Assembly: GCA_023267595.1 (NCBI GenBank)
Contig: JAHFNB010000002.1
Span: 23,947-87,946 of the forward strand
Source of the DNA: a bacterium
GTDB taxonomy: Bacteria > Patescibacteriota > Minisyncoccia > Phycocordibacterales > UBA5272
Direction: 5' to 3'
DNA: 64,000 nt
The notes beneath the pieces are model-generated. The model was not told the origin of the DNA. It ran no database searches and saw only the letters and a list, made by a program, of their open reading frames with translations. Within the stretch, counting starts at the first letter, position 1; each line of letters starts with the position of its first letter. Shown piece after piece: positions 1 to 64,000 of the stretch. Made by a program: the position numbers and the translations under genes.

Positions 1-509
1 TCGCATATGTAATAACAAAAATTATAAAAAATTTTTTAAAAAAATAAAAAATAAAAAATAAAAAAAGTTATCCACATATTTTGTATGTGTATCTATTGTG
101 TGTGTATGATTGCACTGACATACTTATGTGTAGAGAGTCTGATCATGGTCGTGATCATAAAACAATTTACAAATCGCTCTCAAAATTTGAGTACTAAAAT
201 TTTATGGCAAAGAAAAGAAAAGCTGCTAAGAAGTCACACAAGAAGGCTTCAAAGAAGCGAAAGTCAGCAAAGCGTGCTTAGTCACACTTTGTGAAAATAG
301 AAGAAAAAGCATATGCTCCCACATATGCTTTTTCTTTTCTTTATCATAAAACTATTTCATCTACGTTGTTGCAGTTGCAGTTTTATCAGTCAACGTACTT
401 CTGTGTACGTTTTCTTCTAAAACTTTACTGCGCCTCGTCTCTAAAACAGTTTTCTGATAAATTTTTTTCTCATGAAAAAGCACTCCTTTTATGATATAAT
501 ACTTGGATA

Positions 510-3050
510 ATGTCAATTATTTCAAAGTTTTTCCCTGATGAGTCTAAAAAGACTATTAAAAGTCTGTCTCCAATTGTGGATGCAGTTTTTGCGCATGAAG
601 AAGCATTGAAATCTCTCACAGATATAGAACTTAAACACAAAGGTATTTCTCTTAAGGAACGTGTTCAAAAAGAAATAGAAGGATTATCAGGTGTAGAATT
701 AAAGCGAAAAGAAAAAGAAATCCTTGACGAAGTCTTACCACTTGCATTTGCACTTGTTCGCGAAGCATCTCGTCGTACATTACATATGATGCATTACCGT
801 GTACAGGTTATTGGTGGAATACTTCTCCATCGTGGTCATATCGCAGAAATGCGTACTGGTGAAGGAAAAACACTTGCTGCAACATTACCTGCATATTTAA
901 ACGCACTCACTGGTCGTGGTGTACACATTGTTACGGTGAATGATTATTTGTCACGTCGTGATGCCGTATGGATGGGACAAGTTTATGATGCACTTGGTAT
1001 TAGTGTGTCAGTAATTAATCATCAATCATCATTTATGTATGATAGTGAACATTTAAATAAAGAGGAAAGTAAAGATGACGCAAAACGAGATGAAGTCGGG
1101 TCATACAAAGTTATCTATGATTTCTTAAAGCCATGTAATCGTCAGGATGCATATAAAGCAGATATTACCTATGGAACAAATAATGAATTTGGTTTTGACT
1201 ATTTACGTGACAATATTGGCTATAATAAAGAATTAATTACACAACATACCCATCACTATGCAATTGTTGATGAAATAGACTCTATTTTAATAGATGAAGC
1301 ACGAACCCCTCTTATTATTTCTGCACCTTCTGTTGAGTCTAGTGATATGTATACCAAGTTCGCACGTATTGCAGATTCTCTTATTGAAGGAGATGATTAT
1401 ACCGTAGATGAAAAACAACGAGCAATTGCACTTACTGAATCAGGAATTAATAAAGCAGAGAGTACACTTGGCATACAGAATATCTATTCTATAGAGGGAA
1501 TGAAGTATGTGCATCATCTTGAAACTGCAGTACGTGCCAAGGCGCTTTTTATAAAAGAGCGTGAATATGTTGTGCGAGATAATGCAGTTGTTATTGTGGA
1601 TGAGTTCACAGGGCGTATGCAACCAGGGCGTCGTTGGTCAGATGGATTGCACCAAGCAGTCGAAGCAAAAGAAGGAGTAAAGATTGAACAAGAGTCACGC
1701 ACACTTGCCTCTATTACATTTCAGAATTATTTTCGTTTCTATGAAAAGTTATCAGGAATGACAGGAACTGCAGATACTTCAAAAGAAGAGTTCTATAAAG
1801 TATATGGTCTTGTGGTGACCCCTGTTCCTACACATAATCCTATCAATCGTATTGATCATGAAGATTATATTTTCCAAACAGAAAAAGGTAAATGGCAAGC
1901 ACTTACCAGAAAGATACAAGAATTACATACAAAAGGCCAACCAGTACTCATAGGTACTATCTCTATTGAGAAAAACGAAGAGATTTCAAAGTATCTAGAA
2001 CGTGCAGGTATTCCTCATACTATCTTAAACGCAAAGAATCATGAGAAGGAAGGAGAAATTATTGCAGAAGCCGGAAAGAAAGGTGCAGTAACTATTGCAA
2101 CAAACATGGCAGGTCGTGGTGTGGATATTAAATTAGGAGGTCCAAGTGCAACTGATGCAGAGCGTGAAGAGGTGCTTTCACTTGGTGGATTATTCGTGAT
2201 TGGAACAGAACGTCACGAAGCACGTCGTATCGATAATCAGTTACGTGGACGTTCTGGTCGTCAAGGAGATAAAGGCGAGACACAATTTTACGTATCTCTA
2301 GAAGATGATCTCATGCGTGTGTTTGGATCAAGTAATATAAAAAGTATGATGGGACGTTTTGGTATTCCAGAGGATGAACCGGTTGCAAGTAAACTTGTAT
2401 CACGTGCTCTTGAAGGTGCACAAGAAAAAATAGAAGGATTTCACTTTGATACACGTAAACACACACTTCAGTATGATGATGTATTGAATCATCAACGTAC
2501 CAGTATTTATGACAAGCGTCGCAAAATCTTGTTTAATGATGAGTCATTCGTCGATGAAGTGTTCGCAGAATTAATTGCACAGAAACCTGAACTTGAGAAT
2601 ATTCTTGTACAAAAAGAAGAAAAATATACACGTGAGGCTGTGCGTCATATCGTGCGAGTTATGATGTTACAAATTATTGATACTTTATGGATGGAGCATT
2701 TGGATGCAATGGAACATTTACGAAACAGTGTGAATCTCCGTGCTTATGGTCAACGTGATCCGCTCGTTGAATATAAAAAAGAAGGATTACAAGCATTCCG
2801 ATCTCTTGAGCAGTCACTTCGTAATGAACTTATTGTATTTATTGAAAATATTGATGGATTTTTTGCTTCACAACAAGCCGCACAAAATCAGCAATTTGTT
2901 CCCGTTATGGGCAGTGGAGAAAAAAGCGGAAGTGCTCCATCAGATAAAATCGGTAGAAATGATACATGTCCTTGTGGTAGTGGCAAGAAGTGGAAGAAGT
3001 GTGGAGAATTAAATACTGATGAACACAAACAATTGATGGAGAAGAAATAA
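510..3050 (+). CDS. secA: Preprotein translocase ATPase SecA
   Basis: 846-aa ORF with the DEAD-like motor region (GEGKTL, TGRMQPGRRW) and the C-terminal zinc-binding CPCGSGKKWKKC tail typical of SecA. Confidence 0.95.
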   Translation: MSIISKFFPDESKKTIKSLSPIVDAVFAHEEALKSLTDIELKHKGISLKERVQKEIEGLSGVELKRKEKEILDEVLPLAFALVREASRRTLHMMHYRVQVIGGILLHRGHIAEMRTGEGKTLAATLPAYLNALTGRGVHIVTVNDYLSRRDAVWMGQVYDALGISVSVINHQSSFMYDSEHLNKEESKDDAKRDEVGSYKVIYDFLKPCNRQDAYKADITYGTNNEFGFDYLRDNIGYNKELITQHTHHYAIVDEIDSILIDEARTPLIISAPSVESSDMYTKFARIADSLIEGDDYTVDEKQRAIALTESGINKAESTLGIQNIYSIEGMKYVHHLETAVRAKALFIKEREYVVRDNAVVIVDEFTGRMQPGRRWSDGLHQAVEAKEGVKIEQESRTLASITFQNYFRFYEKLSGMTGTADTSKEEFYKVYGLVVTPVPTHNPINRIDHEDYIFQTEKGKWQALTRKIQELHTKGQPVLIGTISIEKNEEISKYLERAGIPHTILNAKNHEKEGEIIAEAGKKGAVTIATNMAGRGVDIKLGGPSATDAEREEVLSLGGLFVIGTERHEARRIDNQLRGRSGRQGDKGETQFYVSLEDDLMRVFGSSNIKSMMGRFGIPEDEPVASKLVSRALEGAQEKIEGFHFDTRKHTLQYDDVLNHQRTSIYDKRRKILFNDESFVDEVFAELIAQKPELENILVQKEEKYTREAVRHIVRVMMLQIIDTLWMEHLDAMEHLRNSVNLRAYGQRDPLVEYKKEGLQAFRSLEQSLRNELIVFIENIDGFFASQQAAQNQQFVPVMGSGEKSGSAPSDKIGRNDTCPCGSGKKWKKCGELNTDEHKQLMEKK

Positions 3051-3088
3051 GTTGCTGCAGATACTCTATGGTAGAATAGTATATATCT

Positions 3089-4369
3089 ATGAAAGATCTT
3101 GTTAAGCAACTCGTTGTTGCTATCCTTACATGGGAAGCAAAGGTAGTTCTCTCAAAATATAAACCGTTTATTATTGGTGTTACTGGAAACCTTGGAAAGA
3201 CGAGTACCAAAGATGCAATCTACGCAGTTATGAAACAACATGTGTATGTGCGTCGTAGTGAGAAGAGTTTAAATAGTGAGTTTGGTGTACCACTTACTAT
3301 ACTTGGTGAAAAATCAGGATGGAATAATCCACTTCGTTGGCTTATGATTATTGTAAGAGGTTTTTTCGTATCCTTTAAAAGTAATTATCCTACACATCTT
3401 GTGCTTGAAATTGGTGCAGATAGACCAGGGGATATACAAAAGGTTTCCAAATGGTTACATCCTGATATTGTTGTGGTAACACAATTTGGTCAAGTTCCCG
3501 TACATGTGGAGTTTTTTGAAAATAGAGATGCGGTGGTTAATGAGAAAGGATATCTTGTTGAGGTACTTAAAGATACTGGATTATTTATTTATAATGCAGA
3601 TGATAATGATGCTCAGAAATTATTAAGTAAGACACAAGCAAGAAAAGTAAGTGTAGGTATTCATGAACAAGCCGATATAAAGGCAAACAATGTACGTATG
3701 TATGGTACTCCACTTATAGGCACTGAAGCAGATGTACTTATTGAAGATAAAGAATATCATATTGTTTTACCTGAAGTTGTAGGTAAGTCCCCTATCTATT
3801 CATCACTTCCGGCATTAGCAATCGCGCGAGAGTTATCTATTCCACTTGAAATTGCGTGTGCATCTCTCCGGGATTCTGATAAACCAAAAGGTCGTATGCG
3901 ACTATTATCTGGTATGAACGGTTCAATCATTATTGATGATACCTATAATGCATCTCCAAAAGCAACAGAGCATGGTCTTAAGACTCTTGCTGATATAGAA
4001 ACAAAGGGGAGAAAAATTGCTGTGTTAGGGGATATGCTTGAACTCGGTGAGTTTACTCATGATGAACATTATAAGATCGGTAAAGTTGCGGCAAAGTCTT
4101 GTCATAAATTATATACAGTTGGAATACGCGCGCGAGTTATTGCAGAAGGTGCACTTGATGAAAAGATGGAGGATATCCATATTATGGAATGCGATACATC
4201 AGTGGATGCAGGTAAGGAATTGGTACAAGTACTTAAAGAAGGTGATGTTGTGTATGTTAAGGGTTCTCAGAGTATGCGTATGGAACGTGCTGTAAAAATG
4301 ATTCTTGCCGAGTCTCATGAGCCATACAAAGTCTTAGTTCGCCAAGAAAAAGATTGGCAAAAGAGATAA
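3089..4369 (+). CDS. murF: UDP-N-acetylmuramoyl-tripeptide--D-alanyl-D-alanine ligase (Mur ligase family)
   Basis: 426 aa with the Mur ligase P-loop GVTGNLGKTSTKD, a central domain and a C-terminal Mur ligase domain; its position after secA is compatible. Confidence 0.8.
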   Translation: MKDLVKQLVVAILTWEAKVVLSKYKPFIIGVTGNLGKTSTKDAIYAVMKQHVYVRRSEKSLNSEFGVPLTILGEKSGWNNPLRWLMIIVRGFFVSFKSNYPTHLVLEIGADRPGDIQKVSKWLHPDIVVVTQFGQVPVHVEFFENRDAVVNEKGYLVEVLKDTGLFIYNADDNDAQKLLSKTQARKVSVGIHEQADIKANNVRMYGTPLIGTEADVLIEDKEYHIVLPEVVGKSPIYSSLPALAIARELSIPLEIACASLRDSDKPKGRMRLLSGMNGSIIIDDTYNASPKATEHGLKTLADIETKGRKIAVLGDMLELGEFTHDEHYKIGKVAAKSCHKLYTVGIRARVIAEGALDEKMEDIHIMECDTSVDAGKELVQVLKEGDVVYVKGSQSMRMERAVKMILAESHEPYKVLVRQEKDWQKR

Positions 4370-4405
4370 GGCAGGGGTTCTGTGCTATAATTTCGGGTAC
4401 TTTTC

Positions 4406-4480
4406 GGCCCTATCGTCTATCGGTTAGGACGTATCCTTCTCAAGGATAAAAGCGCGGTTCGATTCCGCGTAGGGTCACCA
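4406..4480 (+). tRNA. tRNA-Glu (anticodon CTC), CCA encoded
   Basis: Hand-folded cloverleaf: acceptor GGCCCTA/TAGGGTC, anticodon arm TATCC-TTCTCAA-GGATA, T-arm CGCGG-TTCGATT-CCGCG, discriminator A plus CCA. An extended -10 (tgtgcTATAAT) lies about 15 nt upstream. Confidence 0.85.
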
Positions 4481-4536
4481 ATTAGTGCTAGTACGAGAGG
4501 TATGAAATAAATTTATTCAGTGTTATTATTGACAGT

Positions 4537-6258
4537 ATGAGTTTTAAGTTTAAATCAGAGGATAAATCAATTGAAGAAGCTTTGTTTGGAATAAACAACC
4601 TAAGAGTTCCTCAGTTTCAAAGGCCTTACACATGGGAAGAAGACCAGTGCGGGGATTTTTGGAATGATCTAACTGATGATGATTCTTTTTTTCTGGGACA
4701 ATTTATTCTTAACTTCGAAAACAAGGAAAAGGAAAAATTTGTAGACATTGTTGATGGTCAACAAAGAACGACAAGTATATTAATACTATGTGCCGTTTTC
4801 CGCGATAAGTTAAAAGAGTTAGGTTTTAACGATGACGCAGATGTAATACAGGACAATGTGATGATTAGTAGAAAAAGTTTTGACGGGCCAGTCTTTAAGG
4901 TGCTGGTTTCACCCAACGTTAGTTCTTTTTTTGAAAAACACATTCAAACGGGTCAGAATGTGATTCAAACTAATACTTCATTTGATAATGATGAAGAAAA
5001 GAGGGTGATAAAAAACTATCTATTTTTTAAGGAGCAACTTAATGAACGCCTGTCTGGTTTAGATTTAAGTCATCAAGTCAAAGAAATAAAAAGAATTCAA
5101 ACTTTTCTGCTCAACACTAGAATAATTGTTACAGAAATCTATGATGAAAATGATGCTTATGAAATTTTTGAATCTGTGAATAATACAGGTATAGAGCTTG
5201 GGGTTGCGGACCTATTAAAAAATTTCTTGTTCAAGAGAGTTAAAATTGAAGAAGGGGGTTCAGTGTCAGATATAATGGATAAATGGAATGAAGTTTTAGA
5301 AAATGTCCAAAATTCTGAATTAACAAAATTTATAAGATATTATTGGCTTTCAAAACAAAAGGTTTTTGTAACTGAAGCAAAATTGTTTAAAGCAATCAAA
5401 AATCACCCTATAACCAGTGGTAAAGTATTACTACAAGAGCTTGTCGATAACGCTAAAATCTATTATGATTTACGAAACCCTCTTGATGCTGATTTTCAAA
5501 ATGTAGAGAACGTAGAAAGAGTTAGAAATTCCCTCATAGGAATAAGAGAGATGAATATTACTCAATGTTATGTTTTATTACTCTCTATCTATAGAAATAA
5601 AGATAAGATTAATACAAATTGGATAACAGTTTTTGAGCTTATTGAAAAATTTAATTTTATTTATCATGCTGTATCAAAATTACCAGCAAATAAGGTAGAA
5701 AAATTGTATCAAGAACTTGCCTTTAAAATAGAAGACATTGTAAACAAGAATGAAAACAGTGATTCGATGAGAGTTATTTTGGAAACTGAATTCAATAATC
5801 TTGAGAATAAATTAAAATCACTATTGCCCCCTAAAGAGGTTTTTATTCTAGGTTTTTCAGATCTCACTTATAAAAAGAAAGGTCTATGTCGATATACATT
5901 ATCAAAAATCGAAGAAAGTTTTGGAACCAAAGAGTATGTGCTTAACCACCCTACAATTACCATTGAGCATATATTACCTCAAAAACCTGGGAAAGACTGG
6001 AATTTAACATCCGGACAAATAAAAAACTATGTTCACAATATAGGTAATTTAACATTACTAGGTAAAAAACCTAATGGCACAGTTCAAAATAAGTCTATTG
6101 CAGATAAAATCATTATTTTAAAAGAATCAACAGAAGTAAAAATAACCCAGAAACTACTTTCTCAGATTGAGCCTACTGGTATATGGAATGAGGAATCTAT
6201 TAAAAGTCGAGCTATAGAGTTGGCAAATGTTGCCTTTGATAAGGTCTGGAAAATCTAA
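4537..6258 (+). CDS. GmrSD-family type IV restriction endonuclease-like protein (DUF262 N-terminal ParB-like NTPase + DUF1524 C-terminal His-Me nuclease)
   Basis: 573 aa. N-terminus has the DUF262 signature IVDGQQRTTS and FESVNNTG. C-terminus has the DUF1524 His-Me finger pattern IEHILPQ ... HNIGNLTLL ... N. Confidence 0.75.
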   Translation: MSFKFKSEDKSIEEALFGINNLRVPQFQRPYTWEEDQCGDFWNDLTDDDSFFLGQFILNFENKEKEKFVDIVDGQQRTTSILILCAVFRDKLKELGFNDDADVIQDNVMISRKSFDGPVFKVLVSPNVSSFFEKHIQTGQNVIQTNTSFDNDEEKRVIKNYLFFKEQLNERLSGLDLSHQVKEIKRIQTFLLNTRIIVTEIYDENDAYEIFESVNNTGIELGVADLLKNFLFKRVKIEEGGSVSDIMDKWNEVLENVQNSELTKFIRYYWLSKQKVFVTEAKLFKAIKNHPITSGKVLLQELVDNAKIYYDLRNPLDADFQNVENVERVRNSLIGIREMNITQCYVLLLSIYRNKDKINTNWITVFELIEKFNFIYHAVSKLPANKVEKLYQELAFKIEDIVNKNENSDSMRVILETEFNNLENKLKSLLPPKEVFILGFSDLTYKKKGLCRYTLSKIEESFGTKEYVLNHPTITIEHILPQKPGKDWNLTSGQIKNYVHNIGNLTLLGKKPNGTVQNKSIADKIIILKESTEVKITQKLLSQIEPTGIWNEESIKSRAIELANVAFDKVWKI

Positions 6259-6408
6259 ATCTACGCACGAGAAGGGTCAAAATGATATGCTAAAAACAAA
6301 CAAATAAACCTTGTGGGGGGGAATGAACCCATTAAGTTCTACCTGTTGAACGCTCACAGATAACAATGAGCAGTATTTTGGTGCGATTTTCATATTTGTG
6401 ATCCTATA

Positions 6409-6430
6409 GCAAGCCAACTGCTTGGCTTGC
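6409..6430 (+). repeat. Small hairpin GCAAGCCAA-ctgc-TTGGCTTGC immediately preceding structured element copy C
   Basis: Perfect 9-bp stem with the same ctgc loop as the hairpin that precedes copy B. Confidence 0.5.
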
Positions 6431-6433
6431 GAA

Positions 6434-6517
6434 GGAATCGAATAGGGGTCGAGGAGTCTCCTGTTTCGAACGAAGTAAGAAACGAGACGAGGTGACCGAT
6501 TCCGCGTAGGGTCACAG
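6434..6517 (+). repeat. Structured GC-rich element, copy C (GGAATCG...GAATAGGGGTCG...TGACC-GATTCC + tRNA-Glu 3'-end mimic)
   Basis: Shares the outer-stem architecture and GAATAGGGGTCG box with copies A (26863-26951) and B (56687-56789, minus strand). It ends with a 19-nt copy of the tRNA-Glu 3' end. Confidence 0.5.
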
Positions 6518-6594
6518 AATTGTCTTTTACCAAAAAACCTTTATTTTATAAGGTTTTTTGGTTATTACTATATAGGTTTCTTGGGCTAAAATGC

Positions 6595-6623
6595 TTGACA
6601 AAGGTGTTTAAATCTGCTATAAT
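6595..6623 (+). promoter_or_regulatory. Sigma70-like promoter (TTGACA-17 nt-TATAAT) upstream of the 6755 gene
   Basis: cTTGACAaaggtgtttaaatctgcTATAATga matches the consensus. Confidence 0.4.
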
Positions 6624-6754
6624 GACACACAATAGTGGACGTGTAAATACCTTAGATTATCAACGTGTAATAACAACGATTTCTCTGGTATTTTATTTTC
6701 ACTCACTATTTTCAGAAGACACAGGACCGTTTTATGGAGCGTAACCATTAAACT

Positions 6755-7291
6755 ATGATCAAAAACATTTATAAGGTAAGTCAAATACTCGCGTTTGTGC
6801 CATTCATGGCCATCCCAAGTATCTCACTTGCTTCACATATTGGCTCACTGAAAACTGCTTCTGTAACCACAGAACAAGTCTCAGTTGAAGATCTCCGTCA
6901 AGAAAAAGCAGATGCCATCGATTCTTATTTTAAGGATCGTTCAATGCCACTTAAAGGTACAGGTATGACATTCGTACTCGTTGCCGAGAAGTATGGTCTT
7001 GATTGGCGTCTACTTCCTGCAATTGCAGTTCGTGAATCCTCAGGTGGAAAGAATGCGTGTGGAAACAATCCATTCGGTTGGGGATCATGTAAGTTACATA
7101 ACTTCGGAAGTTTTGAACAGGCTATTGAATCTCTAGGTAAAAACTTAGGAGGTGCTAACCCAAAGACTGCTCGATACTATGCTGGAAAGTCAACTGCAGA
7201 AAAGTTATATCACTATAACGGTACTGTACTTGCTACATATCCAGATGAAGTTACTGAAATTATGAAATTAATCGAGACCGATAATAGTTAA
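6755..7291 (+). CDS. Secreted peptidoglycan hydrolase-like protein (glucosaminidase / FlgJ-type lysozyme-like domain)
   Basis: N-terminal signal-like hydrophobic segment. The motif LLPAIAVRESSGGKNACGNNPFGWGS resembles the ALESGWG...NNLFGI core of GH73 glucosaminidase domains. Confidence 0.5.
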   Translation: MIKNIYKVSQILAFVPFMAIPSISLASHIGSLKTASVTTEQVSVEDLRQEKADAIDSYFKDRSMPLKGTGMTFVLVAEKYGLDWRLLPAIAVRESSGGKNACGNNPFGWGSCKLHNFGSFEQAIESLGKNLGGANPKTARYYAGKSTAEKLYHYNGTVLATYPDEVTEIMKLIETDNS

Positions 7292-7360
7292 TATAATTAT
7301 CGATCTCGCGTGCCCCGCGAAACATACATGTGAAGTGGGGTAACTCATACCAGAGTAAAC

Positions 7361-7398
7361 AAAAACACGACCCGCAAAGGTCGTGTTTTTGTTTTTTA
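7361..7398 (+). terminator. Rho-independent terminator (aaaaacacgacc-cgcaaa-ggtcgtgtttttgtttttt)
   Basis: GC stem followed by a T-run, downstream of the 6755-7291 CDS. Confidence 0.5.
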
Positions 7399-7616
7399 TA
7401 TGAATGGTACACTTATGTGTAGGATCTTTATGAGAGGAGATAGCCATGTACCATATTTTATATAATCCACCAATTTGGATGTTACTGTGGTACAACATGT
7501 GGTGGTCTGCGTATAATCCGCACACCTACATGTCATCAAGGAAACGTGTGGCTGCAAATGACGAGTAACTTTCTCAAAGACCAAAATTGTTTTCAAACAT
7601 TTTGGTCTTTGTCTGT

Positions 7617-7916
7617 TTAATCTTTCTTATCTAGTTTATCTAATCCCAATTTCTTAACACCGAAGTAGACAACACATGCGATGATAATAAAATTAACACA
7701 TGCCCCAATAAATACTCCATATTCTATTGTTGCACCATATATTGTAAATGAGGCATTTTGTATACTCCCAAAAACAGAAAGTAATACTTGGAGTATAGGA
7801 TTGATAATATTTGTGACAATTGATTTTACAAGATCACTAATTGCGCCCCCGAGTATAAAACCAACTGCTAGACCAACTACACCTTGAGAACGAATAAATT
7901 CTAAAAATCCTTTCAT
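7617..7916 (-). CDS. mscL: Large-conductance mechanosensitive channel MscL
   Basis: Start MKGFLEFIRSQGVVGLAVGFILGGA matches the MscL N-terminus/TM1 pattern, and length is about 100 aa. The longer 160-aa ORF would overlap tRNA-Ser, so the internal ATG at 7916 is preferred. Confidence 0.8.
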   Translation of the reverse strand: MKGFLEFIRSQGVVGLAVGFILGGAISDLVKSIVTNIINPILQVLLSVFGSIQNASFTIYGATIEYGVFIGACVNFIIIACVVYFGVKKLGLDKLDKKD

Positions 7917-8000
7917 ATATATTATTAAATATTTTATAGAAGTTAGTATATCTTTTATCATTAGAAAGCAATAGTGAAGTGTGTTAGAATAAAGCCCATT

Positions 8001-8088
8001 CGGAGATGTGGCTGAGTTGGTCGAAGGCACCTCACTGCTAACGAGGCAAGGGTTTACGCCCTTCGCGAGTTCGAATCTCGCCGTCTCC
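8001..8088 (+). tRNA. tRNA-Ser (anticodon GCT), class II with long variable arm
   Basis: Acceptor GGAGATG/CGTCTCC, anticodon loop CTGCTAA, long variable arm CAAGGGTTTACGCCCTTC, T-arm GCGAG-TTCGAAT-CTCGC. No CCA encoded. Confidence 0.85.
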
Positions 8089-8102
8089 GCATATACCATC
8101 TT

Positions 8103-8192
8103 GGAGAGATGGATGAGTGGTTTAAATCAACGGTTTACTAAACCGTCGACCTTTTATTAGGTCCGTGGGTTCGAATCCCACTCTCTCCGCCA
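8103..8192 (+). tRNA. Class II tRNA (long variable arm; anticodon loop TTACTAA gives apparent anticodon ACT, so assignment is uncertain)
   Basis: Acceptor GGAGAGA/TCTCTCC, anticodon arm ACGGT-TTACTAA-ACCGT, variable arm CGACCTTTTATTAGGTCC, T-arm GTGGG-TTCGAAT-CCCAC, discriminator G plus CCA. Confidence 0.7.
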
Positions 8193-8300
8193 GTTTAAAA
8201 GTATTTTGTATATACCTAACTTTACTTGTTAGATATTGCTATACTAAACAAAAGACCTAGTCGGTTCTTATTTATTAATTAACATATAGACATAATAATA

Positions 8301-8765
8301 ATGAAAAAAGTATATCTGAGTATCATAATCACACTCTCAACATTGTCACTGACATATGCAGAAGAAGCACAGAAACAAATGCCTCCACAAGTGGCACCCA
8401 TGGTCTCTACTGGAGATGTAAAGATAGACGAGCAAATCAAAGCATTGAATAAGGAAATGGAAGAGAAGATCAAAGCAATTCGCGATGATTATCTAACACG
8501 AATTAAAGCAATTGTAGGAACAAGAAAAGTTATGATGGCATCCACAACTCCACGAGGAATGATGGAAGGAGAAAAAAGAGGAATGAATGAAGGAAAGAAA
8601 ATGGGTCGCCCTATGATGGGAACATCAACAGATGGAACTATGCAACCTCCGATGAGACGAGCAGAGGTGCGAGGTGTAGAAACAGAGAATCTTAATCAAG
8701 TTGGTAATGCATTTGGTCCACGTATTCAAAATTTCTTAAAAGGATTTTTTGGAGGAGGCGAATAA
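8301..8765 (+). CDS. Secreted Met-rich hypothetical protein (possible periplasmic metal/Cu-binding)
   Basis: Signal peptide MKKVYLSIIITLSTLSLTYA. Met-rich segments such as MMEGEKRGMNEGKKMGRPMMG and MQPPM resemble Met-rich Cu(I)-binding motifs. Confidence 0.45.
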   Translation: MKKVYLSIIITLSTLSLTYAEEAQKQMPPQVAPMVSTGDVKIDEQIKALNKEMEEKIKAIRDDYLTRIKAIVGTRKVMMASTTPRGMMEGEKRGMNEGKKMGRPMMGTSTDGTMQPPMRRAEVRGVETENLNQVGNAFGPRIQNFLKGFFGGGE

Positions 8766-8799
8766 TAGAGAACTTTGGTTCTAGTACAGCACTATATAA

Positions 8800-8822
8800 A
8801 CATCCCTGTGGAAGCAGGGATA
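8800..8822. terminator. Bidirectional hairpin terminator (atccctg-tggaag-cagggat) between convergent genes
   Basis: Perfect 7-bp stem between the 8301-8765 (+) and comFC (-) stops. Confidence 0.4.
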
Positions 8823-8831
8823 TTTATATAG

Positions 8832-9452
8832 TTAATGGGCAAGAGTTAAGGCTACCACATTTCTTGCACCATGTTTAAGAAGTATGTGTCTTGCTTCATC
8901 TAATGTTGCACCTGTTGTGGTTACATCATCAATAAGAATAATATTTAAGTTTTGTACAGATGCTATGACAGAAAATGATTTTTTTTGATTTTGTATACGT
9001 AGAGAGCGTGAACTGGTCTTCACTTGTCTTTTTCTGTATGAAGAACGTTTAAGTAGAGTATTATGTATTTCTAGTGAATAGAGAGTACTGATTGTTTGTG
9101 CGATAACTTCTGCTTGATTATATCCTCGTATGTATTTTCGTATACCTAGCATAGGTACTGGTACAAGTATCCATTTATTTTCTCTTATGAATTGATAATT
9201 ATTCAATTCATAGAGTAATGGTTGTACTAAGTCGCGTCTATGATAGTATTTTATTGCGTGAATAATACGTTTAACTCGTATATCTTTAAAACTATACAAA
9301 CTATGTATATATCTGTGCGGTGTATCAATAGATTTTCTCAGTGATTGTATACAAGGGGTACATAGCACATCTCCTTCTTTATGACATACATAACACGAAG
9401 GAGGAAAAAGCAAAGTAAGTAATTTGTAGAAGTGGGATACTATCGTCCACAT
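8832..9452 (-). CDS. comFC: ComF family competence protein (phosphoribosyltransferase domain)
   Basis: N-terminal Cys4 finger (CYVCHKEGDVLCTPC) plus the PRTase motif ILIDDVTTTGATL. Confidence 0.8.
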   Translation of the reverse strand: MWTIVSHFYKLLTLLFPPSCYVCHKEGDVLCTPCIQSLRKSIDTPHRYIHSLYSFKDIRVKRIIHAIKYYHRRDLVQPLLYELNNYQFIRENKWILVPVPMLGIRKYIRGYNQAEVIAQTISTLYSLEIHNTLLKRSSYRKRQVKTSSRSLRIQNQKKSFSVIASVQNLNIILIDDVTTTGATLDEARHILLKHGARNVVALTLAH

Positions 9453-9499
9453 ATCTGTAGTGTATACCCAAAATTAAGAGCCTTTACGGTGTATACTTT

Positions 9500-10573
9500 A
9501 TGTATATGTTTCCTTTCTTTAAAAAAGAAGAGATAGGACAGGCTATTGGGCTTGATATCGGATCTTCATCAATCAAGGTGGTACAACTTCGTCGTGAAAA
9601 AGAAAAAATAATTCTTGATACATATGGAGAAATTGCACTTGGTCCATATGGTGGAATGCAAGTTGGTCAGGCCGTACATCTTGGGGAAGAAAAAACAATA
9701 GAAGCAATTAACGACGTTCTTAAAGAAGCAAAAATAACTGCACGAAATGCTGTTGTTGCAATAGATCCATCAAGCGCATATGTATCTTTGGTTAAAGTTC
9801 CAAAAGTTGATGATAATGAATTAAAAACAATGATGCCACTAGAAGCACGTAAGTATATCCCTGTTCCGCTTTCAGAGGTGCAAATGGATTGGTGGCATAT
9901 CCCAACAACTATTAATATTGGTAAAGAAGAACGTATGGTAAACGTGGTACTCGCAGCAGTAAGTAATGACACTATGACGGCATATGATCGTATTATTCAA
10001 AAAGTTGGTTTCAAAAATGTTGAATATGAAATACATGGGTATAGTATTATTCGCAGTTGTTCACCGCAGACACAAGGAATGATTCTCTATGTTGATATTG
10101 GAGCACAATATACGACGCTTTCACTTGTGTACCAAAATACTGTGCTTGATATGCATGTTATCTCACGAGGTTCACAAGATAGTACAATACAACTTTCGAA
10201 AGCACTTTCAATTGCAATTGAAACTGCAGAAGATACAAAGCGAACATTTGGATATCTTGGTGACTCATCTAATTTATATATTAAAGATGTGATGCAATTA
10301 TCTAGTTATCCACTGTTTGGTGAGGTAGCACGTCTATCACTAATGTTCGAAAGAAAGTATAATCAGAATATAGAAGGAATAATTTTAAGTGGCGGTGGTG
10401 CGCGTGTTCCTGGTGTACTTGATGCGTATAATCAAACAGTACATATAGCAGGAAGAATTGCAACACCGTTTGAACAAATTGACGTCCCACCATTTCTTCA
10501 TGAAATGATAGAACGTATTGGTCCAACCTATGCGGTAGCCGTTGGTTGTGCTCTTAAAAAATTAGTTCCATAA
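9500..10573 (+). CDS. pilM: Type IV pilus assembly protein PilM (actin-like ATPase)
   Basis: GLDIGSSSIKVVQL actin-fold N-terminus, about 357 aa, first gene of the pilMNO set. Confidence 0.85.
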   Translation: MYMFPFFKKEEIGQAIGLDIGSSSIKVVQLRREKEKIILDTYGEIALGPYGGMQVGQAVHLGEEKTIEAINDVLKEAKITARNAVVAIDPSSAYVSLVKVPKVDDNELKTMMPLEARKYIPVPLSEVQMDWWHIPTTINIGKEERMVNVVLAAVSNDTMTAYDRIIQKVGFKNVEYEIHGYSIIRSCSPQTQGMILYVDIGAQYTTLSLVYQNTVLDMHVISRGSQDSTIQLSKALSIAIETAEDTKRTFGYLGDSSNLYIKDVMQLSSYPLFGEVARLSLMFERKYNQNIEGIILSGGGARVPGVLDAYNQTVHIAGRIATPFEQIDVPPFLHEMIERIGPTYAVAVGCALKKLVP

Positions 10574-10582
10574 ACCCAATTC

Positions 10583-11347
10583 ATGCCGTTTTCATTTAAA
10601 CCAACAGAAGCAATACAAGCAGAGACGCAAGCCTCTACGCCTCTAAGTGTTGATGGCATCTCTGCTCCTGCTTCATCTTCTGTAACACCATTTTCTACTC
10701 GTTTTTCTTTGGAAGGAAGGGGGATTCTTCAAATAGGTTTGTTTGCTATTTTTGGTTTTGCTATGTTGGTTACTATTATTCTTTTCGGATATAATTATTA
10801 TTTGACTTCACAAATAGAGAATAAAAAAGTACAACTCGCAGCATATGATAAAGAGTTTAGTACATTATCACTTGGTGATATGCAAGCATTATCAAGTCGT
10901 ATAAAAGTTATTGGGAATCTTGTACGAGAACATCCATCAGTTCGTGTTGCATTTCGTATTCTTGAAGAATCTGTAGAGAACCCTGTTATCTATAAAAGTT
11001 TCGATTTACATTTTTCTGACACACTTCGATCGTATGAGTTAGTATTGGCAGCATCTGCACCAGATTATCATTCTGTTGTTGACCAAATGGATACGTTCAA
11101 ACGAAAACCATTTGTGGGCTATATTCGTAGTATTACTCTTAGTGGTTTACGTCCAGACACATCAGGAAAAGTTAATTTTAACTTGAAGATGCCTATTGCG
11201 ATAACAGGCATGCTTCCAGAAGGTCTTACATTTCAAGATGTACCAGAGAATATACCAAATAGTACTGTGAGTACTTCTTCTCAGGCAACGAGCACTTCAT
11301 CACAAGCAACAAGTACAAATAAAATTGTTGTTCCATCAAAACCATAA
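10583..11347 (+). CDS. pilN: PilN-like type IV pilus assembly protein (single TM)
   Basis: One N-proximal TM segment (ILQIGLFAIFGFAMLVTIILFGY), position after pilM, Ser/Thr-rich C-terminus. Confidence 0.55.
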   Translation: MPFSFKPTEAIQAETQASTPLSVDGISAPASSSVTPFSTRFSLEGRGILQIGLFAIFGFAMLVTIILFGYNYYLTSQIENKKVQLAAYDKEFSTLSLGDMQALSSRIKVIGNLVREHPSVRVAFRILEESVENPVIYKSFDLHFSDTLRSYELVLAASAPDYHSVVDQMDTFKRKPFVGYIRSITLSGLRPDTSGKVNFNLKMPIAITGMLPEGLTFQDVPENIPNSTVSTSSQATSTSSQATSTNKIVVPSKP

Positions 11348-11906
11348 ATCTATGTCAAAAAATCTTCTTAACATACTTCTTGCGGTTGCATCCTTTGCAC
11401 TCTATTATATAATTATTAATCCTCTCTATACAGGAAGAGGTTCTGTATGGCAACCACAGTATGGTCTTACAACATTGCGTAGTACAAATACTCAGTATGA
11501 TGATACATTACAACAAGCAGAGAGTCTTCTTCAGGATGCAAAGCAGTTAAGTGCAAAGTATAAGTCAATTTCACAAGAGACGAAAGATACCATGAAGGTT
11601 ATGGTGCCTAATCAGGCAGATATGGACCCTGTAAGACTTGTTAGTGAAGTTGATTCTATTGCTGCTCGAACTGGGTTATCAATTAGTGATTTGAATTATT
11701 CTGAAGGGCAAGTCATTGGTAATCGTGGTGTATATACTATTTCTTTTACTGTAAAAACGACGTATACAAAGTTTAAAGAACTTATGCGTAATTTTGAAAC
11801 TTCTTTACGTCTTTTTACAATACAAAGTGTTCAGTTCTCTGTTCCTGAGACTGATGGAAATCTTATTGTATTTCAAGTTAAAATGGATACATACTATATA
11901 AAATAA
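11325..11906 (+). CDS. pilO: PilO-like type IV pilus assembly protein
   Basis: N-terminal TM segment (LLNILLAVASFALYYIII), then a coiled-coil-like region; position pilM-N-O. Confidence 0.5.
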   Translation: MLFHQNHKSMSKNLLNILLAVASFALYYIIINPLYTGRGSVWQPQYGLTTLRSTNTQYDDTLQQAESLLQDAKQLSAKYKSISQETKDTMKVMVPNQADMDPVRLVSEVDSIAARTGLSISDLNYSEGQVIGNRGVYTISFTVKTTYTKFKELMRNFETSLRLFTIQSVQFSVPETDGNLIVFQVKMDTYYIK

Positions 11907-11909
11907 TTT

Positions 11910-12248
11910 ATGCAATTACCCTCATCATTTCTTCAAAAGAAAACACTCATTATGGAAATAGGTATTCTTGTTGTATTTTTGATTGGTATGTATTATCTCT
12001 ATACAATGTTTAGTGAACCAGATACAACTACAACATCATCACAAGCAAGCGAACAACTACTTGGTCAGAACCTAACTCTTTTCTTAAAAGCAGTACGTAA
12101 TGATAAATTATCATTTGATACATCATCATTTATGAATCAACCACTGATTGAGCAATTGCAAGATTTCTCTGAAACAATTATCCCTGCGTCATCACGTGGA
12201 CGTGACGATCCATTTGCACCTTATGCTTTTACTCGACCTCTTCGTTAG
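11910..12248 (+). CDS. Small membrane protein (possible PilP-like)
   Basis: N-terminal TM segment (IGILVVFLIGMYYLY); positional inference only. Confidence 0.35.
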   Translation: MQLPSSFLQKKTLIMEIGILVVFLIGMYYLYTMFSEPDTTTTSSQASEQLLGQNLTLFLKAVRNDKLSFDTSSFMNQPLIEQLQDFSETIIPASSRGRDDPFAPYAFTRPLR

Positions 12249-13971
12249 TCAAAATAAGTTAACAGAATTAGAAGCAAAAGACATTGAGTCTGATCTTTCT
12301 CTTCGTGATGATTTACTTGTCGATACTGCACTTGCTGCGAAAAAAATTACTCCTGAAGAAATTACTGAGGTGCGCAGTGTTCTCTACGGTCTTCCTATTT
12401 ATAAAGATGAGATTCCTGAAGGAAAAGAACTCACAAAATATATTAGTGTCGTACAATCAAAGCAATTACTTGCGGTGCCACTAGAATTAAAAGAAGGAGT
12501 ATTATCTGTTGGTGTTGTTGACCCAGAACATGCAAATGTGCTTGATAGTTTACAGTTTTTATTTGGTACTGATCATCAGGCATACAAAGTATATTTGATA
12601 ACGTACGATGCCTACAGAAAACATTTTGGACTAGCAACAGAAGTTCCTGATGAAAAAGCATCACTTACTACCAAAGTTGATGATACTGTCCTTTCTTATA
12701 TTTCAAAAGATGAAACAGGAGAAAAAGATGCACAAGGATTAAATGAAGAAATGGATTTATCTAATGTAACAGGACTTCTTGATGAAGGATTAGCAAAGTT
12801 ACCTATTCCAGATATTTTTAGTACGATACTTCGTTATGCAATTGATAATGGAGCCAGTGATATACATATTGAACATATTGGTACTGCAGTACGTGCGCGT
12901 GTCAGAATGGATGGACAATTAGAAACAATTACGACACTTCCGATGAAGATGCATCCAATGCTTGTCGCACGTATCAAGATTTTATGTTCTATAAAATTAG
13001 ATGAAAAGAGAAAGCCTCAAGATGGACGATTTAGTACCAAATTTGGTGATCATACTATCGACTACCGTGTATCAACGTTTCCTGGGTATTATGGAGAAAA
13101 GGTGGTGCTCCGTATTTTGGATAGTTATAAGGGAGTACGACCAATTGATACGCTTGGATTTGGTGAGCAACAAATGAAAGAAATTCGTGATGCACTCGCA
13201 AGGCCATATGGAATGATCCTTATTTGTGGGCCTACAGGAAGTGGAAAGACCACGACGTTGTATTCAATGTTAAATGAAATAGACCGTGAACACAGAAATG
13301 TAGTGTCTCTTGAAGATCCAATAGAATACAATGTACCGTCAATGAATCAATCACAAGTATTCCCAGAGATTGGCTATACGTTTGCTTCAGGACTGCGTTC
13401 AATACTACGTCAAGATCCTGATGTTATTATGGTTGGAGAAATTCGTGATGCAGAAACTGCGCAACTTGCAATTCAAGCCGCACTCACAGGACACTTAGTA
13501 TTTTCAACAATTCACACGAATACGGCAATAGGAGTTGTTACACGTTTACTTGATATGGGTATAGAGCCGTACCTTATTGCACCTACAATTATTGCAACGA
13601 TTGGACAACGTCTTGCACGACAAATTGCAGAAGGATGTGCAGAAACTGTACAAATGACTACAGGTCTTACTGAAATAGTGCAAGAATCATTTAAAGATTT
13701 ACCCGATGAATTCAAAAAGAATCTTCCATTGGATAAACCACTTCATGAAGCAAAAGGAAATGCACAATTTGCAAATGGCATGAAAGGACGAGTTCCAGTA
13801 TTTGAAGTTCTTACGTTTACACAACCAATTGAAGAAGCAGTACTTCATAGTAAAGGTGAAGAAGAGATTTGGAAATTAGCACGTGCAAATGGCATGATTA
13901 CCATGAAAGAAGATGCAATTATTAAATGCATTAATGGCCTTATTCCGTTTGTCGAAATTAATGAACTTTAA
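12223..13971 (+). CDS. pilB: Type IV pilus assembly ATPase PilB (GspE family)
   Basis: GspE N-terminal domain, Walker A GPTGSGKTT, Asp/His boxes and C-terminal Cys-containing region. The ORF track starts at 12148, which overlaps the upstream gene, so the ATG at 12223 is preferred; the start remains uncertain. Confidence 0.9.
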   Translation: MLLLDLFVSQNKLTELEAKDIESDLSLRDDLLVDTALAAKKITPEEITEVRSVLYGLPIYKDEIPEGKELTKYISVVQSKQLLAVPLELKEGVLSVGVVDPEHANVLDSLQFLFGTDHQAYKVYLITYDAYRKHFGLATEVPDEKASLTTKVDDTVLSYISKDETGEKDAQGLNEEMDLSNVTGLLDEGLAKLPIPDIFSTILRYAIDNGASDIHIEHIGTAVRARVRMDGQLETITTLPMKMHPMLVARIKILCSIKLDEKRKPQDGRFSTKFGDHTIDYRVSTFPGYYGEKVVLRILDSYKGVRPIDTLGFGEQQMKEIRDALARPYGMILICGPTGSGKTTTLYSMLNEIDREHRNVVSLEDPIEYNVPSMNQSQVFPEIGYTFASGLRSILRQDPDVIMVGEIRDAETAQLAIQAALTGHLVFSTIHTNTAIGVVTRLLDMGIEPYLIAPTIIATIGQRLARQIAEGCAETVQMTTGLTEIVQESFKDLPDEFKKNLPLDKPLHEAKGNAQFANGMKGRVPVFEVLTFTQPIEEAVLHSKGEEEIWKLARANGMITMKEDAIIKCINGLIPFVEINEL

Positions 13972-14013
13972 AACAAAGAAATTGAATGATTACTAGTGAC
14001 TTAGAAAAAATAT

Positions 14014-14042
14014 TGACTTTTATATAAATATGTGCTATTATT
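14014..14042 (+). promoter_or_regulatory. Sigma70-like promoter (TTGACT-17 nt-tgcTATTAT) for the orphan 14092 gene
   Basis: aTTGACTtttatataaatatgtgcTATTATtt, with a strong SD aggaagga 8 nt before the ATG at 14092. Confidence 0.35.
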
Positions 14043-14091
14043 TATATAAATAAAAGTTCTTTTATAACTCCTTACAGGAAGGATAATAGAC

Positions 14092-14574
14092 ATGGAAAAC
14101 AATGGAACTATTGGAGTCCTTAAGGTCAGAAGAAGAAGACTCATCATCCCTGCGTGTGACGGTACTCGCGTTTTTTCAGAAATGAGAAAAGAGTATGGTG
14201 AAATCTATTTTGTAGACCAGCAAACCGTACAAAAAAACCATGTAACAAAAAAAGTCATAGTGGATGTTTACAAGTCGGTGTGTGATGCAACGTTTGTGCA
14301 GATGCTCGCCCCTTTTGGAAATGATCTCGATAGATTTTGCTTGACTCAACATCAGATTGACTTTTTTTTCAGGCGTCACTACTATACCTGCTCCTTTTTC
14401 AAAGCACCGTACGGAATCTTTTTCCTTCTCAAGGAAAAAGATCAGTATGTCCTCGCAAATATACGCTTACACACATTTCATTATTTGTCTGGGCTGATAT
14501 TTCCCCTTGATCACCCTTTCATTTGGCTTGCTGAGCATAACCCTCTTTTAGTTTTACCACAACAAGTGGTTTGA
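14092..14574 (+). CDS. Hypothetical protein (orphan insertion between pilB and pilT)
   Basis: 160-aa ORF with its own promoter, SD and downstream terminator; no recognisable domain. Confidence 0.4.
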   Translation: MENNGTIGVLKVRRRRLIIPACDGTRVFSEMRKEYGEIYFVDQQTVQKNHVTKKVIVDVYKSVCDATFVQMLAPFGNDLDRFCLTQHQIDFFFRRHYYTCSFFKAPYGIFFLLKEKDQYVLANIRLHTFHYLSGLIFPLDHPFIWLAEHNPLLVLPQQVV

Positions 14575-14604
14575 TTTTATGGTCAAATGATTTCTAGATA
14601 TTTA

Positions 14605-14638
14605 GTACCTCTGACCAATTTGGTCCGAGGTACTTTTT
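14605..14638 (+). terminator. Rho-independent terminator (gtacctctgacca-att-tggtccgaggtac + ttttt)
   Basis: 12-bp imperfect stem plus T-run directly after the 14092-14574 ORF. Confidence 0.5.
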
Positions 14639-14798
14639 CATGACGGCAGAAATGAAAAGTAGAATAGTTAAATTATAGAAAAATCTAACTTATAAAATCT
14701 GTGTCATATTTTTCTATTAACTGAAGTTATTGTCTGTAAACTATCTTAATTGTGGGTTGTTCAATTGTTTTCCATAACTTGCTTGTTATACTGATATC

Positions 14799-15857
14799 AT
14801 GAACTACGAGACAGAACTTGATGACCTCATCATGACACTTGTGAAAGAGGCAGGATCAGATCTTCATTTAACATCAGGATCATTCCCAACACTTCGTGTT
14901 AGTCGTGATCTCATTCCTCTTACGCGTAAAAAAGAATTGACAGGAGAAGATACGCTCGGATTTTTACGTGTTATGGTTGGGGAAAAGACACTTACAAATT
15001 TTGTAGTAAGTCAGGAGTTAGATTTTTCATATGAACATAAAAAAGAATACCGTCTTCGAGGAAATGCATCATTTCAACGAGGATTTATTTCTGTAGCCCT
15101 TCGTCTCATTCCAAAAGTTCATGCAATAGCAGAACTTAATCTTCCAGAGCAAATCGTAGCAATTGCACGTGAAAGACAAGGTTTTTTCCTTGTTGTTGGT
15201 CCTGTTGGACAAGGAAAATCTACAACACTTGCATCAATGATTGGGCTTATTAACAGTGAAGCAAAGCGTCACATTGTTACCATTGAAGATCCAATTGAAT
15301 TTCGTTTTGATCAAGATAAATCACTCATTGAACAACGTGAAGTCGGTGTTGATACCAAAGATTTTAATACTGCACTTAATCATGTTTTTCGTCAGGACGC
15401 AGATGTGATTATGATTGGAGAAATGCGTGATAAAGAAACCATTTCTGCCGCAGTCACTGCTGCAGAAACAGGTCACCTTGTTTTCTCTACAATTCATGCA
15501 AACTCTGCCGCACAAACAGTAGATCGTATTATAGATAGTTTCCCTGCAGATCAACAAGATCAGATTCGTCTTCAACTCGCATCATCTCTTATTGGTATTT
15601 TGTCCCAACGTCTTGTTCCTCGTGTGTCTGGTGGACTTATTCCTGCATTTGAACTTCTCTTAAATACTCCTGCAGTATCAAATCTTATACGTGAACGTCG
15701 TACGCATGAAATTGATGTGATTATTGAGACTGGTTCACAAGATGGTATGATAGATCTTGATAGAAATCTTGCAGAATTGGTACGTAAAGGAGAAGTTACT
15801 AAAGATGATGCACGTTCATTTGCACGCCGCCAAAATATATTTGATCGTCTTATCTAA
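14799..15857 (+). CDS. pilT: Twitching-motility ATPase PilT
   Basis: 352 aa, Walker A GPVGQGKSTT, Asp box, His box TIHANSAAQT, PilT-length retraction ATPase. Confidence 0.9.
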   Translation: MNYETELDDLIMTLVKEAGSDLHLTSGSFPTLRVSRDLIPLTRKKELTGEDTLGFLRVMVGEKTLTNFVVSQELDFSYEHKKEYRLRGNASFQRGFISVALRLIPKVHAIAELNLPEQIVAIARERQGFFLVVGPVGQGKSTTLASMIGLINSEAKRHIVTIEDPIEFRFDQDKSLIEQREVGVDTKDFNTALNHVFRQDADVIMIGEMRDKETISAAVTAAETGHLVFSTIHANSAAQTVDRIIDSFPADQQDQIRLQLASSLIGILSQRLVPRVSGGLIPAFELLLNTPAVSNLIRERRTHEIDVIIETGSQDGMIDLDRNLAELVRKGEVTKDDARSFARRQNIFDRLI

Positions 15858-15866
15858 TTTACGTTT

Positions 15867-17084
15867 ATGCTTTTTCACTATACCGCGATACAAGGAGATG
15901 GAACGAAAATAGAAGCAGACGTTGATAGTTATTCTTTGGATACGGCGATAGATTTACTACAAAAAAGAGGACTCAGTATTGTTGATATCAAAGAAAAAAC
16001 TGAAACGACACAATTACAACTTTTTACAGGATTTTCTTTATTTAAACCAAAGGTAAAATCAAAAGACGTCGTTATCTTTTCTCGTCAGGTAGCAACACTA
16101 TTTGAAGCAGGAGTTTCTGCACTTAAAGCATTTCGACTTCTTGCATCAGAAAACGAAAGTAAAGCATTACAAATAGAATTGACACATGTAGCAGATGATA
16201 TAGAAGCCGGAGTTTCTCTCTCAGATGCACTCGGTAGACGTCCAGAACTTTTCTCTACTTTTTATGTAAATATGGTAAAAGCAGGAGAAGAAAGTGGAAA
16301 ATTAAATGAAACCTTTTTATTTTTGGCAGATTACTTGGATCGTGATTATGAATTACATCAAAAAGTAAAAAAAGCCCTCACGTATCCAACATTCGTTGTG
16401 GGAACATTTATTGCCATTATGATTGGAATGTTCACCTTTGTGATTCCAAAAATGGCTGCTCTTTTTGCCGATAATGATGCAACACTTCCTCTTGTTACAA
16501 GAATAGTGCTGGGTATTTCTGATATCTTTGTAAAATATGGACCAATCACTTTTCCTTTACTTGTGGTAGCAGGTTGGTTTTTCTATAGATGGTCAAAAAC
16601 AGAGATGGGGACTCGTAAAATTGATGAGTTAAAGACAAAGACACCAGTTCTTAGAACTCTCTATCAAAGAATATTTCTAACGCGCTTAGCAGATAACATG
16701 AATACTATGCTTACAAGTGGAGTACCTATTGTAAAATCTATTGATATTACTGCTGCCGTTGTTGACAATGTTGTTTTTAAAGATCTCCTTAATCGTGTAT
16801 CACAAAAAGTGCAAGGTGGTACTGCTTTTTCAAAGGCACTATACGAAGAGCCGTTAGTCCCAAATATTCTCATTCAAATGGTACATATTGGTGAAGAGAC
16901 AGGAGAAATAGGGTATATTTTAAAGACACTTGCTACATTTTATAAGCGAGAACTAGATACAAGTATTGATAATGTTATTGGTCTTATTGAGCCTGCGATG
17001 ATTGTAGGCTTGGGTATTGCGGTTGGTATCCTTGTGTCGTCTGTACTTTTGCCTATGTATACACTTTCTTCTGCTATAAGTTAA
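15867..17084 (+). CDS. pilC: Type IV pilus platform protein PilC (GspF family)
   Basis: 405 aa polytopic membrane protein with duplicated GspF domains (two hydrophobic blocks). Confidence 0.85.
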   Translation: MLFHYTAIQGDGTKIEADVDSYSLDTAIDLLQKRGLSIVDIKEKTETTQLQLFTGFSLFKPKVKSKDVVIFSRQVATLFEAGVSALKAFRLLASENESKALQIELTHVADDIEAGVSLSDALGRRPELFSTFYVNMVKAGEESGKLNETFLFLADYLDRDYELHQKVKKALTYPTFVVGTFIAIMIGMFTFVIPKMAALFADNDATLPLVTRIVLGISDIFVKYGPITFPLLVVAGWFFYRWSKTEMGTRKIDELKTKTPVLRTLYQRIFLTRLADNMNTMLTSGVPIVKSIDITAAVVDNVVFKDLLNRVSQKVQGGTAFSKALYEEPLVPNILIQMVHIGEETGEIGYILKTLATFYKRELDTSIDNVIGLIEPAMIVGLGIAVGILVSSVLLPMYTLSSAIS

Positions 17085-17161
17085 TCTTATCCCCATATTC
17101 CCTTGTAGACCATCCCTCTTAGGATTATACTTACTTACATCTACTAAAAGATAGAAAAATT

Positions 17162-17773
17162 ATGTCACACACATTTATGAAAAAAGGTTTACGTGGGTTT
17201 ACGCTTATTGAACTTTTGGTGGTTATTGCAATCATAGGATTACTATCAACTGTAATTGCGGCACCTATTCAAAATGCACGAAAGAAAGCAAAAGATGCAA
17301 AGAAAATGGCAGAATTGAAAGCCGTACAGTCAGGACTTGATCAATATGCAGAAGCAAATGGTCAATATCCTGCAACATTAGGGGCACTTGTTCCTCAATA
17401 TATGCCTCGCTTACCTACTTTTGCATCTAGTAGTGCTGCAATTCGTGATCGATTCGCATATGTAGTCTATACAGGTACACCAACAAATGGTTCAGCAACA
17501 CGGTTCGGGTATCACTTAGGCGTTCATCTTGATGTGTTTGCAGAACCACTTAACAATGATGATGACTGTACAGGTTCTACAGTAGGGACATCTATTACTC
17601 CTCCTGCTTGTGTATGGTATAACTCTGGTGCTGCAATAACTGCTAGTTATCCAGATTGGGTAAGTGGAATGACAGGGACAGCAACTAATGCGGACTTTGA
17701 TGGAAGTGAAGCAGGGGATACAACATGTACCAACTCTACACAATGTGTATTTGATATAGCAGGCCAATACTAA
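17162..17773 (+). CDS. pilA: Type IV pilin (prepilin, probable major subunit)
   Basis: Class III signal KKGLRG|FTLIELLVVIAIIGLL with N-methylation site and E+5. Confidence 0.75.
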   Translation: MSHTFMKKGLRGFTLIELLVVIAIIGLLSTVIAAPIQNARKKAKDAKKMAELKAVQSGLDQYAEANGQYPATLGALVPQYMPRLPTFASSSAAIRDRFAYVVYTGTPTNGSATRFGYHLGVHLDVFAEPLNNDDDCTGSTVGTSITPPACVWYNSGAAITASYPDWVSGMTGTATNADFDGSEAGDTTCTNSTQCVFDIAGQY

Positions 17774-17785
17774 GGTTTTCTACTT

Positions 17786-18559
17786 GTGTTTTACGTTCTA
17801 TCTTTTCTCTTTGGTGCATCAATTGGAAGTTTTGTTCTTGTGATTGCGACACGACTTAACGTTGCACCTATACTGAAATCACGAAGTAAGTGCCTCTCAT
17901 GCGGAGAGGCACTTCGTGTATATGATCTGATTCCATTTTTCTCGTATATCTTTTTACGAGGTAAATGTCGTTATTGTTCATCACCATTTGGATTCACATC
18001 ATTAAGTATTGAAATAGTGTACGGTGTACTATACGTAGCCTTGTACCATTTTTTCCTCTTAGGAGAACATAGTCAGATAGGTATAGTGTTTTGGCTTCTT
18101 TATTATTCATTACTTTTTATCGTTATGGGAGTGATTGCACTGTATGATCTGAAACATACATATTTACCAGTGCCTTATTTATTAGGATATTGTGTGTTGA
18201 CCTTAGGTATGCTTTCTATACGGTACATGCAAAATGGAACAGGATTTACATTACTTGCTCCAGTTGTTGTTGCTCTTCCTTTTATGCTTCTTTGGCTTGT
18301 ATCACGGGGTAAATGGCTTGGATTCGGTGACGTTATCCTTTTCTTAGGAGTTGGCGCATTCTTCGGTATTGAACAAGGCTTTGCAGTGCTTTTACTTTCT
18401 GTATGGATGGGAGCACTTGTCGGTGTTGTTGAATATTTCGTTTATCAGAAAAATCTTAAAAGTAGAGCACTTCCGTTTGTACCATTTATTATTATTTCGT
18501 TTATTATTGTTTTGTTCACAGACATAGACATCTTTTCCATCGCGTCATTGTTTGCTTAG
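17786..18559 (+). CDS. pilD: Prepilin peptidase PilD (A24 family)
   Basis: N-terminal CxxC...CxxC zinc motif (CLSCGE...CRYC) and polytopic A24 peptidase membrane domain. Confidence 0.85.
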   Translation: MFYVLSFLFGASIGSFVLVIATRLNVAPILKSRSKCLSCGEALRVYDLIPFFSYIFLRGKCRYCSSPFGFTSLSIEIVYGVLYVALYHFFLLGEHSQIGIVFWLLYYSLLFIVMGVIALYDLKHTYLPVPYLLGYCVLTLGMLSIRYMQNGTGFTLLAPVVVALPFMLLWLVSRGKWLGFGDVILFLGVGAFFGIEQGFAVLLLSVWMGALVGVVEYFVYQKNLKSRALPFVPFIIISFIIVLFTDIDIFSIASLFA

Positions 18560-18574
18560 TGGTACTATTATCAT

Positions 18575-19231
18575 ATGGATTTCTCTCTTAAGTACCCGAA
18601 AGTGCGAGGATTTACGTTTATAGAATTACTTGTATCTCTTGCAATTATGGGGCTTATGATGACAATACTTTTATATCGCTATCCTGATACTGTAGTTCGT
18701 TTATCTCTTGCAAATGTTAGCCATACAACATCTCTTTTAATTCGAGAAGCACAGGTGCGTGGAAGTGCTATTGATTCAGTTAATAGTTCATTAGGAGGAT
18801 ATGGAGTGCGTGCATCACTTGCAACGCCAAGTAAACTAACATTGTTTGGTGATCTCATTGATATTAATGTTCCAAAACCATATGGTGTATATATAGGAGA
18901 TGGTTTATACGAAACATCTCCAATTGATGAAACAAAAAGTGAAACTAGGTTTCCAACAGGATATTCTTTTTCAAAATTATGTGTGATACCAACAGGTCAA
19001 ACAACATTTGTGTGTAATAGTAATTATTCTCCAAGTATTCAAACACTTACTGTATCATTCGTTCGTCCAAACCCTCAACCTTATATTTATATTAATGATT
19101 CAAAGGTAACTAATTTTACTGCAGGGTGTATAGAACTTATTTCGTATAAGGCTCCGTTAGTTGGACATGTACGTTCGGTACAAGTTTTTAACTCAGGGAT
19201 GATACGAACATATACAAGTGGATGTAATTAA
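18575..19231 (+). CDS. Minor pilin / pseudopilin
   Basis: Prepilin signal RGFTFIELLVSLAIMGLMMTIL. Confidence 0.6.
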   Translation: MDFSLKYPKVRGFTFIELLVSLAIMGLMMTILLYRYPDTVVRLSLANVSHTTSLLIREAQVRGSAIDSVNSSLGGYGVRASLATPSKLTLFGDLIDINVPKPYGVYIGDGLYETSPIDETKSETRFPTGYSFSKLCVIPTGQTTFVCNSNYSPSIQTLTVSFVRPNPQPYIYINDSKVTNFTAGCIELISYKAPLVGHVRSVQVFNSGMIRTYTSGCN

Positions 19232-19874
19232 TTCTATGAAAAAAATAATCTTTACCACATCATTACAAAACCCGAGAGGATTTACTCTTGTAGAACTTTT
19301 GATTAGTATGGTTATTTTCACTTCAGTAATCACGATTGCAACAGGGGCTCTTTTTTCTGCACAGACAATAAATACACGTCTTGAACAAACACAGTTAATA
19401 TTAGATGGTGTAAACCTTGCTGTAGAAGTAATGGCTCGTGATATTCGTTATGGTTCAGAGTTTCATTGTGATACAGTTATTCCTGCATCATCAATTCCAA
19501 TGACACGTACTAGTTGTCCATATGCAAATGGAGGAACTGTGATTATTTTGAGACCTTCAGTTGTGCTCTCTGGATCTAATGATCAAGCATCAGATCGAAT
19601 AATGTACTATCTTTCAAACGGTATTGTCTATAAAGATGAGTATAAAGAGGGTGTTATTGGAAATAAAATAACCTATCAGGTAACACCAACAGATGTGAAT
19701 ATTACAACACTTGCTTTCTATGTTACAGGTTCTGAAAATACATCAGCAGGAAATATTGTGCAACCACTCGTAACACTTGTACTCTCAGGAGTTACTGTTC
19801 CCGGTAAGACAAAAGTTACTCCCGTACAATTTACGATACAAACTAGTGTATCTGCTCGTGCGCTTGATATTTAA
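19218..19874 (+). CDS. Minor pilin / pseudopilin
   Basis: Prepilin signal RGFTLVELLISMVIFTSVITIATG. Confidence 0.6.
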   Translation: MDVINSMKKIIFTTSLQNPRGFTLVELLISMVIFTSVITIATGALFSAQTINTRLEQTQLILDGVNLAVEVMARDIRYGSEFHCDTVIPASSIPMTRTSCPYANGGTVIILRPSVVLSGSNDQASDRIMYYLSNGIVYKDEYKEGVIGNKITYQVTPTDVNITTLAFYVTGSENTSAGNIVQPLVTLVLSGVTVPGKTKVTPVQFTIQTSVSARALDI

Positions 19875-19878
19875 AATT

Positions 19879-20556
19879 ATGAGACTTTCTTTCTTATCAC
19901 AATTACAAAATAGAGTACGAGGGTTTACTCTCATCGAAACACTCGTCTCTGTTTTTATTATTACAACAGTAATTTTAGGGCCTCTTACGGTTGCATCAAA
20001 TGCCTCAACATATGCACGGCAAACAAAAGATACTATGACGTCTGTTTATCTTGCTCAAGAAACACTCGAGTTACTTCATCATGTGCAAGATTCTATCTAT
20101 CTTGAATGCGGTTCACAGACAAGTTCTAATTGTCTTCCACAAAATGGAGAGACACCCAGTGAAGCAGCATGGAGAATATTTAGAGCACGATTAGGATATA
20201 ACTCGCAAGGGGTATCATGTTATGCCATTGATAATCCGTCAGGGTGTACGTACGATTTTATTGATATGACGACTGATGAAAGTGCTAATCCAAGTAAATA
20301 TAGTAGTAATGGAAATTCCTGTGCAACATTATCAATAAGTATAGATCATGTGTATGTATGTACTGGTGTCCACGGAACTGGTTTTACCCCTACGTCATTT
20401 TCTCGAACACTTACTCTTACATCACTTAAAACATTTTCTGGTGGTGATGAAGATTATAATGACGATTTACGCGCCACGGTCACTATTTCATTTAAGCGAC
20501 CAAATGGATATACACGAAGAATAAAAGTAGTTGATTTTTTCCACGCACGCGCATAA
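19879..20556 (+). CDS. Minor pilin / pseudopilin
   Basis: Prepilin signal RVRGFTLIETLVSVFIITTVILGPL. The internal ATG at 19879 is chosen over the long overlapping start at 19777. Confidence 0.55.
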   Translation: MRLSFLSQLQNRVRGFTLIETLVSVFIITTVILGPLTVASNASTYARQTKDTMTSVYLAQETLELLHHVQDSIYLECGSQTSSNCLPQNGETPSEAAWRIFRARLGYNSQGVSCYAIDNPSGCTYDFIDMTTDESANPSKYSSNGNSCATLSISIDHVYVCTGVHGTGFTPTSFSRTLTLTSLKTFSGGDEDYNDDLRATVTISFKRPNGYTRRIKVVDFFHARA

Positions 20557-20560
20557 TCAT

Positions 20561-21193
20561 ATGAAATTATTTATATTTTTACAACATAAATTACGTAAAC
20601 AAAAAGGTTTTATTCTTCCGCTTACACTCCTTGTGTGTACTATTATTTTAACTGTTGCGACAGGTATTTCCGTTATCTTGGCCAAAGAGTTGTATTTTTC
20701 TCGAGTATCTCGTGATAGTCAACTTGCGTACTATGCAGCAGATACTGCAATGATGTGTGCACTTATGGTTGATGGAAAATATATTGATCCAACAACAGGA
20801 TTGGGTATTTTTCCATACAGTGCAGTGTTAGATGCAACAACAGAAATGAATACTGTATTAGAAAAGGTAAATCTACAAAGACAATTACGTAATTTACCAA
20901 ATCTTGTACTTGATGATATTAAGTGTGCTACTGCTCCTATATTTGATACTGCTATTTCTTCATTTACAACATCAGCATTTTCTCGTACCAACTCAGGTGG
21001 TGAACAAGAAAATGGTAAAACATCAACGTATACCATGCGAATGGATTTGGGAGATGGTACTGCACGTTGTGCATCAATTCTTATTTCAAAGACAGGTAAA
21101 TATAGACAAATTATTGCACGAGGATTTGCTGGATGTGAAGGCGTTGCTCATAATATAGAGCGTGCAGTTATTAATACAACAGAGGTCAGATAA
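20561..21193 (+). CDS. Pilin-like protein (PilX-like?)
   Basis: N-terminus KGFILPLTLLVCTIILTVATG is a degenerate prepilin-like hydrophobic segment. The ATG at 20561 is preferred. Confidence 0.4.
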   Translation: MKLFIFLQHKLRKQKGFILPLTLLVCTIILTVATGISVILAKELYFSRVSRDSQLAYYAADTAMMCALMVDGKYIDPTTGLGIFPYSAVLDATTEMNTVLEKVNLQRQLRNLPNLVLDDIKCATAPIFDTAISSFTTSAFSRTNSGGEQENGKTSTYTMRMDLGDGTARCASILISKTGKYRQIIARGFAGCEGVAHNIERAVINTTEVR

Positions 21194-21204
21194 TCCTAAT
21201 TTAA

Positions 21205-23238
<2,034 letters not shown>

Positions 23239-23532
23239 TTGCCACATATGTCAATAACATTAGAGGAACTAGACAATATATCGACTCTTGCCCGTATCGA
23301 TATTACTTCTGTAGAAAAACCAAAAATGCTTGCCGATATGCAGGCGATTGTAGAGTATATTTCTGAAATTAACTCTGTTAAAGGATCGGTAGATACGATA
23401 ATAAACTCACATCATAATATTACCCGTGAAGATGTAGTTACTCATACTACTGGTGATACTACAGAAGTATTACTTAGTGAAGCACCAAGTATTGAAAACG
23501 GGTATGTGAAAGTAGAGCAAGTATTCAAATAG
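23239..23532 (+). CDS. gatC: Glu/Asp-tRNA amidotransferase subunit C
   Basis: 97 aa immediately upstream of and translationally coupled to gatA, with a GatC-like N-terminus. Confidence 0.7.
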   Translation: MPHMSITLEELDNISTLARIDITSVEKPKMLADMQAIVEYISEINSVKGSVDTIINSHHNITREDVVTHTTGDTTEVLLSEAPSIENGYVKVEQVFK

Positions 23533-24978
23533 GTGACAGATAACGAAGTGAGAGAAAATACCAAGATGCAAAAAACACTGAAACAATTACATGAAGAATT
23601 AAAATCAGGAACTCTTACAGTAGATGATTTGGTTTCATCGTATAAAAAAGTAATTAATGAAAAAGATGGAGAAATACATGCATTACTAGGTATGTATTCT
23701 GATTCATTAGTAGCATCACAAATTACAAAGGCAAAAGAAATGTTTGCAAATGGTACTGCGACTGTATTAACTGGTATACCTATTGTTTTAAAAGATAATA
23801 TTTTGGTGAAAGGTGAGTATGCAACTGGTGCTTCAAAGATTTTGGAAAACTATGTAGCAACATATGATGCAACTGTGGTAACACGATTAAAAGAAGCAGG
23901 TGCAATACTACTTGCACGTGCAAATATGGATGAATTTGCGATGGGTGGTTCAACGGAAAACTCTGCATTTGGTGTTACCAAAAATCCTTATGATCTCACA
24001 AAAGTATCTGGTGGATCATCCGGTGGGTCTGCTGCAGTTGTCGCGTATGGTGGAGTTCCTGTTTCTCTTGGATCAGACACTGGAGGGTCTATTCGTCAAC
24101 CTGCATCTTTTTGTGGTGTTGTAGGATTAAAGACTACGTACGGTGATGTATCACGCTATGGTCTTATGGCAATGGGAAGTTCTCTTGATCAGATTGGACC
24201 ATTTGGAAAAAGTGTAGAAGATGTAGAGGAAGTATACAAAATTATTAGTGGTTATGATGTACACGATAGTACTTCACTTAAAGACGGAGAGCGAGGAATC
24301 AAGAACGAAGAACAAATAAAAAAAGTTATTGGTGTACCACGAGATTTTATTAATCGTGACGGTATCGATAAAGAGGTAATTACAAACTTTAATGAATCTC
24401 TTGAAAAATTAAAAAAATCTGGATATCTTATAAAAGATATTACAATTCCAAATCTTGAGAAAGCATTGTCAGTGTATTACATTATTATGCCAGCAGAAGT
24501 TTCCAGTAACTTAGCACGATACGATGGTATCAGGTACGGGTTGTCTCGTGGTGGAGAAACGAGTATTCGTAGTTACTTTGAATCTCGGACTGCAGGATTT
24601 GGTGAAGAAGTTCGTCGTCGTATTTTATTAGGTACATATGTGCTTTCTTCTGGATATTATGATGCATATTATAATAAAGCAAATATTGTGCGTGCAATGC
24701 TTACCGAAGAATTTGTAAAAATATTTAAAGATGTAGATGTAATTGCAACACCAACTTCTCCAGTTCCTGCATTTGGAATTGGAGAAAAAACAAAAGATCC
24801 ACTTGCAATGTATTTGGCAGATATTTTTACAGTACCTGCAAACATTGTTGGAGTTCCTGCAATTTCAATTCCGAGTGGAAAAACAGAAAAAGGTCTTCCT
24901 TTTGGCATGCAGTTTACAGCAGCACATACTCGTGAGGATGTACTATTCACTATCGGTAAAGATTTTGAAAAGTTATAA
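23533..24978 (+). CDS. gatA: Glu/Asp-tRNA amidotransferase subunit A (amidase)
   Basis: Amidase signature GGSSGGSAAVVA and Ser-cisSer-Lys region. GTG start at 23533, with an alternative ATG at 23566. Confidence 0.9.
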   Translation: MTDNEVRENTKMQKTLKQLHEELKSGTLTVDDLVSSYKKVINEKDGEIHALLGMYSDSLVASQITKAKEMFANGTATVLTGIPIVLKDNILVKGEYATGASKILENYVATYDATVVTRLKEAGAILLARANMDEFAMGGSTENSAFGVTKNPYDLTKVSGGSSGGSAAVVAYGGVPVSLGSDTGGSIRQPASFCGVVGLKTTYGDVSRYGLMAMGSSLDQIGPFGKSVEDVEEVYKIISGYDVHDSTSLKDGERGIKNEEQIKKVIGVPRDFINRDGIDKEVITNFNESLEKLKKSGYLIKDITIPNLEKALSVYYIIMPAEVSSNLARYDGIRYGLSRGGETSIRSYFESRTAGFGEEVRRRILLGTYVLSSGYYDAYYNKANIVRAMLTEEFVKIFKDVDVIATPTSPVPAFGIGEKTKDPLAMYLADIFTVPANIVGVPAISIPSGKTEKGLPFGMQFTAAHTREDVLFTIGKDFEKL

Positions 24979-24996
24979 TATACGTAGGTTATTCCA

Positions 24997-26373
24997 ATGT
25001 ATTCATTCTCCATAGATTATCTTTTTAATAGAGTGTACGACGTATTGCTTTGGATAAAGTATGTTTGGCTTTTTGGTATTTTACGTATTGATCCACAGGC
25101 ATATTTGGATGCACATATAGATAGAACATGGGATGGACTTCGTGATAGAGGATGGTTTGATAGTTATTTAGCCCACAAGAGTGATACGATGTTACCTGCA
25201 GATGTGCATGTATCTTTATGGCAAAGAGTTCTTGAAAAGTTTGGATATAAACTTCCTGATTCTGATAATGACGGTATTCCAGATGTTACAGATCCTAGTC
25301 CGTATGATTCTCATAATTTATCACAAGCAGCATTAAAAGAGCGTTATCAAGAAGATTACACGTTATGGGATAACATTAGAGATATTTTTGGTATTGGTCC
25401 AAAAGAAACTGATGGTGATGGAGTTCCAAATAGTTATGAATCTTCTCATGGTATGGATCCAAATAACCCTGATTCTGATAGAGATGGATTATTAGATGGT
25501 GAAGAATTACGTATAGGTACTGACCCACTTAATAATGATACAGATCATGATCTCGTACTAGATGGTCGCGATGAAGCACCACTTGATTCTTCTGTATCAT
25601 CAATTGGTCCTGATTCTGATGGTGATGGAGTGAGTGATAAAATCGAGAAATCACTTGGGACTGATATCTATAAAAAAGACTCTGATAGCGATGGTATTCC
25701 AGATTCTATGGATACGTACCCACTTGATGCAAATAATCTCAGTCAGGCACCTTCTTTTGATATTACAAAACATGTTGATGGGTTACATCTTTCCATACAA
25801 AATCCTATTCTTGCTCTTGTTGCAGATTTTTTGTCTATACTCACCATTCTCATTCTTCTTGTTCTTGTTTATGCTTCTGTGCGGTGGTTTATACAATTTG
25901 TAGGTTCACTTAATCATTATGAACATCATTTTATCGATACTCATAAACATAAAGGCGGTAGTTTTCATACTATCAAAGATGAAAGTATGCCTGCAGGTAT
26001 TCCGAATCTTCCTGTTGCAGAAGTTGGTGCTCCAATTGCACCCCCACAAGTAGAAGAATTTAAAAATCATCCACGTTTTGCAATTATTGAAGGATATTTG
26101 AGTAGTACAAGTGAAGCATTATGGAGGATAGGAATATTAGAAGCAGATAATTTACTCCATGATGTATTAGTAGAAAAAGGATATACAGGAACTGATATGT
26201 CAGAACTTCTTAAACAGGCACACTTCAAAACAATTGATCTTGCATGGGACGCACATAAAATACGAAATAGAATTGCACATGAGGGTTCAGCATTTGTACT
26301 TACAGAACGTGAAGCAAGACGTGCATTTACGTTGTATGAATCTGTGTTTAAAGAATTGAAAGTGATTAAGTAG
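24997..26373 (+). CDS. Membrane protein with thrombospondin type-3-like Ca-binding repeats and a C-terminal HEPN/DUF4145-like domain
   Basis: Repeated DxDxDGxxD motifs (DSDNDGIPDVTD, DGDGVPNSYE, DSDRDGLLDGEE, DSDGDGVSDK, DSDSDGIPDSMD), a TM segment ILALVADFLSILTILILLVLVYA, then a C-terminal region with AHKIRNRIAHEG (Rx4H-type HEPN-like motif). Confidence 0.5.
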   Translation: MYSFSIDYLFNRVYDVLLWIKYVWLFGILRIDPQAYLDAHIDRTWDGLRDRGWFDSYLAHKSDTMLPADVHVSLWQRVLEKFGYKLPDSDNDGIPDVTDPSPYDSHNLSQAALKERYQEDYTLWDNIRDIFGIGPKETDGDGVPNSYESSHGMDPNNPDSDRDGLLDGEELRIGTDPLNNDTDHDLVLDGRDEAPLDSSVSSIGPDSDGDGVSDKIEKSLGTDIYKKDSDSDGIPDSMDTYPLDANNLSQAPSFDITKHVDGLHLSIQNPILALVADFLSILTILILLVLVYASVRWFIQFVGSLNHYEHHFIDTHKHKGGSFHTIKDESMPAGIPNLPVAEVGAPIAPPQVEEFKNHPRFAIIEGYLSSTSEALWRIGILEADNLLHDVLVEKGYTGTDMSELLKQAHFKTIDLAWDAHKIRNRIAHEGSAFVLTEREARRAFTLYESVFKELKVIK

Positions 26374-26430
26374 TACTTGTTTATAGCCGTTAATTGTGGT
26401 ATTATATTTGAACTTCATTGAAGTTTATAT

Positions 26431-26501
26431 AGCGGAGTGGAGTAGAGGTAACTCACGAGGCTCATAACCTCGGGACACCAGTTCGATTCTGGTCTCCGCA
26501 A
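26431..26501 (+). tRNA. tRNA-Met (anticodon CAT), possibly initiator
   Basis: Anticodon arm CGAGG-CTCATAA-CCTCG, T-arm ACCAG-TTCGATT-CTGGT, acceptor AGCGGAG/CTCCGCA with unpaired 1:72 (A/A). CAT could also be tRNA-Ile2 (lysidine). Confidence 0.7.
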
Positions 26502-26527
26502 CAAGTAGTGCTACGTGACAAACACCA

Positions 26528-26568
26528 GGGAAGAAGCGCCCGCCACGTAGTGGCGGGCGCTTCTTCCC
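26528..26568. repeat. Perfect 19-bp GC-rich hairpin (GGGAAGAAGCGCCCGCCAC-gtag-GTGGCGGGCGCTTCTTCCC)
   Basis: Seen directly between the two tRNA-Met genes. The GC content is very atypical for this AT-rich window. Confidence 0.5.
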
Positions 26569-26627
26569 ATTAACATAAGTACTATCTTTTATCGGGCTTA
26601 TGGGTTACAGTTATTAAATAAAAATAT

Positions 26628-26701
26628 GTCAGTGTAGCTCAGTTGGTTAGAGCGAAGGACTCATAAGCCTTAGGTCGGAGGTTCGATCCCTCCCACTGAC
26701 A
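26628..26701 (+). tRNA. tRNA-Met (anticodon CAT), elongator-type or Ile2
   Basis: Acceptor GTCAGTG/CACTGAC perfectly paired, anticodon loop CTCATAA, variable AGGTC, T-arm GGAGG-TTCGATC-CCTCC. Confidence 0.75.
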
Positions 26702-26757
26702 CCCGTTTATACGGATTCTAGTTTTTTGCTAGAATGTGCAAGTAAGATTACAATCAT

Positions 26758-26831
26758 GCAGTCGTAGCTCAGCTGGTTAGAGCACCGCCCTGTCACGGCG
26801 GGGGTCGTGGGTTCAAATCCCATCGACTGCG
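26758..26831 (+). tRNA. tRNA-Asp (anticodon GTC)
   Basis: Acceptor GCAGTCG/CGACTGC, anticodon arm CCGCC-CTGTCAC-GGCGG, T-arm GTGGG-TTCAAAT-CCCAT. Confidence 0.85.
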
Positions 26832-26839
26832 CAAAAAGT

Positions 26840-26857
26840 AACTGACCTATATCAGTT
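26840..26857 (+). repeat. Small hairpin (AACTGA-cctata-TCAGTT) preceding structured element copy A
   Basis: Same relative position as the hairpins that precede copies B and C. Confidence 0.4.
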
Positions 26858-26862
26858 GCGTT

Positions 26863-26951
26863 GGGATTTGAATAGGGGTTGCGAAATTACTTCGAGCCTG
26901 CCTCGCCGTTAGGCGGGCAACGCGAGGCAGGTTTGCGACCAAATCCTATCA
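26863..26951 (+). repeat. Structured GC-rich element, copy A (GGGATTTGAATAGGGGTTGCGAAATTACTTCGAGCCTGCCTCGCC...GCGAGGCAGGTTTGCGACCAAATCCTATCA)
   Basis: Nested inverted repeats GGATTTG/CAAATCC and CCTGCCTCGC/GCGAGGCAGG. Roughly 75% identical to the minus-strand element at 56687-56789, with compensatory changes. The 3' end mimics the tRNA-Asp 3' end (about 15 of 18 nt). Confidence 0.5.
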
Positions 26952-27002
26952 CTAGTAGTATTTGCATATTTTTCTCGACCATGTTAGATTTCACAATATT
27001 AT

Positions 27003-27275
27003 ATGCAAATGTCAATTAACCTCTTCCACATAGTTGTCTTAATTTTTCGTACTTTTTGGATGGTACTCATCTCTCTTTTTATCTGGGTGAAAGGGTTTCC
27101 TCTTGTTCAACAACTTTTTTCAATAGTATTGCATATTATCGTTATCGGTTCTTTTATAGTAAGTATCTTTACGCAAAATCTCACTATGTTTGTGATATCA
27201 GGAGCCTTTCTTTTTCCATTTCCATATTCTATTGTATTACTTGCTATAGGATGTAGTTTCTTGCTTGCTATCTAA
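27003..27275 (+). CDS. Small hydrophobic membrane protein (hypothetical)
   Basis: 90 aa with three predicted TM segments; no homology recognised. Confidence 0.35.
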   Translation: MQMSINLFHIVVLIFRTFWMVLISLFIWVKGFPLVQQLFSIVLHIIVIGSFIVSIFTQNLTMFVISGAFLFPFPYSIVLLAIGCSFLLAI

Positions 27276-27318
27276 GTGTAAAGTTTTATTGTAAAGGTTT
27301 TTCTGTTAGAATCGTTGT

Positions 27319-28212
27319 ATGAAATATCAAGTGCTTATTTTTTATAAATACATAACAATAGAAAATCCTCTAGAATTACAAAAGAAGTATTTAGAACTTT
27401 GTACACGTTTTAAGTTGAAAGGTCGTACGATTATTGCACAAGAAGGAATCAATTCTACATTAGAAGGAACTGTAGAAGATACAGAAAATTTTTTGAAAGA
27501 ATTTTTACAAGATTCACGATTTTCAGATATTTTTGTAAAGAGAAGTGAGGGGACAGGAAATTCATTTCCAAAACTTTCTGTAAAAGTACGTCCAGAAATT
27601 GTGGCAACTCGTTTTCCACCTGAGATTGATCCTCGTATACAAACTGCTCCTTATCTTTCACCAGAGGAATTACATACATGGTATGAAAAGAATGAAAATT
27701 TTGTTGTTGTGGATATGCGTAATTCATATGAATTTTCGTCAGGACATTTTAAGAACTCTCTTGATACAAAGATGGACGCATCTCGTGAACTTCCAGAAAA
27801 GATAGATACCATTAAAGATAAAACACAAGGGAAAAAGATTCTCACAGTATGTACTGCGGGTGTACGATGTGAAAAAATGTCTGCATATTTACTGCACGCA
27901 GGATTTAAAGATGTCTATCAATTAGACGGAGGAATGCATAGTTATATAGAGAAATATCCTGACGGACATTTTGAGGGAACACTTTTTACTTTTGATAATC
28001 GTCTCGTGATGGATTTTGGTGGTAATAGGAAAATAATTGGTAGATGTAAACGTTGTGATGACAAAACAGAGCAATATCAAAACTGTGCAAATGCAGAATG
28101 TAATATGCTCTTCTTAATTTGTAATGACTGTATGTCATCTGAAGGTCCAGGATTCTGCAGTGAAAAATGTGAAAAATCCCCCGCACGAGTAGTACAAAGA
28201 GTGAGAGGGTAA
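27319..28212 (+). CDS. trhO: tRNA uridine(34) hydroxylase TrhO (rhodanese-domain UPF0176/YceA family)
   Basis: N-terminus MKYQVLIFYKY..., rhodanese active-site loop CTAGVRCEK, C-terminal Cys cluster. Confidence 0.8.
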   Translation: MKYQVLIFYKYITIENPLELQKKYLELCTRFKLKGRTIIAQEGINSTLEGTVEDTENFLKEFLQDSRFSDIFVKRSEGTGNSFPKLSVKVRPEIVATRFPPEIDPRIQTAPYLSPEELHTWYEKNENFVVVDMRNSYEFSSGHFKNSLDTKMDASRELPEKIDTIKDKTQGKKILTVCTAGVRCEKMSAYLLHAGFKDVYQLDGGMHSYIEKYPDGHFEGTLFTFDNRLVMDFGGNRKIIGRCKRCDDKTEQYQNCANAECNMLFLICNDCMSSEGPGFCSEKCEKSPARVVQRVRG

Positions 28213-28232
28213 ACTATGCTAGTATAGTATGT

Positions 28233-28544
28233 ATGAATATACAAGAACTCATCTCCTACATTGCAAAGCGGTATCAATTTACTCCAGAGAAATACCCAGA
28301 AATAAAAGATATGACAGAAGAAGAGAAATTATCTTTTGCTATCAGGCATTTATCTATTCATTTTTCAAAAACAGCAGGTAAAGTTGCAACAGTGAGTGAG
28401 GCACGTGATCATGGTGGAGAAATTGATTTTGAGAGTCTTAAGGTTGATGTTGCAAAGTCTCTTCTTAATACATTACGACTTGCAGAACTAGTAAAGGTTT
28501 CAAGTGATGAATTAGAGTCAATGATAAAAGCATACGTTAAGTAA
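28233..28544 (+). CDS. Hypothetical protein
   Basis: 103-aa ORF with coding-like composition; no domain recognised. Confidence 0.35.
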   Translation: MNIQELISYIAKRYQFTPEKYPEIKDMTEEEKLSFAIRHLSIHFSKTAGKVATVSEARDHGGEIDFESLKVDVAKSLLNTLRLAELVKVSSDELESMIKAYVK

Positions 28545-28608
28545 TAAGATTCCCCAGTCTTTGTATTTTTAAAATAAAAGTACCAAGAAATAATAAGTAA
28601 TCTTCTAT

Positions 28609-28637
28609 TTGACAAAAAGGTTATAGTTTGCTATAAT
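28609..28637 (+). promoter_or_regulatory. Consensus sigma70 promoter (TTGACA-17 nt-tgcTATAAT) with a ~140-nt leader before the DEAD-box helicase
   Basis: tTTGACAaaaaggttatagtttgcTATAATggg. Long 5' UTRs are typical of cold-shock DEAD-box helicase genes. Confidence 0.45.
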
Positions 28638-28780
28638 GGGTATATTATTTCCTTTATGGATATCCTCCGTGTAGTCAGTTTTATTTGACGCGTTGTGGCT
28701 AACCATACATCTATCTCCTCGATAGACATAACTTCATCGAAGAAGTTGAGCGCAAATAATTAACTTAATTACAACAAAAT

Positions 28781-30085
28781 ATGTATACCATCACTACTGG
28801 TGGGTCTACGGACTCACGCAATCGTTCTCGTTCGTCAGGTTCTCGTTTCTCTTCACCATCACGGTCTCGTTCATCATCTGAGAGGTTTTCTCGCGGTCAA
28901 TCACGAGGAGGTTCTCGAGGTGGTTTTTCTCGTGGAGGAGGGCGTCCTCTTAATCCAAAGCGTGGATTTAAAAAGGATTATATCGACGAAAAACTTTTTA
29001 TTAACAAAGAAGCAGGAGTTACAGAAACAGATCATTATAAACCGACTCACAAATTTACAGACTTCGGTATTGCTGAGATGTTATCTGCTAACTTAACTGC
29101 AAAAGGTCTCATTAGTCCATCTCCAATTCAAGACCAAGCCATTCCTGTGGTATTACAAGGAGGAGATGTTATCGGTATTGCAAGTACAGGTACAGGAAAG
29201 ACTGCTGCATTTCTTATTCCTCTTATCAATAAACTTGTGGCAAATAAAGACCACAAGATTATGGTTCTTACACCAACACGTGAACTTGCACAACAAGTAG
29301 AAGCAGAATTCGTCGCATTTACTCGTGGCATGAAATTATTCTCAGTATCATGTGTAGGTGGAGCACCAATTATGCGTCAAATTAAAGAACTTGAACTCGG
29401 TGTTCATGCTGTTATCGGCACACCAGGACGTGTCAAAGATCTTATTGAGCGTGGAAAGATAAATATGAATTATTTCGATAGTATTGTTCTTGATGAAGCA
29501 GATAGAATGCTTGATATGGGATTCATAGACGATATGCGTTCTATCTTAGGTGCAATGCCAAAGACAAAGCAAGGACTGTTTTTCTCTGCGACATTTTCAC
29601 CAGATATTAAACGTCTTTGTAGTGACTTCTTACAAAATCCAGTAACTGTTTCTGTAAAGTCACGTGACACTGCTGCATCTGTTATGCAAGATGTGGTTCG
29701 TGTTCAAGGAGATGGAGAAAAAATAGAAGCATTACATGGAATACTCCTTAAACCAGAATATGGAAAGGTACTTATTTTCCGAGAAATGAAGCGTCATGTG
29801 GATGGCCTTGCAGAAGAATTAAACAAGCGTGGATTCAAAGCGCTTGCATTACATGGTGATATGCATAATCGTGAACGTGAACGTGCGGTAAAAGCACTTG
29901 AAACAGGAAAGGTACAAGTAGTGATTGCAACTGACGTTGCAGCACGTGGACTTGATATCTCTGATATTTCACTTGTGATTAACTACGATATTCCAAATAA
30001 TTACGAAACATACATTCATCGTATTGGTCGTACAGGACGTGGAACAAAACTCGGTCACGCACTTACCTTTGTCCCAAAAAGATAA
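28781..30085 (+). CDS. DEAD-box ATP-dependent RNA helicase with N-terminal RS/RGG-rich extension
   Basis: Q-motif, Walker A ASTGTGKT, DEAD (VLDEADRMLDMGF), SAT, HRIGRTGR motifs. The first ~60 aa are Arg/Ser/Gly low complexity (SRSRSSGSRFSSPSRSRSS...RGGSRGGFSRGGGRP). Confidence 0.9.
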   Translation: MYTITTGGSTDSRNRSRSSGSRFSSPSRSRSSSERFSRGQSRGGSRGGFSRGGGRPLNPKRGFKKDYIDEKLFINKEAGVTETDHYKPTHKFTDFGIAEMLSANLTAKGLISPSPIQDQAIPVVLQGGDVIGIASTGTGKTAAFLIPLINKLVANKDHKIMVLTPTRELAQQVEAEFVAFTRGMKLFSVSCVGGAPIMRQIKELELGVHAVIGTPGRVKDLIERGKINMNYFDSIVLDEADRMLDMGFIDDMRSILGAMPKTKQGLFFSATFSPDIKRLCSDFLQNPVTVSVKSRDTAASVMQDVVRVQGDGEKIEALHGILLKPEYGKVLIFREMKRHVDGLAEELNKRGFKALALHGDMHNRERERAVKALETGKVQVVIATDVAARGLDISDISLVINYDIPNNYETYIHRIGRTGRGTKLGHALTFVPKR

Positions 30086-30104
30086 CTCTTTTGCAAAGAG
30101 AAAT

Positions 30105-30136
30105 AAAAAAAGTATGCCGTAGGCATACTTTTTTTA
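30105..30136 (+). terminator. Rho-independent terminator (aaaaaaAGTATGCC-gtag-GCATACTttttttt)
   Basis: 8-bp stem flanked by an A-run and a T-run after the helicase stop. Confidence 0.5.
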
Positions 30137-30224
30137 TTGACAAACTATGTTATTTATTATAGTTTAATATCAAACTTTCAGTATTCACTGTTAAGTATTA
30201 ATTCTTGTAAAAGGAGCGACAATA

Positions 30225-30659
30225 ATGGATATTTTGAATATTCTTCAAATTGTCTCGTCGTATGTTTGCAGTTTTGCTTTATTGGTAGCAACTCTCTTGA
30301 TCAATTACAAAGATCATGTGAAGGTTGAATCAAAACACCTATTCGGAAAAACAATATCTGCACTTCTTGTGGGTAGTGGTATCTACATTATCACAAGTTC
30401 TATAAGTAAGGTAGATATTCCTTACTTTAGTTATGTAGTATTGTTTGGAGTTTCGGTTTTTGCTGTATGGGTCTTGTGGTATGTGGTCCTTTATGGGTTG
30501 TATGTTGATTACTTTTTCTGTACACCCATTGGTCTGCGGTGTCATGCTTGGTATAAGAAAAAGTATGCACCGAAAACAGTATGGGATTGTATATTTCCTA
30601 AGAAGCATAACCCATGGTATCGTTTTCATCGCTGGTTCCTTGGTATTTTTTTAGGATAA
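30225..30659 (+). CDS. Hypothetical membrane protein
   Basis: 144 aa with several hydrophobic segments. Confidence 0.4.
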   Translation: MDILNILQIVSSYVCSFALLVATLLINYKDHVKVESKHLFGKTISALLVGSGIYIITSSISKVDIPYFSYVVLFGVSVFAVWVLWYVVLYGLYVDYFFCTPIGLRCHAWYKKKYAPKTVWDCIFPKKHNPWYRFHRWFLGIFLG

Positions 30660-30678
30660 TAAATATTAATTTTTATAA

Positions 30679-30704
30679 AGTCTCCGTCACGCGGAGACTT
30701 TTTT
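30679..30704 (+). terminator. Rho-independent terminator (AGTCTCCG-tcacg-CGGAGACTttttt)
   Basis: Stem plus T-run after the 30225-30659 ORF. Confidence 0.5.
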
Positions 30705-30808
30705 GCATCTTGTTGTTTATTAAGTTATAGTTATTACATATCAGAAATCAGTATTGATAGATAATGTTACGCATTTATATTTAACTTAAAAACATATAAC
30801 TAATAACT

Positions 30809-31354
30809 ATGAGTCATTTAACAGAAGGAAATAAAGTTCCACAAGTAATATTTAAAACACGTGTTCGTGATGAATCAGTTGCAGGGGATAATCCATTTCG
30901 TTGGCAAGACCTTACAACAGATGATATTTTTAAGGGAAAGAAAGTGGTAGTCTTTTCACTTCCAGGAGCCTTTACTCCGACATGCTCTTCAACACATGCT
31001 CCAGGATATGAAGAAAAATATGATGAGTTTAAGAAATTAGGAGTAGACGAAATAATTTGTCTATCAGTCAATGATGCATTTGTTATGTATAATTGGAAAA
31101 AGAACTTGAAGATTGAGAAAGTTTTCATGTTACCGGATGGGAATGCTGATTTTACTCGGGCTATGGGAATGCTCGTTAAGAAAGAAAATCTAGGTTTTGG
31201 TGAACGTTCATGGAGATATTCTATGTATGTTGATGATGGTATTATCAAAAAGATGTTTATAGAACCAGGAATGTCTGATAATTATGCATCAGATCCATTT
31301 GAAGTTAGTGATGCAGATACAATGCTTAACTATTTGAAAATGTCAGGAAAATAA
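30809..31354 (+). CDS. Peroxiredoxin (Prx5-like, AhpC/TSA superfamily)
   Basis: [21 protein letters not shown] peroxidatic-Cys motif typical of type 5 peroxiredoxins. Confidence 0.85.
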
Positions 31355-31361
31355 GAGCACT

Positions 31362-31760
31362 ATGAAGCAAATTTTATCAAAAATAAATTATTGGAATCTT
31401 GGTGTTGGTATGTTATTTGGGTTTATATTTGGAGTATGTCTTGTCTCATTTCTTGTACCATCAGGATTGGATATGATTCGTGTGTATCATATGGAGCAGT
31501 ATAGAGATTATAAAAATGGTACTATGATGATGAATCATACATCATCTAGTATTGGTAACAAGTATATGATGGGTACAGTTACATCTGAGAAGCAATTCGT
31601 AGAAGATATGATAGAACATCATGAGGCAGCAGTGATTATGGCAAAGCAGGTTCTTATGCTTAACCCACGGGCAGATATAAAAGCATTAGCAGAAGATATC
31701 ATTACTGCTCAAACAGGGGAAATAAAAATGATGAAAGGTTGGCTTATCAATTGGAAATAA
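31362..31760 (+). CDS. DUF305 family protein (ferritin-like four-helix fold)
   Basis: N-terminal TM/signal; HHEAAVIMAK and KALAEDIITAQTGEI...M motifs resemble DUF305. Confidence 0.5.
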   Translation: MKQILSKINYWNLGVGMLFGFIFGVCLVSFLVPSGLDMIRVYHMEQYRDYKNGTMMMNHTSSSIGNKYMMGTVTSEKQFVEDMIEHHEAAVIMAKQVLMLNPRADIKALAEDIITAQTGEIKMMKGWLINWK

Positions 31761-31772
31761 CTGGATACAATT

Positions 31773-32495
31773 ATGAAACATGCATTAAATATCACAAATC
31801 TTCGTAAAACCTACGAAGGAGGAAAGCAAGCCCTTAAGGGTGTAGACCTACTTATAGAAGAAGGTGAATTTTTTGCATTACTTGGTCCAAATGGTGCAGG
31901 GAAGACAACACTCATTAGTATTACTTGTGGACTTGTACAAAAAAATCCAGAAGATGGAAAAGTATTTGTACAAGGACATAATATTGATACAGATGGTGAT
32001 AATGCAAAAGTAAATATTGGTCTAGTACCTCAGGAATTTAACGCAGACATTTTTACAAAAGTTGAAGATATTCTCTATATTCAAGCAGGGTATTATGGTA
32101 TTTCTCGTAAGGAAGCAAAAGAACAAGTTGAGATGCTCTTAGAAAAATTATCTTTGAAAGAAAAAAGAAAAAGTACACCAATGGAATTATCTGGTGGAAT
32201 GAAACGACGTCTTTTAATTGCACGGGCACTTGTACATAAACCAACTTTTCTTTTCTTAGATGAACCAACTGCAGGAATTGATGTAGAACTTCGTCATGAG
32301 ATGTGGAAGTTTTTACAAGAGTTAAATAAAAGTGGGGTAACTATTGTCCTTACTACACACTATTTAGAAGAAGCAGAAAAATTATGCAAACGTATTGCTA
32401 TTATTGCGCACGGTGAAATAAAACGTCTCGGTACTATGGAAGAAGTGTGTAATGGTCGGAAATTAGAGGAAGTATACTTAGAAATAACCAAATAA
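31773..32495 (+). CDS. ABC transporter ATP-binding protein
   Basis: Walker A GPNGAGKTT, signature LSGGMKRRL, Walker B LFLDEPTAGID. Confidence 0.9.
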   Translation: MKHALNITNLRKTYEGGKQALKGVDLLIEEGEFFALLGPNGAGKTTLISITCGLVQKNPEDGKVFVQGHNIDTDGDNAKVNIGLVPQEFNADIFTKVEDILYIQAGYYGISRKEAKEQVEMLLEKLSLKEKRKSTPMELSGGMKRRLLIARALVHKPTFLFLDEPTAGIDVELRHEMWKFLQELNKSGVTIVLTTHYLEEAEKLCKRIAIIAHGEIKRLGTMEEVCNGRKLEEVYLEITK

Positions 32496-32500
32496 CTACT

Positions 32501-33274
32501 ATGACATTTCGCCAAAAATATATTGCATTCCTCACTATCTTTAATAAGGAAGTTATAAAATCAGTTCGTACTTGGAAGACTACTTTTTTACCTGCAATTA
32601 TTACAACAGTACTATACTTTCTTATTTTTGGAACATTTATTGGTTCTCAAATAAAGTCCATCGGTGGTGCGTCATATATGTCATTCATTGTTCCTGGCCT
32701 TGTGATGATGTCTATTTTTATGAATTCTTTTCAAAGTATGCTTTTTAAGTTTTATTTTTTGAAATTTCAAAAAACTATTCATGAAATTCTCATCTCTCCA
32801 ATGCCTGCATGGCTTGTGGTGTTCAGTTATATAGCATGTTCTGTATTTAACGGGGTTATTATAGGCACTCTTGTTTTTGCTAGTGCATATTTTTTCGAAA
32901 CGATTCCTGTGGCACATCCATTTCTTGCATTATTAATTGTACTTTTAGTTGCAACTTTTTTTGCATTACTCGGTCTTATCAATGCTGTCTATGCAAAGAC
33001 ATTTGAGGATATGAGTATAGCCCAGACTTTTGTACTTACGCCACTTACATACTTAGGAGGAATTTTTTATTCTATTACATTACTTCCAAGTATTTGGCAA
33101 ACAGTATCTCACTTTAACCCAATACTTTATATGATAAATGCATTTAGATATAGCATACTTGGGTTTTCTGATATCTCGCTCATGACTTGTTTATTAGTAA
33201 TCTTAGGAGGAATAGTTATTGCATTTTCTTGGGTATTATATCTCTTTAAAACAGGGCGTGGACTTAAAGCATAG
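32501..33274 (+). CDS. ABC-2 type transporter permease
   Basis: 257 aa with six hydrophobic segments, directly downstream of the ABC ATPase. Confidence 0.7.
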   Translation: MTFRQKYIAFLTIFNKEVIKSVRTWKTTFLPAIITTVLYFLIFGTFIGSQIKSIGGASYMSFIVPGLVMMSIFMNSFQSMLFKFYFLKFQKTIHEILISPMPAWLVVFSYIACSVFNGVIIGTLVFASAYFFETIPVAHPFLALLIVLLVATFFALLGLINAVYAKTFEDMSIAQTFVLTPLTYLGGIFYSITLLPSIWQTVSHFNPILYMINAFRYSILGFSDISLMTCLLVILGGIVIAFSWVLYLFKTGRGLKA

Positions 33275-33298
33275 TATGTTTGGTATACTTTTCCTTAT

Positions 33299-33892
33299 AT
33301 GGAAAAGAGAGACCAGATGAAACAGATACGAGATGAATTGCTTGATTTTAAGGTATCACCACTATATGTGTATAGAACAGAAAATAACTATTTCCCAGTT
33401 ATTGGCGAGGGATCACATGACGCAAGAATAGTTTTTATTGGTGAAGCACCAGGGGAGCAAGAAGCAAAAACAGCACGACCATTTTGCGGTAGATCAGGAA
33501 AACTACTTGATGAAATGCTCGTATCAATTAATCTAGATAGAGAAAAAGTTTATATCACTAATCTTGTAAAAGATCGCCCACAGAATAATCGTGACCCTAG
33601 TTTTGAAGAGATACAATTGTATGCTCCATTTCTTGATAGACAATTAGACATTATACGACCACGAGTTATTATTATGTTGGGGCGTCACAGTATGAATTAT
33701 TGTTTTGAAAAAGCAGGCATCAAAGAACAATTAGAACCAATAAGTAAAATACATGGGAAAGTTTTTAAAGGAAAATTATCATATGGTGAGGTGATATTAC
33801 TTCCGCTCTATCACCCAGCATATGCACTTTATAATCCGAATAATAAAGTTACCTTATTTGAAGACTTTAAACACGTACAACAATTTCTCTAG
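33299..33892 (+). CDS. Uracil-DNA glycosylase, family 4
   Basis: GEAPGEQE...PFCGRSGKLLDEML motif A, and motif B HPAYALYNP, of family 4 UDGs. Confidence 0.8.
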   Translation: MEKRDQMKQIRDELLDFKVSPLYVYRTENNYFPVIGEGSHDARIVFIGEAPGEQEAKTARPFCGRSGKLLDEMLVSINLDREKVYITNLVKDRPQNNRDPSFEEIQLYAPFLDRQLDIIRPRVIIMLGRHSMNYCFEKAGIKEQLEPISKIHGKVFKGKLSYGEVILLPLYHPAYALYNPNNKVTLFEDFKHVQQFL

Positions 33893-33894
33893 TA

Positions 33895-34479
33895 TTATTT
33901 TATTTTCTTGGCAGAGTATTCTATCTTTTTTAAAAATGTTTGGAAGTGATTTATTTTCTTTTCTCCTTGATAAATATCCAAATGCCCACAGATTTTTACG
34001 TCAATAACTTCTACTCCAGTAAATCCAAATACACACAGTTTCCAATATGAAAGAAGTGGCATAAAGATGAAATGGTAAAACCATGAAGCACCGCCATTAG
34101 TTACAAATATCTTTGCAGTTTTTCCTTTTAGTAATTTTTTTACTTTATGAGGACCAGTAAACTTGTAAGCAAATCCCATCCAAAAGGTAAGATCTGCCCA
34201 GTTTTTCATAATTGCCGGAGGAAGTCCCCACCAAATAGGATGTATAACAACGATTTCATGAGCCCAGGCTACTTGTTCTTGGAATTTCTTTTGTATCTTA
34301 GAAGGTTTAAATGTTCTAATATTTTCGAAGGTTAAGAGATCTACTGAATATTCTTTTGCATAGAGATCCACAATTTTTATATCATTATATTTTGATTTTT
34401 TTGCAACAGTATATGTCTGTGCAATCATATGTGTATGTCCAACAGATGATGGATGTGCAGTTACGATGAGTATATTCAT
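33895..34479 (-). CDS. Flavodoxin-like fold NAD(P)H dehydrogenase (FMN reductase family)
   Basis: N-terminus MNILIVTAHPSSVGHTH and the overall Flavodoxin_2 / NQO-like pattern. Confidence 0.65.
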   Translation of the reverse strand: MNILIVTAHPSSVGHTHMIAQTYTVAKKSKYNDIKIVDLYAKEYSVDLLTFENIRTFKPSKIQKKFQEQVAWAHEIVVIHPIWWGLPPAIMKNWADLTFWMGFAYKFTGPHKVKKLLKGKTAKIFVTNGGASWFYHFIFMPLLSYWKLCVFGFTGVEVIDVKICGHLDIYQGEKKINHFQTFLKKIEYSAKKIK

Positions 34480-34564
34480 GAGAACAGTATATAAGGACTA
34501 GGGATTAGGGACTAGTGGATACAAAATAACAAACCGGCTACGTGCGTGCCGGTTTGGGGTACTG

Positions 34565-35218
34565 TTACATCCATTTGTTGTCAAAAATGAAATGAACATC
34601 ACTTTTCCCATCTTCGCCAACTGTATGTTCTTCGCGTATTTCGAAATCTCGTGGAAGAGTGAGGTCACTGTCTGTTCGCACAAAGAAATAATTATTTTTG
34701 TTATTATGATTGATTTCACGCAAAATCCAGATCTCATCTAATGGTTGATTATTCCAATAGCGGTGATCTGTAAAAGAATGAATAATTGCATACCTTTTCC
34801 CTACACGCATAAATGGTGGTAGAGAAGAATGAGAAAGTCTATGGATTTTTTCAGGTATCCTATTTGCCATTACTTCCTTCATCCATCCAGTTCCTTCCGA
34901 AAAGAAAAATGCGGAAAGAAAAATTGAAAGAAAGAATATAGAAACAGAGTCCCCATATTCTTTAAAGAAGAAAGAGACAATAATCAGAGAAAGTATTGCA
35001 ATTACAATTATTGGTCTTGCAAAGCTTATCCAATGTTTACGTAGTTCTTCATCAGACATTTTTGTGTATTTTTCTGTAGCCATGAATCTCATGTAAGCAA
35101 GATACACTATGAAATATGGTGTTTTTGTCGGTTTCTCAAATGCAAGATAGAATAATCCAAGCCCCAAGAGAATTTTCCCCACAAAAGCCAAGATCTTGAT
35201 TTTTTTGCTAGTTTCCAT
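34565..35218 (-). CDS. Hypothetical polytopic membrane protein
   Basis: 217 aa with several hydrophobic helices; no domain recognised. Confidence 0.45.
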   Translation of the reverse strand: METSKKIKILAFVGKILLGLGLFYLAFEKPTKTPYFIVYLAYMRFMATEKYTKMSDEELRKHWISFARPIIVIAILSLIIVSFFFKEYGDSVSIFFLSIFLSAFFFSEGTGWMKEVMANRIPEKIHRLSHSSLPPFMRVGKRYAIIHSFTDHRYWNNQPLDEIWILREINHNNKNNYFFVRTDSDLTLPRDFEIREEHTVGEDGKSDVHFIFDNKWM

Positions 35219-35296
35219 CAGAATCCCCAGTTGGTTTATTTGTAAAGTTACAGTTCAAGTGTAACACTACCTCTTTTAAAGAGGGGTGTCAATTTA

Positions 35297-35327
35297 GAGG
35301 TCGGCAAGGCGAAGCCTTGCCGACCTC
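35297..35327 (+). promoter_or_regulatory. Hairpin in the rpoB leader (GAGGTCGGCAAGGC-gaa-GCCTTGCCGACCTC + gtatttt), possible attenuator/terminator
   Basis: 14-bp perfect GC-rich stem inside the ~300-nt non-coding rpoB upstream region. Confidence 0.35.
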
Positions 35328-35517
35328 GTATTTTCAGGGTTTATCTATTATCCACTATCCACCGCTAACTCTAGACTAATAGCCGTACCTATGATATAAT
35401 CGCCTGACTATTGACCACTGATTTAGTTTCGAGCGAGGACAATAAGAGTTGTAATAAAAGGGGAAATTATTAAGGATTCTTTATTTTTATAATAAGCCAA
35501 AGTAGGAAAGGCCTACT

Positions 35518-38500
35518 TTGGCGACATTTGTTGTTATGCCAAAAACACATTCACGCCCACAAAAGACATTTGCTAAGTATCGTGAACCACTTACTAAACT
35601 TCCTAACCTCGTCGAAAACCAAATCCTTTCATACAAAGACCTCACAGAAAAAGGAATTGTAGAAATTTTCCGAGAGTTCTCACCACTTCGTGATTATTCA
35701 GAAAAGAAGTTTGATCTTGAATTTATTTCATTTGAACTCTCTACTCCAAAGTATGATGAAGTGCATGCAAAAAATAATAAGTTAACATACGAAGCACCAT
35801 TACGTGCTCGTGTTAAGTTGACTAACAAAATCTTGAATACTGTTAAAGAACAGGAAATTTTCATGGCAGATTTTCCTTTAATGACAGTTCACGGAACATT
35901 TATCATAAACGGCGTAGAACGTGTTGTGGTTCCTCAACTCGCACGTTCTTTCGGAGTTTTCTTTGATTCAGAAGAATCAAAAGGAAAGAGATATTTTGGT
36001 GCAAAGATTATTCCTGCACGTGGTGTGTGGATAGAACTTGGTTCTGAGGCAGATGGAGGTATGTATGTACGAATCGATAAGAAGAGAAAGTTTTCTATTA
36101 TTGCACTTCTTCGTGTACTTGGTTTTTCAACTGATGATCAGATCAAAGCAGCCTTTAAAGATCATGATGTAGCAGGTCCACTTATGTCTGCACTTGTTGA
36201 TCGTGACGAAATAAAGACTATTCATGATGCATATATAGAAATATATAAACGTCTTCGTGATGGAGATCTTGCTACACCTGAGAATGCAAAAGAACATATT
36301 GATTCTATTATTTCTCCTGAACGATATGACTTATCTCCAGTTGGACGATTCCGTTTTAATAAACGTTTTGGTAAGTCAATTGATCCAAAAGATAAAGATG
36401 CATCACGTCGAACACTTTCAAAAGAAGATTTGGTAGATATCATTAATCATATTGTTGAATTAAACAATAATCCAAATGCACAAGAAGATGATATCGACCA
36501 CTTAGGATCTCGTCGTGTACGTTATGTTGGTGAGATGATGGCACAAAAGATTCGTACCGGTATGATGCAGATGAAGAGAAATATTCAAGATAAGATGTCA
36601 GTTATTGATACTGATACAACTCTTCCTATTGCCATTATCAATCAACGTCCTCTTCAAGCACGTATCAAAGAATTCTTTACGACAAACCAATTGTCACAGT
36701 TCATGAATCAGGAAAACCTTCTTGCAGAAGTAGAACACTTGAGAACTCTTTCTGCACTTGGTCCAGGAGGTCTCACTCGTGAACGAGCAGGATTTGAAGT
36801 GCGTGATGTGCACACATCACACTATGGTCGTGTATGTCCTATTCACACACCAGAAGGTCCAAACATTGGTCTTATTTTACGTCTTTCAAATTACGCACGT
36901 ATTAATGATTTCGGTATTATCGAAACACCATACGTAAAAATAAAAGAAGGAAAAATTACAAAAGAAATTGTCTATATGAATGCTCTTGAAGAAGAACGTC
37001 ATATTATTGCACATGCTGGAAATGAATACGGAGAGGATGGGAAATTAGTACAAGAAGAAATTGAAGTGAGAAAGGCTGGGCAACCAGGGCTTGCACTTCG
37101 TAATGAAGTAGAGTTTATTGATGTAGCAACAAATCAAGCATTTTCAGTTGCGACATCTATGATTCCATTCCTTGAACATGATGATGCGTCTCGCGCACTC
37201 ATGGGTTCAAACATGCAGAAACAAGCAGTGCCACTTATGTGTCCAGAGGCACCTCTTGTTGCAACAGGAATGGAAGGAGAAGCAGCAAAGCATATTGGGC
37301 GACTCATTATTGCAGAAGAAGCAGGTGAAGTTAAATATGTAGATGCAAAGAAAATTGTGGTAAAAGGTGAAAAGAAAGAACAAGAATATGCACTTATTAA
37401 CTTTGCACGAACAAACGCATTTAATCTTTTTCACCAAAGACCAATTGTCTCTCTTGGAGATAAAGTCAAGAAAGGACAAGTACTTGCGGATGCAGCAACA
37501 TCAGATAGAGGACAAATTGCTCTTGGTCATAATGTTCGTGTAGCCTTTATGTCATGGAATGGTGCGAACTATGAAGATGCCATTATTCTTTCAGAACGTC
37601 TTGTAAAAGAAAGTAAGTTTTCTTCTATTCACATTGAAGAATTTGTATGTAATGTACGTGATACAAAACTAGGTGCTGAAGTAACAACGCATGATATTCC
37701 AAATGTTGGAGAAAATAAACTTAAAAATCTTGATGAGGATGGAATTATTCGTATCGGAGCAGAAGTTCGTCCAGGAGATATATTAGTTGGAAAGATTACA
37801 CCAAAAGGTGAGACAGAACTTACTCCAGAAGAAAGACTTCTTCGTTCAATCTTTGGTGAAAAAGTTCGTGATGTAAAAGATTCATCACTTCGATTGGACC
37901 ATGGAAAGCGTGGACGTATTATTGGTGTAAAAGTTTTCTCACGTGAACGAGGAGATAATCTAGAATCAGGAATTATTAAGCGTATTCATATCGAAGTTGC
38001 ACAAGTTCGTAATATTTCTGTTGGTGACAAACTTGCAGGACGTCACGGAAACAAGGGTGTTATTTCAACAATTCTTCCTGTAGAAGAAATGCCATTTGAT
38101 AAAGATGGAACTCCAATTGATATTATTCTTACACCGCTTGGTGTGCCATCACGTATGAATTTGGGACAAATTTTGGAGATGCATCTTGGTCTTGCAGCAG
38201 ATACACTTGGTTACCAAGCAATCGTACCTTCATTCCAAGGAGCATCAGATAAAGAAATTAAAGAAGAACTTGTAAAAGCAGGACTCAATGAATCAGGAAC
38301 AGTACAACTCTATGATGGTCGTACAGGTGAGGCATTTAATCAAGAAACTGCAATTGGTGTGATGTATATTATGAAACTTCACCATATGGTGGAAGATAAG
38401 ATTCACATGCGATCAATCGGTCCTTACTCTCTTATTACACAACAACCACTCGGTGGAAAAGCACAAGGTGGAGGACAACGTTTCGGAGAAATGGAAGTAT

Positions 38501-38742
38501 GGGCACTTGAGGGTTATGGAGCATCACATATTTTGCGTGAAATGTTAACCGTAAAGTCTGACGATATCGTAGGACGTTCATCAGCATTCGATAGTATCAT
38601 CAAGGGTGAAGATGTAAAGGAACCAAACACTCCTGCATCATTTACAGTGATGTTAAATACATTACGAGGATTATCATTGGATGTTATCCCGCGTGAGAGA
38701 AAGTCGACTGACGCGCCAGTATTAGGAGAATCATCTCTATAA
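35518..38742 (+). CDS. rpoB: DNA-directed RNA polymerase subunit beta
   Basis: 1074 aa with conserved beta-subunit blocks (rifampicin-region GSSQLSQFMDQ-like QLSQFMNQEN, NADFDGDQ-partner regions). TTG start at 35518, or the ATG 18 nt downstream. Confidence 0.97.
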   Translation: MATFVVMPKTHSRPQKTFAKYREPLTKLPNLVENQILSYKDLTEKGIVEIFREFSPLRDYSEKKFDLEFISFELSTPKYDEVHAKNNKLTYEAPLRARVKLTNKILNTVKEQEIFMADFPLMTVHGTFIINGVERVVVPQLARSFGVFFDSEESKGKRYFGAKIIPARGVWIELGSEADGGMYVRIDKKRKFSIIALLRVLGFSTDDQIKAAFKDHDVAGPLMSALVDRDEIKTIHDAYIEIYKRLRDGDLATPENAKEHIDSIISPERYDLSPVGRFRFNKRFGKSIDPKDKDASRRTLSKEDLVDIINHIVELNNNPNAQEDDIDHLGSRRVRYVGEMMAQKIRTGMMQMKRNIQDKMSVIDTDTTLPIAIINQRPLQARIKEFFTTNQLSQFMNQENLLAEVEHLRTLSALGPGGLTRERAGFEVRDVHTSHYGRVCPIHTPEGPNIGLILRLSNYARINDFGIIETPYVKIKEGKITKEIVYMNALEEERHIIAHAGNEYGEDGKLVQEEIEVRKAGQPGLALRNEVEFIDVATNQAFSVATSMIPFLEHDDASRALMGSNMQKQAVPLMCPEAPLVATGMEGEAAKHIGRLIIAEEAGEVKYVDAKKIVVKGEKKEQEYALINFARTNAFNLFHQRPIVSLGDKVKKGQVLADAATSDRGQIALGHNVRVAFMSWNGANYEDAIILSERLVKESKFSSIHIEEFVCNVRDTKLGAEVTTHDIPNVGENKLKNLDEDGIIRIGAEVRPGDILVGKITPKGETELTPEERLLRSIFGEKVRDVKDSSLRLDHGKRGRIIGVKVFSRERGDNLESGIIKRIHIEVAQVRNISVGDKLAGRHGNKGVISTILPVEEMPFDKDGTPIDIILTPLGVPSRMNLGQILEMHLGLAADTLGYQAIVPSFQGASDKEIKEELVKAGLNESGTVQLYDGRTGEAFNQETAIGVMYIMKLHHMVEDKIHMRSIGPYSLITQQPLGGKAQGGGQRFGEMEVWALEGYGASHILREMLTVKSDDIVGRSSAFDSIIKGEDVKEPNTPASFTVMLNTLRGLSLDVIPRERKSTDAPVLGESSL

Positions 38743-38763
38743 TTTGTAACTTAAAAAAACACT

Positions 38764-41700
38764 ATGAAAACAATCAATACAACTAATTTTGACGGACTAG
38801 GAATCAAGATTGCTTCACCAGAAGCAATCGCATCGTGGTCATTCGGTGAAGTTACAAAGCCAGAGACGATTAACTACCGTACAGGACGTTCTGAACGTTA
38901 TGGACTATTCGACGAAAGAATATTCGGACCTGAGAAAGATTATGAATGTTACTGTGGAAAATATCGTCGTATTCGTTTCAAGGATATTATTTGTGAAAAA
39001 TGTGGAGTAGAAGTAACAAAATCAATTGTTCGTCGTGAACGAATGGGTCATATTACACTTGCATCTCCAGTTGCGCATATTTGGTTCTTGCGTACTGTAC
39101 CTTCACGTATTGCTCTTATTCTTGCACAACCAGTAGGAGATGTAGAAAAAGTAGTGTACTTTGCCGGATATGTTGTGAAGTCGGTGAATGAAACTGCAAA
39201 AGCACAGATCTTATCTGATCTAGATTCAGAGTTCAAGGCGAAAGTAAAATCTGCAAATGATGAAAAGACACAGGATAAACTCCGTGAACTTTTAACAGCA
39301 ACTAAGAAGGAGATTGAAGAAATTAAACCTTGGAAAATCTTTGATGAACTTACGTATCACCGTTATGCGATGAAGTATGGAACATGTTTCGAAGCAGGAA
39401 TCGGTGCAGAAGCATTATACGAAATATTTAAGACAATTAATTTAAAAGACCTTGAAGCAAAGATTGTTCTTCAACTTGAAAAAGCCGGAGCACTTGAACG
39501 TGAAAAAGCAGAAAAGCGTTTATCACTCGTACGAGCATTTCAAAATTCTGATATTCGTCCTGAATGGATGTTCATGACAGTTATTCCAGTTATTCCTCCA
39601 GGTATTCGTCCTATGGTTGCTCTTGAAGGTGGACGTTTTGCGGCATCAGATGTGAATGATTTGTATCGTCGTGTAATCAATCGTAATAATCGTTTGAAGA
39701 AATTGATGGAAATCGGAGCACCAGATGTTATCTTGCGAAATGAAAAGCGTATTTTACAAGAAGCAGTAGATGCACTCATTGATAACTCTGCACGTCATGG
39801 ACAAGATGCGGTGATGAGTCAATCACAAAAGAGACAACTTAAGTCTCTCTCTGATAATTTGAAAGGAAAGCAAGGACTTCTTCGTGGAAATCTACTTGGA
39901 AAGCGTGTGGATTATTCTGCACGTTCTGTTATTGTGGTTGGTCCGTCACTTTCACTTAATGAATGTGGACTTCCAAAGCATATGGCACTTGAACTTTTCA
40001 AGCCATTTATTATTTCAAAGATTCTCGAACGAGAACTTGCATTTAACATTCGTGGTGCGAATAAATTGATAGAAGATGCAATTCCAGAAGTATGGGCAAT
40101 TTTGGAAGAATGTATTGAAGGAAAATATGTTCTCCTTAACCGTGCGCCAACGCTTCACCGACTTGGTATCCAAGCATTTAATCCAAAACTTATTGAAGGA
40201 AATGCTATTCAACTTCACCCACTTGTATGTCAGGCTTTCAACGCGGATTTTGACGGTGACCAAATGGCCGTACACTTACCACTTTCTGTTGCAGCACAAG
40301 AGGAAGCAAGAACACTTATGGCGGCAAATAGAAACTTGCTCAAGCCAGGGTCTGGAGATTCAATTGTGAATCCTCGTATGGATATGGTTCTTGGTGCATA
40401 TTGGATGACAAAAGTTTTGGAGGGAGAAAAAGGTGAAGGGAAATATTTCGGTTCACCAAACGAAGCAATTACTGCATATGACTTCGACATCGTGTCATTT
40501 CGCGCAAAAATTTGGGTAATGCCATCTGATAAAGAAAAGTACGCAAAGTTTGAAGGAAAGCGTTTTGAAACAACAGTAGGACGTTTACTTTTCAACTCTG
40601 TACTTCCAAATGACTTCGCATACATTAACGATGAAGTAACGATAAAGAGAATGAATGCAATTATTGATGAAGTTATCTTGACTTATGGTCTTGAAACTGC
40701 ACCGTCAGTAATCGATAAGATAAAAGCATTTGGATACAAGTATGCAACTGTATCTGGTACAACATGGGGAATTGATGGCGTGAAAGTTCCACAAGAAAAA
40801 ACTGCACTTGTTGATGAAGGATGGACACAAGCAGCACGGGTTGATTCTGATTATGAAGAGGGACTTTTATCTGCAGAAGAACGTTATGAAAAGACAATAG
40901 AAGTATGGCAAGATGTTCGTGCAAAGATTGAGAAACTTATGCCACTTGCTATAGAAAAAAATGGTTCTGCATATGACATGATCACTTCCGGTGCCCGAGG
41001 AACTATTGCTCAGGTGATTCAGATGGCAGGTATGAAGGGTATTATTGTGAACAACTCAGGACGTAATATCGACTTTCCAGTTATCTCATCATACAAAGAA
41101 GGGCTTACTCCACTAGAATACTTCATTACAACATACGGCGCTCGTAAAGGTAACTCAGATACTGCTCTTAAGACTGCACAAGCCGGATATCTTACACGAC
41201 GTTTGGTGGATGTTGCACAAGATGCAATCATTACAGAAATTGATTGTGGTACAAAAGAAAGTAAACTTGTTCGAAAAGAAAATGCGCTTGGTATTGAAGT
41301 TCCAATTTCAAAAAATATTCGTGGACGTGTTCTTGCGGAAGAAATTAGTGCAAATGGAGTATTATTCAAGAAGAATCATCTTGTATCAAAAGACGATGCA
41401 CTTGTGATTGAAAATGCAGGTATCGAAGAAGTAAAAGTATTTTCTCCACTTGGATGTTTATCACTACATGGTCTTTGCCAAAAGTGTTATGGTCTTGATA
41501 TGGGGCGTAATAAAAAAGTAGATATTGGAGAGGCAGTTGGAATCGTTGCGGCACAAGCCATCGGTGAACCAGGAACACAGTTGACTATGCGTACATTCCA
41601 CGCTGGAGGAGTATCTGGAGTGGATATTACACAAGGTCTTCCACGTGTTGAAGAAATCTTTGAACGACGTGCCCCAAAAAATCCTGCAATTATTGCTCAT

Positions 41701-42363
41701 GAATCAGGTGAGATTATTGGTATGCGTGATGAAGGAAAAGAAAAGGTTATTCTTCTTCTTGCAGATGATGATGGAACAAAGAGTAAAAATGCTGGAAAAC
41801 AAATTGAATATACAGTACCATTCCGTCGTCAACCAATTGTAAAAGTTGGTGAGAGAGTAAAGAAGGGTCAAATGATGACAGATGGTTCTTGTGATATTGA
41901 TGAACTCTTTACTCATGCTGGTAAAGAAGTAGCAGAAGAATATATTGTGAGTGAAATCAATAAGGTGTATGAATTACAAGGTGCGTCAATTACACGTAAG
42001 CACGTAGAAGTCATCATCAAGCAAATGTTTGGTCGTGTGAAGATTGTAAATCCAGGAGAAACACGATTTACACAATCAGATGTTGTAGAAATATCTACAT
42101 TCCGTGCAGAAAATAATCGTGTAAAAGATCTTGGTCTTACTGAAGCAAAGGGAAGAAATCTCGTACTTGGTATTACGGACGTCGCACTTTCAACTGATTC
42201 ATGGCTTTCAAGTGCATCATTCCAAAACACTACACGTGTGCTTATTACAGCATCTACTCGTGGACAAATGGATGAATTGCGAGGTCTTAAAGAAAATGTG
42301 ATTATTGGACGACTTATTCCTGCAGGAACTGGACTTCGAAATAAATTAGAAGGAAAGGAATAA
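38764..42363 (+). CDS. rpoC: DNA-directed RNA polymerase subunit beta'
   Basis: 1199 aa with a zinc-binding Cys cluster near the N-terminus (CYCGKYRR...CEKCGVEV), the catalytic NADFDGDQM motif, the trigger-loop region and a C-terminal zinc site. Confidence 0.97.
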   Translation: MKTINTTNFDGLGIKIASPEAIASWSFGEVTKPETINYRTGRSERYGLFDERIFGPEKDYECYCGKYRRIRFKDIICEKCGVEVTKSIVRRERMGHITLASPVAHIWFLRTVPSRIALILAQPVGDVEKVVYFAGYVVKSVNETAKAQILSDLDSEFKAKVKSANDEKTQDKLRELLTATKKEIEEIKPWKIFDELTYHRYAMKYGTCFEAGIGAEALYEIFKTINLKDLEAKIVLQLEKAGALEREKAEKRLSLVRAFQNSDIRPEWMFMTVIPVIPPGIRPMVALEGGRFAASDVNDLYRRVINRNNRLKKLMEIGAPDVILRNEKRILQEAVDALIDNSARHGQDAVMSQSQKRQLKSLSDNLKGKQGLLRGNLLGKRVDYSARSVIVVGPSLSLNECGLPKHMALELFKPFIISKILERELAFNIRGANKLIEDAIPEVWAILEECIEGKYVLLNRAPTLHRLGIQAFNPKLIEGNAIQLHPLVCQAFNADFDGDQMAVHLPLSVAAQEEARTLMAANRNLLKPGSGDSIVNPRMDMVLGAYWMTKVLEGEKGEGKYFGSPNEAITAYDFDIVSFRAKIWVMPSDKEKYAKFEGKRFETTVGRLLFNSVLPNDFAYINDEVTIKRMNAIIDEVILTYGLETAPSVIDKIKAFGYKYATVSGTTWGIDGVKVPQEKTALVDEGWTQAARVDSDYEEGLLSAEERYEKTIEVWQDVRAKIEKLMPLAIEKNGSAYDMITSGARGTIAQVIQMAGMKGIIVNNSGRNIDFPVISSYKEGLTPLEYFITTYGARKGNSDTALKTAQAGYLTRRLVDVAQDAIITEIDCGTKESKLVRKENALGIEVPISKNIRGRVLAEEISANGVLFKKNHLVSKDDALVIENAGIEEVKVFSPLGCLSLHGLCQKCYGLDMGRNKKVDIGEAVGIVAAQAIGEPGTQLTMRTFHAGGVSGVDITQGLPRVEEIFERRAPKNPAIIAHESGEIIGMRDEGKEKVILLLADDDGTKSKNAGKQIEYTVPFRRQPIVKVGERVKKGQMMTDGSCDIDELFTHAGKEVAEEYIVSEINKVYELQGASITRKHVEVIIKQMFGRVKIVNPGETRFTQSDVVEISTFRAENNRVKDLGLTEAKGRNLVLGITDVALSTDSWLSSASFQNTTRVLITASTRGQMDELRGLKENVIIGRLIPAGTGLRNKLEGKE

Positions 42364-42394
42364 TTTTAGTTTAAAGATAGAGTCTGAAGATAAA

Positions 42395-42440
42395 AGGGGA
42401 TAAGAAAAAAGCGACTTAAAGTCGCTTTTTTCTTATCCCC
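42395..42440. terminator. 45-nt perfect palindrome / bidirectional terminator (GGGGATAAGAAAAAAGCGACTT-aaa-AAGTCGCTTTTTTCTTATCCCC)
   Basis: 21-bp perfect inverted repeat with an internal GC core flanked by A/T runs, just after the rpoC stop. Confidence 0.6.
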
Positions 42441-42588
42441 ACTATCCACGTGCGTGTCTATGTATATTTGCTTGACACATATGTGTAGGAAGAATAGAGT
42501 AAGTGTAACTATCACGTAGAGGGTATTGTCATAGTTGTATTGTGTGGTATTTTATTTACAAAATTATTCTTAAAGAGAGTTTATAAAT

Positions 42589-45500
42589 ATGAAAAATAAA
42601 TCAATGATTGGTGGACTTAAAGTTTCTTTAATTTCTTTGGTTGCAATGCTTGCAATGTCACAACTTGTATATGCAGATACAACATTATCTGTTTCAGGTA
42701 TTACAGTTGATAGTAAAGTGTATGATGGAAATACAACTGCAACTGTAAATACAACTGGTGCGGTCATATCAGGTATTTTAGATGGTGATGTTGTCACTCT
42801 TGATACATCAGGAGCAACATATACTTTTGCTACTTCATCAGTAGGTACAGGAATTTCAGTAATAGTTACTGGACTTACTGTAACTAGTGCTACAAGTACT
42901 GAGATATATACCCTTACGCAACCGACTCTCTCAGGAAATATAACAAAAAAGAATTTAACAGTTACAGGGATCACTGCATACAATAAGGTATATGATGGTA
43001 CTTTAACTGCATCATTAAATGCTACTTCTTCTGCGAGTCTTGTAGGAATTGTTAACAGTGAAGATGTAACACTAGATATATCTAGTGTTACAGGTGTATT
43101 TCTTAATAAAACTGTAGGGACTACAAAGACTGTAACAGTATCTGGATTGGCATTATCTGGTACGGCCAATTTAAATAACTATAGTCTTACTCAACCAACA
43201 ACAACCGCAGACATCACTCAACGTGATATCACCGTAACCGCAGTCGCACACACAAAGATGTATGACGGTACTACATCTGCAACAGGTACTCCTACTATTA
43301 CTTCAGGAACTCTTGCATCAGGTGATGCCGCAACCCTTACAGAAACATATGACACCGCAACTACAGGAACAGGAAAGACATTAACACCAGTTACTGTTAT
43401 TAAAGATGCTGGTCTTGTTGATGTAACTGCAAACTACAACGTAACTCCAGTAACGAATACTTCTGGTGTTATTGTTCAAGCACCACTTGTTATTACTGCT
43501 GCCGACAAAACTCGTGCATATGGTGTTGCTAACCCAACGCTTACTGTTACCTATTCAGGATTTGTTAACAGTGAAACTTCTGCAGTTGTAAGTGGTCTTG
43601 CAATTAATACAGTTGCTTCTTCTACAACAAATGTTGGCACAGTTTCAATTGTTCCATCAGGCGCAACTGCAACTAACTACAACATTTCATTTGTTAATGG
43701 AACACTTACTATCACACAAGCAGCACTTTCTGTAACTGCAGACGCACAAACAAAAGTGTATGGTAACTCAGATCCTTCACTGACGTACACTTCAAGTGGT
43801 CTAGTTAATGGTGATACTCTTTCAGGTGCACTTACTCGTGCTGCAGGAGAGAATGTGGGGACAAAAGCAATTACACAAGGGACTCTTACCGCAGGGGGAA
43901 ATTACAATATTTCTTACACAGGAGCCAATCTTACAATTACTACTCGTCCAATCACCATAACTGCTGCTGCTCACACAAAGATGTATGACGGTACTACATC
44001 TGCAACAGGTACTCCTACTATTACTTCAGGAACTCTTGCATCAGGTGATGCCGCAACCCTTACAGAAACATATGACACCGCAACTACAGGAACAGGAAAG
44101 ACATTAACACCAGTTACTGTTATTAAAGATGCTGGTCTTGTTGATGTAACTGCAAACTACAACGTAACTCCAGTAACGAATACTTCTGGTGTTATTGTTC
44201 AAGCACCACTTGTTATTACTGCTGCCGACAAAACTCGTGCATATGGTGTTGCTAACCCAACGCTTACTGTTACCTATTCAGGATTTGTTAACAGTGAAAC
44301 TTCTGCAGTTGTAAGTGGTCTTGCAATTAATACAGTTGCTTCTTCTACAACAAATGTTGGCACAGTTTCAATTGTTCCATCAGGCGCAACTGCAACTAAC
44401 TACAACATTTCATTTGTTAATGGAACACTTACTATCACACAAGCAGCACTTTCTGTAACTGCAGACGCACAAACAAAAGTGTATGGTAACTCAGATCCTT
44501 CACTGACGTACACTTCAAGTGGTCTAGTTAATGGTGATACTCTTTCAGGTGCACTTACTCGTGCTGCAGGAGAGAATGTGGGGACAACAACGATAACTCA
44601 AGGGACACTTAATAATACTAACTATAGTATTACGTATACTCCTGCAAACTTTGTGATTACTCCAAAACCAATTAACGTAGTAGCAAATGCGTTAAGTAAA
44701 GAACGACTAGCATCTGATCCAACACTCACATATACAGGAACATCATCACTTGTTGGAGTAGATACCTTTTCTGGCGCTCTTACACGTGCTACAGGGGAGA
44801 CAACAGGAACATATGCAATTTCTCAAGGGTCACTTTCTGCAGGAAGTAATTACACCATTAGTTTCACTGGAGCAAATTTCACTATTGTTGATACAACAAT
44901 ACCAACTCTTTCAGTAGTTTCTATTGTATCTAATAATGCAAGTACTACTCTTGCAAAAGTAGGTGATACAATAACAGTTTCATTTACTGCAAGTGAAGCA
45001 CTTAGTATTCCAACAGTAACTATTGCAGGTCAGTCTGCAACTGTATCTGGAACAACAACAAGTTGGACTGCAACGTATACAATGCAATCTGGAGACACAA
45101 CAGGTACAATTCCATTTACTATTACCTTTGCAGATATTACAAGTAACGCAGGTGTACAAGTAACTGCAACGACAAATGCAACAAGTGTTCTTTTTGATAA
45201 AACTGCGCCAACAGTAAGTATTGTATTTGCTGACACTGCGATGGGATTAGGAGAAACATCTCTTGTAACATTTACATTCTCAGAACCGGTGACAGGATTT
45301 GATAATACAGATATAACAATGCAAAATGGAACACTTACAACGGTTGCCTCAACTGATGGAGGTATTACATTTACAGGGACATTTACACCAACAGGCGGTA
45401 TTATTGTAAATACAAATGTAATGACAATAGGAAGTGGGTATGCAGATCTCGTAGGAAATGGAGCCGCATCATCTACTAATTCTTCTAATTATCAAATCAA

Positions 45501-45918
45501 TACACTTACGGTATCGGGTGGTGTAGCAGGACCGGGTGGATTTAGTACTGCTCTTGGTGGTGGTGGAAGTGGAGGTGGTGGAGGATCAGGTTCACCATCA
45601 ATTTCTACACCAACTGTGTCAAATAATACACCTTCAAATAACACACCAAATGTCTCTGCTTCACAGATAGGACAAGTGCTTGGTGTTAGTGTTACGAACT
45701 TCGTAAATGATTTAAAGATGGGAAGTAAGAATGATGTTGTAAAAGATTTACAAAAATTACTTATAGCAGATGGAATTCTTAAGAATGAACCAACAGGATA
45801 CTTTGGAGTTCTTACAAAGAATGCTCTAGCAAAGTGGCAGGCAAAAAATGGACTTCCTGCAACAGGATACTTTGGACCTATGACACGAGCACTTCTTAAG
45901 AAGATGAGTGGACAGTAA
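42589..45918 (+). CDS. Large secreted cell-surface protein (MBG/YDG-type repeats, Ig-like domains, Gly-rich linker, C-terminal peptidoglycan-binding domain)
   Basis: Signal peptide; multiple (K/M)VYDGT...T repeats typical of MBG domains; TAPTVS-type Ig-like segments; GGGGSGGGGGSGS linker; C-terminal PG_binding_1-like LQKLLIADGIL...GYFGPMTRALLKK. Confidence 0.8.
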   Translation: MKNKSMIGGLKVSLISLVAMLAMSQLVYADTTLSVSGITVDSKVYDGNTTATVNTTGAVISGILDGDVVTLDTSGATYTFATSSVGTGISVIVTGLTVTSATSTEIYTLTQPTLSGNITKKNLTVTGITAYNKVYDGTLTASLNATSSASLVGIVNSEDVTLDISSVTGVFLNKTVGTTKTVTVSGLALSGTANLNNYSLTQPTTTADITQRDITVTAVAHTKMYDGTTSATGTPTITSGTLASGDAATLTETYDTATTGTGKTLTPVTVIKDAGLVDVTANYNVTPVTNTSGVIVQAPLVITAADKTRAYGVANPTLTVTYSGFVNSETSAVVSGLAINTVASSTTNVGTVSIVPSGATATNYNISFVNGTLTITQAALSVTADAQTKVYGNSDPSLTYTSSGLVNGDTLSGALTRAAGENVGTKAITQGTLTAGGNYNISYTGANLTITTRPITITAAAHTKMYDGTTSATGTPTITSGTLASGDAATLTETYDTATTGTGKTLTPVTVIKDAGLVDVTANYNVTPVTNTSGVIVQAPLVITAADKTRAYGVANPTLTVTYSGFVNSETSAVVSGLAINTVASSTTNVGTVSIVPSGATATNYNISFVNGTLTITQAALSVTADAQTKVYGNSDPSLTYTSSGLVNGDTLSGALTRAAGENVGTTTITQGTLNNTNYSITYTPANFVITPKPINVVANALSKERLASDPTLTYTGTSSLVGVDTFSGALTRATGETTGTYAISQGSLSAGSNYTISFTGANFTIVDTTIPTLSVVSIVSNNASTTLAKVGDTITVSFTASEALSIPTVTIAGQSATVSGTTTSWTATYTMQSGDTTGTIPFTITFADITSNAGVQVTATTNATSVLFDKTAPTVSIVFADTAMGLGETSLVTFTFSEPVTGFDNTDITMQNGTLTTVASTDGGITFTGTFTPTGGIIVNTNVMTIGSGYADLVGNGAASSTNSSNYQINTLTVSGGVAGPGGFSTALGGGGSGGGGGSGSPSISTPTVSNNTPSNNTPNVSASQIGQVLGVSVTNFVNDLKMGSKNDVVKDLQKLLIADGILKNEPTGYFGVLTKNALAKWQAKNGLPATGYFGPMTRALLKKMSGQ
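43248..44583 (+). repeat. Exact tandem duplication (2 x ~616 bp, period 720 bp) inside the surface protein gene
   Basis: Sequence from cacacaaagatgtatgacgg to gagaatgtggggacaa is identical at 43248-43863 and 43968-44583, so the encoded ~205 aa are repeated verbatim. Confidence 0.85.
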
Positions 45919-46050
45919 AATTCTAAGTTAGAAGATTGAGGCTTGAAGTTGGGAGTTACAATTAATATAAAAGCAGTATCTATGATACTTTTTATATTTC
46001 TGTTGTCTAATGTCTATTGTCTAGCATTTACCCCTGCTATACTATAAAGT

Positions 46051-47043
46051 ATGAAGTTGGTCACTGCATTTAAACATCTTTTCATTCCTCACGATAAGAA
46101 TGATTACAAGCCACATTTTTTTCGAGAATTATCTGTTGCTATCATATTATTTGGCAGTATGTTTTTACTTGGTGCATCATTTGGTAGTTCATTTCTTATT
46201 CATAAAACAGTAGAAGGTGCTTCTATTGCAGCAGACGTTCTTATTGATCTTACCAATGAAGATCGTATTGCATTTAATGAAGCACCTCTTATTAAAAATA
46301 AGAAGTTAGATGAAGCAGCAGCATTAAAAGGACAAGACATGTCAAATAAAGGTTATTTTGCGCATACATCTCCTGAAGGAATTACACCGTGGTATTGGTT
46401 TAAACAAGCAAAGTATGATTTTCTTTATGCAGGAGAAAATCTAGCAATTAACTTTACGGAAGCACAAGATGTAGAAAATGCGTGGCTTAATTCTCCCGCA
46501 CATCGTGCAAACCTTCTTAGTGTGAAATTTCATGAAATAGGAATTGCAACAGTAGAAGGAATATACAATAATAATCCAACTATTTTTGTGGTGCAAATGT
46601 TTGGCACACCTGCGGTTGCAGAGACGGCTCTAACTGAAGATACGAATAAAGTAAAAGAAGTTTCGGAAACTACACAAAATAAAAAAGATACAGAATTAGC
46701 AACAAACGGAGAAGTTAAAGGTGAAACAAGTGTAGATAGCGGACTCATTCCAGTACTCAGTACAGATACATTGGAAATTGTAAAAAATGAACATGGTATG
46801 GAGATGAAAATAATAACGAGTACACCAGTAGAAACATACTCAACATGGTATGGACGATTACTATTTGGAGGGTCACGATATATTGAAATGGTTTATAAAA
46901 TTCTTATTTTCATAATTGCACTTGCACTTATTACAATGATATTGGTAGAAATACGAAAGCAACACCCACGACATATTTTATATGGTGTGGCACTACTTCT
47001 CGTGCTTACTGCTTTTGTGTATATTAACCACGGATTTTTCTAG
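46051..47043 (+). CDS. CAP (SCP/PR-1-like, YkwD-type) domain protein with N- and C-terminal TM anchors
   Basis: Motifs GYFAHTSPEG, AGENLA and NAWLNSPAHRANLL characteristic of bacterial CAP domains. Confidence 0.7.
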   Translation: MKLVTAFKHLFIPHDKNDYKPHFFRELSVAIILFGSMFLLGASFGSSFLIHKTVEGASIAADVLIDLTNEDRIAFNEAPLIKNKKLDEAAALKGQDMSNKGYFAHTSPEGITPWYWFKQAKYDFLYAGENLAINFTEAQDVENAWLNSPAHRANLLSVKFHEIGIATVEGIYNNNPTIFVVQMFGTPAVAETALTEDTNKVKEVSETTQNKKDTELATNGEVKGETSVDSGLIPVLSTDTLEIVKNEHGMEMKIITSTPVETYSTWYGRLLFGGSRYIEMVYKILIFIIALALITMILVEIRKQHPRHILYGVALLLVLTAFVYINHGFF

Positions 47044-47078
47044 AAAATAGGTATTCTTGAGTATGGTAAAATGAACAG

Positions 47079-48713
47079 ATGAATCCGAAAGATCAGGTAA
47101 AGGAAAATCTCTCTATTACAGATGTAGTCTCTACCTATATTCGTCTAGAAAAATCAGGGAACCAATTTCGTGCACGCTGCCCATTTCATAATGAAAAGAC
47201 TCCTTCGTTTTATGTTTCCCCTGAAAGAAAATCATTTCATTGTTTTGGTTGCCAAGCACATGGAGATATTTTTACTTTTGTAGAAAAAATAGAAAATATT
47301 CCATTTTTTGAAGCATTAAAAATATTAGCAGATAGAGCAGGAGTGACACTGACATCAATGGAAAAAAATAAGGAAGAAACACGTCTTATATCTTTATTAA
47401 AAGATGCAACAATTCATTTTGAAAATAATATACAAAAAAGTCCTGAAGCAAAACAATATCTTATGGAACGAGGGTTAACAGAAGAAACTATCAAGATCTT
47501 TCATATTGGTTATGCAAAAAATGAATGGCGAGATTTATTTATTTTTCTATCTTCACAAGGGTATCAACCAGAGGAAATAGAAGGCTCTGGACTTGCAATT
47601 AAAGCAACAGATGACTCGGGCAAAACTAAGGGTTGGTATGACCGTTTTCGGGGTAGGGTGATGTTTCCCATTAGAAACGTTTCAGGGGCCACAGTGGGCT
47701 ATTCTGGGCGAATTATGCCATCTCTGGTAGACCCAACGGTTGCCCAAGGGAAATATGTGAATACCCCAGAAACAAGCCTCTATCATAAGTCCAAGATCCT
47801 CTTTGGATATGATACTGCCAAAAAGAAAATGCAGGAGACAAAACAGGTGGTGGTTGTAGAAGGTCAGATGGATTTATGTATGAGTTATCAAGCGGGGGTT
47901 CATAATACAGTTGCCGTATCTGGTACTGCGTTTACCGATGAACACATTCATTTAATAAAACGATTTTGTGATACGGTTATTCTTTCATTTGATACAGATA
48001 CTGCTGGTCAAAGTGCATTAAAGAAAACAGCACTTTTGTGTTTACTTGGTGGGTTAGATGTGTATATTGTTGGCGATATAGGTACAAAAGACCCAGCCGA
48101 TTTAATACAAGAAAATCCATCAAAGTGGGTAACTGCGGTTGAAAAGAAACGCCACGTGGTTGAAGTTATGGTGCAGAATGTTATGAGTAAAGAAACTGAT
48201 GAAAGAATACGTGGACAAAAAATTGTAAGTGACGTACTCCCATTTGTACGTGCCATCCAGTCTCCAATAGATAGAGGACATTTTATAAAAGTGATTTCTG
48301 AAAAGTCAGGTATTTCACAAACTACTTTAACAGAAGAATTATCTCGCGGAGCAACATTTGAAACATCATATACTCCAGCAACAGAACAAATTGTACTTTC
48401 AAGTAAAGATAGACTTCTTCGTGAGATTATTGCGTATGCAACTCTTATAGGAAAACTAGATGATGAACTCTTTACATCGCTGCATATAGATATATCTATT
48501 TTTCCAGATGCAATTATTCAAGAAGAAATGTTTAATTTAGAAAAGAAAGTAATTAGCAATAAAGAGAAATATTTTGATGATTTAATCAGGAGTTATAAAA
48601 AAGAAATACACAAGGAAGGGTTACAATATTTACAGAAAAAGTTTCGTGAAGATGGTGCTGATCATGATAGTATCTTACAAGAGATTAATGAACATGTTAA
48701 AAAGGGATACTAG
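47079..48713 (+). CDS. dnaG: DNA primase DnaG
   Basis: Zinc-binding domain CPFHNEKTPSFYV...CFGC; TOPRIM with VVVVEGQMD and SFDTDTAGQ. Confidence 0.9.
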   Translation: MNPKDQVKENLSITDVVSTYIRLEKSGNQFRARCPFHNEKTPSFYVSPERKSFHCFGCQAHGDIFTFVEKIENIPFFEALKILADRAGVTLTSMEKNKEETRLISLLKDATIHFENNIQKSPEAKQYLMERGLTEETIKIFHIGYAKNEWRDLFIFLSSQGYQPEEIEGSGLAIKATDDSGKTKGWYDRFRGRVMFPIRNVSGATVGYSGRIMPSLVDPTVAQGKYVNTPETSLYHKSKILFGYDTAKKKMQETKQVVVVEGQMDLCMSYQAGVHNTVAVSGTAFTDEHIHLIKRFCDTVILSFDTDTAGQSALKKTALLCLLGGLDVYIVGDIGTKDPADLIQENPSKWVTAVEKKRHVVEVMVQNVMSKETDERIRGQKIVSDVLPFVRAIQSPIDRGHFIKVISEKSGISQTTLTEELSRGATFETSYTPATEQIVLSSKDRLLREIIAYATLIGKLDDELFTSLHIDISIFPDAIIQEEMFNLEKKVISNKEKYFDDLIRSYKKEIHKEGLQYLQKKFREDGADHDSILQEINEHVKKGY

Positions 48714-48818
48714 TGGCAGACCAACAGATGATAGACTTTAGACTACAGAAAATACAAAGAGATACCCACAGGTAGCATAGATTTTTTACTACACAAAGTG
48801 GATAAAGTATGGTAGAGT

Positions 48819-50195
48819 ATGCGGTACGTCCTTATGGCGAAAAAAGTTGCTTCAAAAAAGAAAATAGGTAAAAACAAAAAAACAGCCAAAACTGTTTCCA
48901 AAAAGACCACAGTCAAAAAAAGTATTTCAAAAAGAAAACTTTCAAAAAAGAAGAACGTAAAGCCAAGTAAAAAACATTTAAATAAAAAGACTACGAAGAA
49001 AGTTTCTAAGAAATTAGTAAAGAAAAGTGCAAAGAAGTCTACTCCAAAAGTAGAAGCAAAACCAAAATATAAACCAAAAGCATTTACGATAAAGACTGGC
49101 CCGACAAAGGTTCGTCATGAAGTAAAAACAAAAAAGATTCTTACTCGTGAACAAAACGAAGAAGAACTTCTCACAAAAGGAAAAGAACGAGGATTTATAA
49201 CATATGATGAAATCATACGTTATTTTCCTACGATTGAAACAGATATTTTGTTCTTGGAGGAGTTATATGAAAAAATGTCTGCAGCAGGTATTGATGTTCT
49301 TGAAGGTGGAAATCTTCTCGATATGGATGATGATCTTGCAAAACTTGCAGGAAGTGAAAATACGCATGACAGTATTCAAATGTATTTGCGTGAGATTGGT
49401 CAGTACCCACTTATTTCAGGTGAAAATGAACGTGAACTTGCACGCCGTATTGAAAAAGGGGATGTAGAAGCAGGAACACTGCTTGCAAAAGCAAACCTTC
49501 GTCTTGTTGTTTCTATTGCAAAGAAATATGTTGGGCGATCATCTGATTTAACATTGCTTGACCTTATTCAAGAGGGAAATCTTGGTCTTTTCAAGGCGGT
49601 GGAGAAATTTGATTGGAATAAAGGATTTAAGTTCTCAACATATGCGACATGGTGGATTCGTCAGGCGATTACACGAGCACTTGCAGATCAGTCACGTACT
49701 ATTCGTATTCCTGTGCACATGGTAGAAACAATCGCAAAATATAAACAAGTAGTACGTCGTTTGTCTCAAGATCTTGGACGTGATCCTCTCGCAGAAGAAA
49801 TCGCAGTAGAAATGGGAGTGGATGTTGAGAAGATTCACATTATAGAAAATATTAATCAAGATACTGTATCACTTGAAAAACCAATTGGGGACGATGATGA
49901 CAAGTCTACTCTTGGTGAGTTTATTGCAGATGACAAGATATTATCACCGGATGCTGAAGCATCTCATAGAATACTTGCAGATCAAATCAATGAAATACTT
50001 GACGATCTTTCACCAAAAGAAAGAAAGATCGTAGAAATGCGAAATGGATTAGGAGAATATGATGGTGTGATGCATACCCTAGAAGAGGTGGGGGCAGAGT
50101 TTGGAGTTACTCGTGAACGCATACGACAGATTGAGGCAAAGGTACATGAAAAAATACGTAGTCATGATAAATCTGAGAGATTGAGAAATTATTAA
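48819..50195 (+). CDS. rpoD: RNA polymerase sigma-70 factor RpoD with a lysine-rich N-terminal tail
   Basis: Regions 1.2-4 are present ([12 protein letters not shown] in region 2/3, and helix-turn-helix region 4.2 [22 protein letters not shown]). The first ~90 aa are K-rich low complexity in place of region 1.1. Confidence 0.92.
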
Positions 50196-50302
50196 GGAAT
50201 GATTAAAGAGCAATTCCATACGGGGTTGCTCTTTAATTTTGGTGTCGTTACTTTTTATGGTAGTGTTTATCTATTCGTTCTTTAGTTGAAAGGGAGAAAG
50301 CC

Positions 50303-50950
50303 ATGAATAATCAACATCAAGTAGTTTCCTCAATTGCTCATGTTTTCGTAAAGCCAGAAAGACAAAGTATTACGAAAACTCCTGAAAAAGAAGTAAGGCG
50401 TTATCAGATTTGGTGTAAGAAGCATACATATGAATGTAGACCAGTTCTGTATGTTATCTCAAACATCATTCGAACTCGTTTTAACGGAGTCGAAATCAAT
50501 CAGATTTCTTTGCGTCTTCTCAACCCGCAAACTCATCATTTAAAAGGGTCTACGATAGAGATGTCCGAGGCTCTTTTTTACGAGAAGCACAAATATCTGC
50601 AGTGGCGCGATCCAGAACTCACTCCAAACAGATCAGTAGTTAAAAGGGTCGGCGGAAAATTCGATATGGGTAAACCAACTTTTCTTCTTCTTGAGAAATT
50701 GGAATCTCTAGAAGATGGAAAACAGAGACTTACCTTTGTCGGATGGAATGTAAGTAAAAAAATAATTATCCATCCGAAGAAAAGAACGGTCATTACCATC
50801 AATACTATTGATCATTTCTACGAAATCCTCGATCCTCTCTTTTTCAGTCCGGAATATAATGGAAGACTTCAACTTCCTACACACGGAATGCGGATTGGAA
50901 GAGGCGATATGAATGAGGAAGAGGAGGAGAATAGTCTTGATGGGTTGTAA
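50303..50950 (+). CDS. Hypothetical protein
   Basis: 215-aa ORF followed by a strong terminator; no domain recognised. Confidence 0.45.
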   Translation: MNNQHQVVSSIAHVFVKPERQSITKTPEKEVRRYQIWCKKHTYECRPVLYVISNIIRTRFNGVEINQISLRLLNPQTHHLKGSTIEMSEALFYEKHKYLQWRDPELTPNRSVVKRVGGKFDMGKPTFLLLEKLESLEDGKQRLTFVGWNVSKKIIIHPKKRTVITINTIDHFYEILDPLFFSPEYNGRLQLPTHGMRIGRGDMNEEEEENSLDGL

Positions 50951-50966
50951 AGTTTCTTTTGTATGG

Positions 50967-50992
50967 GCCGCGCGTAGCGCGGCTTTGTTTTT
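50967..50992 (+). terminator. Rho-independent terminator (GCCGCGC-gta-GCGCGGC + tttgttttt)
   Basis: GC stem plus T-run after the 50303-50950 ORF. Confidence 0.6.
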
Positions 50993-51038
50993 CATTAAAA
51001 CCCTTGCAAAATAAAGGAAAATATGGTATTGTGTTTTT

Positions 51039-52007
51039 ATGTTAATCGATCACGTCACGTTAAAAATAGAAGCAGGAAAGGGTGGAACTGGCGTTGTACG
51101 ATGGCGACGTGAAAGTGGTATTCCGTTTGGCGGACCTGCAGGTGGAGATGGTGGAAAAGGTGGAGATGTGTATTTCCGTGTTGTTCGTGATATTCAAGCA
51201 TTATCTCCTTACAAACATAAAAAAGAATGGACTGCACCAGAAGGAATCGCTGGACAAAAACGTAGCATGCATGGAGCAAATGGTGAAGATTTATACCTCA
51301 CCATTCCAGTTGGATCTGTTGTGTACAATCAAGAATATGATAAACGTTATGAGTTTATGGAAGAAGGAGATTTTCTTATCCTTCGTGGAGGAAAAGGAGG
51401 ATTAGGAAATGAACAATTTAAATCTGCGACAAATCGTACGCCAAAAGAATTTACAAAAGGTGAACGTGGAGAGTTTGCGACATTTGATATCGAATTAAAA
51501 TTAATTGCAGATGTTGGATTGATCGGATTACCAAATGCAGGAAAGTCATCACTCTTAAATGCACTCACTCGTGCAGGAGCAAAGATTGGGGATTATCCAT
51601 TTACAACATTAGAACCAAACTTAGGTGCATACTTCGGATATGTTCTTGCAGATATTCCTGGACTTATTGAGGGAGCAAGTGAAGGAAAGGGATTAGGTCA
51701 TAAATTTTTGCGACATATTACACGTACACATACATTAGTTCATCTTGTTTCTGCGGAGAATGAAGATGTTGCAACAGTCTATAGTACTATTCGTGAAGAA
51801 TTAGGAAAGTATGATAAAGAACTTTTGAAACGTGATGAAGTAGTTGTGCTTTCAAAAGTAGATACTATAGAAGATTCTATTGTACAAGAAAAGTTAAAAG
51901 CCTTAAAAAAGGTAAGTAAAAAAGAAGTAATAGCCTTGTCACTGTATAAGGATGAAACCGTAAAAGCATTCGGTGATTTTCTTACTAAGAAATTGCAAAC
52001 AAAGTAA
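51039..52007 (+). CDS. obg: GTPase Obg
   Basis: Obg N-terminal glycine-rich fold (KGGTGVVRWRRE, GGDGGKGGDV) and G-domain GLPNAGKSSLLNALT. Confidence 0.9.
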   Translation: MLIDHVTLKIEAGKGGTGVVRWRRESGIPFGGPAGGDGGKGGDVYFRVVRDIQALSPYKHKKEWTAPEGIAGQKRSMHGANGEDLYLTIPVGSVVYNQEYDKRYEFMEEGDFLILRGGKGGLGNEQFKSATNRTPKEFTKGERGEFATFDIELKLIADVGLIGLPNAGKSSLLNALTRAGAKIGDYPFTTLEPNLGAYFGYVLADIPGLIEGASEGKGLGHKFLRHITRTHTLVHLVSAENEDVATVYSTIREELGKYDKELLKRDEVVVLSKVDTIEDSIVQEKLKALKKVSKKEVIALSLYKDETVKAFGDFLTKKLQTK

Positions 52008-52010
52008 GAT

Positions 52011-52715
52011 TTATCTCTCTTCCAATAAATTGTTCTTGTCTCCAGGAGTGAGTAATCCTACATGAAAGGCATCTATTCCCATACAAAGAGAAAGTGTGTA
52101 GGCTACAGAGTTTGAGTTTTCTGTTCCACCACGTAAACTGACACCGAGCATTGGATAAAGTAAATTTTTTTTATTGATGGATGGAATACAACTAAGTGCC
52201 ATACTCCACAATGTCTTCATATCACTTTTATTTCCCTCAGATAAAATCTTTCCAGGGAATTTCTTTTCAGATAGATAGTATCGTGGACTATTGAACTCCC
52301 AAACTTTTAATTCATCGGTTGATTTTGTCCCAATATATTTCCATTCCCCAGTATTTGAATCTGTTGCAAGACCATGCAATTCAGATATGATATTTCCATT
52401 TGGATCACGAAGAGCAAGATAGTTATGTCCTGCAAATCCAAATAAAAGTGGGTGTTGCATGATCTGTATACTCCAATTCCCTGTCTTTGGTTTTGGTGTT
52501 GGTCGTGTAATTGGGTTATGTGTAATACTGTAAATAAATATAAAGAAAAGTAATGACCAAAAAAGATCTTTTATAAATCTATTTGTAAAAATCATATAGT
52601 AAGTATAGCAATAAAAGTCTATATTGACAGGACTTTTCAAGTAGAGTAGTGTTTTATCCAGATGTACCTTATTTCTATCTGTCTGTGAGAGGAAATTATG
52701 AGCAAAGATGTGCAT
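52011..52715 (-). CDS. Hypothetical membrane-anchored protein
   Basis: 234 aa with an N-terminal TM segment (LFWSLLFFIFIYSI); no domain recognised. Confidence 0.4.
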   Translation of the reverse strand: MHIFAHNFLSQTDRNKVHLDKTLLYLKSPVNIDFYCYTYYMIFTNRFIKDLFWSLLFFIFIYSITHNPITRPTPKPKTGNWSIQIMQHPLLFGFAGHNYLALRDPNGNIISELHGLATDSNTGEWKYIGTKSTDELKVWEFNSPRYYLSEKKFPGKILSEGNKSDMKTLWSMALSCIPSINKKNLLYPMLGVSLRGGTENSNSVAYTLSLCMGIDAFHVGLLTPGDKNNLLEER

Positions 52716-53075
52716 GAAATGCGAATGGCAGCCTTGGCAGTATTGATTGCCGACCTTTCAATTGATCTCGAAGAGGAGAAAGAAGAAAGAAAAAACCAAG
52801 AAATAAAATTTCATCGTATGGAGGGTGGGGTTTCTCGCGAAGACCTTCGGGAAATCTTTGAAGATCAAATAAAGAGGGGGATGATTTCTTTTCCAGATAT
52901 TATCAAAAAGAAAGTACCAGTTCTTGGTACCTGTTTCTTTGAAAATCAAGAAAAGCCTACTGTTCCGAGAATGGGTTTCGGTCCGCTCCTTCATGCTCAG
53001 TTTTTCTACGGTGATGAACGGATAGATCTCAAATTTCGAATCTCGTTTATCCCGTTTGTGACAGAAGAAAAATAA
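52698..53075 (+). CDS. Hypothetical protein
   Basis: 125-aa ORF; weak call. Confidence 0.3.
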   Translation: MSKDVHEMRMAALAVLIADLSIDLEEEKEERKNQEIKFHRMEGGVSREDLREIFEDQIKRGMISFPDIIKKKVPVLGTCFFENQEKPTVPRMGFGPLLHAQFFYGDERIDLKFRISFIPFVTEEK

Positions 53076-53120
53076 CAATGAAAGTTCAAAAATGCCCCAC
53101 ATCGGGGCATTTCGTTTTTT

Positions 53121-54551
53121 TTATTGTAATGCTATTTTTAATAGTTCCTGAAAGAGTGCAGGATTTCCACTACCTTTTGATTTCTTCATACATTGACCTA
53201 CAAAATACATAAACATGGCTTCTTTACCAGATTTATAATCTGCAACTTGAGTAGGAGATTCAGATAATACTTCTTCTATAATTTTCTTTAATGCCTCAGT
53301 ATCATTTGTTTGAATGAGATTATGTTTTTTCGCATACTCTTTCGGGTCCTGGTCATCTTTCATAATTATTGCAAGAATATCTTTTGTTCCGCGTGAGGAG
53401 AGTTCTCCGCGTATATTCATGTTTATGAGTTTTGCAAAGTTATCTGATGAAGGAAGTTTTAAGGATCCATCTTTTGCTAGAAGTCCAAGAGTATCACTAA
53501 GAAGATAGTTTGCTACTAGTACAGCATTATTTTCTCCAACAGAAGATAAAACAGAATCATAATAATTACTCATATGTACGTCATCAATTAATATATCTAC
53601 ATAATTTAATTGTAGATTGTACTTAGCATATCTTTCACGACGAACAGAAGGTAATTCTGGAAGAGATTTTTTAATTTCATCAATATTAAAAAGTTTATGA
53701 AGATAAAGTTTTGGTAAATCTGGGTCAGGGAAATATCTATAATCATGTGCATTTTCTTTTTTGCGTTGTGAAAAAGTTTCTTGTTTTGCTTCATCCCATC
53801 CACGAGTTTCTTGAATTACTTTTTCTCCTTTTTCGTATACTGCAATGTGACGCTTTACTTCGTAGTTAATGGCACCAAACACTGATGCGAATGAGTTTAT
53901 ATTTTTAACTTCACATTTTGTACCAAATTTTTCTTTATCTTTTGAAACAGAAATATTTGCTTCGATACGCATTTGACCGAGTTCCATGTTTGCATCACTT
54001 GCCTCCACATAGCGAAGTATTCTTTGTAATTCACGTGCGAAGGCTACTGCTTCTTCTGCAGAATGAATCACAGGCTCAGTTACTAATTCCATAAGTGGAA
54101 CTCCTGCACGATTATAATCAACGAGTGTATAACCATCATTATCATGTGATGATTTCGCAGTATCTTCTTCAAGGTGAATACGAGTGAGGGCTTTTCCATT
54201 CACCATACCACCTACAACAATAGGGAGTTTATATTGCGATATTTGATAACCCTTTGGAATATCTGGATAGAAATAATTTTTGCGATCAAACTCTGTAAAG
54301 TCTGCAATAATGCCACCAACAGCACATCCAACAGTTATTACTTTTTTGATGGCTTCGTGGTTTGCAACAGGGAGAGTTCCAGGATGCGCCATACACACCT
54401 CACAAATATTTTGATTAGGTTTTTTCTCTGTTGGGTCATTTTTACACCCACACCACATCTTACTGTTTGTGTGTAATTCGGCGTGAACTTCAAGACCAAT
54501 AGTCGTAATATACGGAGAAGACATGGGGCTAGTATAGCAAAAAACCATCAT
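53121..54551 (-). CDS. gatB: Glu/Asp-tRNA amidotransferase subunit B
   Basis: N-terminus SPYITTIGLEVHAELHTNSKMWCGC and the overall GatB/GatE fold with C-terminal YqeY-like tail. The true start may be the internal ATG at 54524. Confidence 0.92.
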   Translation of the reverse strand: MMVFCYTSPMSSPYITTIGLEVHAELHTNSKMWCGCKNDPTEKKPNQNICEVCMAHPGTLPVANHEAIKKVITVGCAVGGIIADFTEFDRKNYFYPDIPKGYQISQYKLPIVVGGMVNGKALTRIHLEEDTAKSSHDNDGYTLVDYNRAGVPLMELVTEPVIHSAEEAVAFARELQRILRYVEASDANMELGQMRIEANISVSKDKEKFGTKCEVKNINSFASVFGAINYEVKRHIAVYEKGEKVIQETRGWDEAKQETFSQRKKENAHDYRYFPDPDLPKLYLHKLFNIDEIKKSLPELPSVRRERYAKYNLQLNYVDILIDDVHMSNYYDSVLSSVGENNAVLVANYLLSDTLGLLAKDGSLKLPSSDNFAKLINMNIRGELSSRGTKDILAIIMKDDQDPKEYAKKHNLIQTNDTEALKKIIEEVLSESPTQVADYKSGKEAMFMYFVGQCMKKSKGSGNPALFQELLKIALQ

Positions 54552-54682
54552 TCTTTAAAGTGTTTTCAGTGTCTGTGTAATGTGTGTATCTTTGACATTA
54601 TTGTTTATTTGTGATGGAATAGCAAATGAACTTGGCGCCTCATCATAAGGTAAAGAGAAATTGAACATTTAAAGGATATGAC

Positions 54683-55090
54683 ATGTCTACGACAATGGAT
54701 TTCTTCCCGAATAAAAAGACACCTTTTGATTTTGCAAAGGAAGGAAAGTTTTTCAAGGATGGTGCCATAAAGATGGCATTGCACGCATTTCATCTCGCGG
54801 GTCATCGTTACGAACAAGCAACCAAAGGAGAAAGAGAAACTTTGCTCATGGATTATTTGCAAACATCCATGCAATATATGGAAATACTCTACGGTGCAGA
54901 TCTTTATTGCACAACGGAGATATGGAATTGGAAGTTCATCTACTTTCTTTCGCGAGTAAAAATTCGTACCGAACTTAGGTTTGTTTACAGGTTTACCAAA
55001 CATAAGTTCAAGTCAGTAGTTTTCTCAGAAGAACAACGGCAATTGATGAGAAAGGTTGCTGAGTTGCTGAAATTAAAGGACAAGTCATGA
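54683..55090 (+). CDS. Hypothetical protein
   Basis: 135-aa ORF followed by a terminator; no domain recognised. Confidence 0.35.
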   Translation: MSTTMDFFPNKKTPFDFAKEGKFFKDGAIKMALHAFHLAGHRYEQATKGERETLLMDYLQTSMQYMEILYGADLYCTTEIWNWKFIYFLSRVKIRTELRFVYRFTKHKFKSVVFSEEQRQLMRKVAELLKLKDKS

Positions 55091-55096
55091 AAAGTG

Positions 55097-55126
55097 AAAA
55101 AGCACCGCGACGCGGTGCTTTTGTTT
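55097..55126. terminator. Bidirectional rho-independent terminator (aaaaAGCACCGCG-a-CGCGGTGCTtttgttt)
   Basis: Perfect 9-bp GC stem with A-run and T-run, between convergent genes (54683 + and miaA -). Confidence 0.55.
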
Positions 55127-56015
55127 ATGGTACTGGAATTATTGTTGCAATAGATTTATATTTTTTATTCCATGTTTCTTGACGTTTTGCATACTGCATA
55201 CTCTTTGTAATTATCTCAGTTTTCATTTCTTGTTTATTTATTTTTCCTTCAAGATATTTTGTAATTGTTACATATTCAAGACCAAACTTTTTCATTGTGT
55301 TAGAGGTATATCCTTGCTGTAGTATGTGTTTCACTTCATCTATCATTCCATTGTGTAATCGTTTTTCAAGGCGTTGTGTAATACGTTTACGTACTACATC
55401 TCGTGTAGGGGACATGAGATAGAGTTTTGTTGTATAGATGAGTTTTGGTTTTGTTTGTGTGGGAACTTTACCGAGAGATTCTACTATTTCAAGTGCACGA
55501 ATTATACGTACACGATTATGCTTATCTATTTCTTTTGCGCGACGAGGATCTTTCTTACAAAGTAGTTCATATAATTCCTCAGTTTTTTTCTTTTCGAGTT
55601 TTTCTCTTAATATAGTATTTGGTTCTACATGAGGTATTGATGTATTAAAAATGAGAGAGTCTATGTATTGACCTGTACCACCACAAATAATTGGAGTTTT
55701 TTTACGAGCGAGAATATCTTTGAGTATAGGGAGTGCATGCTTTTTATACTGTGCAACGGAAAAAGTATCATCAAGGTTACATATATCTAACATATAATGC
55801 TTAATACCTTGCATTTCTTTTTTTGTAATTTTTCCTGTGCCAATATCTAATCCTTTATATATTTGTCGTGAATCTGCAGAAATAATCTCGCCATTATATT
55901 TCTTGGCAAGTTCTACAGCAAAATCGCTTTTACCGCTCGCAGTTGGTCCTGTGACCACTATGATTTCTCCTTGTTTCATACATGATACACTAGCACATAT
56001 GTTAATTCTGTACAC
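55125..56015 (-). CDS. miaA: tRNA dimethylallyltransferase MiaA
   Basis: P-loop IVVTGPTASGKS at the N-terminus and IPT family length/pattern. Confidence 0.9.
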   Translation of the reverse strand: MYRINICASVSCMKQGEIIVVTGPTASGKSDFAVELAKKYNGEIISADSRQIYKGLDIGTGKITKKEMQGIKHYMLDICNLDDTFSVAQYKKHALPILKDILARKKTPIICGGTGQYIDSLIFNTSIPHVEPNTILREKLEKKKTEELYELLCKKDPRRAKEIDKHNRVRIIRALEIVESLGKVPTQTKPKLIYTTKLYLMSPTRDVVRKRITQRLEKRLHNGMIDEVKHILQQGYTSNTMKKFGLEYVTITKYLEGKINKQEMKTEIITKSMQYAKRQETWNKKYKSIATIIPVP

Positions 56016-56229
56016 AAAAGATAATTGTGCATATTGTGATAAAGTAAAGCGTGCTTTTTGGGAACATAGTGTAGTTTATGAAGAAAGAAATATAAAAAAT
56101 CAGGATTTTTTGAAAGAAGTACAATCATATCAAGCACGTACCATGCCATTTTTATTTGATACATCTGCAAACGTAGCAATGGCAGAGTCCGATGACATTA
56201 TTAGTTACGCAATAGAGGATTCGTTTTAA
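55999..56229 (+). CDS. Glutaredoxin/NrdH-like small redox protein
   Basis: MLILYTKDNCAYCDKVKRAF has a CxxC active site in a thioredoxin-fold context. The long ORF from 55837 is antisense to miaA, so the ATG at 55999 is preferred. Confidence 0.5.
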   Translation: MLILYTKDNCAYCDKVKRAFWEHSVVYEERNIKNQDFLKEVQSYQARTMPFLFDTSANVAMAESDDIISYAIEDSF

Positions 56230-56294
56230 CATACAAACAAAAACCACGTATTGACGAGAAGGTGTCATTACGTGGTTGTTGGAAGAACAAAGCA

Positions 56295-56612
56295 TTACAA
56301 CACATGCATTTCGATTTCTGGGAATTCGGTTGCTAGGAGAAGATGCGGTTCTTTCCTTTCTATCCTCCTTAGTTCCATAGACCCTCGTGGTAGACGAATC
56401 CATGTAAATGTCAGTACATCATATCTGACGAGTTTGTGTTCTTTTAAAAGAAATAATACTCTTTCGACAGTTATTCGAGAACATTGTTTATTGAATCTAC
56501 TTTTAATTCTTCGAGAAACCGCAAGTGAAGATGTGCCGCGTTCAAAATGATCTGGAATACTTGTCACTGATGCAAGTACACGGACATATTTTTTTGATCC
56601 TAAGAAATACAT
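56295..56612 (-). CDS. Hypothetical basic protein (weak resemblance to RNase P protein RnpA)
   Basis: 105 aa, Arg/Lys-rich. Segments LAVSRRIKSRFNKQCSRITVERV and YDVLTFTWIRLPRG loosely resemble RnpA motifs. This is a weak call; the overlapping + strand ORF looks non-coding. Confidence 0.25.
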   Translation of the reverse strand: MYFLGSKKYVRVLASVTSIPDHFERGTSSLAVSRRIKSRFNKQCSRITVERVLFLLKEHKLVRYDVLTFTWIRLPRGSMELRRIERKEPHLLLATEFPEIEMHVL

Positions 56613-56686
56613 GAAAAATCTCCCTGTTTAGAATCTTTTGTACAAACCCATTTATAGACTACTACAGAAAAAAATATTTGTATACT

Positions 56687-56789
56687 TTGTGCCGGGGGTG
56701 GGACTTGGTCACAAAACTACCTCGCATTGCTCGCCTGCCGGTGAGGTAGGCTCGAAGTAGTTTCGCGACCCCATATTCAAGTCCCACAC
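56687..56789 (-). repeat. Structured GC-rich element, copy B (minus-strand sense GTGTGGGACTTGAATATGGGGTCGCGAAACTACTTCGAGCCTACCTCACC...GCGAGGTAGTTTTGTGACCAAGTCCCACCCCCGGCA)
   Basis: Homologous to copy A with compensatory changes in both stems. Its last 21 nt (plus-strand TTGTGCCGGGGGTGGGACTTG, 56687-56707) exactly duplicate the 3' end of tRNA-Leu at 56841-56861. It is preceded in the minus-strand sense by hairpin AAAAGTGAC-ctgc-GTCACTTTT (56790-56810). Confidence 0.5.
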
Positions 56790-56843
56790 AAAAGTGACGC
56801 AGGTCACTTTTTCCCAACACAAAATCATTTCATTCTTTTTTTG

Positions 56844-56924
56844 TGCCGGGGGTGGGACTTGAACCCACACACCTTACGATACACGATTTTGAGTCGTGCG
56901 CGTCTACCATTCCGCCACCCCGGC
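56844..56924 (-). tRNA. tRNA-Leu (anticodon CAA), class II
   Basis: Minus-strand fold: acceptor GCCGGGG/CCCCGGC, anticodon arm CACGA-CTCAAAA-TCGTG, long variable arm, T-arm GTGGG-TTCAAGT-CCCAC. Confidence 0.85.
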
Positions 56925-57035
56925 TTTGATGTGAGTATTCTAGCATACTGTGTGCGTAAAAAGTATTTGTATTTCTGCCAACTAATAACTATTAACTACT
57001 AACTATCTTTGATATACTTTTGACATCATACACTT

Positions 57036-58139
57036 ATGGGAAACATTGAAGGCAATATTTTTTGGATAGAAACAGAGAAAATCATACCAAATCCGTACCA
57101 GCCACGGCGTGAATTTGATCAGGATAGATTGAAAGAATTATCTGACAGTATTCGTCAGTATGGAGTATTACAACCTCTTGTTGTATCACGGCAAGAAACA
57201 GTTTCGACTGACGGTAGTGTCAAAGTAGAGTATGAATTAATAGCAGGGGAACGCCGTTTGCGTGCTTCACGTCTTGCGGGACTCACTCAGGTGCCTGTCG
57301 TTGTGCGTACAGGGGATGATAGTCGTGCAAAATTGGAACTTGCAATTATTGAAAATCTTCAACGTGAAGATTTAAATGCAGTAGAACGTGCTCAATCATT
57401 CCAACGGTTAGCAGATGAGTTTAAATTGACATGGGCAGATGTTGGAAGAAAAGTTGGAAAGAGTCGTGAATATGTTTCGAATACTGTTCGTATCTTAATG
57501 CTCCCACAAGATATATTAGATGCTCTTTCAAAAGGGCAAATTAGTGAAGGTCATACACGACCACTTCTTATGCTTATCGACAGACCACAAGAGCAGATGA
57601 CGCTCTTTAAAGAAATGATGGTGCGTAAAATGACAGTACGTGAAGCAGAAAGTATTGCACGACGTATTGCATTTGAAAAAGTTCGTAAGAAAGATTTCTT
57701 CATGACACCAGAAGTGGTGGATATGGAAGAAAAACTCGCCGAAACATTAGGGACACGTGTACAAATAGAACCACGTGAACGTGGTGGGCGTATTTGGATA
57801 GATTATTTTTCTCATGAAGAATTACTCGCTTTATCTGTTGCAATTCGAAAAGCAGGTGAACACAAAACGCATAAAGGAATGTTTGATACTATCAAAGAAG
57901 AAGATATGGAAACATTGCGTGCACAAGGGGAAAGTCCTCGGCATATAGAACCAGTGACAGAGTTTACACATTTAGCACATGAAGATGTTGGAAATGAAGT
58001 AACACAAACCTCAAGTGAAGCAATAGAACAAGATGTGTATGGAAAAGAAACTGTTGCTATTGATGATAGATCTATTGCAGAAGTAAAAGCAGAAGAACAA
58101 AGTGATGATCTCTATAATGTTAAAAACTTCGCAATTTAA
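57036..58139 (+). CDS. parB: ParB/Spo0J family partition protein (with long C-terminal extension)
   Basis: ParB N-terminal domain with the LIAGERRLRAS arginine patch and HTH region; no adjacent parA in the window. Confidence 0.85.
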   Translation: MGNIEGNIFWIETEKIIPNPYQPRREFDQDRLKELSDSIRQYGVLQPLVVSRQETVSTDGSVKVEYELIAGERRLRASRLAGLTQVPVVVRTGDDSRAKLELAIIENLQREDLNAVERAQSFQRLADEFKLTWADVGRKVGKSREYVSNTVRILMLPQDILDALSKGQISEGHTRPLLMLIDRPQEQMTLFKEMMVRKMTVREAESIARRIAFEKVRKKDFFMTPEVVDMEEKLAETLGTRVQIEPRERGGRIWIDYFSHEELLALSVAIRKAGEHKTHKGMFDTIKEEDMETLRAQGESPRHIEPVTEFTHLAHEDVGNEVTQTSSEAIEQDVYGKETVAIDDRSIAEVKAEEQSDDLYNVKNFAI

Positions 58140-58143
58140 ATAA

Positions 58144-59628
58144 TTAGCGTGTTAGTAATTTCTCTAGAGTACTTCCGTGTTCTTTAATATAATTTCTGAT
58201 ATGACGTTTTGCAAGTGTTGTGCGAGCCATGTCTATCCATTTTCGTTTTGGTGTTGAACTTTCTTTAACTTCTATTTCTATAACATCTCGATTTTGTAAT
58301 ATGGTATCTAAGGGGACAAGTTTTCCATTTACTTTTGCACCTGCGGTATGATCTCCGATATCTGAGTGAACTGTGTATGCAAAATCAATAGGGGTTGAGC
58401 CTTCTGGTAAATCAATGACATCTCCTTTTGGTGTAAGAACAAATACACGATTTTCAAAAAAGTCACTTTTCAAGTTTTTCATAAACTCTTTATGGTGTTC
58501 TACATCTTGTTGCCATTCGAGTAGTTCTTTTGTCCAACCAGTTTTTCTTTGTATCTCTTCTTTGTTTGCATGTTTACCGAGTTCTTTGTAGGAGAGATGA
58601 GATGCGATACCGTATTCTGCTTCGCGATGCATTTCTGGTGTACGTATTTGTATTTCAAGAGTACTACCATCACCAGAAAATATTGTTGTGTGTAATGATC
58701 GATATCCGTTTGGCTTTGGTACAGCAATGTAGTCTTTGAATCTTCCTGGTACTGGACGATATAGTCCATGGATAACACCAAGTGCTTGATAGCAATCAGA
58801 GATAGTTGGTACGATAATACGAAGTGCAACCACATCATGCACTTTTGTTGTATCCATTTTGTAGCGCTTTAATTTTTGCCATAAAGAATACAGATGTTTA
58901 ACACGATGGTCGATGCGTTCAATTTCTACATCAAAAATAACAAGTTCATCTTTTAATTTTACAACAACTTTCTCTAATTGTTCATCAGAAATTGGTCGCA
59001 TACTTTCAAAAAGTTCCAAAGTTTTTTTGTAATCTTCCGGATACACATATGGAAATGCCGCATCTTCTAATTGTGCTTTTAATCGTCCCATACCTAATCG
59101 GTCTGCAAGACGTGCATGGATTTCAAGTGTTTCAAGTGCGATACGCTTTTGTTTTTCCGGAGAGACATATTGCAATGTTTCTATATTGTGTAATCTGTCA
59201 CAGAGTTTAATAACCACAACACGTATATCATCTGCCATTGCAACGAAAAACTTACGCAATGATTCGACGTGACGTTCTGCACCTGAATATCGTAATTTTC
59301 CTAACTTTGTCACACCTTCTACAAGTTTTGTAATATGGTCACCAAATTCTTTTGTCATCTCTTCATTAGTCACAGGAGTGTCTTCAAGTACATCGTGCAT
59401 AATGCCGGCTGCTATCGTATCAACATCCATTTTTAAAATAGCAAGATTAATTCCTGTTGCAAAGACATGATTGTAGTATGGTTCACCAGATTTACGTAGT
59501 TGTCCTTCGTGTGCTCTCTTTGCAAATTCACAGGCTCTTTGTATAAGTGTTTTATCTTTTTCTTTAATATCAGGAAGTAACGCAAAAATGCGTTCTGGGT
59601 TGGTATCCATAAAGAGAGGGGTGTCCAT
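58144..59628 (-). CDS. rel: Bifunctional (p)ppGpp synthetase/hydrolase Rel/SpoT (short form ending after TGS domain)
   Basis: HD hydrolase domain (HDVLEDT), RelA/SpoT synthetase domain (RSLHTTIF...GIASHLSYKE), TGS-like C-terminus. The C-terminal ACT domain is absent. Confidence 0.9.
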   Translation of the reverse strand: MDTPLFMDTNPERIFALLPDIKEKDKTLIQRACEFAKRAHEGQLRKSGEPYYNHVFATGINLAILKMDVDTIAAGIMHDVLEDTPVTNEEMTKEFGDHITKLVEGVTKLGKLRYSGAERHVESLRKFFVAMADDIRVVVIKLCDRLHNIETLQYVSPEKQKRIALETLEIHARLADRLGMGRLKAQLEDAAFPYVYPEDYKKTLELFESMRPISDEQLEKVVVKLKDELVIFDVEIERIDHRVKHLYSLWQKLKRYKMDTTKVHDVVALRIIVPTISDCYQALGVIHGLYRPVPGRFKDYIAVPKPNGYRSLHTTIFSGDGSTLEIQIRTPEMHREAEYGIASHLSYKELGKHANKEEIQRKTGWTKELLEWQQDVEHHKEFMKNLKSDFFENRVFVLTPKGDVIDLPEGSTPIDFAYTVHSDIGDHTAGAKVNGKLVPLDTILQNRDVIEIEVKESSTPKRKWIDMARTTLAKRHIRNYIKEHGSTLEKLLTR

Positions 59629-59703
59629 ATAGTTACAATATCAAAAAATTAAGAATATGTGAAGAAAGATTTTACTAAGGCGCCCATGGGCGCCTTTAGT
59701 TTT

Positions 59704-61914
59704 TTATTTTTTAATTTCTAATTTATGAGGATTATGATTCGGACAGGTTTTATCACTACAACGTTCTGGAATGGTTTTTGTACCAATCATCATAAGTTCG
59801 CCGCATAACGTACCGTCATCTTTTTTATAGGTACAACGATTTCCTGTAGGTCTCGTTTTGATAATATGTTTACAGTCTGGGTAATTTGAACATGAATAAA
59901 ATACTCCGAATCGCCCTTTTCGTTCTTCCATATACCCATCTTTACATTTATTACATGCTACTCCCGTTGAGTTTGCTTTACGCATTTCTTCATCTTGTTC
60001 TATGTATTTACATTTTGGATAATTTGAACAGGCAATAAACTTTCCATAACGACCATCACGTTCCATAAGTTCACCTGTACCACACTTCGGACATTCTTTA
60101 CCAAGTTTTTTAGGGCCTTCCATTACCGTTCCATCTATTTTGCGTGCACCCATGCATTCTGGATATCGTGAACATGAATAAAACTTTCCATTACGCGCAA
60201 GTTTTATCACCATAGTTGCATTACACAGTGGACACATCATTCCATCAGGTGCATCTCCCATACTTGTTGCTTTTTCAAGTTTTTCTTTTGATTTAACATC
60301 TTTTAAAAATGGTCCATAAAAATCTTTCAAGATTTTTAAATATGTCGTTTTTCCTTCGGCGATAGTATCTAACTTATTTTCCATATCTGCAGTAAATGTA
60401 TCACTAATATATGAGGGAAAATGTTCTTCTAGAAAAGAGATAACTACTTCACCTGTGTCTGTTGGATAGAGTGCTTTACTTATTTTTTCTACATAACCAC
60501 GTGCTTCGATGGTAGATAAAATAGAGGCATATGTTGAAGGGCGACCAATGTCACGTTTCTCCAATTCTTTAATAAGACCTGCTTCTGAATAACGATTTGG
60601 TGGAAGGGTGGCTTTTTCTATTGCTTGAAGTGTCTTTAGATTTAATGTATCACCTTTTTTAAGTTCAGGTAAAATGACATCGTCACCTTTTGCGTCTTGG
60701 TCAACAAGTAACCATCCTGCAAATATAACCACAGATCCTGTGACAGAAAAATTAGGAATACTTTTTGATGTAATATTTGCAACTACTTTACTACGTTTTA
60801 ACTTTGCGTCTTTCATTTGAGATGATACAGTGCGCTCCCATATCAATGAATAGAGTCGCTTTTCGTCGTCTGTTGTACCACCAGATCGTGATTGGGCATG
60901 TGTTGGGCGAATGGCCTCATGGGCTTCCTGAGCATTTTTTGATTTTGTTTTGTAGTGTCTAATTTCTACCAATTCTTTTCCAAAAATTTTTTCAATTACT
61001 GTTGCTATTTCAGATAATGCAGTTTGTGACAATGTTGTACTATCGGTACGCATATAGGTAATAAGACCTTTTTCATATAACTTTTGTGCAATACTCATCG
61101 TACGTGATGGGGAATATCCGAGCCGTGAGGATGCAGTTTGTTGTAGTGTAGATGTCGTAAACGGTGCACGTGGTGAACGTGATACTTCAGTACTTTCTAC
61201 CGAAACAACTTCCCAAGAATTATTTTTCCCTTCTTTGACAATTCTTTCGGCCTCTTTCTTTTCACGAGGTTCTATTTCACAATCAAGTTGCAATATATAT
61301 GTCTTACTTTCCTTCATTTTTCCAATTGTTGTGAACTCTCCTGCAATAACGTAATAGGTTTCAGGAATGAATGCACGTATTTCACGTTCACGTTCCATAA
61401 TGATGCGGAGTGCAGGGGATTGTACACGACCAGCAGAAAGACCATAACGGACCTTTTTCCAGATGATTCCTGAGAGATCGTACCCGACTAATCTATCGAG
61501 TACACGACGTGCTTCTTGTGCTTCTTTCAAATTAATATCTATATCACGTGGATGCTTCAGTGCTTCTTTGATAGCCTCTGGTGTAATTTCATGGAATGCA
61601 ACACGTTTTGCATTTTTTAAATTGCAGGCTTCTTGTATATGCCATGCTATTGCTTCTCCTTCACGGTCTGGGTCAGTTGCAAGGTAGACTTCACTTGATT
61701 TTTTTGCAAGAGATTTAATATCAGCAATCACCTTTTCTTTTCCTGCACTTACCTCATAGTGTGGAATAAAACCACCCTCGATATCAAGAGCCTTTTTATT
61801 ACTCTTTGGTAAATCACGAATATGACCAATAGACGCACGAACTGTATATTCGCCGTCGAGATATTTCGATATAGTTTTTGCCTTTGATGGACTCTCTACA
61901 ATTAATAGTTTCAT
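59704..61914 (-). CDS. topA: DNA topoisomerase I
   Basis: TOPRIM N-terminus (MKLLIVESPSKAKTI), catalytic Tyr region, and several C-terminal C4 zinc ribbons (CPLCN..., CPKCGTG..., CNKCKDG...). Confidence 0.95.
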   Translation of the reverse strand: MKLLIVESPSKAKTISKYLDGEYTVRASIGHIRDLPKSNKKALDIEGGFIPHYEVSAGKEKVIADIKSLAKKSSEVYLATDPDREGEAIAWHIQEACNLKNAKRVAFHEITPEAIKEALKHPRDIDINLKEAQEARRVLDRLVGYDLSGIIWKKVRYGLSAGRVQSPALRIIMEREREIRAFIPETYYVIAGEFTTIGKMKESKTYILQLDCEIEPREKKEAERIVKEGKNNSWEVVSVESTEVSRSPRAPFTTSTLQQTASSRLGYSPSRTMSIAQKLYEKGLITYMRTDSTTLSQTALSEIATVIEKIFGKELVEIRHYKTKSKNAQEAHEAIRPTHAQSRSGGTTDDEKRLYSLIWERTVSSQMKDAKLKRSKVVANITSKSIPNFSVTGSVVIFAGWLLVDQDAKGDDVILPELKKGDTLNLKTLQAIEKATLPPNRYSEAGLIKELEKRDIGRPSTYASILSTIEARGYVEKISKALYPTDTGEVVISFLEEHFPSYISDTFTADMENKLDTIAEGKTTYLKILKDFYGPFLKDVKSKEKLEKATSMGDAPDGMMCPLCNATMVIKLARNGKFYSCSRYPECMGARKIDGTVMEGPKKLGKECPKCGTGELMERDGRYGKFIACSNYPKCKYIEQDEEMRKANSTGVACNKCKDGYMEERKGRFGVFYSCSNYPDCKHIIKTRPTGNRCTYKKDDGTLCGELMMIGTKTIPERCSDKTCPNHNPHKLEIKK

Positions 61915-61933
61915 AGTGACAATAGAGTGTACT

Positions 61934-62896
61934 TTACACTATCCTTCGCACTTCGCCAAATATTTCTTCTATATGACCTTTTATTTCAAGTGAAGAAAGT
62001 GTCATTAAAAATTTTTCAGGAGTGAGTTTACTTTCAAGTAAAAGTAAATCTTTTTCTTTTGATTCTGTGAGTAGTTGCATAATGGTTTCCTCTTCAGGGG
62101 AGTAGGTGTATTTTTTCTGTGAAGTTTCTTTTTTAGAAAGATGAAGAAGTGAAAAAAGATCATCACTATGTGCAATTATATATGCGCCGTCACGAATAAG
62201 AGTATGTGTTCCTCGTGACGTAGGGGAAAATATTTCACCAGGAATAGCACCAATGTCACGTCCTAATTCTAATGCAAGACGTGCAGTGATGAGTGTGCCT
62301 GACTGTTCTTCTGCTTCGACAATTAATACCGCATCAGATAGTGCAGCAACGATACGATTACGTGCAGGAAATGTCCAGTTGGCGGCTTGTGTAAGGGGTG
62401 GTAATTCTGATATGAGCATCCCACCAGATTCTACAATTTCTTCTGCAAGATGGAGGTGTGATGATGGATATATAACACGTGTATCTAACCCATTTCCAAG
62501 TACGGCATATGTTTTTATATTGTGTTGTAATGAAGATACATGCGCAATACTATCAATACCATGTGCAAGACCCGAGATCACAATGACCTCCTCAGGAGGA
62601 AGTGATGCAAGTAAGTGTTCTATTGCTTGCTTACCATACTGTGAATGTTTACGTGAACCAACAACAGAAAGTATTCGAGGTGTCGCACGTCCGTACTCAT
62701 CAAGAGTTATATCAGGTAAATTTCCAGTAATATAGAGTTGTTCAGGAACTTCATGTAATTGTAATAAACGAGCAAGTAGTGGATGTTCAGAAAACTTTTC
62801 TCTCGGGATGATAGTTATCGGGAAAGACATATATTTATAGTCTATAGTGTATGACCTGTAGATGATAGTGAATACAAATAAAAAAACGAAGGCCAC
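61934..62896 (-). CDS. dprA: DNA-processing protein DprA (Smf)
   Basis: Rossmann-like DprA core with GLAHGIDSIAH and GAIPGEIFSPTSRGTHTLIRDGA motifs. Confidence 0.85.
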   Translation of the reverse strand: MAFVFLFVFTIIYRSYTIDYKYMSFPITIIPREKFSEHPLLARLLQLHEVPEQLYITGNLPDITLDEYGRATPRILSVVGSRKHSQYGKQAIEHLLASLPPEEVIVISGLAHGIDSIAHVSSLQHNIKTYAVLGNGLDTRVIYPSSHLHLAEEIVESGGMLISELPPLTQAANWTFPARNRIVAALSDAVLIVEAEEQSGTLITARLALELGRDIGAIPGEIFSPTSRGTHTLIRDGAYIIAHSDDLFSLLHLSKKETSQKKYTYSPEEETIMQLLTESKEKDLLLLESKLTPEKFLMTLSSLEIKGHIEEIFGEVRRIV

Positions 62897-62991
62897 TCGT
62901 CTTTGCGCATAGAGGATTATGTGTCCCCGCGCTAAGCGAGAACACTATCATATGCGCAAAGACGGATGTCTTCGCTTGTTTTTTTGATGTC

Positions 62992-63222
62992 TCAGTCTTT
63001 TTTTCGCATCATGTAAACTGCAATCACAATGACTAAGATGAGACCAAGTGTCCCATGCCAAAGGGCTTGGTTTTCGCTATATGCTTGGCCAAATCTCCGC
63101 ATAGTATTGGTCACGGATATTCCCATCATTTCAAGTGCTTGTGCAGCAATGAAAAGGATGAGAACGATTAGGAAAAACTTCGTAACTCCCTCATACGGAC
63201 TACCACCTGATGGTGCAGACAT
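62992..63222 (-). CDS. Small membrane protein (hypothetical)
   Basis: 76 aa with two hydrophobic segments; weak call. Confidence 0.3.
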   Translation of the reverse strand: MSAPSGGSPYEGVTKFFLIVLILFIAAQALEMMGISVTNTMRRFGQAYSENQALWHGTLGLILVIVIAVYMMRKKD

Positions 63223-63237
63223 TACTACTCCTTTTTC

Positions 63238-63546
63238 TTAGAGTGAATTGATGGCGCGAAGGGTCTCTCTTTGAGTTCCTTCGCAATCTTGATACGGTTC
63301 CGAGAGTTGTACTTTGGGTGCACCAACAAAACTTTGAATCGAGATGGTGGTCCCTCCGCCACGATTTTTGACACACTCTTTGTATGTCTCGATCGCCTCC
63401 CGTATATTATCTGCTTTTCTTCGTTGTGTATTGTCGTTTGTGCCATTTGTTGTCATGGGTTTATAGACGGCAATACCAGCAATGATTACATTAACCACTG
63501 CAACAACGCCAAGCAGAAGAACAATAGCCGGTGTTTTTGTCGCCAT
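63238..63546 (-). CDS. Hypothetical secreted/membrane protein
   Basis: 102 aa with an N-terminal hydrophobic segment; an overlapping alternative frame makes the call weak. Confidence 0.25.
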   Translation of the reverse strand: MATKTPAIVLLLGVVAVVNVIIAGIAVYKPMTTNGTNDNTQRRKADNIREAIETYKECVKNRGGGTTISIQSFVGAPKVQLSEPYQDCEGTQRETLRAINSL

Positions 63547-64000
63547 TTTTTTCTTTCTGCAGTGTGTGCACTGCGGTTGAGACTTACGAAACTATTTTTG
63601 GGTTTGGACGACCGTTTTTGCTTTTGAATAAGTCCCGAAGGTAAATCCAATTGAGATTATTAGGCAGAAAACTAGAGTGAGGAGAGTAAAATTTTTCAAT
63701 CTCATGTAAGGAATTTCCTCCTCCTCTTTTTGAATATGTACTGAAGGAAGTTTCATGGTCTCCTTAAGCACATTATCCAAAAGTTTAGGATCTTTCTCCC
63801 TTGTTGTTTCATCGAGGACTTGTGCTAGAAGTCCTTTAATCGGTGAACTTTGCAATCCACCCTTCCTATGCTCCATGGTAAGTCTCCTGTCTTTAAAGTT
63901 TCGTCCTCTTTAATTCAGAGAACGTCTATCTCCTATACTACAGTATTTATCTTATATGTCAAGGATTTTTTGAACTATGAAACATGTTGTGATGTTTATT

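Follow-up and report, generated by a model that had tools for sequence, protein, structure and literature searches.

Behind the tRNA-Leu(CAA) gene of the 64,000-nucleotide stretch of DNA analysed here (the window), the 3' end of the tRNA is repeated exactly, and the question was what kind of unit this repeat bounds. A tRNA 3' end that is repeated directly from the T-loop onward is classically a sign of tRNA integration of the T-loop class. A sequence-only reading of the window had seen in the intervening DNA a possible minimal or decayed, cargo-less island with the downstream repeat as its attR. The locus (copy B) was compared with two similar copies in the window (copies A and C) and with relatives elsewhere. 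The results suggested that copy B belongs, as a single unit, to a family of structured cassettes anchored at tRNAs in Patescibacteria.

Anatomy of the unit behind tRNA-Leu(CAA)

The 21-mer CAAGTCCCACCCCCGGCACAA occurred exactly twice, at 56841-56861 and 56687-56707, and was matched in none of 100 shuffles. The duplicate noted earlier was therefore real, and its full identity was 22 nt, running from C56 of the T-loop through the discriminator to CAAA (Table 1). It lay 135 nt downstream as described, measured from the end of the tRNA called by ARAGORN to the start of the downstream copy. The insertion-like layout was also upheld, copy B having the 3' end of the tRNA directly repeated on its two sides. 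The unit was 154 nt long, from 56861 (tRNA position C56) down to 56708 (the end of P2). Its neighbours encode ParB, RelA/SpoT, MiaA and glutaredoxin, and exact matches to the neighbouring ParB and MiaA proteins came from the same strain only. The sequence of the locus with both repeat copies was identical in two runs with independent assemblies (SRR14366791 and SRR14366796), indicating that the repeat is not an assembly artefact.

Table 1. Parts of the tRNA-Leu(CAA) locus with copy B, and the two other copies in the window
Feature	Position	Strand	Basis or remark
tRNA-Leu(CAA), intact, no encoded CCA	56844..56924 (start 56843/56844)	minus	ARAGORN and Rfam tRNA model, 62 bits
Direct repeat copy 1, CAAGTCCCACCCCCGGCACAAA; tRNA nt C56 to A73 plus CAAA, within the functional tRNA	56840..56861	minus	exact 22-nt match
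A/U-rich spacer	56825..56839	minus	slot of a long A-run/GC-stem/U-run palindrome in most family members
Anti-acceptor strand, UUUUGUGUUGGG	56813..56824	minus	sequence and minimum-free-energy fold
H1, 9-bp hairpin AAAAGTGAC-CTGC-GTCACTTTT, CUGC loop	56790..56811	minus	
Anti-T strand (P1 5' strand), GUGGGACUUG	56778..56787	minus	
Conserved unpaired bulge, AAUAUGG	56771..56777	minus	invariant columns of alignment A1
P2, long hairpin, base GGUCG.../...UGACC	56707..56770	minus	
Direct repeat copy 2 ('tail'), CAAGTCCCACCCCCGGCACAAA; P1 3' strand plus acceptor-like 3' strand	56686..56707	minus	
Copy A	6398..6515	plus	H1 hairpin 6409-6430, CTGC loop
Copy C	26838..26955	plus	directly behind tRNA-Asp(GUC), 26758-26832

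Two segments of the unit were antisense to the tRNA end. The anti-acceptor strand was complementary to the acceptor-3' strand CCCGGCACAAA in both repeat copies, by way of two G.U pairs, and the anti-T strand to T-loop nucleotides 57-60 and the 3' strand of the T-stem. The GAA that spans the border between the anti-T strand and the bulge is the complement of T54-T55-C56. Neither the anti-acceptor strand nor the pairing of GUGGGACUUG with the T-loop/T-stem part was among the features listed in the sequence-only reading. The hairpin described there, with its CTGC loop, was present, but the spacer before it was 31 nt long and not ~33 nt. The same loop had been ascribed to copy C, where the hairpin (26838-26859) instead has CUAUA; it was shared with copy A. 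The P2 of copy B carried an extra apical hairpin, a rare insertion that it had in common with copy C and with one further locus (L001).

The grouping of copy B with the two other copies in one family was confirmed by covariance-model scores of 82.5, 76.4 and 65.1 bits. Copy A had the architecture of copy B (z = -4.4) and a 19-nt tail (6497-6515) that matched tRNA-Glu from C56. Copy C was 83.7% identical to copy B over P1-P2, and its tail had decayed by transitions.

No terminator-like site was detected in 56500-57100, and thus none between tRNA-Leu and copy B. Copy B itself was not recognized as a Rho-independent terminator (a GC-rich hairpin with an immediate U-run). Because no terminator separates them, copy B is probably co-transcribed with tRNA-Leu. 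On the other hand, the palindrome found between tRNA and element at other loci, a separate part, resembles a bidirectional terminator, and its presence as a strong terminator-like structure in most members counts against simple co-transcription.

Fold, covariation and strand asymmetry

Copy B alone folded as a three-way junction of an acceptor-like stem, H1 and P1/P2 (-73.3 kcal/mol, z = -7.98), in which repeat copy 2 formed the 3' strand. Across 69 copies, 95.1% of the cells were paired, compared with 36-44% when the partners were slid. Compensatory cells numbered 417 as against 140 +/- 10 in shuffles, none of 500 shuffles reaching the observed value, and covariation was present in 19 of the 27 pairs. 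The stem length and loop of H1 were conserved throughout the family, and its stem sequence covaried. The bulge had the consensus GAAUA(N)GG within the family consensus ...YG-AAUA(N)GG-GGUCG...UGAC-CRANNCC. Between the H1-loop variants (CUGC, CUUC and CUAC) and the optional base of the bulge, no covariation was seen by eye in alignment A1.

The wobble pairs were specific to one strand: 200 G.U versus 7 A.C in P2, and 85 G.U versus 17 A.C in P1. One G.U at the base of P2 was retained in 67 of the 69 copies. This suggested that selection on the fold acts at the level of the tRNA-sense single strand, and that the element is most likely RNA. A strand-specific fold that tolerates G.T may instead be one of single-stranded DNA.

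With the tRNA included, the minimum-free-energy fold had the authentic tRNA end as the partner of both antisense arms. In the cases of a difference between tail and tRNA, the anti-T strand fitted the tRNA better in 17 cases and the tail better in 7, and a perfect anti-acceptor tended to accompany a tail that lacked the acceptor part (rho = -0.31, p = 0.04). These two observations suggested that the closed tRNA-like fold of copy B is not what the family conserves. The selected partner of the antisense arms may be the real tRNA end.

The topology of the closed fold, like that of a tRNA with one hairpin substituting for the D arm and the anticodon arm, raised the question of a second tRNA-Leu pseudogene, which the sequence-only reading had named, with an assembly artefact, as an option against itself. 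However, both ARAGORN and the Rfam tRNA model called the upstream tRNA only, a single 9-bp hairpin occupied the place of the two arms, the T-loop was paired, and the same H1 and module were found behind at least 18 isotypes. With the shuffles and the duplicate assemblies disposing of a chance repeat and an artefact, all three were rejected for copy B as extremely unlikely.

Family, turnover and gene-carrying islands

A pattern scan recovered at least 116 loci; among the matches listed, 83 had an intact P1, and essentially all were in Patescibacteria MAGs. The covariance model (R1) gave 115 hits in 67 Patescibacteria loci, in addition to the three in the window. A copy was found within 400 nt downstream of 78 of 134 sampled tRNAs (58%), at least 18 isotypes carried the element, and each copy was matched in sequence to its own tRNA. 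The GAAUA motif lay ~85-95 nt after the tRNA in most copies, with a mode of ~90 nt. Some 45 duplicated tRNA ends were collected from downstream positions. Nearly all of them started exactly at C56 and most followed ..GUGAC; other module families likewise ended at C56.

Searches of Rfam 15 identified only tRNAs at the gathering score across the window, and only tRNAs and noise at E <= 10 over 56600-57000. Loci with alternative modules were likewise unmatched, and there was no match to hammerhead, twister, pistol, hatchet or HDV-like ribozymes, YrlA or tmRNA. Among 2.9 million viral contigs (IMG/VR), two chance matches to the pattern were found, neither of which fitted the covariance model. No published description of the element was found in the literature. 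The element is therefore strongly structured, non-coding and, as judged by Rfam and the searchable literature, previously undescribed.

The survey of related tRNA-Leu loci proposed in the sequence-only reading turned up loci both with and without the unit. Among 98 non-redundant tRNA-Leu(CAA) loci, miaA directly followed the tRNA in 20, and a unit was present in at least 14; these units came from several module families. Locus L150 had no unit and L190 had two stacked, with identical tRNAs and upstream flanks that were 97.5% identical. An empty and filled pair with both flanks identical was not found, the contig of L190 stopping 16 nt past the last repeat. Tandem stacks occurred at six loci (L006, L066, L089, L101, L149 and L190), and at L026 some internal junctions of the array retained just 7 nt of the T part.

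The modules were also exchanged. The same types of P2 recurred behind different tRNAs and across genomes, and ~10% of the H1 hairpins were hybrids, the halves switching partner exactly at the CUGC loop. At the orthologous loci L017 and L077 of different genomes, the anti-acceptor strand (GTGGGCAAT versus GTGGGAGAT) covaried with the tRNA acceptor. The same decayed tail was present at both, which suggested vertical inheritance.

The relation to gene-carrying islands was clearest at L048. Here the end of a large-serine-recombinase island (...GGTTCCAACTTTTCGTGACGAT followed by GTCCAC) was succeeded by the terminator palindrome of the tRNA and then by the element. This same end of the island was found again at L030, L040, L076, L100 and L101. 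More than 1 kb separated tRNA and element at six loci, and every distal cargo end examined was a separate island end, upstream of both spacer and element. In the window, a GmrSD island separates copy A from tRNA-Glu(CUC) (4406-4480) and ends at ~6334-6357, ~40 nt upstream of the start of copy A and ~140 nt upstream of its repeat. The repeat at 6497-6515 thus belongs to the element, and it is not the attR of the tRNA-Glu island as had been proposed. Serine-recombinase islands and GmrSD islands alike go in between the tRNA and a pre-existing element. An alternative in the sequence-only reading, a structured module behind which cargo is inserted, came closer to this.

No enrichment of recombinases near the elements was detected when ORFs of at least 100 aa were clustered over 67 loci. 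The commonest cluster, an RluA-like pseudouridine synthase, was merely syntenic with tRNA-Leu, and no IntI-like cluster was seen in flanks up to 8 kb. An enzyme encoded in cis was rejected, the serine recombinases in the flanks belonging to separate islands and 154 nt leaving no room for an ORF. Homologues of the GmrSD cargo were 58-90% identical and several lay behind tRNA-Glu or tRNA-Gln. The R1 element was in none of their available flanks, indicating that this cargo is not tied to the element, and the idea of a GmrSD 'cassette' was dropped.

These results bear on copy B as the attL/attR scar of a cargo-less integrase-type island, with the module as the island end. Like tRNA-integrated genomic islands and cis-mobilisable elements, the unit sits at a tRNA 3' end, has a direct repeat from T-loop to 3' end and stacks, and copy A does mark the distal end of an insertion that carries genes. 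However, none of 118 copies had cargo of its own, and the cargo-less layout is the norm. The cargo examined had its own upstream junctions, and no integrase was associated. The unit differs from such islands in being 150 nt long and non-coding and in conserving a strand-specific structured module with an antisense of the tRNA end. Double-stranded att arms would leave this strand-specific, covarying fold unexplained. The GAAUA motif, moreover, lies most often ~90 nt from the tRNA. We consider the scar very unlikely.

Explanations, known systems and meaning

The reading that we favor, at a probability of roughly 0.45, takes the unit for a cassette of non-coding RNA that is inserted and maintained at the 3' ends of tRNAs with no recombinase of its own. 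Its order is the tRNA 3' end, a spacer (mostly a terminator-like palindrome), a split antisense and the conserved bulged hairpin module. The antisense covers the last ~20 nt of the tRNA, divided by H1 at the acceptor/T-stem boundary and ending in GAA. Behind the unit, the tRNA 3' end is found a second time, beginning exactly at C56, and pairing of the arms with it gives a three-way-junction, tRNA-like rod. The analysis shows this anatomy, the covarying fold and its strand asymmetry, how large the family is and in which hosts it occurs, the boundary at C56, the stacks, the hybrid hairpins and the independence from gene-carrying islands; we infer the transcription, the way of moving and the RNA role of the unit. 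At the DNA level, it behaves as an insertion with the tRNA end directly repeated at its two borders, and would spread or persist by recombination through this portable homology, of RecA type or by short homology, possibly after DNA uptake. A recombinase acting in trans may be an alternative route. To be retargeted to another tRNA, the unit would have to change in three separate segments in a matched way, and the absence of the element from the 2.9 million viral contigs leaves no obvious vehicle for a 150-bp unit.

Part of the data is explained equally well by an ancient, vertically inherited trailer with module exchange that has a function in the host. Here the element would be a constant component of the tRNA transcription units of Patescibacteria. 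The antisense arms would pair with the upstream tRNA 3' end in read-through or precursor transcripts, and the long duplex could serve RNase III-type processing, quality control or insulation of the downstream gene. The downstream tRNA-end copy would be an internal competitor that keeps the arms closed, and the element would move by duplication and gene conversion only. The preference of the anti-T strand for the tRNA over the tail (17 versus 7), the covariation of the anti-acceptor with the tRNA acceptor between L017 and L077, the decayed tail inherited with them, the invariant GAA opposite the universal T54-T55-C56, the fold that pairs the arms with the genuine tRNA end, the G.U-rich helices indicative of RNA and the presence behind 58% of sampled tRNAs all agree with this. 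On the other hand, 20 tRNA-Leu(CAA)-miaA junctions leave no room for the element, and it is missing at many orthologous tRNA loci, which indicates that it is dispensable. The same slot is filled by several module families that are unrelated, and mixed-type stacks and hybrid H1 hairpins suggest insertion or recombination dynamics. Pairing of the arms with the true tRNA end would be in competition with the folding of the tRNA itself, and copies separated from the tRNA by kilobases of island DNA (copy A, L048 and L104) stay intact. As a whole, this explanation appears unlikely. We regard as quite unlikely that the unit is a folded single-stranded-DNA recombination site, its P1/bulge/P2 akin to an integron attC or the forked attP of CTX phage. 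The hairpin would rebuild the duplex tRNA 3' end for a recombinase acting in trans, with the tRNA T-loop as attI and the 7-nt CRANNCC as core site. An attC, too, is an imperfect hairpin with a bulge: it has two boxes that are paired, a spacer that is unpaired on one side, a terminus that varies and a strand-specific fold, and its structure is conserved above its sequence. The arrays behind one tRNA, the 7-nt T-part junctions of L026, the sharp breakpoints at C56 and in the H1 loop, and the lack of a cis recombinase, as in attC clusters without integrase, fit as well. In CTX attP, likewise, inverted target copies within a single strand anneal, and the target is thereby re-created as a duplex. 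However, the R''/R' consensus (RYYYAAC/GTTRRRY) is absent, as is an IntI-like gene in flanks up to 8 kb, and the 'R box' would be the T-arm of each tRNA. The 17% of G.U(T) pairs and the invariant G.U typify RNA and not DNA hairpins, and such elaborate, conserved yet diverse internal modules would not be expected of a mere recombination site. No cassettes of promoterless ORFs belong to the element, and the gene 'cargo' examined was that of other islands. Unlike CTX attP, the element has the tRNA 3' end and not dif as target, and 0 true matches in IMG/VR.

Equally improbable, in our view, is a protein-less, tRNA-guided mobile cassette of a new kind, of RNA or single-stranded DNA, with the arms as a programmable guide. 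The split arms (anti-acceptor, H1, anti-T...GAA) would pair with nt 54-74 of the tRNA gene and position the bulged hairpin for joining of the unit at T-loop 55/56, the unit bringing a replacement tRNA 3' end. The transcript would swap partners, resembling a T-loop 'intron' with juxtaposed ends. Different structured payload modules would share one slot, and only host enzymes would be needed. Like the guides of group I and II introns and the IS110 bridge RNA, the element has segments complementary to the flank of its own insertion point, and its alternative fold resembles an insertion at T-loop 55/56 with the ends side by side. Unlike them, it has no ribozyme core, reverse transcriptase or DEDD recombinase, and since the unit carries its own 3' 'exon' copy, splicing would not be needed.

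Several named classes were tried and rejected: hammerhead-like or other ribozyme cores (CUGAUGA/GAAA absent, no Rfam match), IS110-type bridge or guide RNA (no adjacent recombinase, and the tRNA-complementary segments fully paired in cis), and retron, group II intron and SINE-like readings (no reverse transcriptase). A published survey reported no group II introns in Patescibacteria (PMC13011429).

REP, BIME and MITE sequences are, like the element, short, non-coding, multi-copy, hairpin-forming intergenic repeats without a transposase of their own. The element differs in being tied strictly to tRNA 3' ends, oriented with and matched to the tRNA, and in folding as a three-way junction whose loop and bulge are conserved; it lacks terminal inverted repeats and target-site duplications of the transposon type. 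An acceptor/T-arm-like coaxial stem near or derived from a tRNA is also found in viral TLS, mascRNA, YrlA and 3'ETS-leuZ, and co-transcription with the tRNA, as for tRNA-linked small RNAs, is possible for the element. However, its T-loop is replaced by the paired extension and P2, it has no D or anticodon arm, its acceptor pairing is not conserved family-wide, and it has no Rfam match.

Patescibacteria (CPR bacteria) make up a large share of bacterial diversity; they have tiny genomes and are poorly understood. A structure that is matched to the nucleotide, lies behind more than half of the sampled tRNAs and is absent from Rfam and the searchable literature would be a class of non-coding RNA, a selfish element, or both. 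It may be a major unrecognized class of non-coding RNA tied to tRNA expression, or a highly successful selfish element whose portable homology is drawn from the best-conserved sequences in the genome. The element accounts for assembly breaks at these tRNAs, and the family can now be annotated with the covariance model. Repeats of tRNA ends in Patescibacteria genomes should not be taken as att sites of islands. Should the arms indeed serve as a guide, the element would exemplify, in nature, insertion that is programmed by base pairing, at a safe site and with the target gene kept intact.

The repeat and fold at the tRNA-Leu(CAA) locus

The exact duplicate of the tRNA-Leu(CAA) 3' end, put at 21 nt in the sequence-only reading, was real and extended to 22 nt. 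The 64-kb window contained the 21-mer exactly twice and 100 shuffles not once; the repeat spanned T-loop C56 to the discriminator plus CAAA. An assembly artefact, entertained earlier as an explanation of the duplicate, was ruled out because independent Logan assemblies of two runs, SRR14366791 and SRR14366796, showed the stretch with both repeat copies in identical form.

The order 3' of the tRNA in copy B, the family member at this locus, was spacer, anti-acceptor strand, hairpin H1, anti-T strand, unpaired AAUAUGG, P2 (a 64-nt hairpin) and repeat. The anti-T strand pairs with the T-loop 3' part and T-stem 3' strand of the repeat to form helix P1. The predicted fold of copy B (147 nt) was a three-way junction in which P1 stacks on P2 and the other two arms are H1 and an acceptor-like stem. 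Its energy was -73.3 kcal/mol versus -41 +/- 4 in shuffles (z = -7.98). No terminator-like or promoter-like site was detected between tRNA-Leu and copy B. With the tRNA included, the minimum-free-energy fold swapped partners: the antisense arms bound the genuine tRNA 3' end, and the tRNA 5' acceptor strand paired with the downstream repeat. In this predicted conformer, the 154-nt unit (from C56 to the end of P2) looks like an insertion at T-loop position 55/56.

Features of the window and of loci from other genomes or metagenomes (handles beginning with L)
Feature	Position	Strand	Basis or remark
tRNA-Leu(CAA), intact	56843/4-56924	minus	ARAGORN and Rfam
Direct repeat, 22 nt identical	56840-56861 and 56686-56707	minus	sequence comparison
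A/U-rich spacer, 15 nt	56825-56839	minus	sequence
Anti-acceptor strand UUUUGUGUUGGG	56813-56824	minus	pairs with acceptor-3' strand CCCGGCACAAA, two G.U wobbles
H1, AAAAGTGAC-CTGC-GTCACTTTT	56790-56811	minus	sequence
Anti-T strand GUGGGACUUG	56778-56787	minus	pairs with CAAGUCCCAC of the repeat
Copy A	about 6398-6515	+	behind tRNA-Glu; covariance model R1
Copy C	26838-26955	+	behind tRNA-Asp; covariance model R1
Segment with GmrSD (type IV restriction) gene	4481-6357	+	tRNA-Glu to copy A; without recombinase
Island end after GmrSD stop codon	6264-6357		about 95 nt
Sigma-70-type promoter	6595-6630	+	TTGACA ... TATAAT
tRNA-Ser(ACU)	8103-8192	+	58 bits, Rfam tRNA model
Palindrome GGGAAGAAGCGCCCGCCACGTAGTGGCGGGCGCTTCTTCCC	26519-26569	+	between two tRNA-Met genes
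Tandem duplication	43213-44235	+	723-bp period
Conserved island right end	L048: 6982-7010 and 7817-7845		also L030, L040, L076, L100, L101
Other module families			L118, L139, L152, L190, L136, L179, L221, L184, L167, L160, L213, L236; L026, L057, L069

The covariance model of the element, R1, found only three copies in the window (82.5, 76.4 and 65.1 bits). In each, a shared core, GAAUA(N)GGGGUYG...GYGAC, ran into a duplicate of its local tRNA that began at C56. Copies B and C were 83.7% identical, differed by compensatory changes and had a rare apical insertion in common. Outside the window, R1 found 115 copies across 67 loci, in which a copy lay within 400 nt behind 78 of the 134 tRNAs (at least 18 isotypes).

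A pattern scan of species-representative genomes gave at least 116 loci. Among the matches listed, P1 was intact in 83 of 138, and these were essentially all in Patescibacteria MAGs (labelled Saccharibacteria, Nomurabacteria, Paceibacterota, Parcubacteria and Gracilibacteria); the GC-rich remaining matches are chance. No true copy was found in 2.9 million viral contigs, no match in Rfam 15 to the element or to the alternative modules described below, and no description of the element in the literature searched. The element is not an ordinary one, and the finding is real.

Consensus structure and what is conserved

An alignment of 69 copies gave a consensus with H1, P1 and P2. Paired cells reached 95.1%, versus 36-44% with partners slid, and compensatory cells numbered 417 versus 140 +/- 10 in shuffles, none of 500 of which reached the observed value. 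H1 covaried at all eight of eight pairs; its stem was 9 bp in 65 copies and its loop CUGC in 67.

The canonical order was tRNA, palindrome (long and perfect, with an A-run, GC stem and U-run), anti-acceptor or generic segment, H1, CGU, anti-T strand (...GAA), UA(N)GG, P2 and the C56-started tRNA copy. The invariant GAA is complementary to the universal T54-T55-C56, which makes the 5' half of the element an antisense of tRNA nt 54-74 that H1 splits between nt 65 and 66. Stem mismatches depended on the strand (200 G.U versus 7 A.C in P2, 85 versus 17 in P1), and one G.U at the P2 base was retained in 67 of the 69 copies. The fold is thus under selection on the tRNA-sense single strand.

Where the tail (the downstream repeat) and the tRNA differed, the anti-T strand agreed with the tRNA 17 times and with the tail 7 times. 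A perfect anti-acceptor tended to accompany a tail without the acceptor part (rho = -0.31, p = 0.04), and the anti-acceptor covaried with the tRNA acceptor between two orthologous loci (L017 and L077). Conservation therefore does not lie in the complete tRNA-like closure of copies A and B, but in H1, P1 (about 7-10 bp), the bulge, the base of P2 and complementarity to the genuine tRNA end. Such complementarity could be maintained by selection on a precursor RNA. Alternatively, as may be surmised from what is established about quasi-palindrome mutagenesis, template-switch correction could maintain it in the long quasi-palindrome of tRNA end, palindrome and antisense strand.

The slot behind tRNA genes and its islands

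The surveyed loci yielded about 45 tRNA 3' ends duplicated downstream. Nearly all started exactly at C56, and ...GUGAC preceded most of them. In 120 metagenome loci surveyed for the tRNA-Leu(CAA) slot, several unrelated module families filled the same place, from the anti-T strand to the C56-started copy. The scaffold thus extends beyond the R1 module. Three or more other structured families occupied it, none of them in Rfam; one ended in ...GUACUG plus a hairpin and another read GAAKGGCSGCAGUGAUGUUU...GUAGC. In 150-nt module versions, an extra hairpin replaced the GAAUA(N)GG bulge. Separately, a partial duplicate behind one tRNA-Leu(CAA) (L148) started in the anticodon loop (CAAAATCGTGTATCGAAAGGTGTGAGGG...), apparently the signature of another integrative element with an anticodon-loop crossover.

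Related tRNA-Leu(CAA) loci, which the sequence-only reading had proposed to search for the insert, were found in both states: among 98 non-redundant loci, at least 14 had the unit, versus 20 in which miaA started directly after the tRNA. In L158 and L185, the unit lay between tRNA and miaA. A locus without the unit (L150) and one with two stacked units (L190) had the same tRNA and 97.5% identical upstream flanks. Unlike units were stacked behind single tRNAs, and P2 and H1 types recurred across isotypes and genomes. About one-tenth of H1 were hybrids (L066, L101 and L107 among them), with mismatched halves and the change of partner exactly at the CUGC loop. A 182-nt tandem unit in L075 also began at this loop. 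Such features point to insertion and recombination.

The GAAUA motif typically lay 85-95 nt from the tRNA end, which makes a layout without cargo the rule. Intervening kilobases, where present, belonged to other islands. In L048, tRNA-Ala and the element were separated by two large serine recombinases (Resolvase, Recombinase and Zn-ribbon domains). The right junction of this island, GGTTCCAACTTTTCGTGACGAT|GTCCAC, was followed by a terminator palindrome and then the element. The same island end plus an acceptor remnant preceded palindrome and element in L076, L101 and L040, and the end recurred in L030 and L100. Its conserved form was GTTCCAACTT(T)TCG(TC), then the last 6-18 nt of a tRNA. This shared end, together with serine-recombinase genes lying antisense over tRNA 3' halves (L048, L097 and L100), defines an island family that targets the acceptor-3' end of Patescibacteria tRNA genes.

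The gap from the conserved GmrSD island end to copy A was about 40 nt, and to the tail of copy A 140 nt. An unrelated island end in L075 carried the same sequence, which points to a shared backbone or end sequence among islands. In other genomes, GmrSD homologues followed tRNA-Glu or tRNA-Gln, and the flank that was available lacked any R1 element. The islands examined have separate ends upstream of the element; they therefore insert between the tRNA and a resident element, and the element tail is not their attR. The earlier view of copy B as an island scar with the tail as attR was, on these grounds, wrong in its main point.

The window also contained a second tRNA-Ser, with anticodon ACU, 12 nt behind tRNA-Ser(GCU). 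A34 tRNA-Ser is unusual in bacteria. The pair was also present in L005 and in L100, where a large-serine-recombinase gene lay antisense over the 3' half of the ACU tRNA; islands may supply this tRNA. Elsewhere, the palindrome between the tRNA-Met genes was perfect and GC-rich in a genome of 36% GC, and the tandem duplication comprised two 300-nt copies, 96% identical, in coding sequence. The near-consensus promoter lay just 3' of copy A, with an ORF downstream at 6755; the element is therefore not the leader of that gene.

Explanations

We favored, at a probability of about 45%, a non-coding, tRNA-anchored RNA cassette. Its portable tRNA homology would permit insertion and persistence at tRNA 3' ends, and it would travel without a recombinase. 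Recombinases were not enriched near elements in the flanks of the 67 loci.

A tRNA-trailer RNA with a function for the host is a considerably weaker candidate. Somewhat less likely still is an attC-like or CTX-like folded single-stranded-DNA site served by a recombinase in trans; the G.U share of 17% speaks for RNA over a DNA hairpin. A decayed island is improbable, and a pseudogene or artefact very improbable. The remaining probability falls to explanations outside this set.

Returning to the element-bearing loci themselves, Logan unitig assemblies of the source organism broke inside tRNA-Leu and tRNA-Glu (L239-L242, L252-L253). These breaks probably arise because co-occurring Patescibacteria share tRNA segments and the elements repeat them. 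Such breaks at element-bearing tRNAs are a practical cause of fragmented MAGs.
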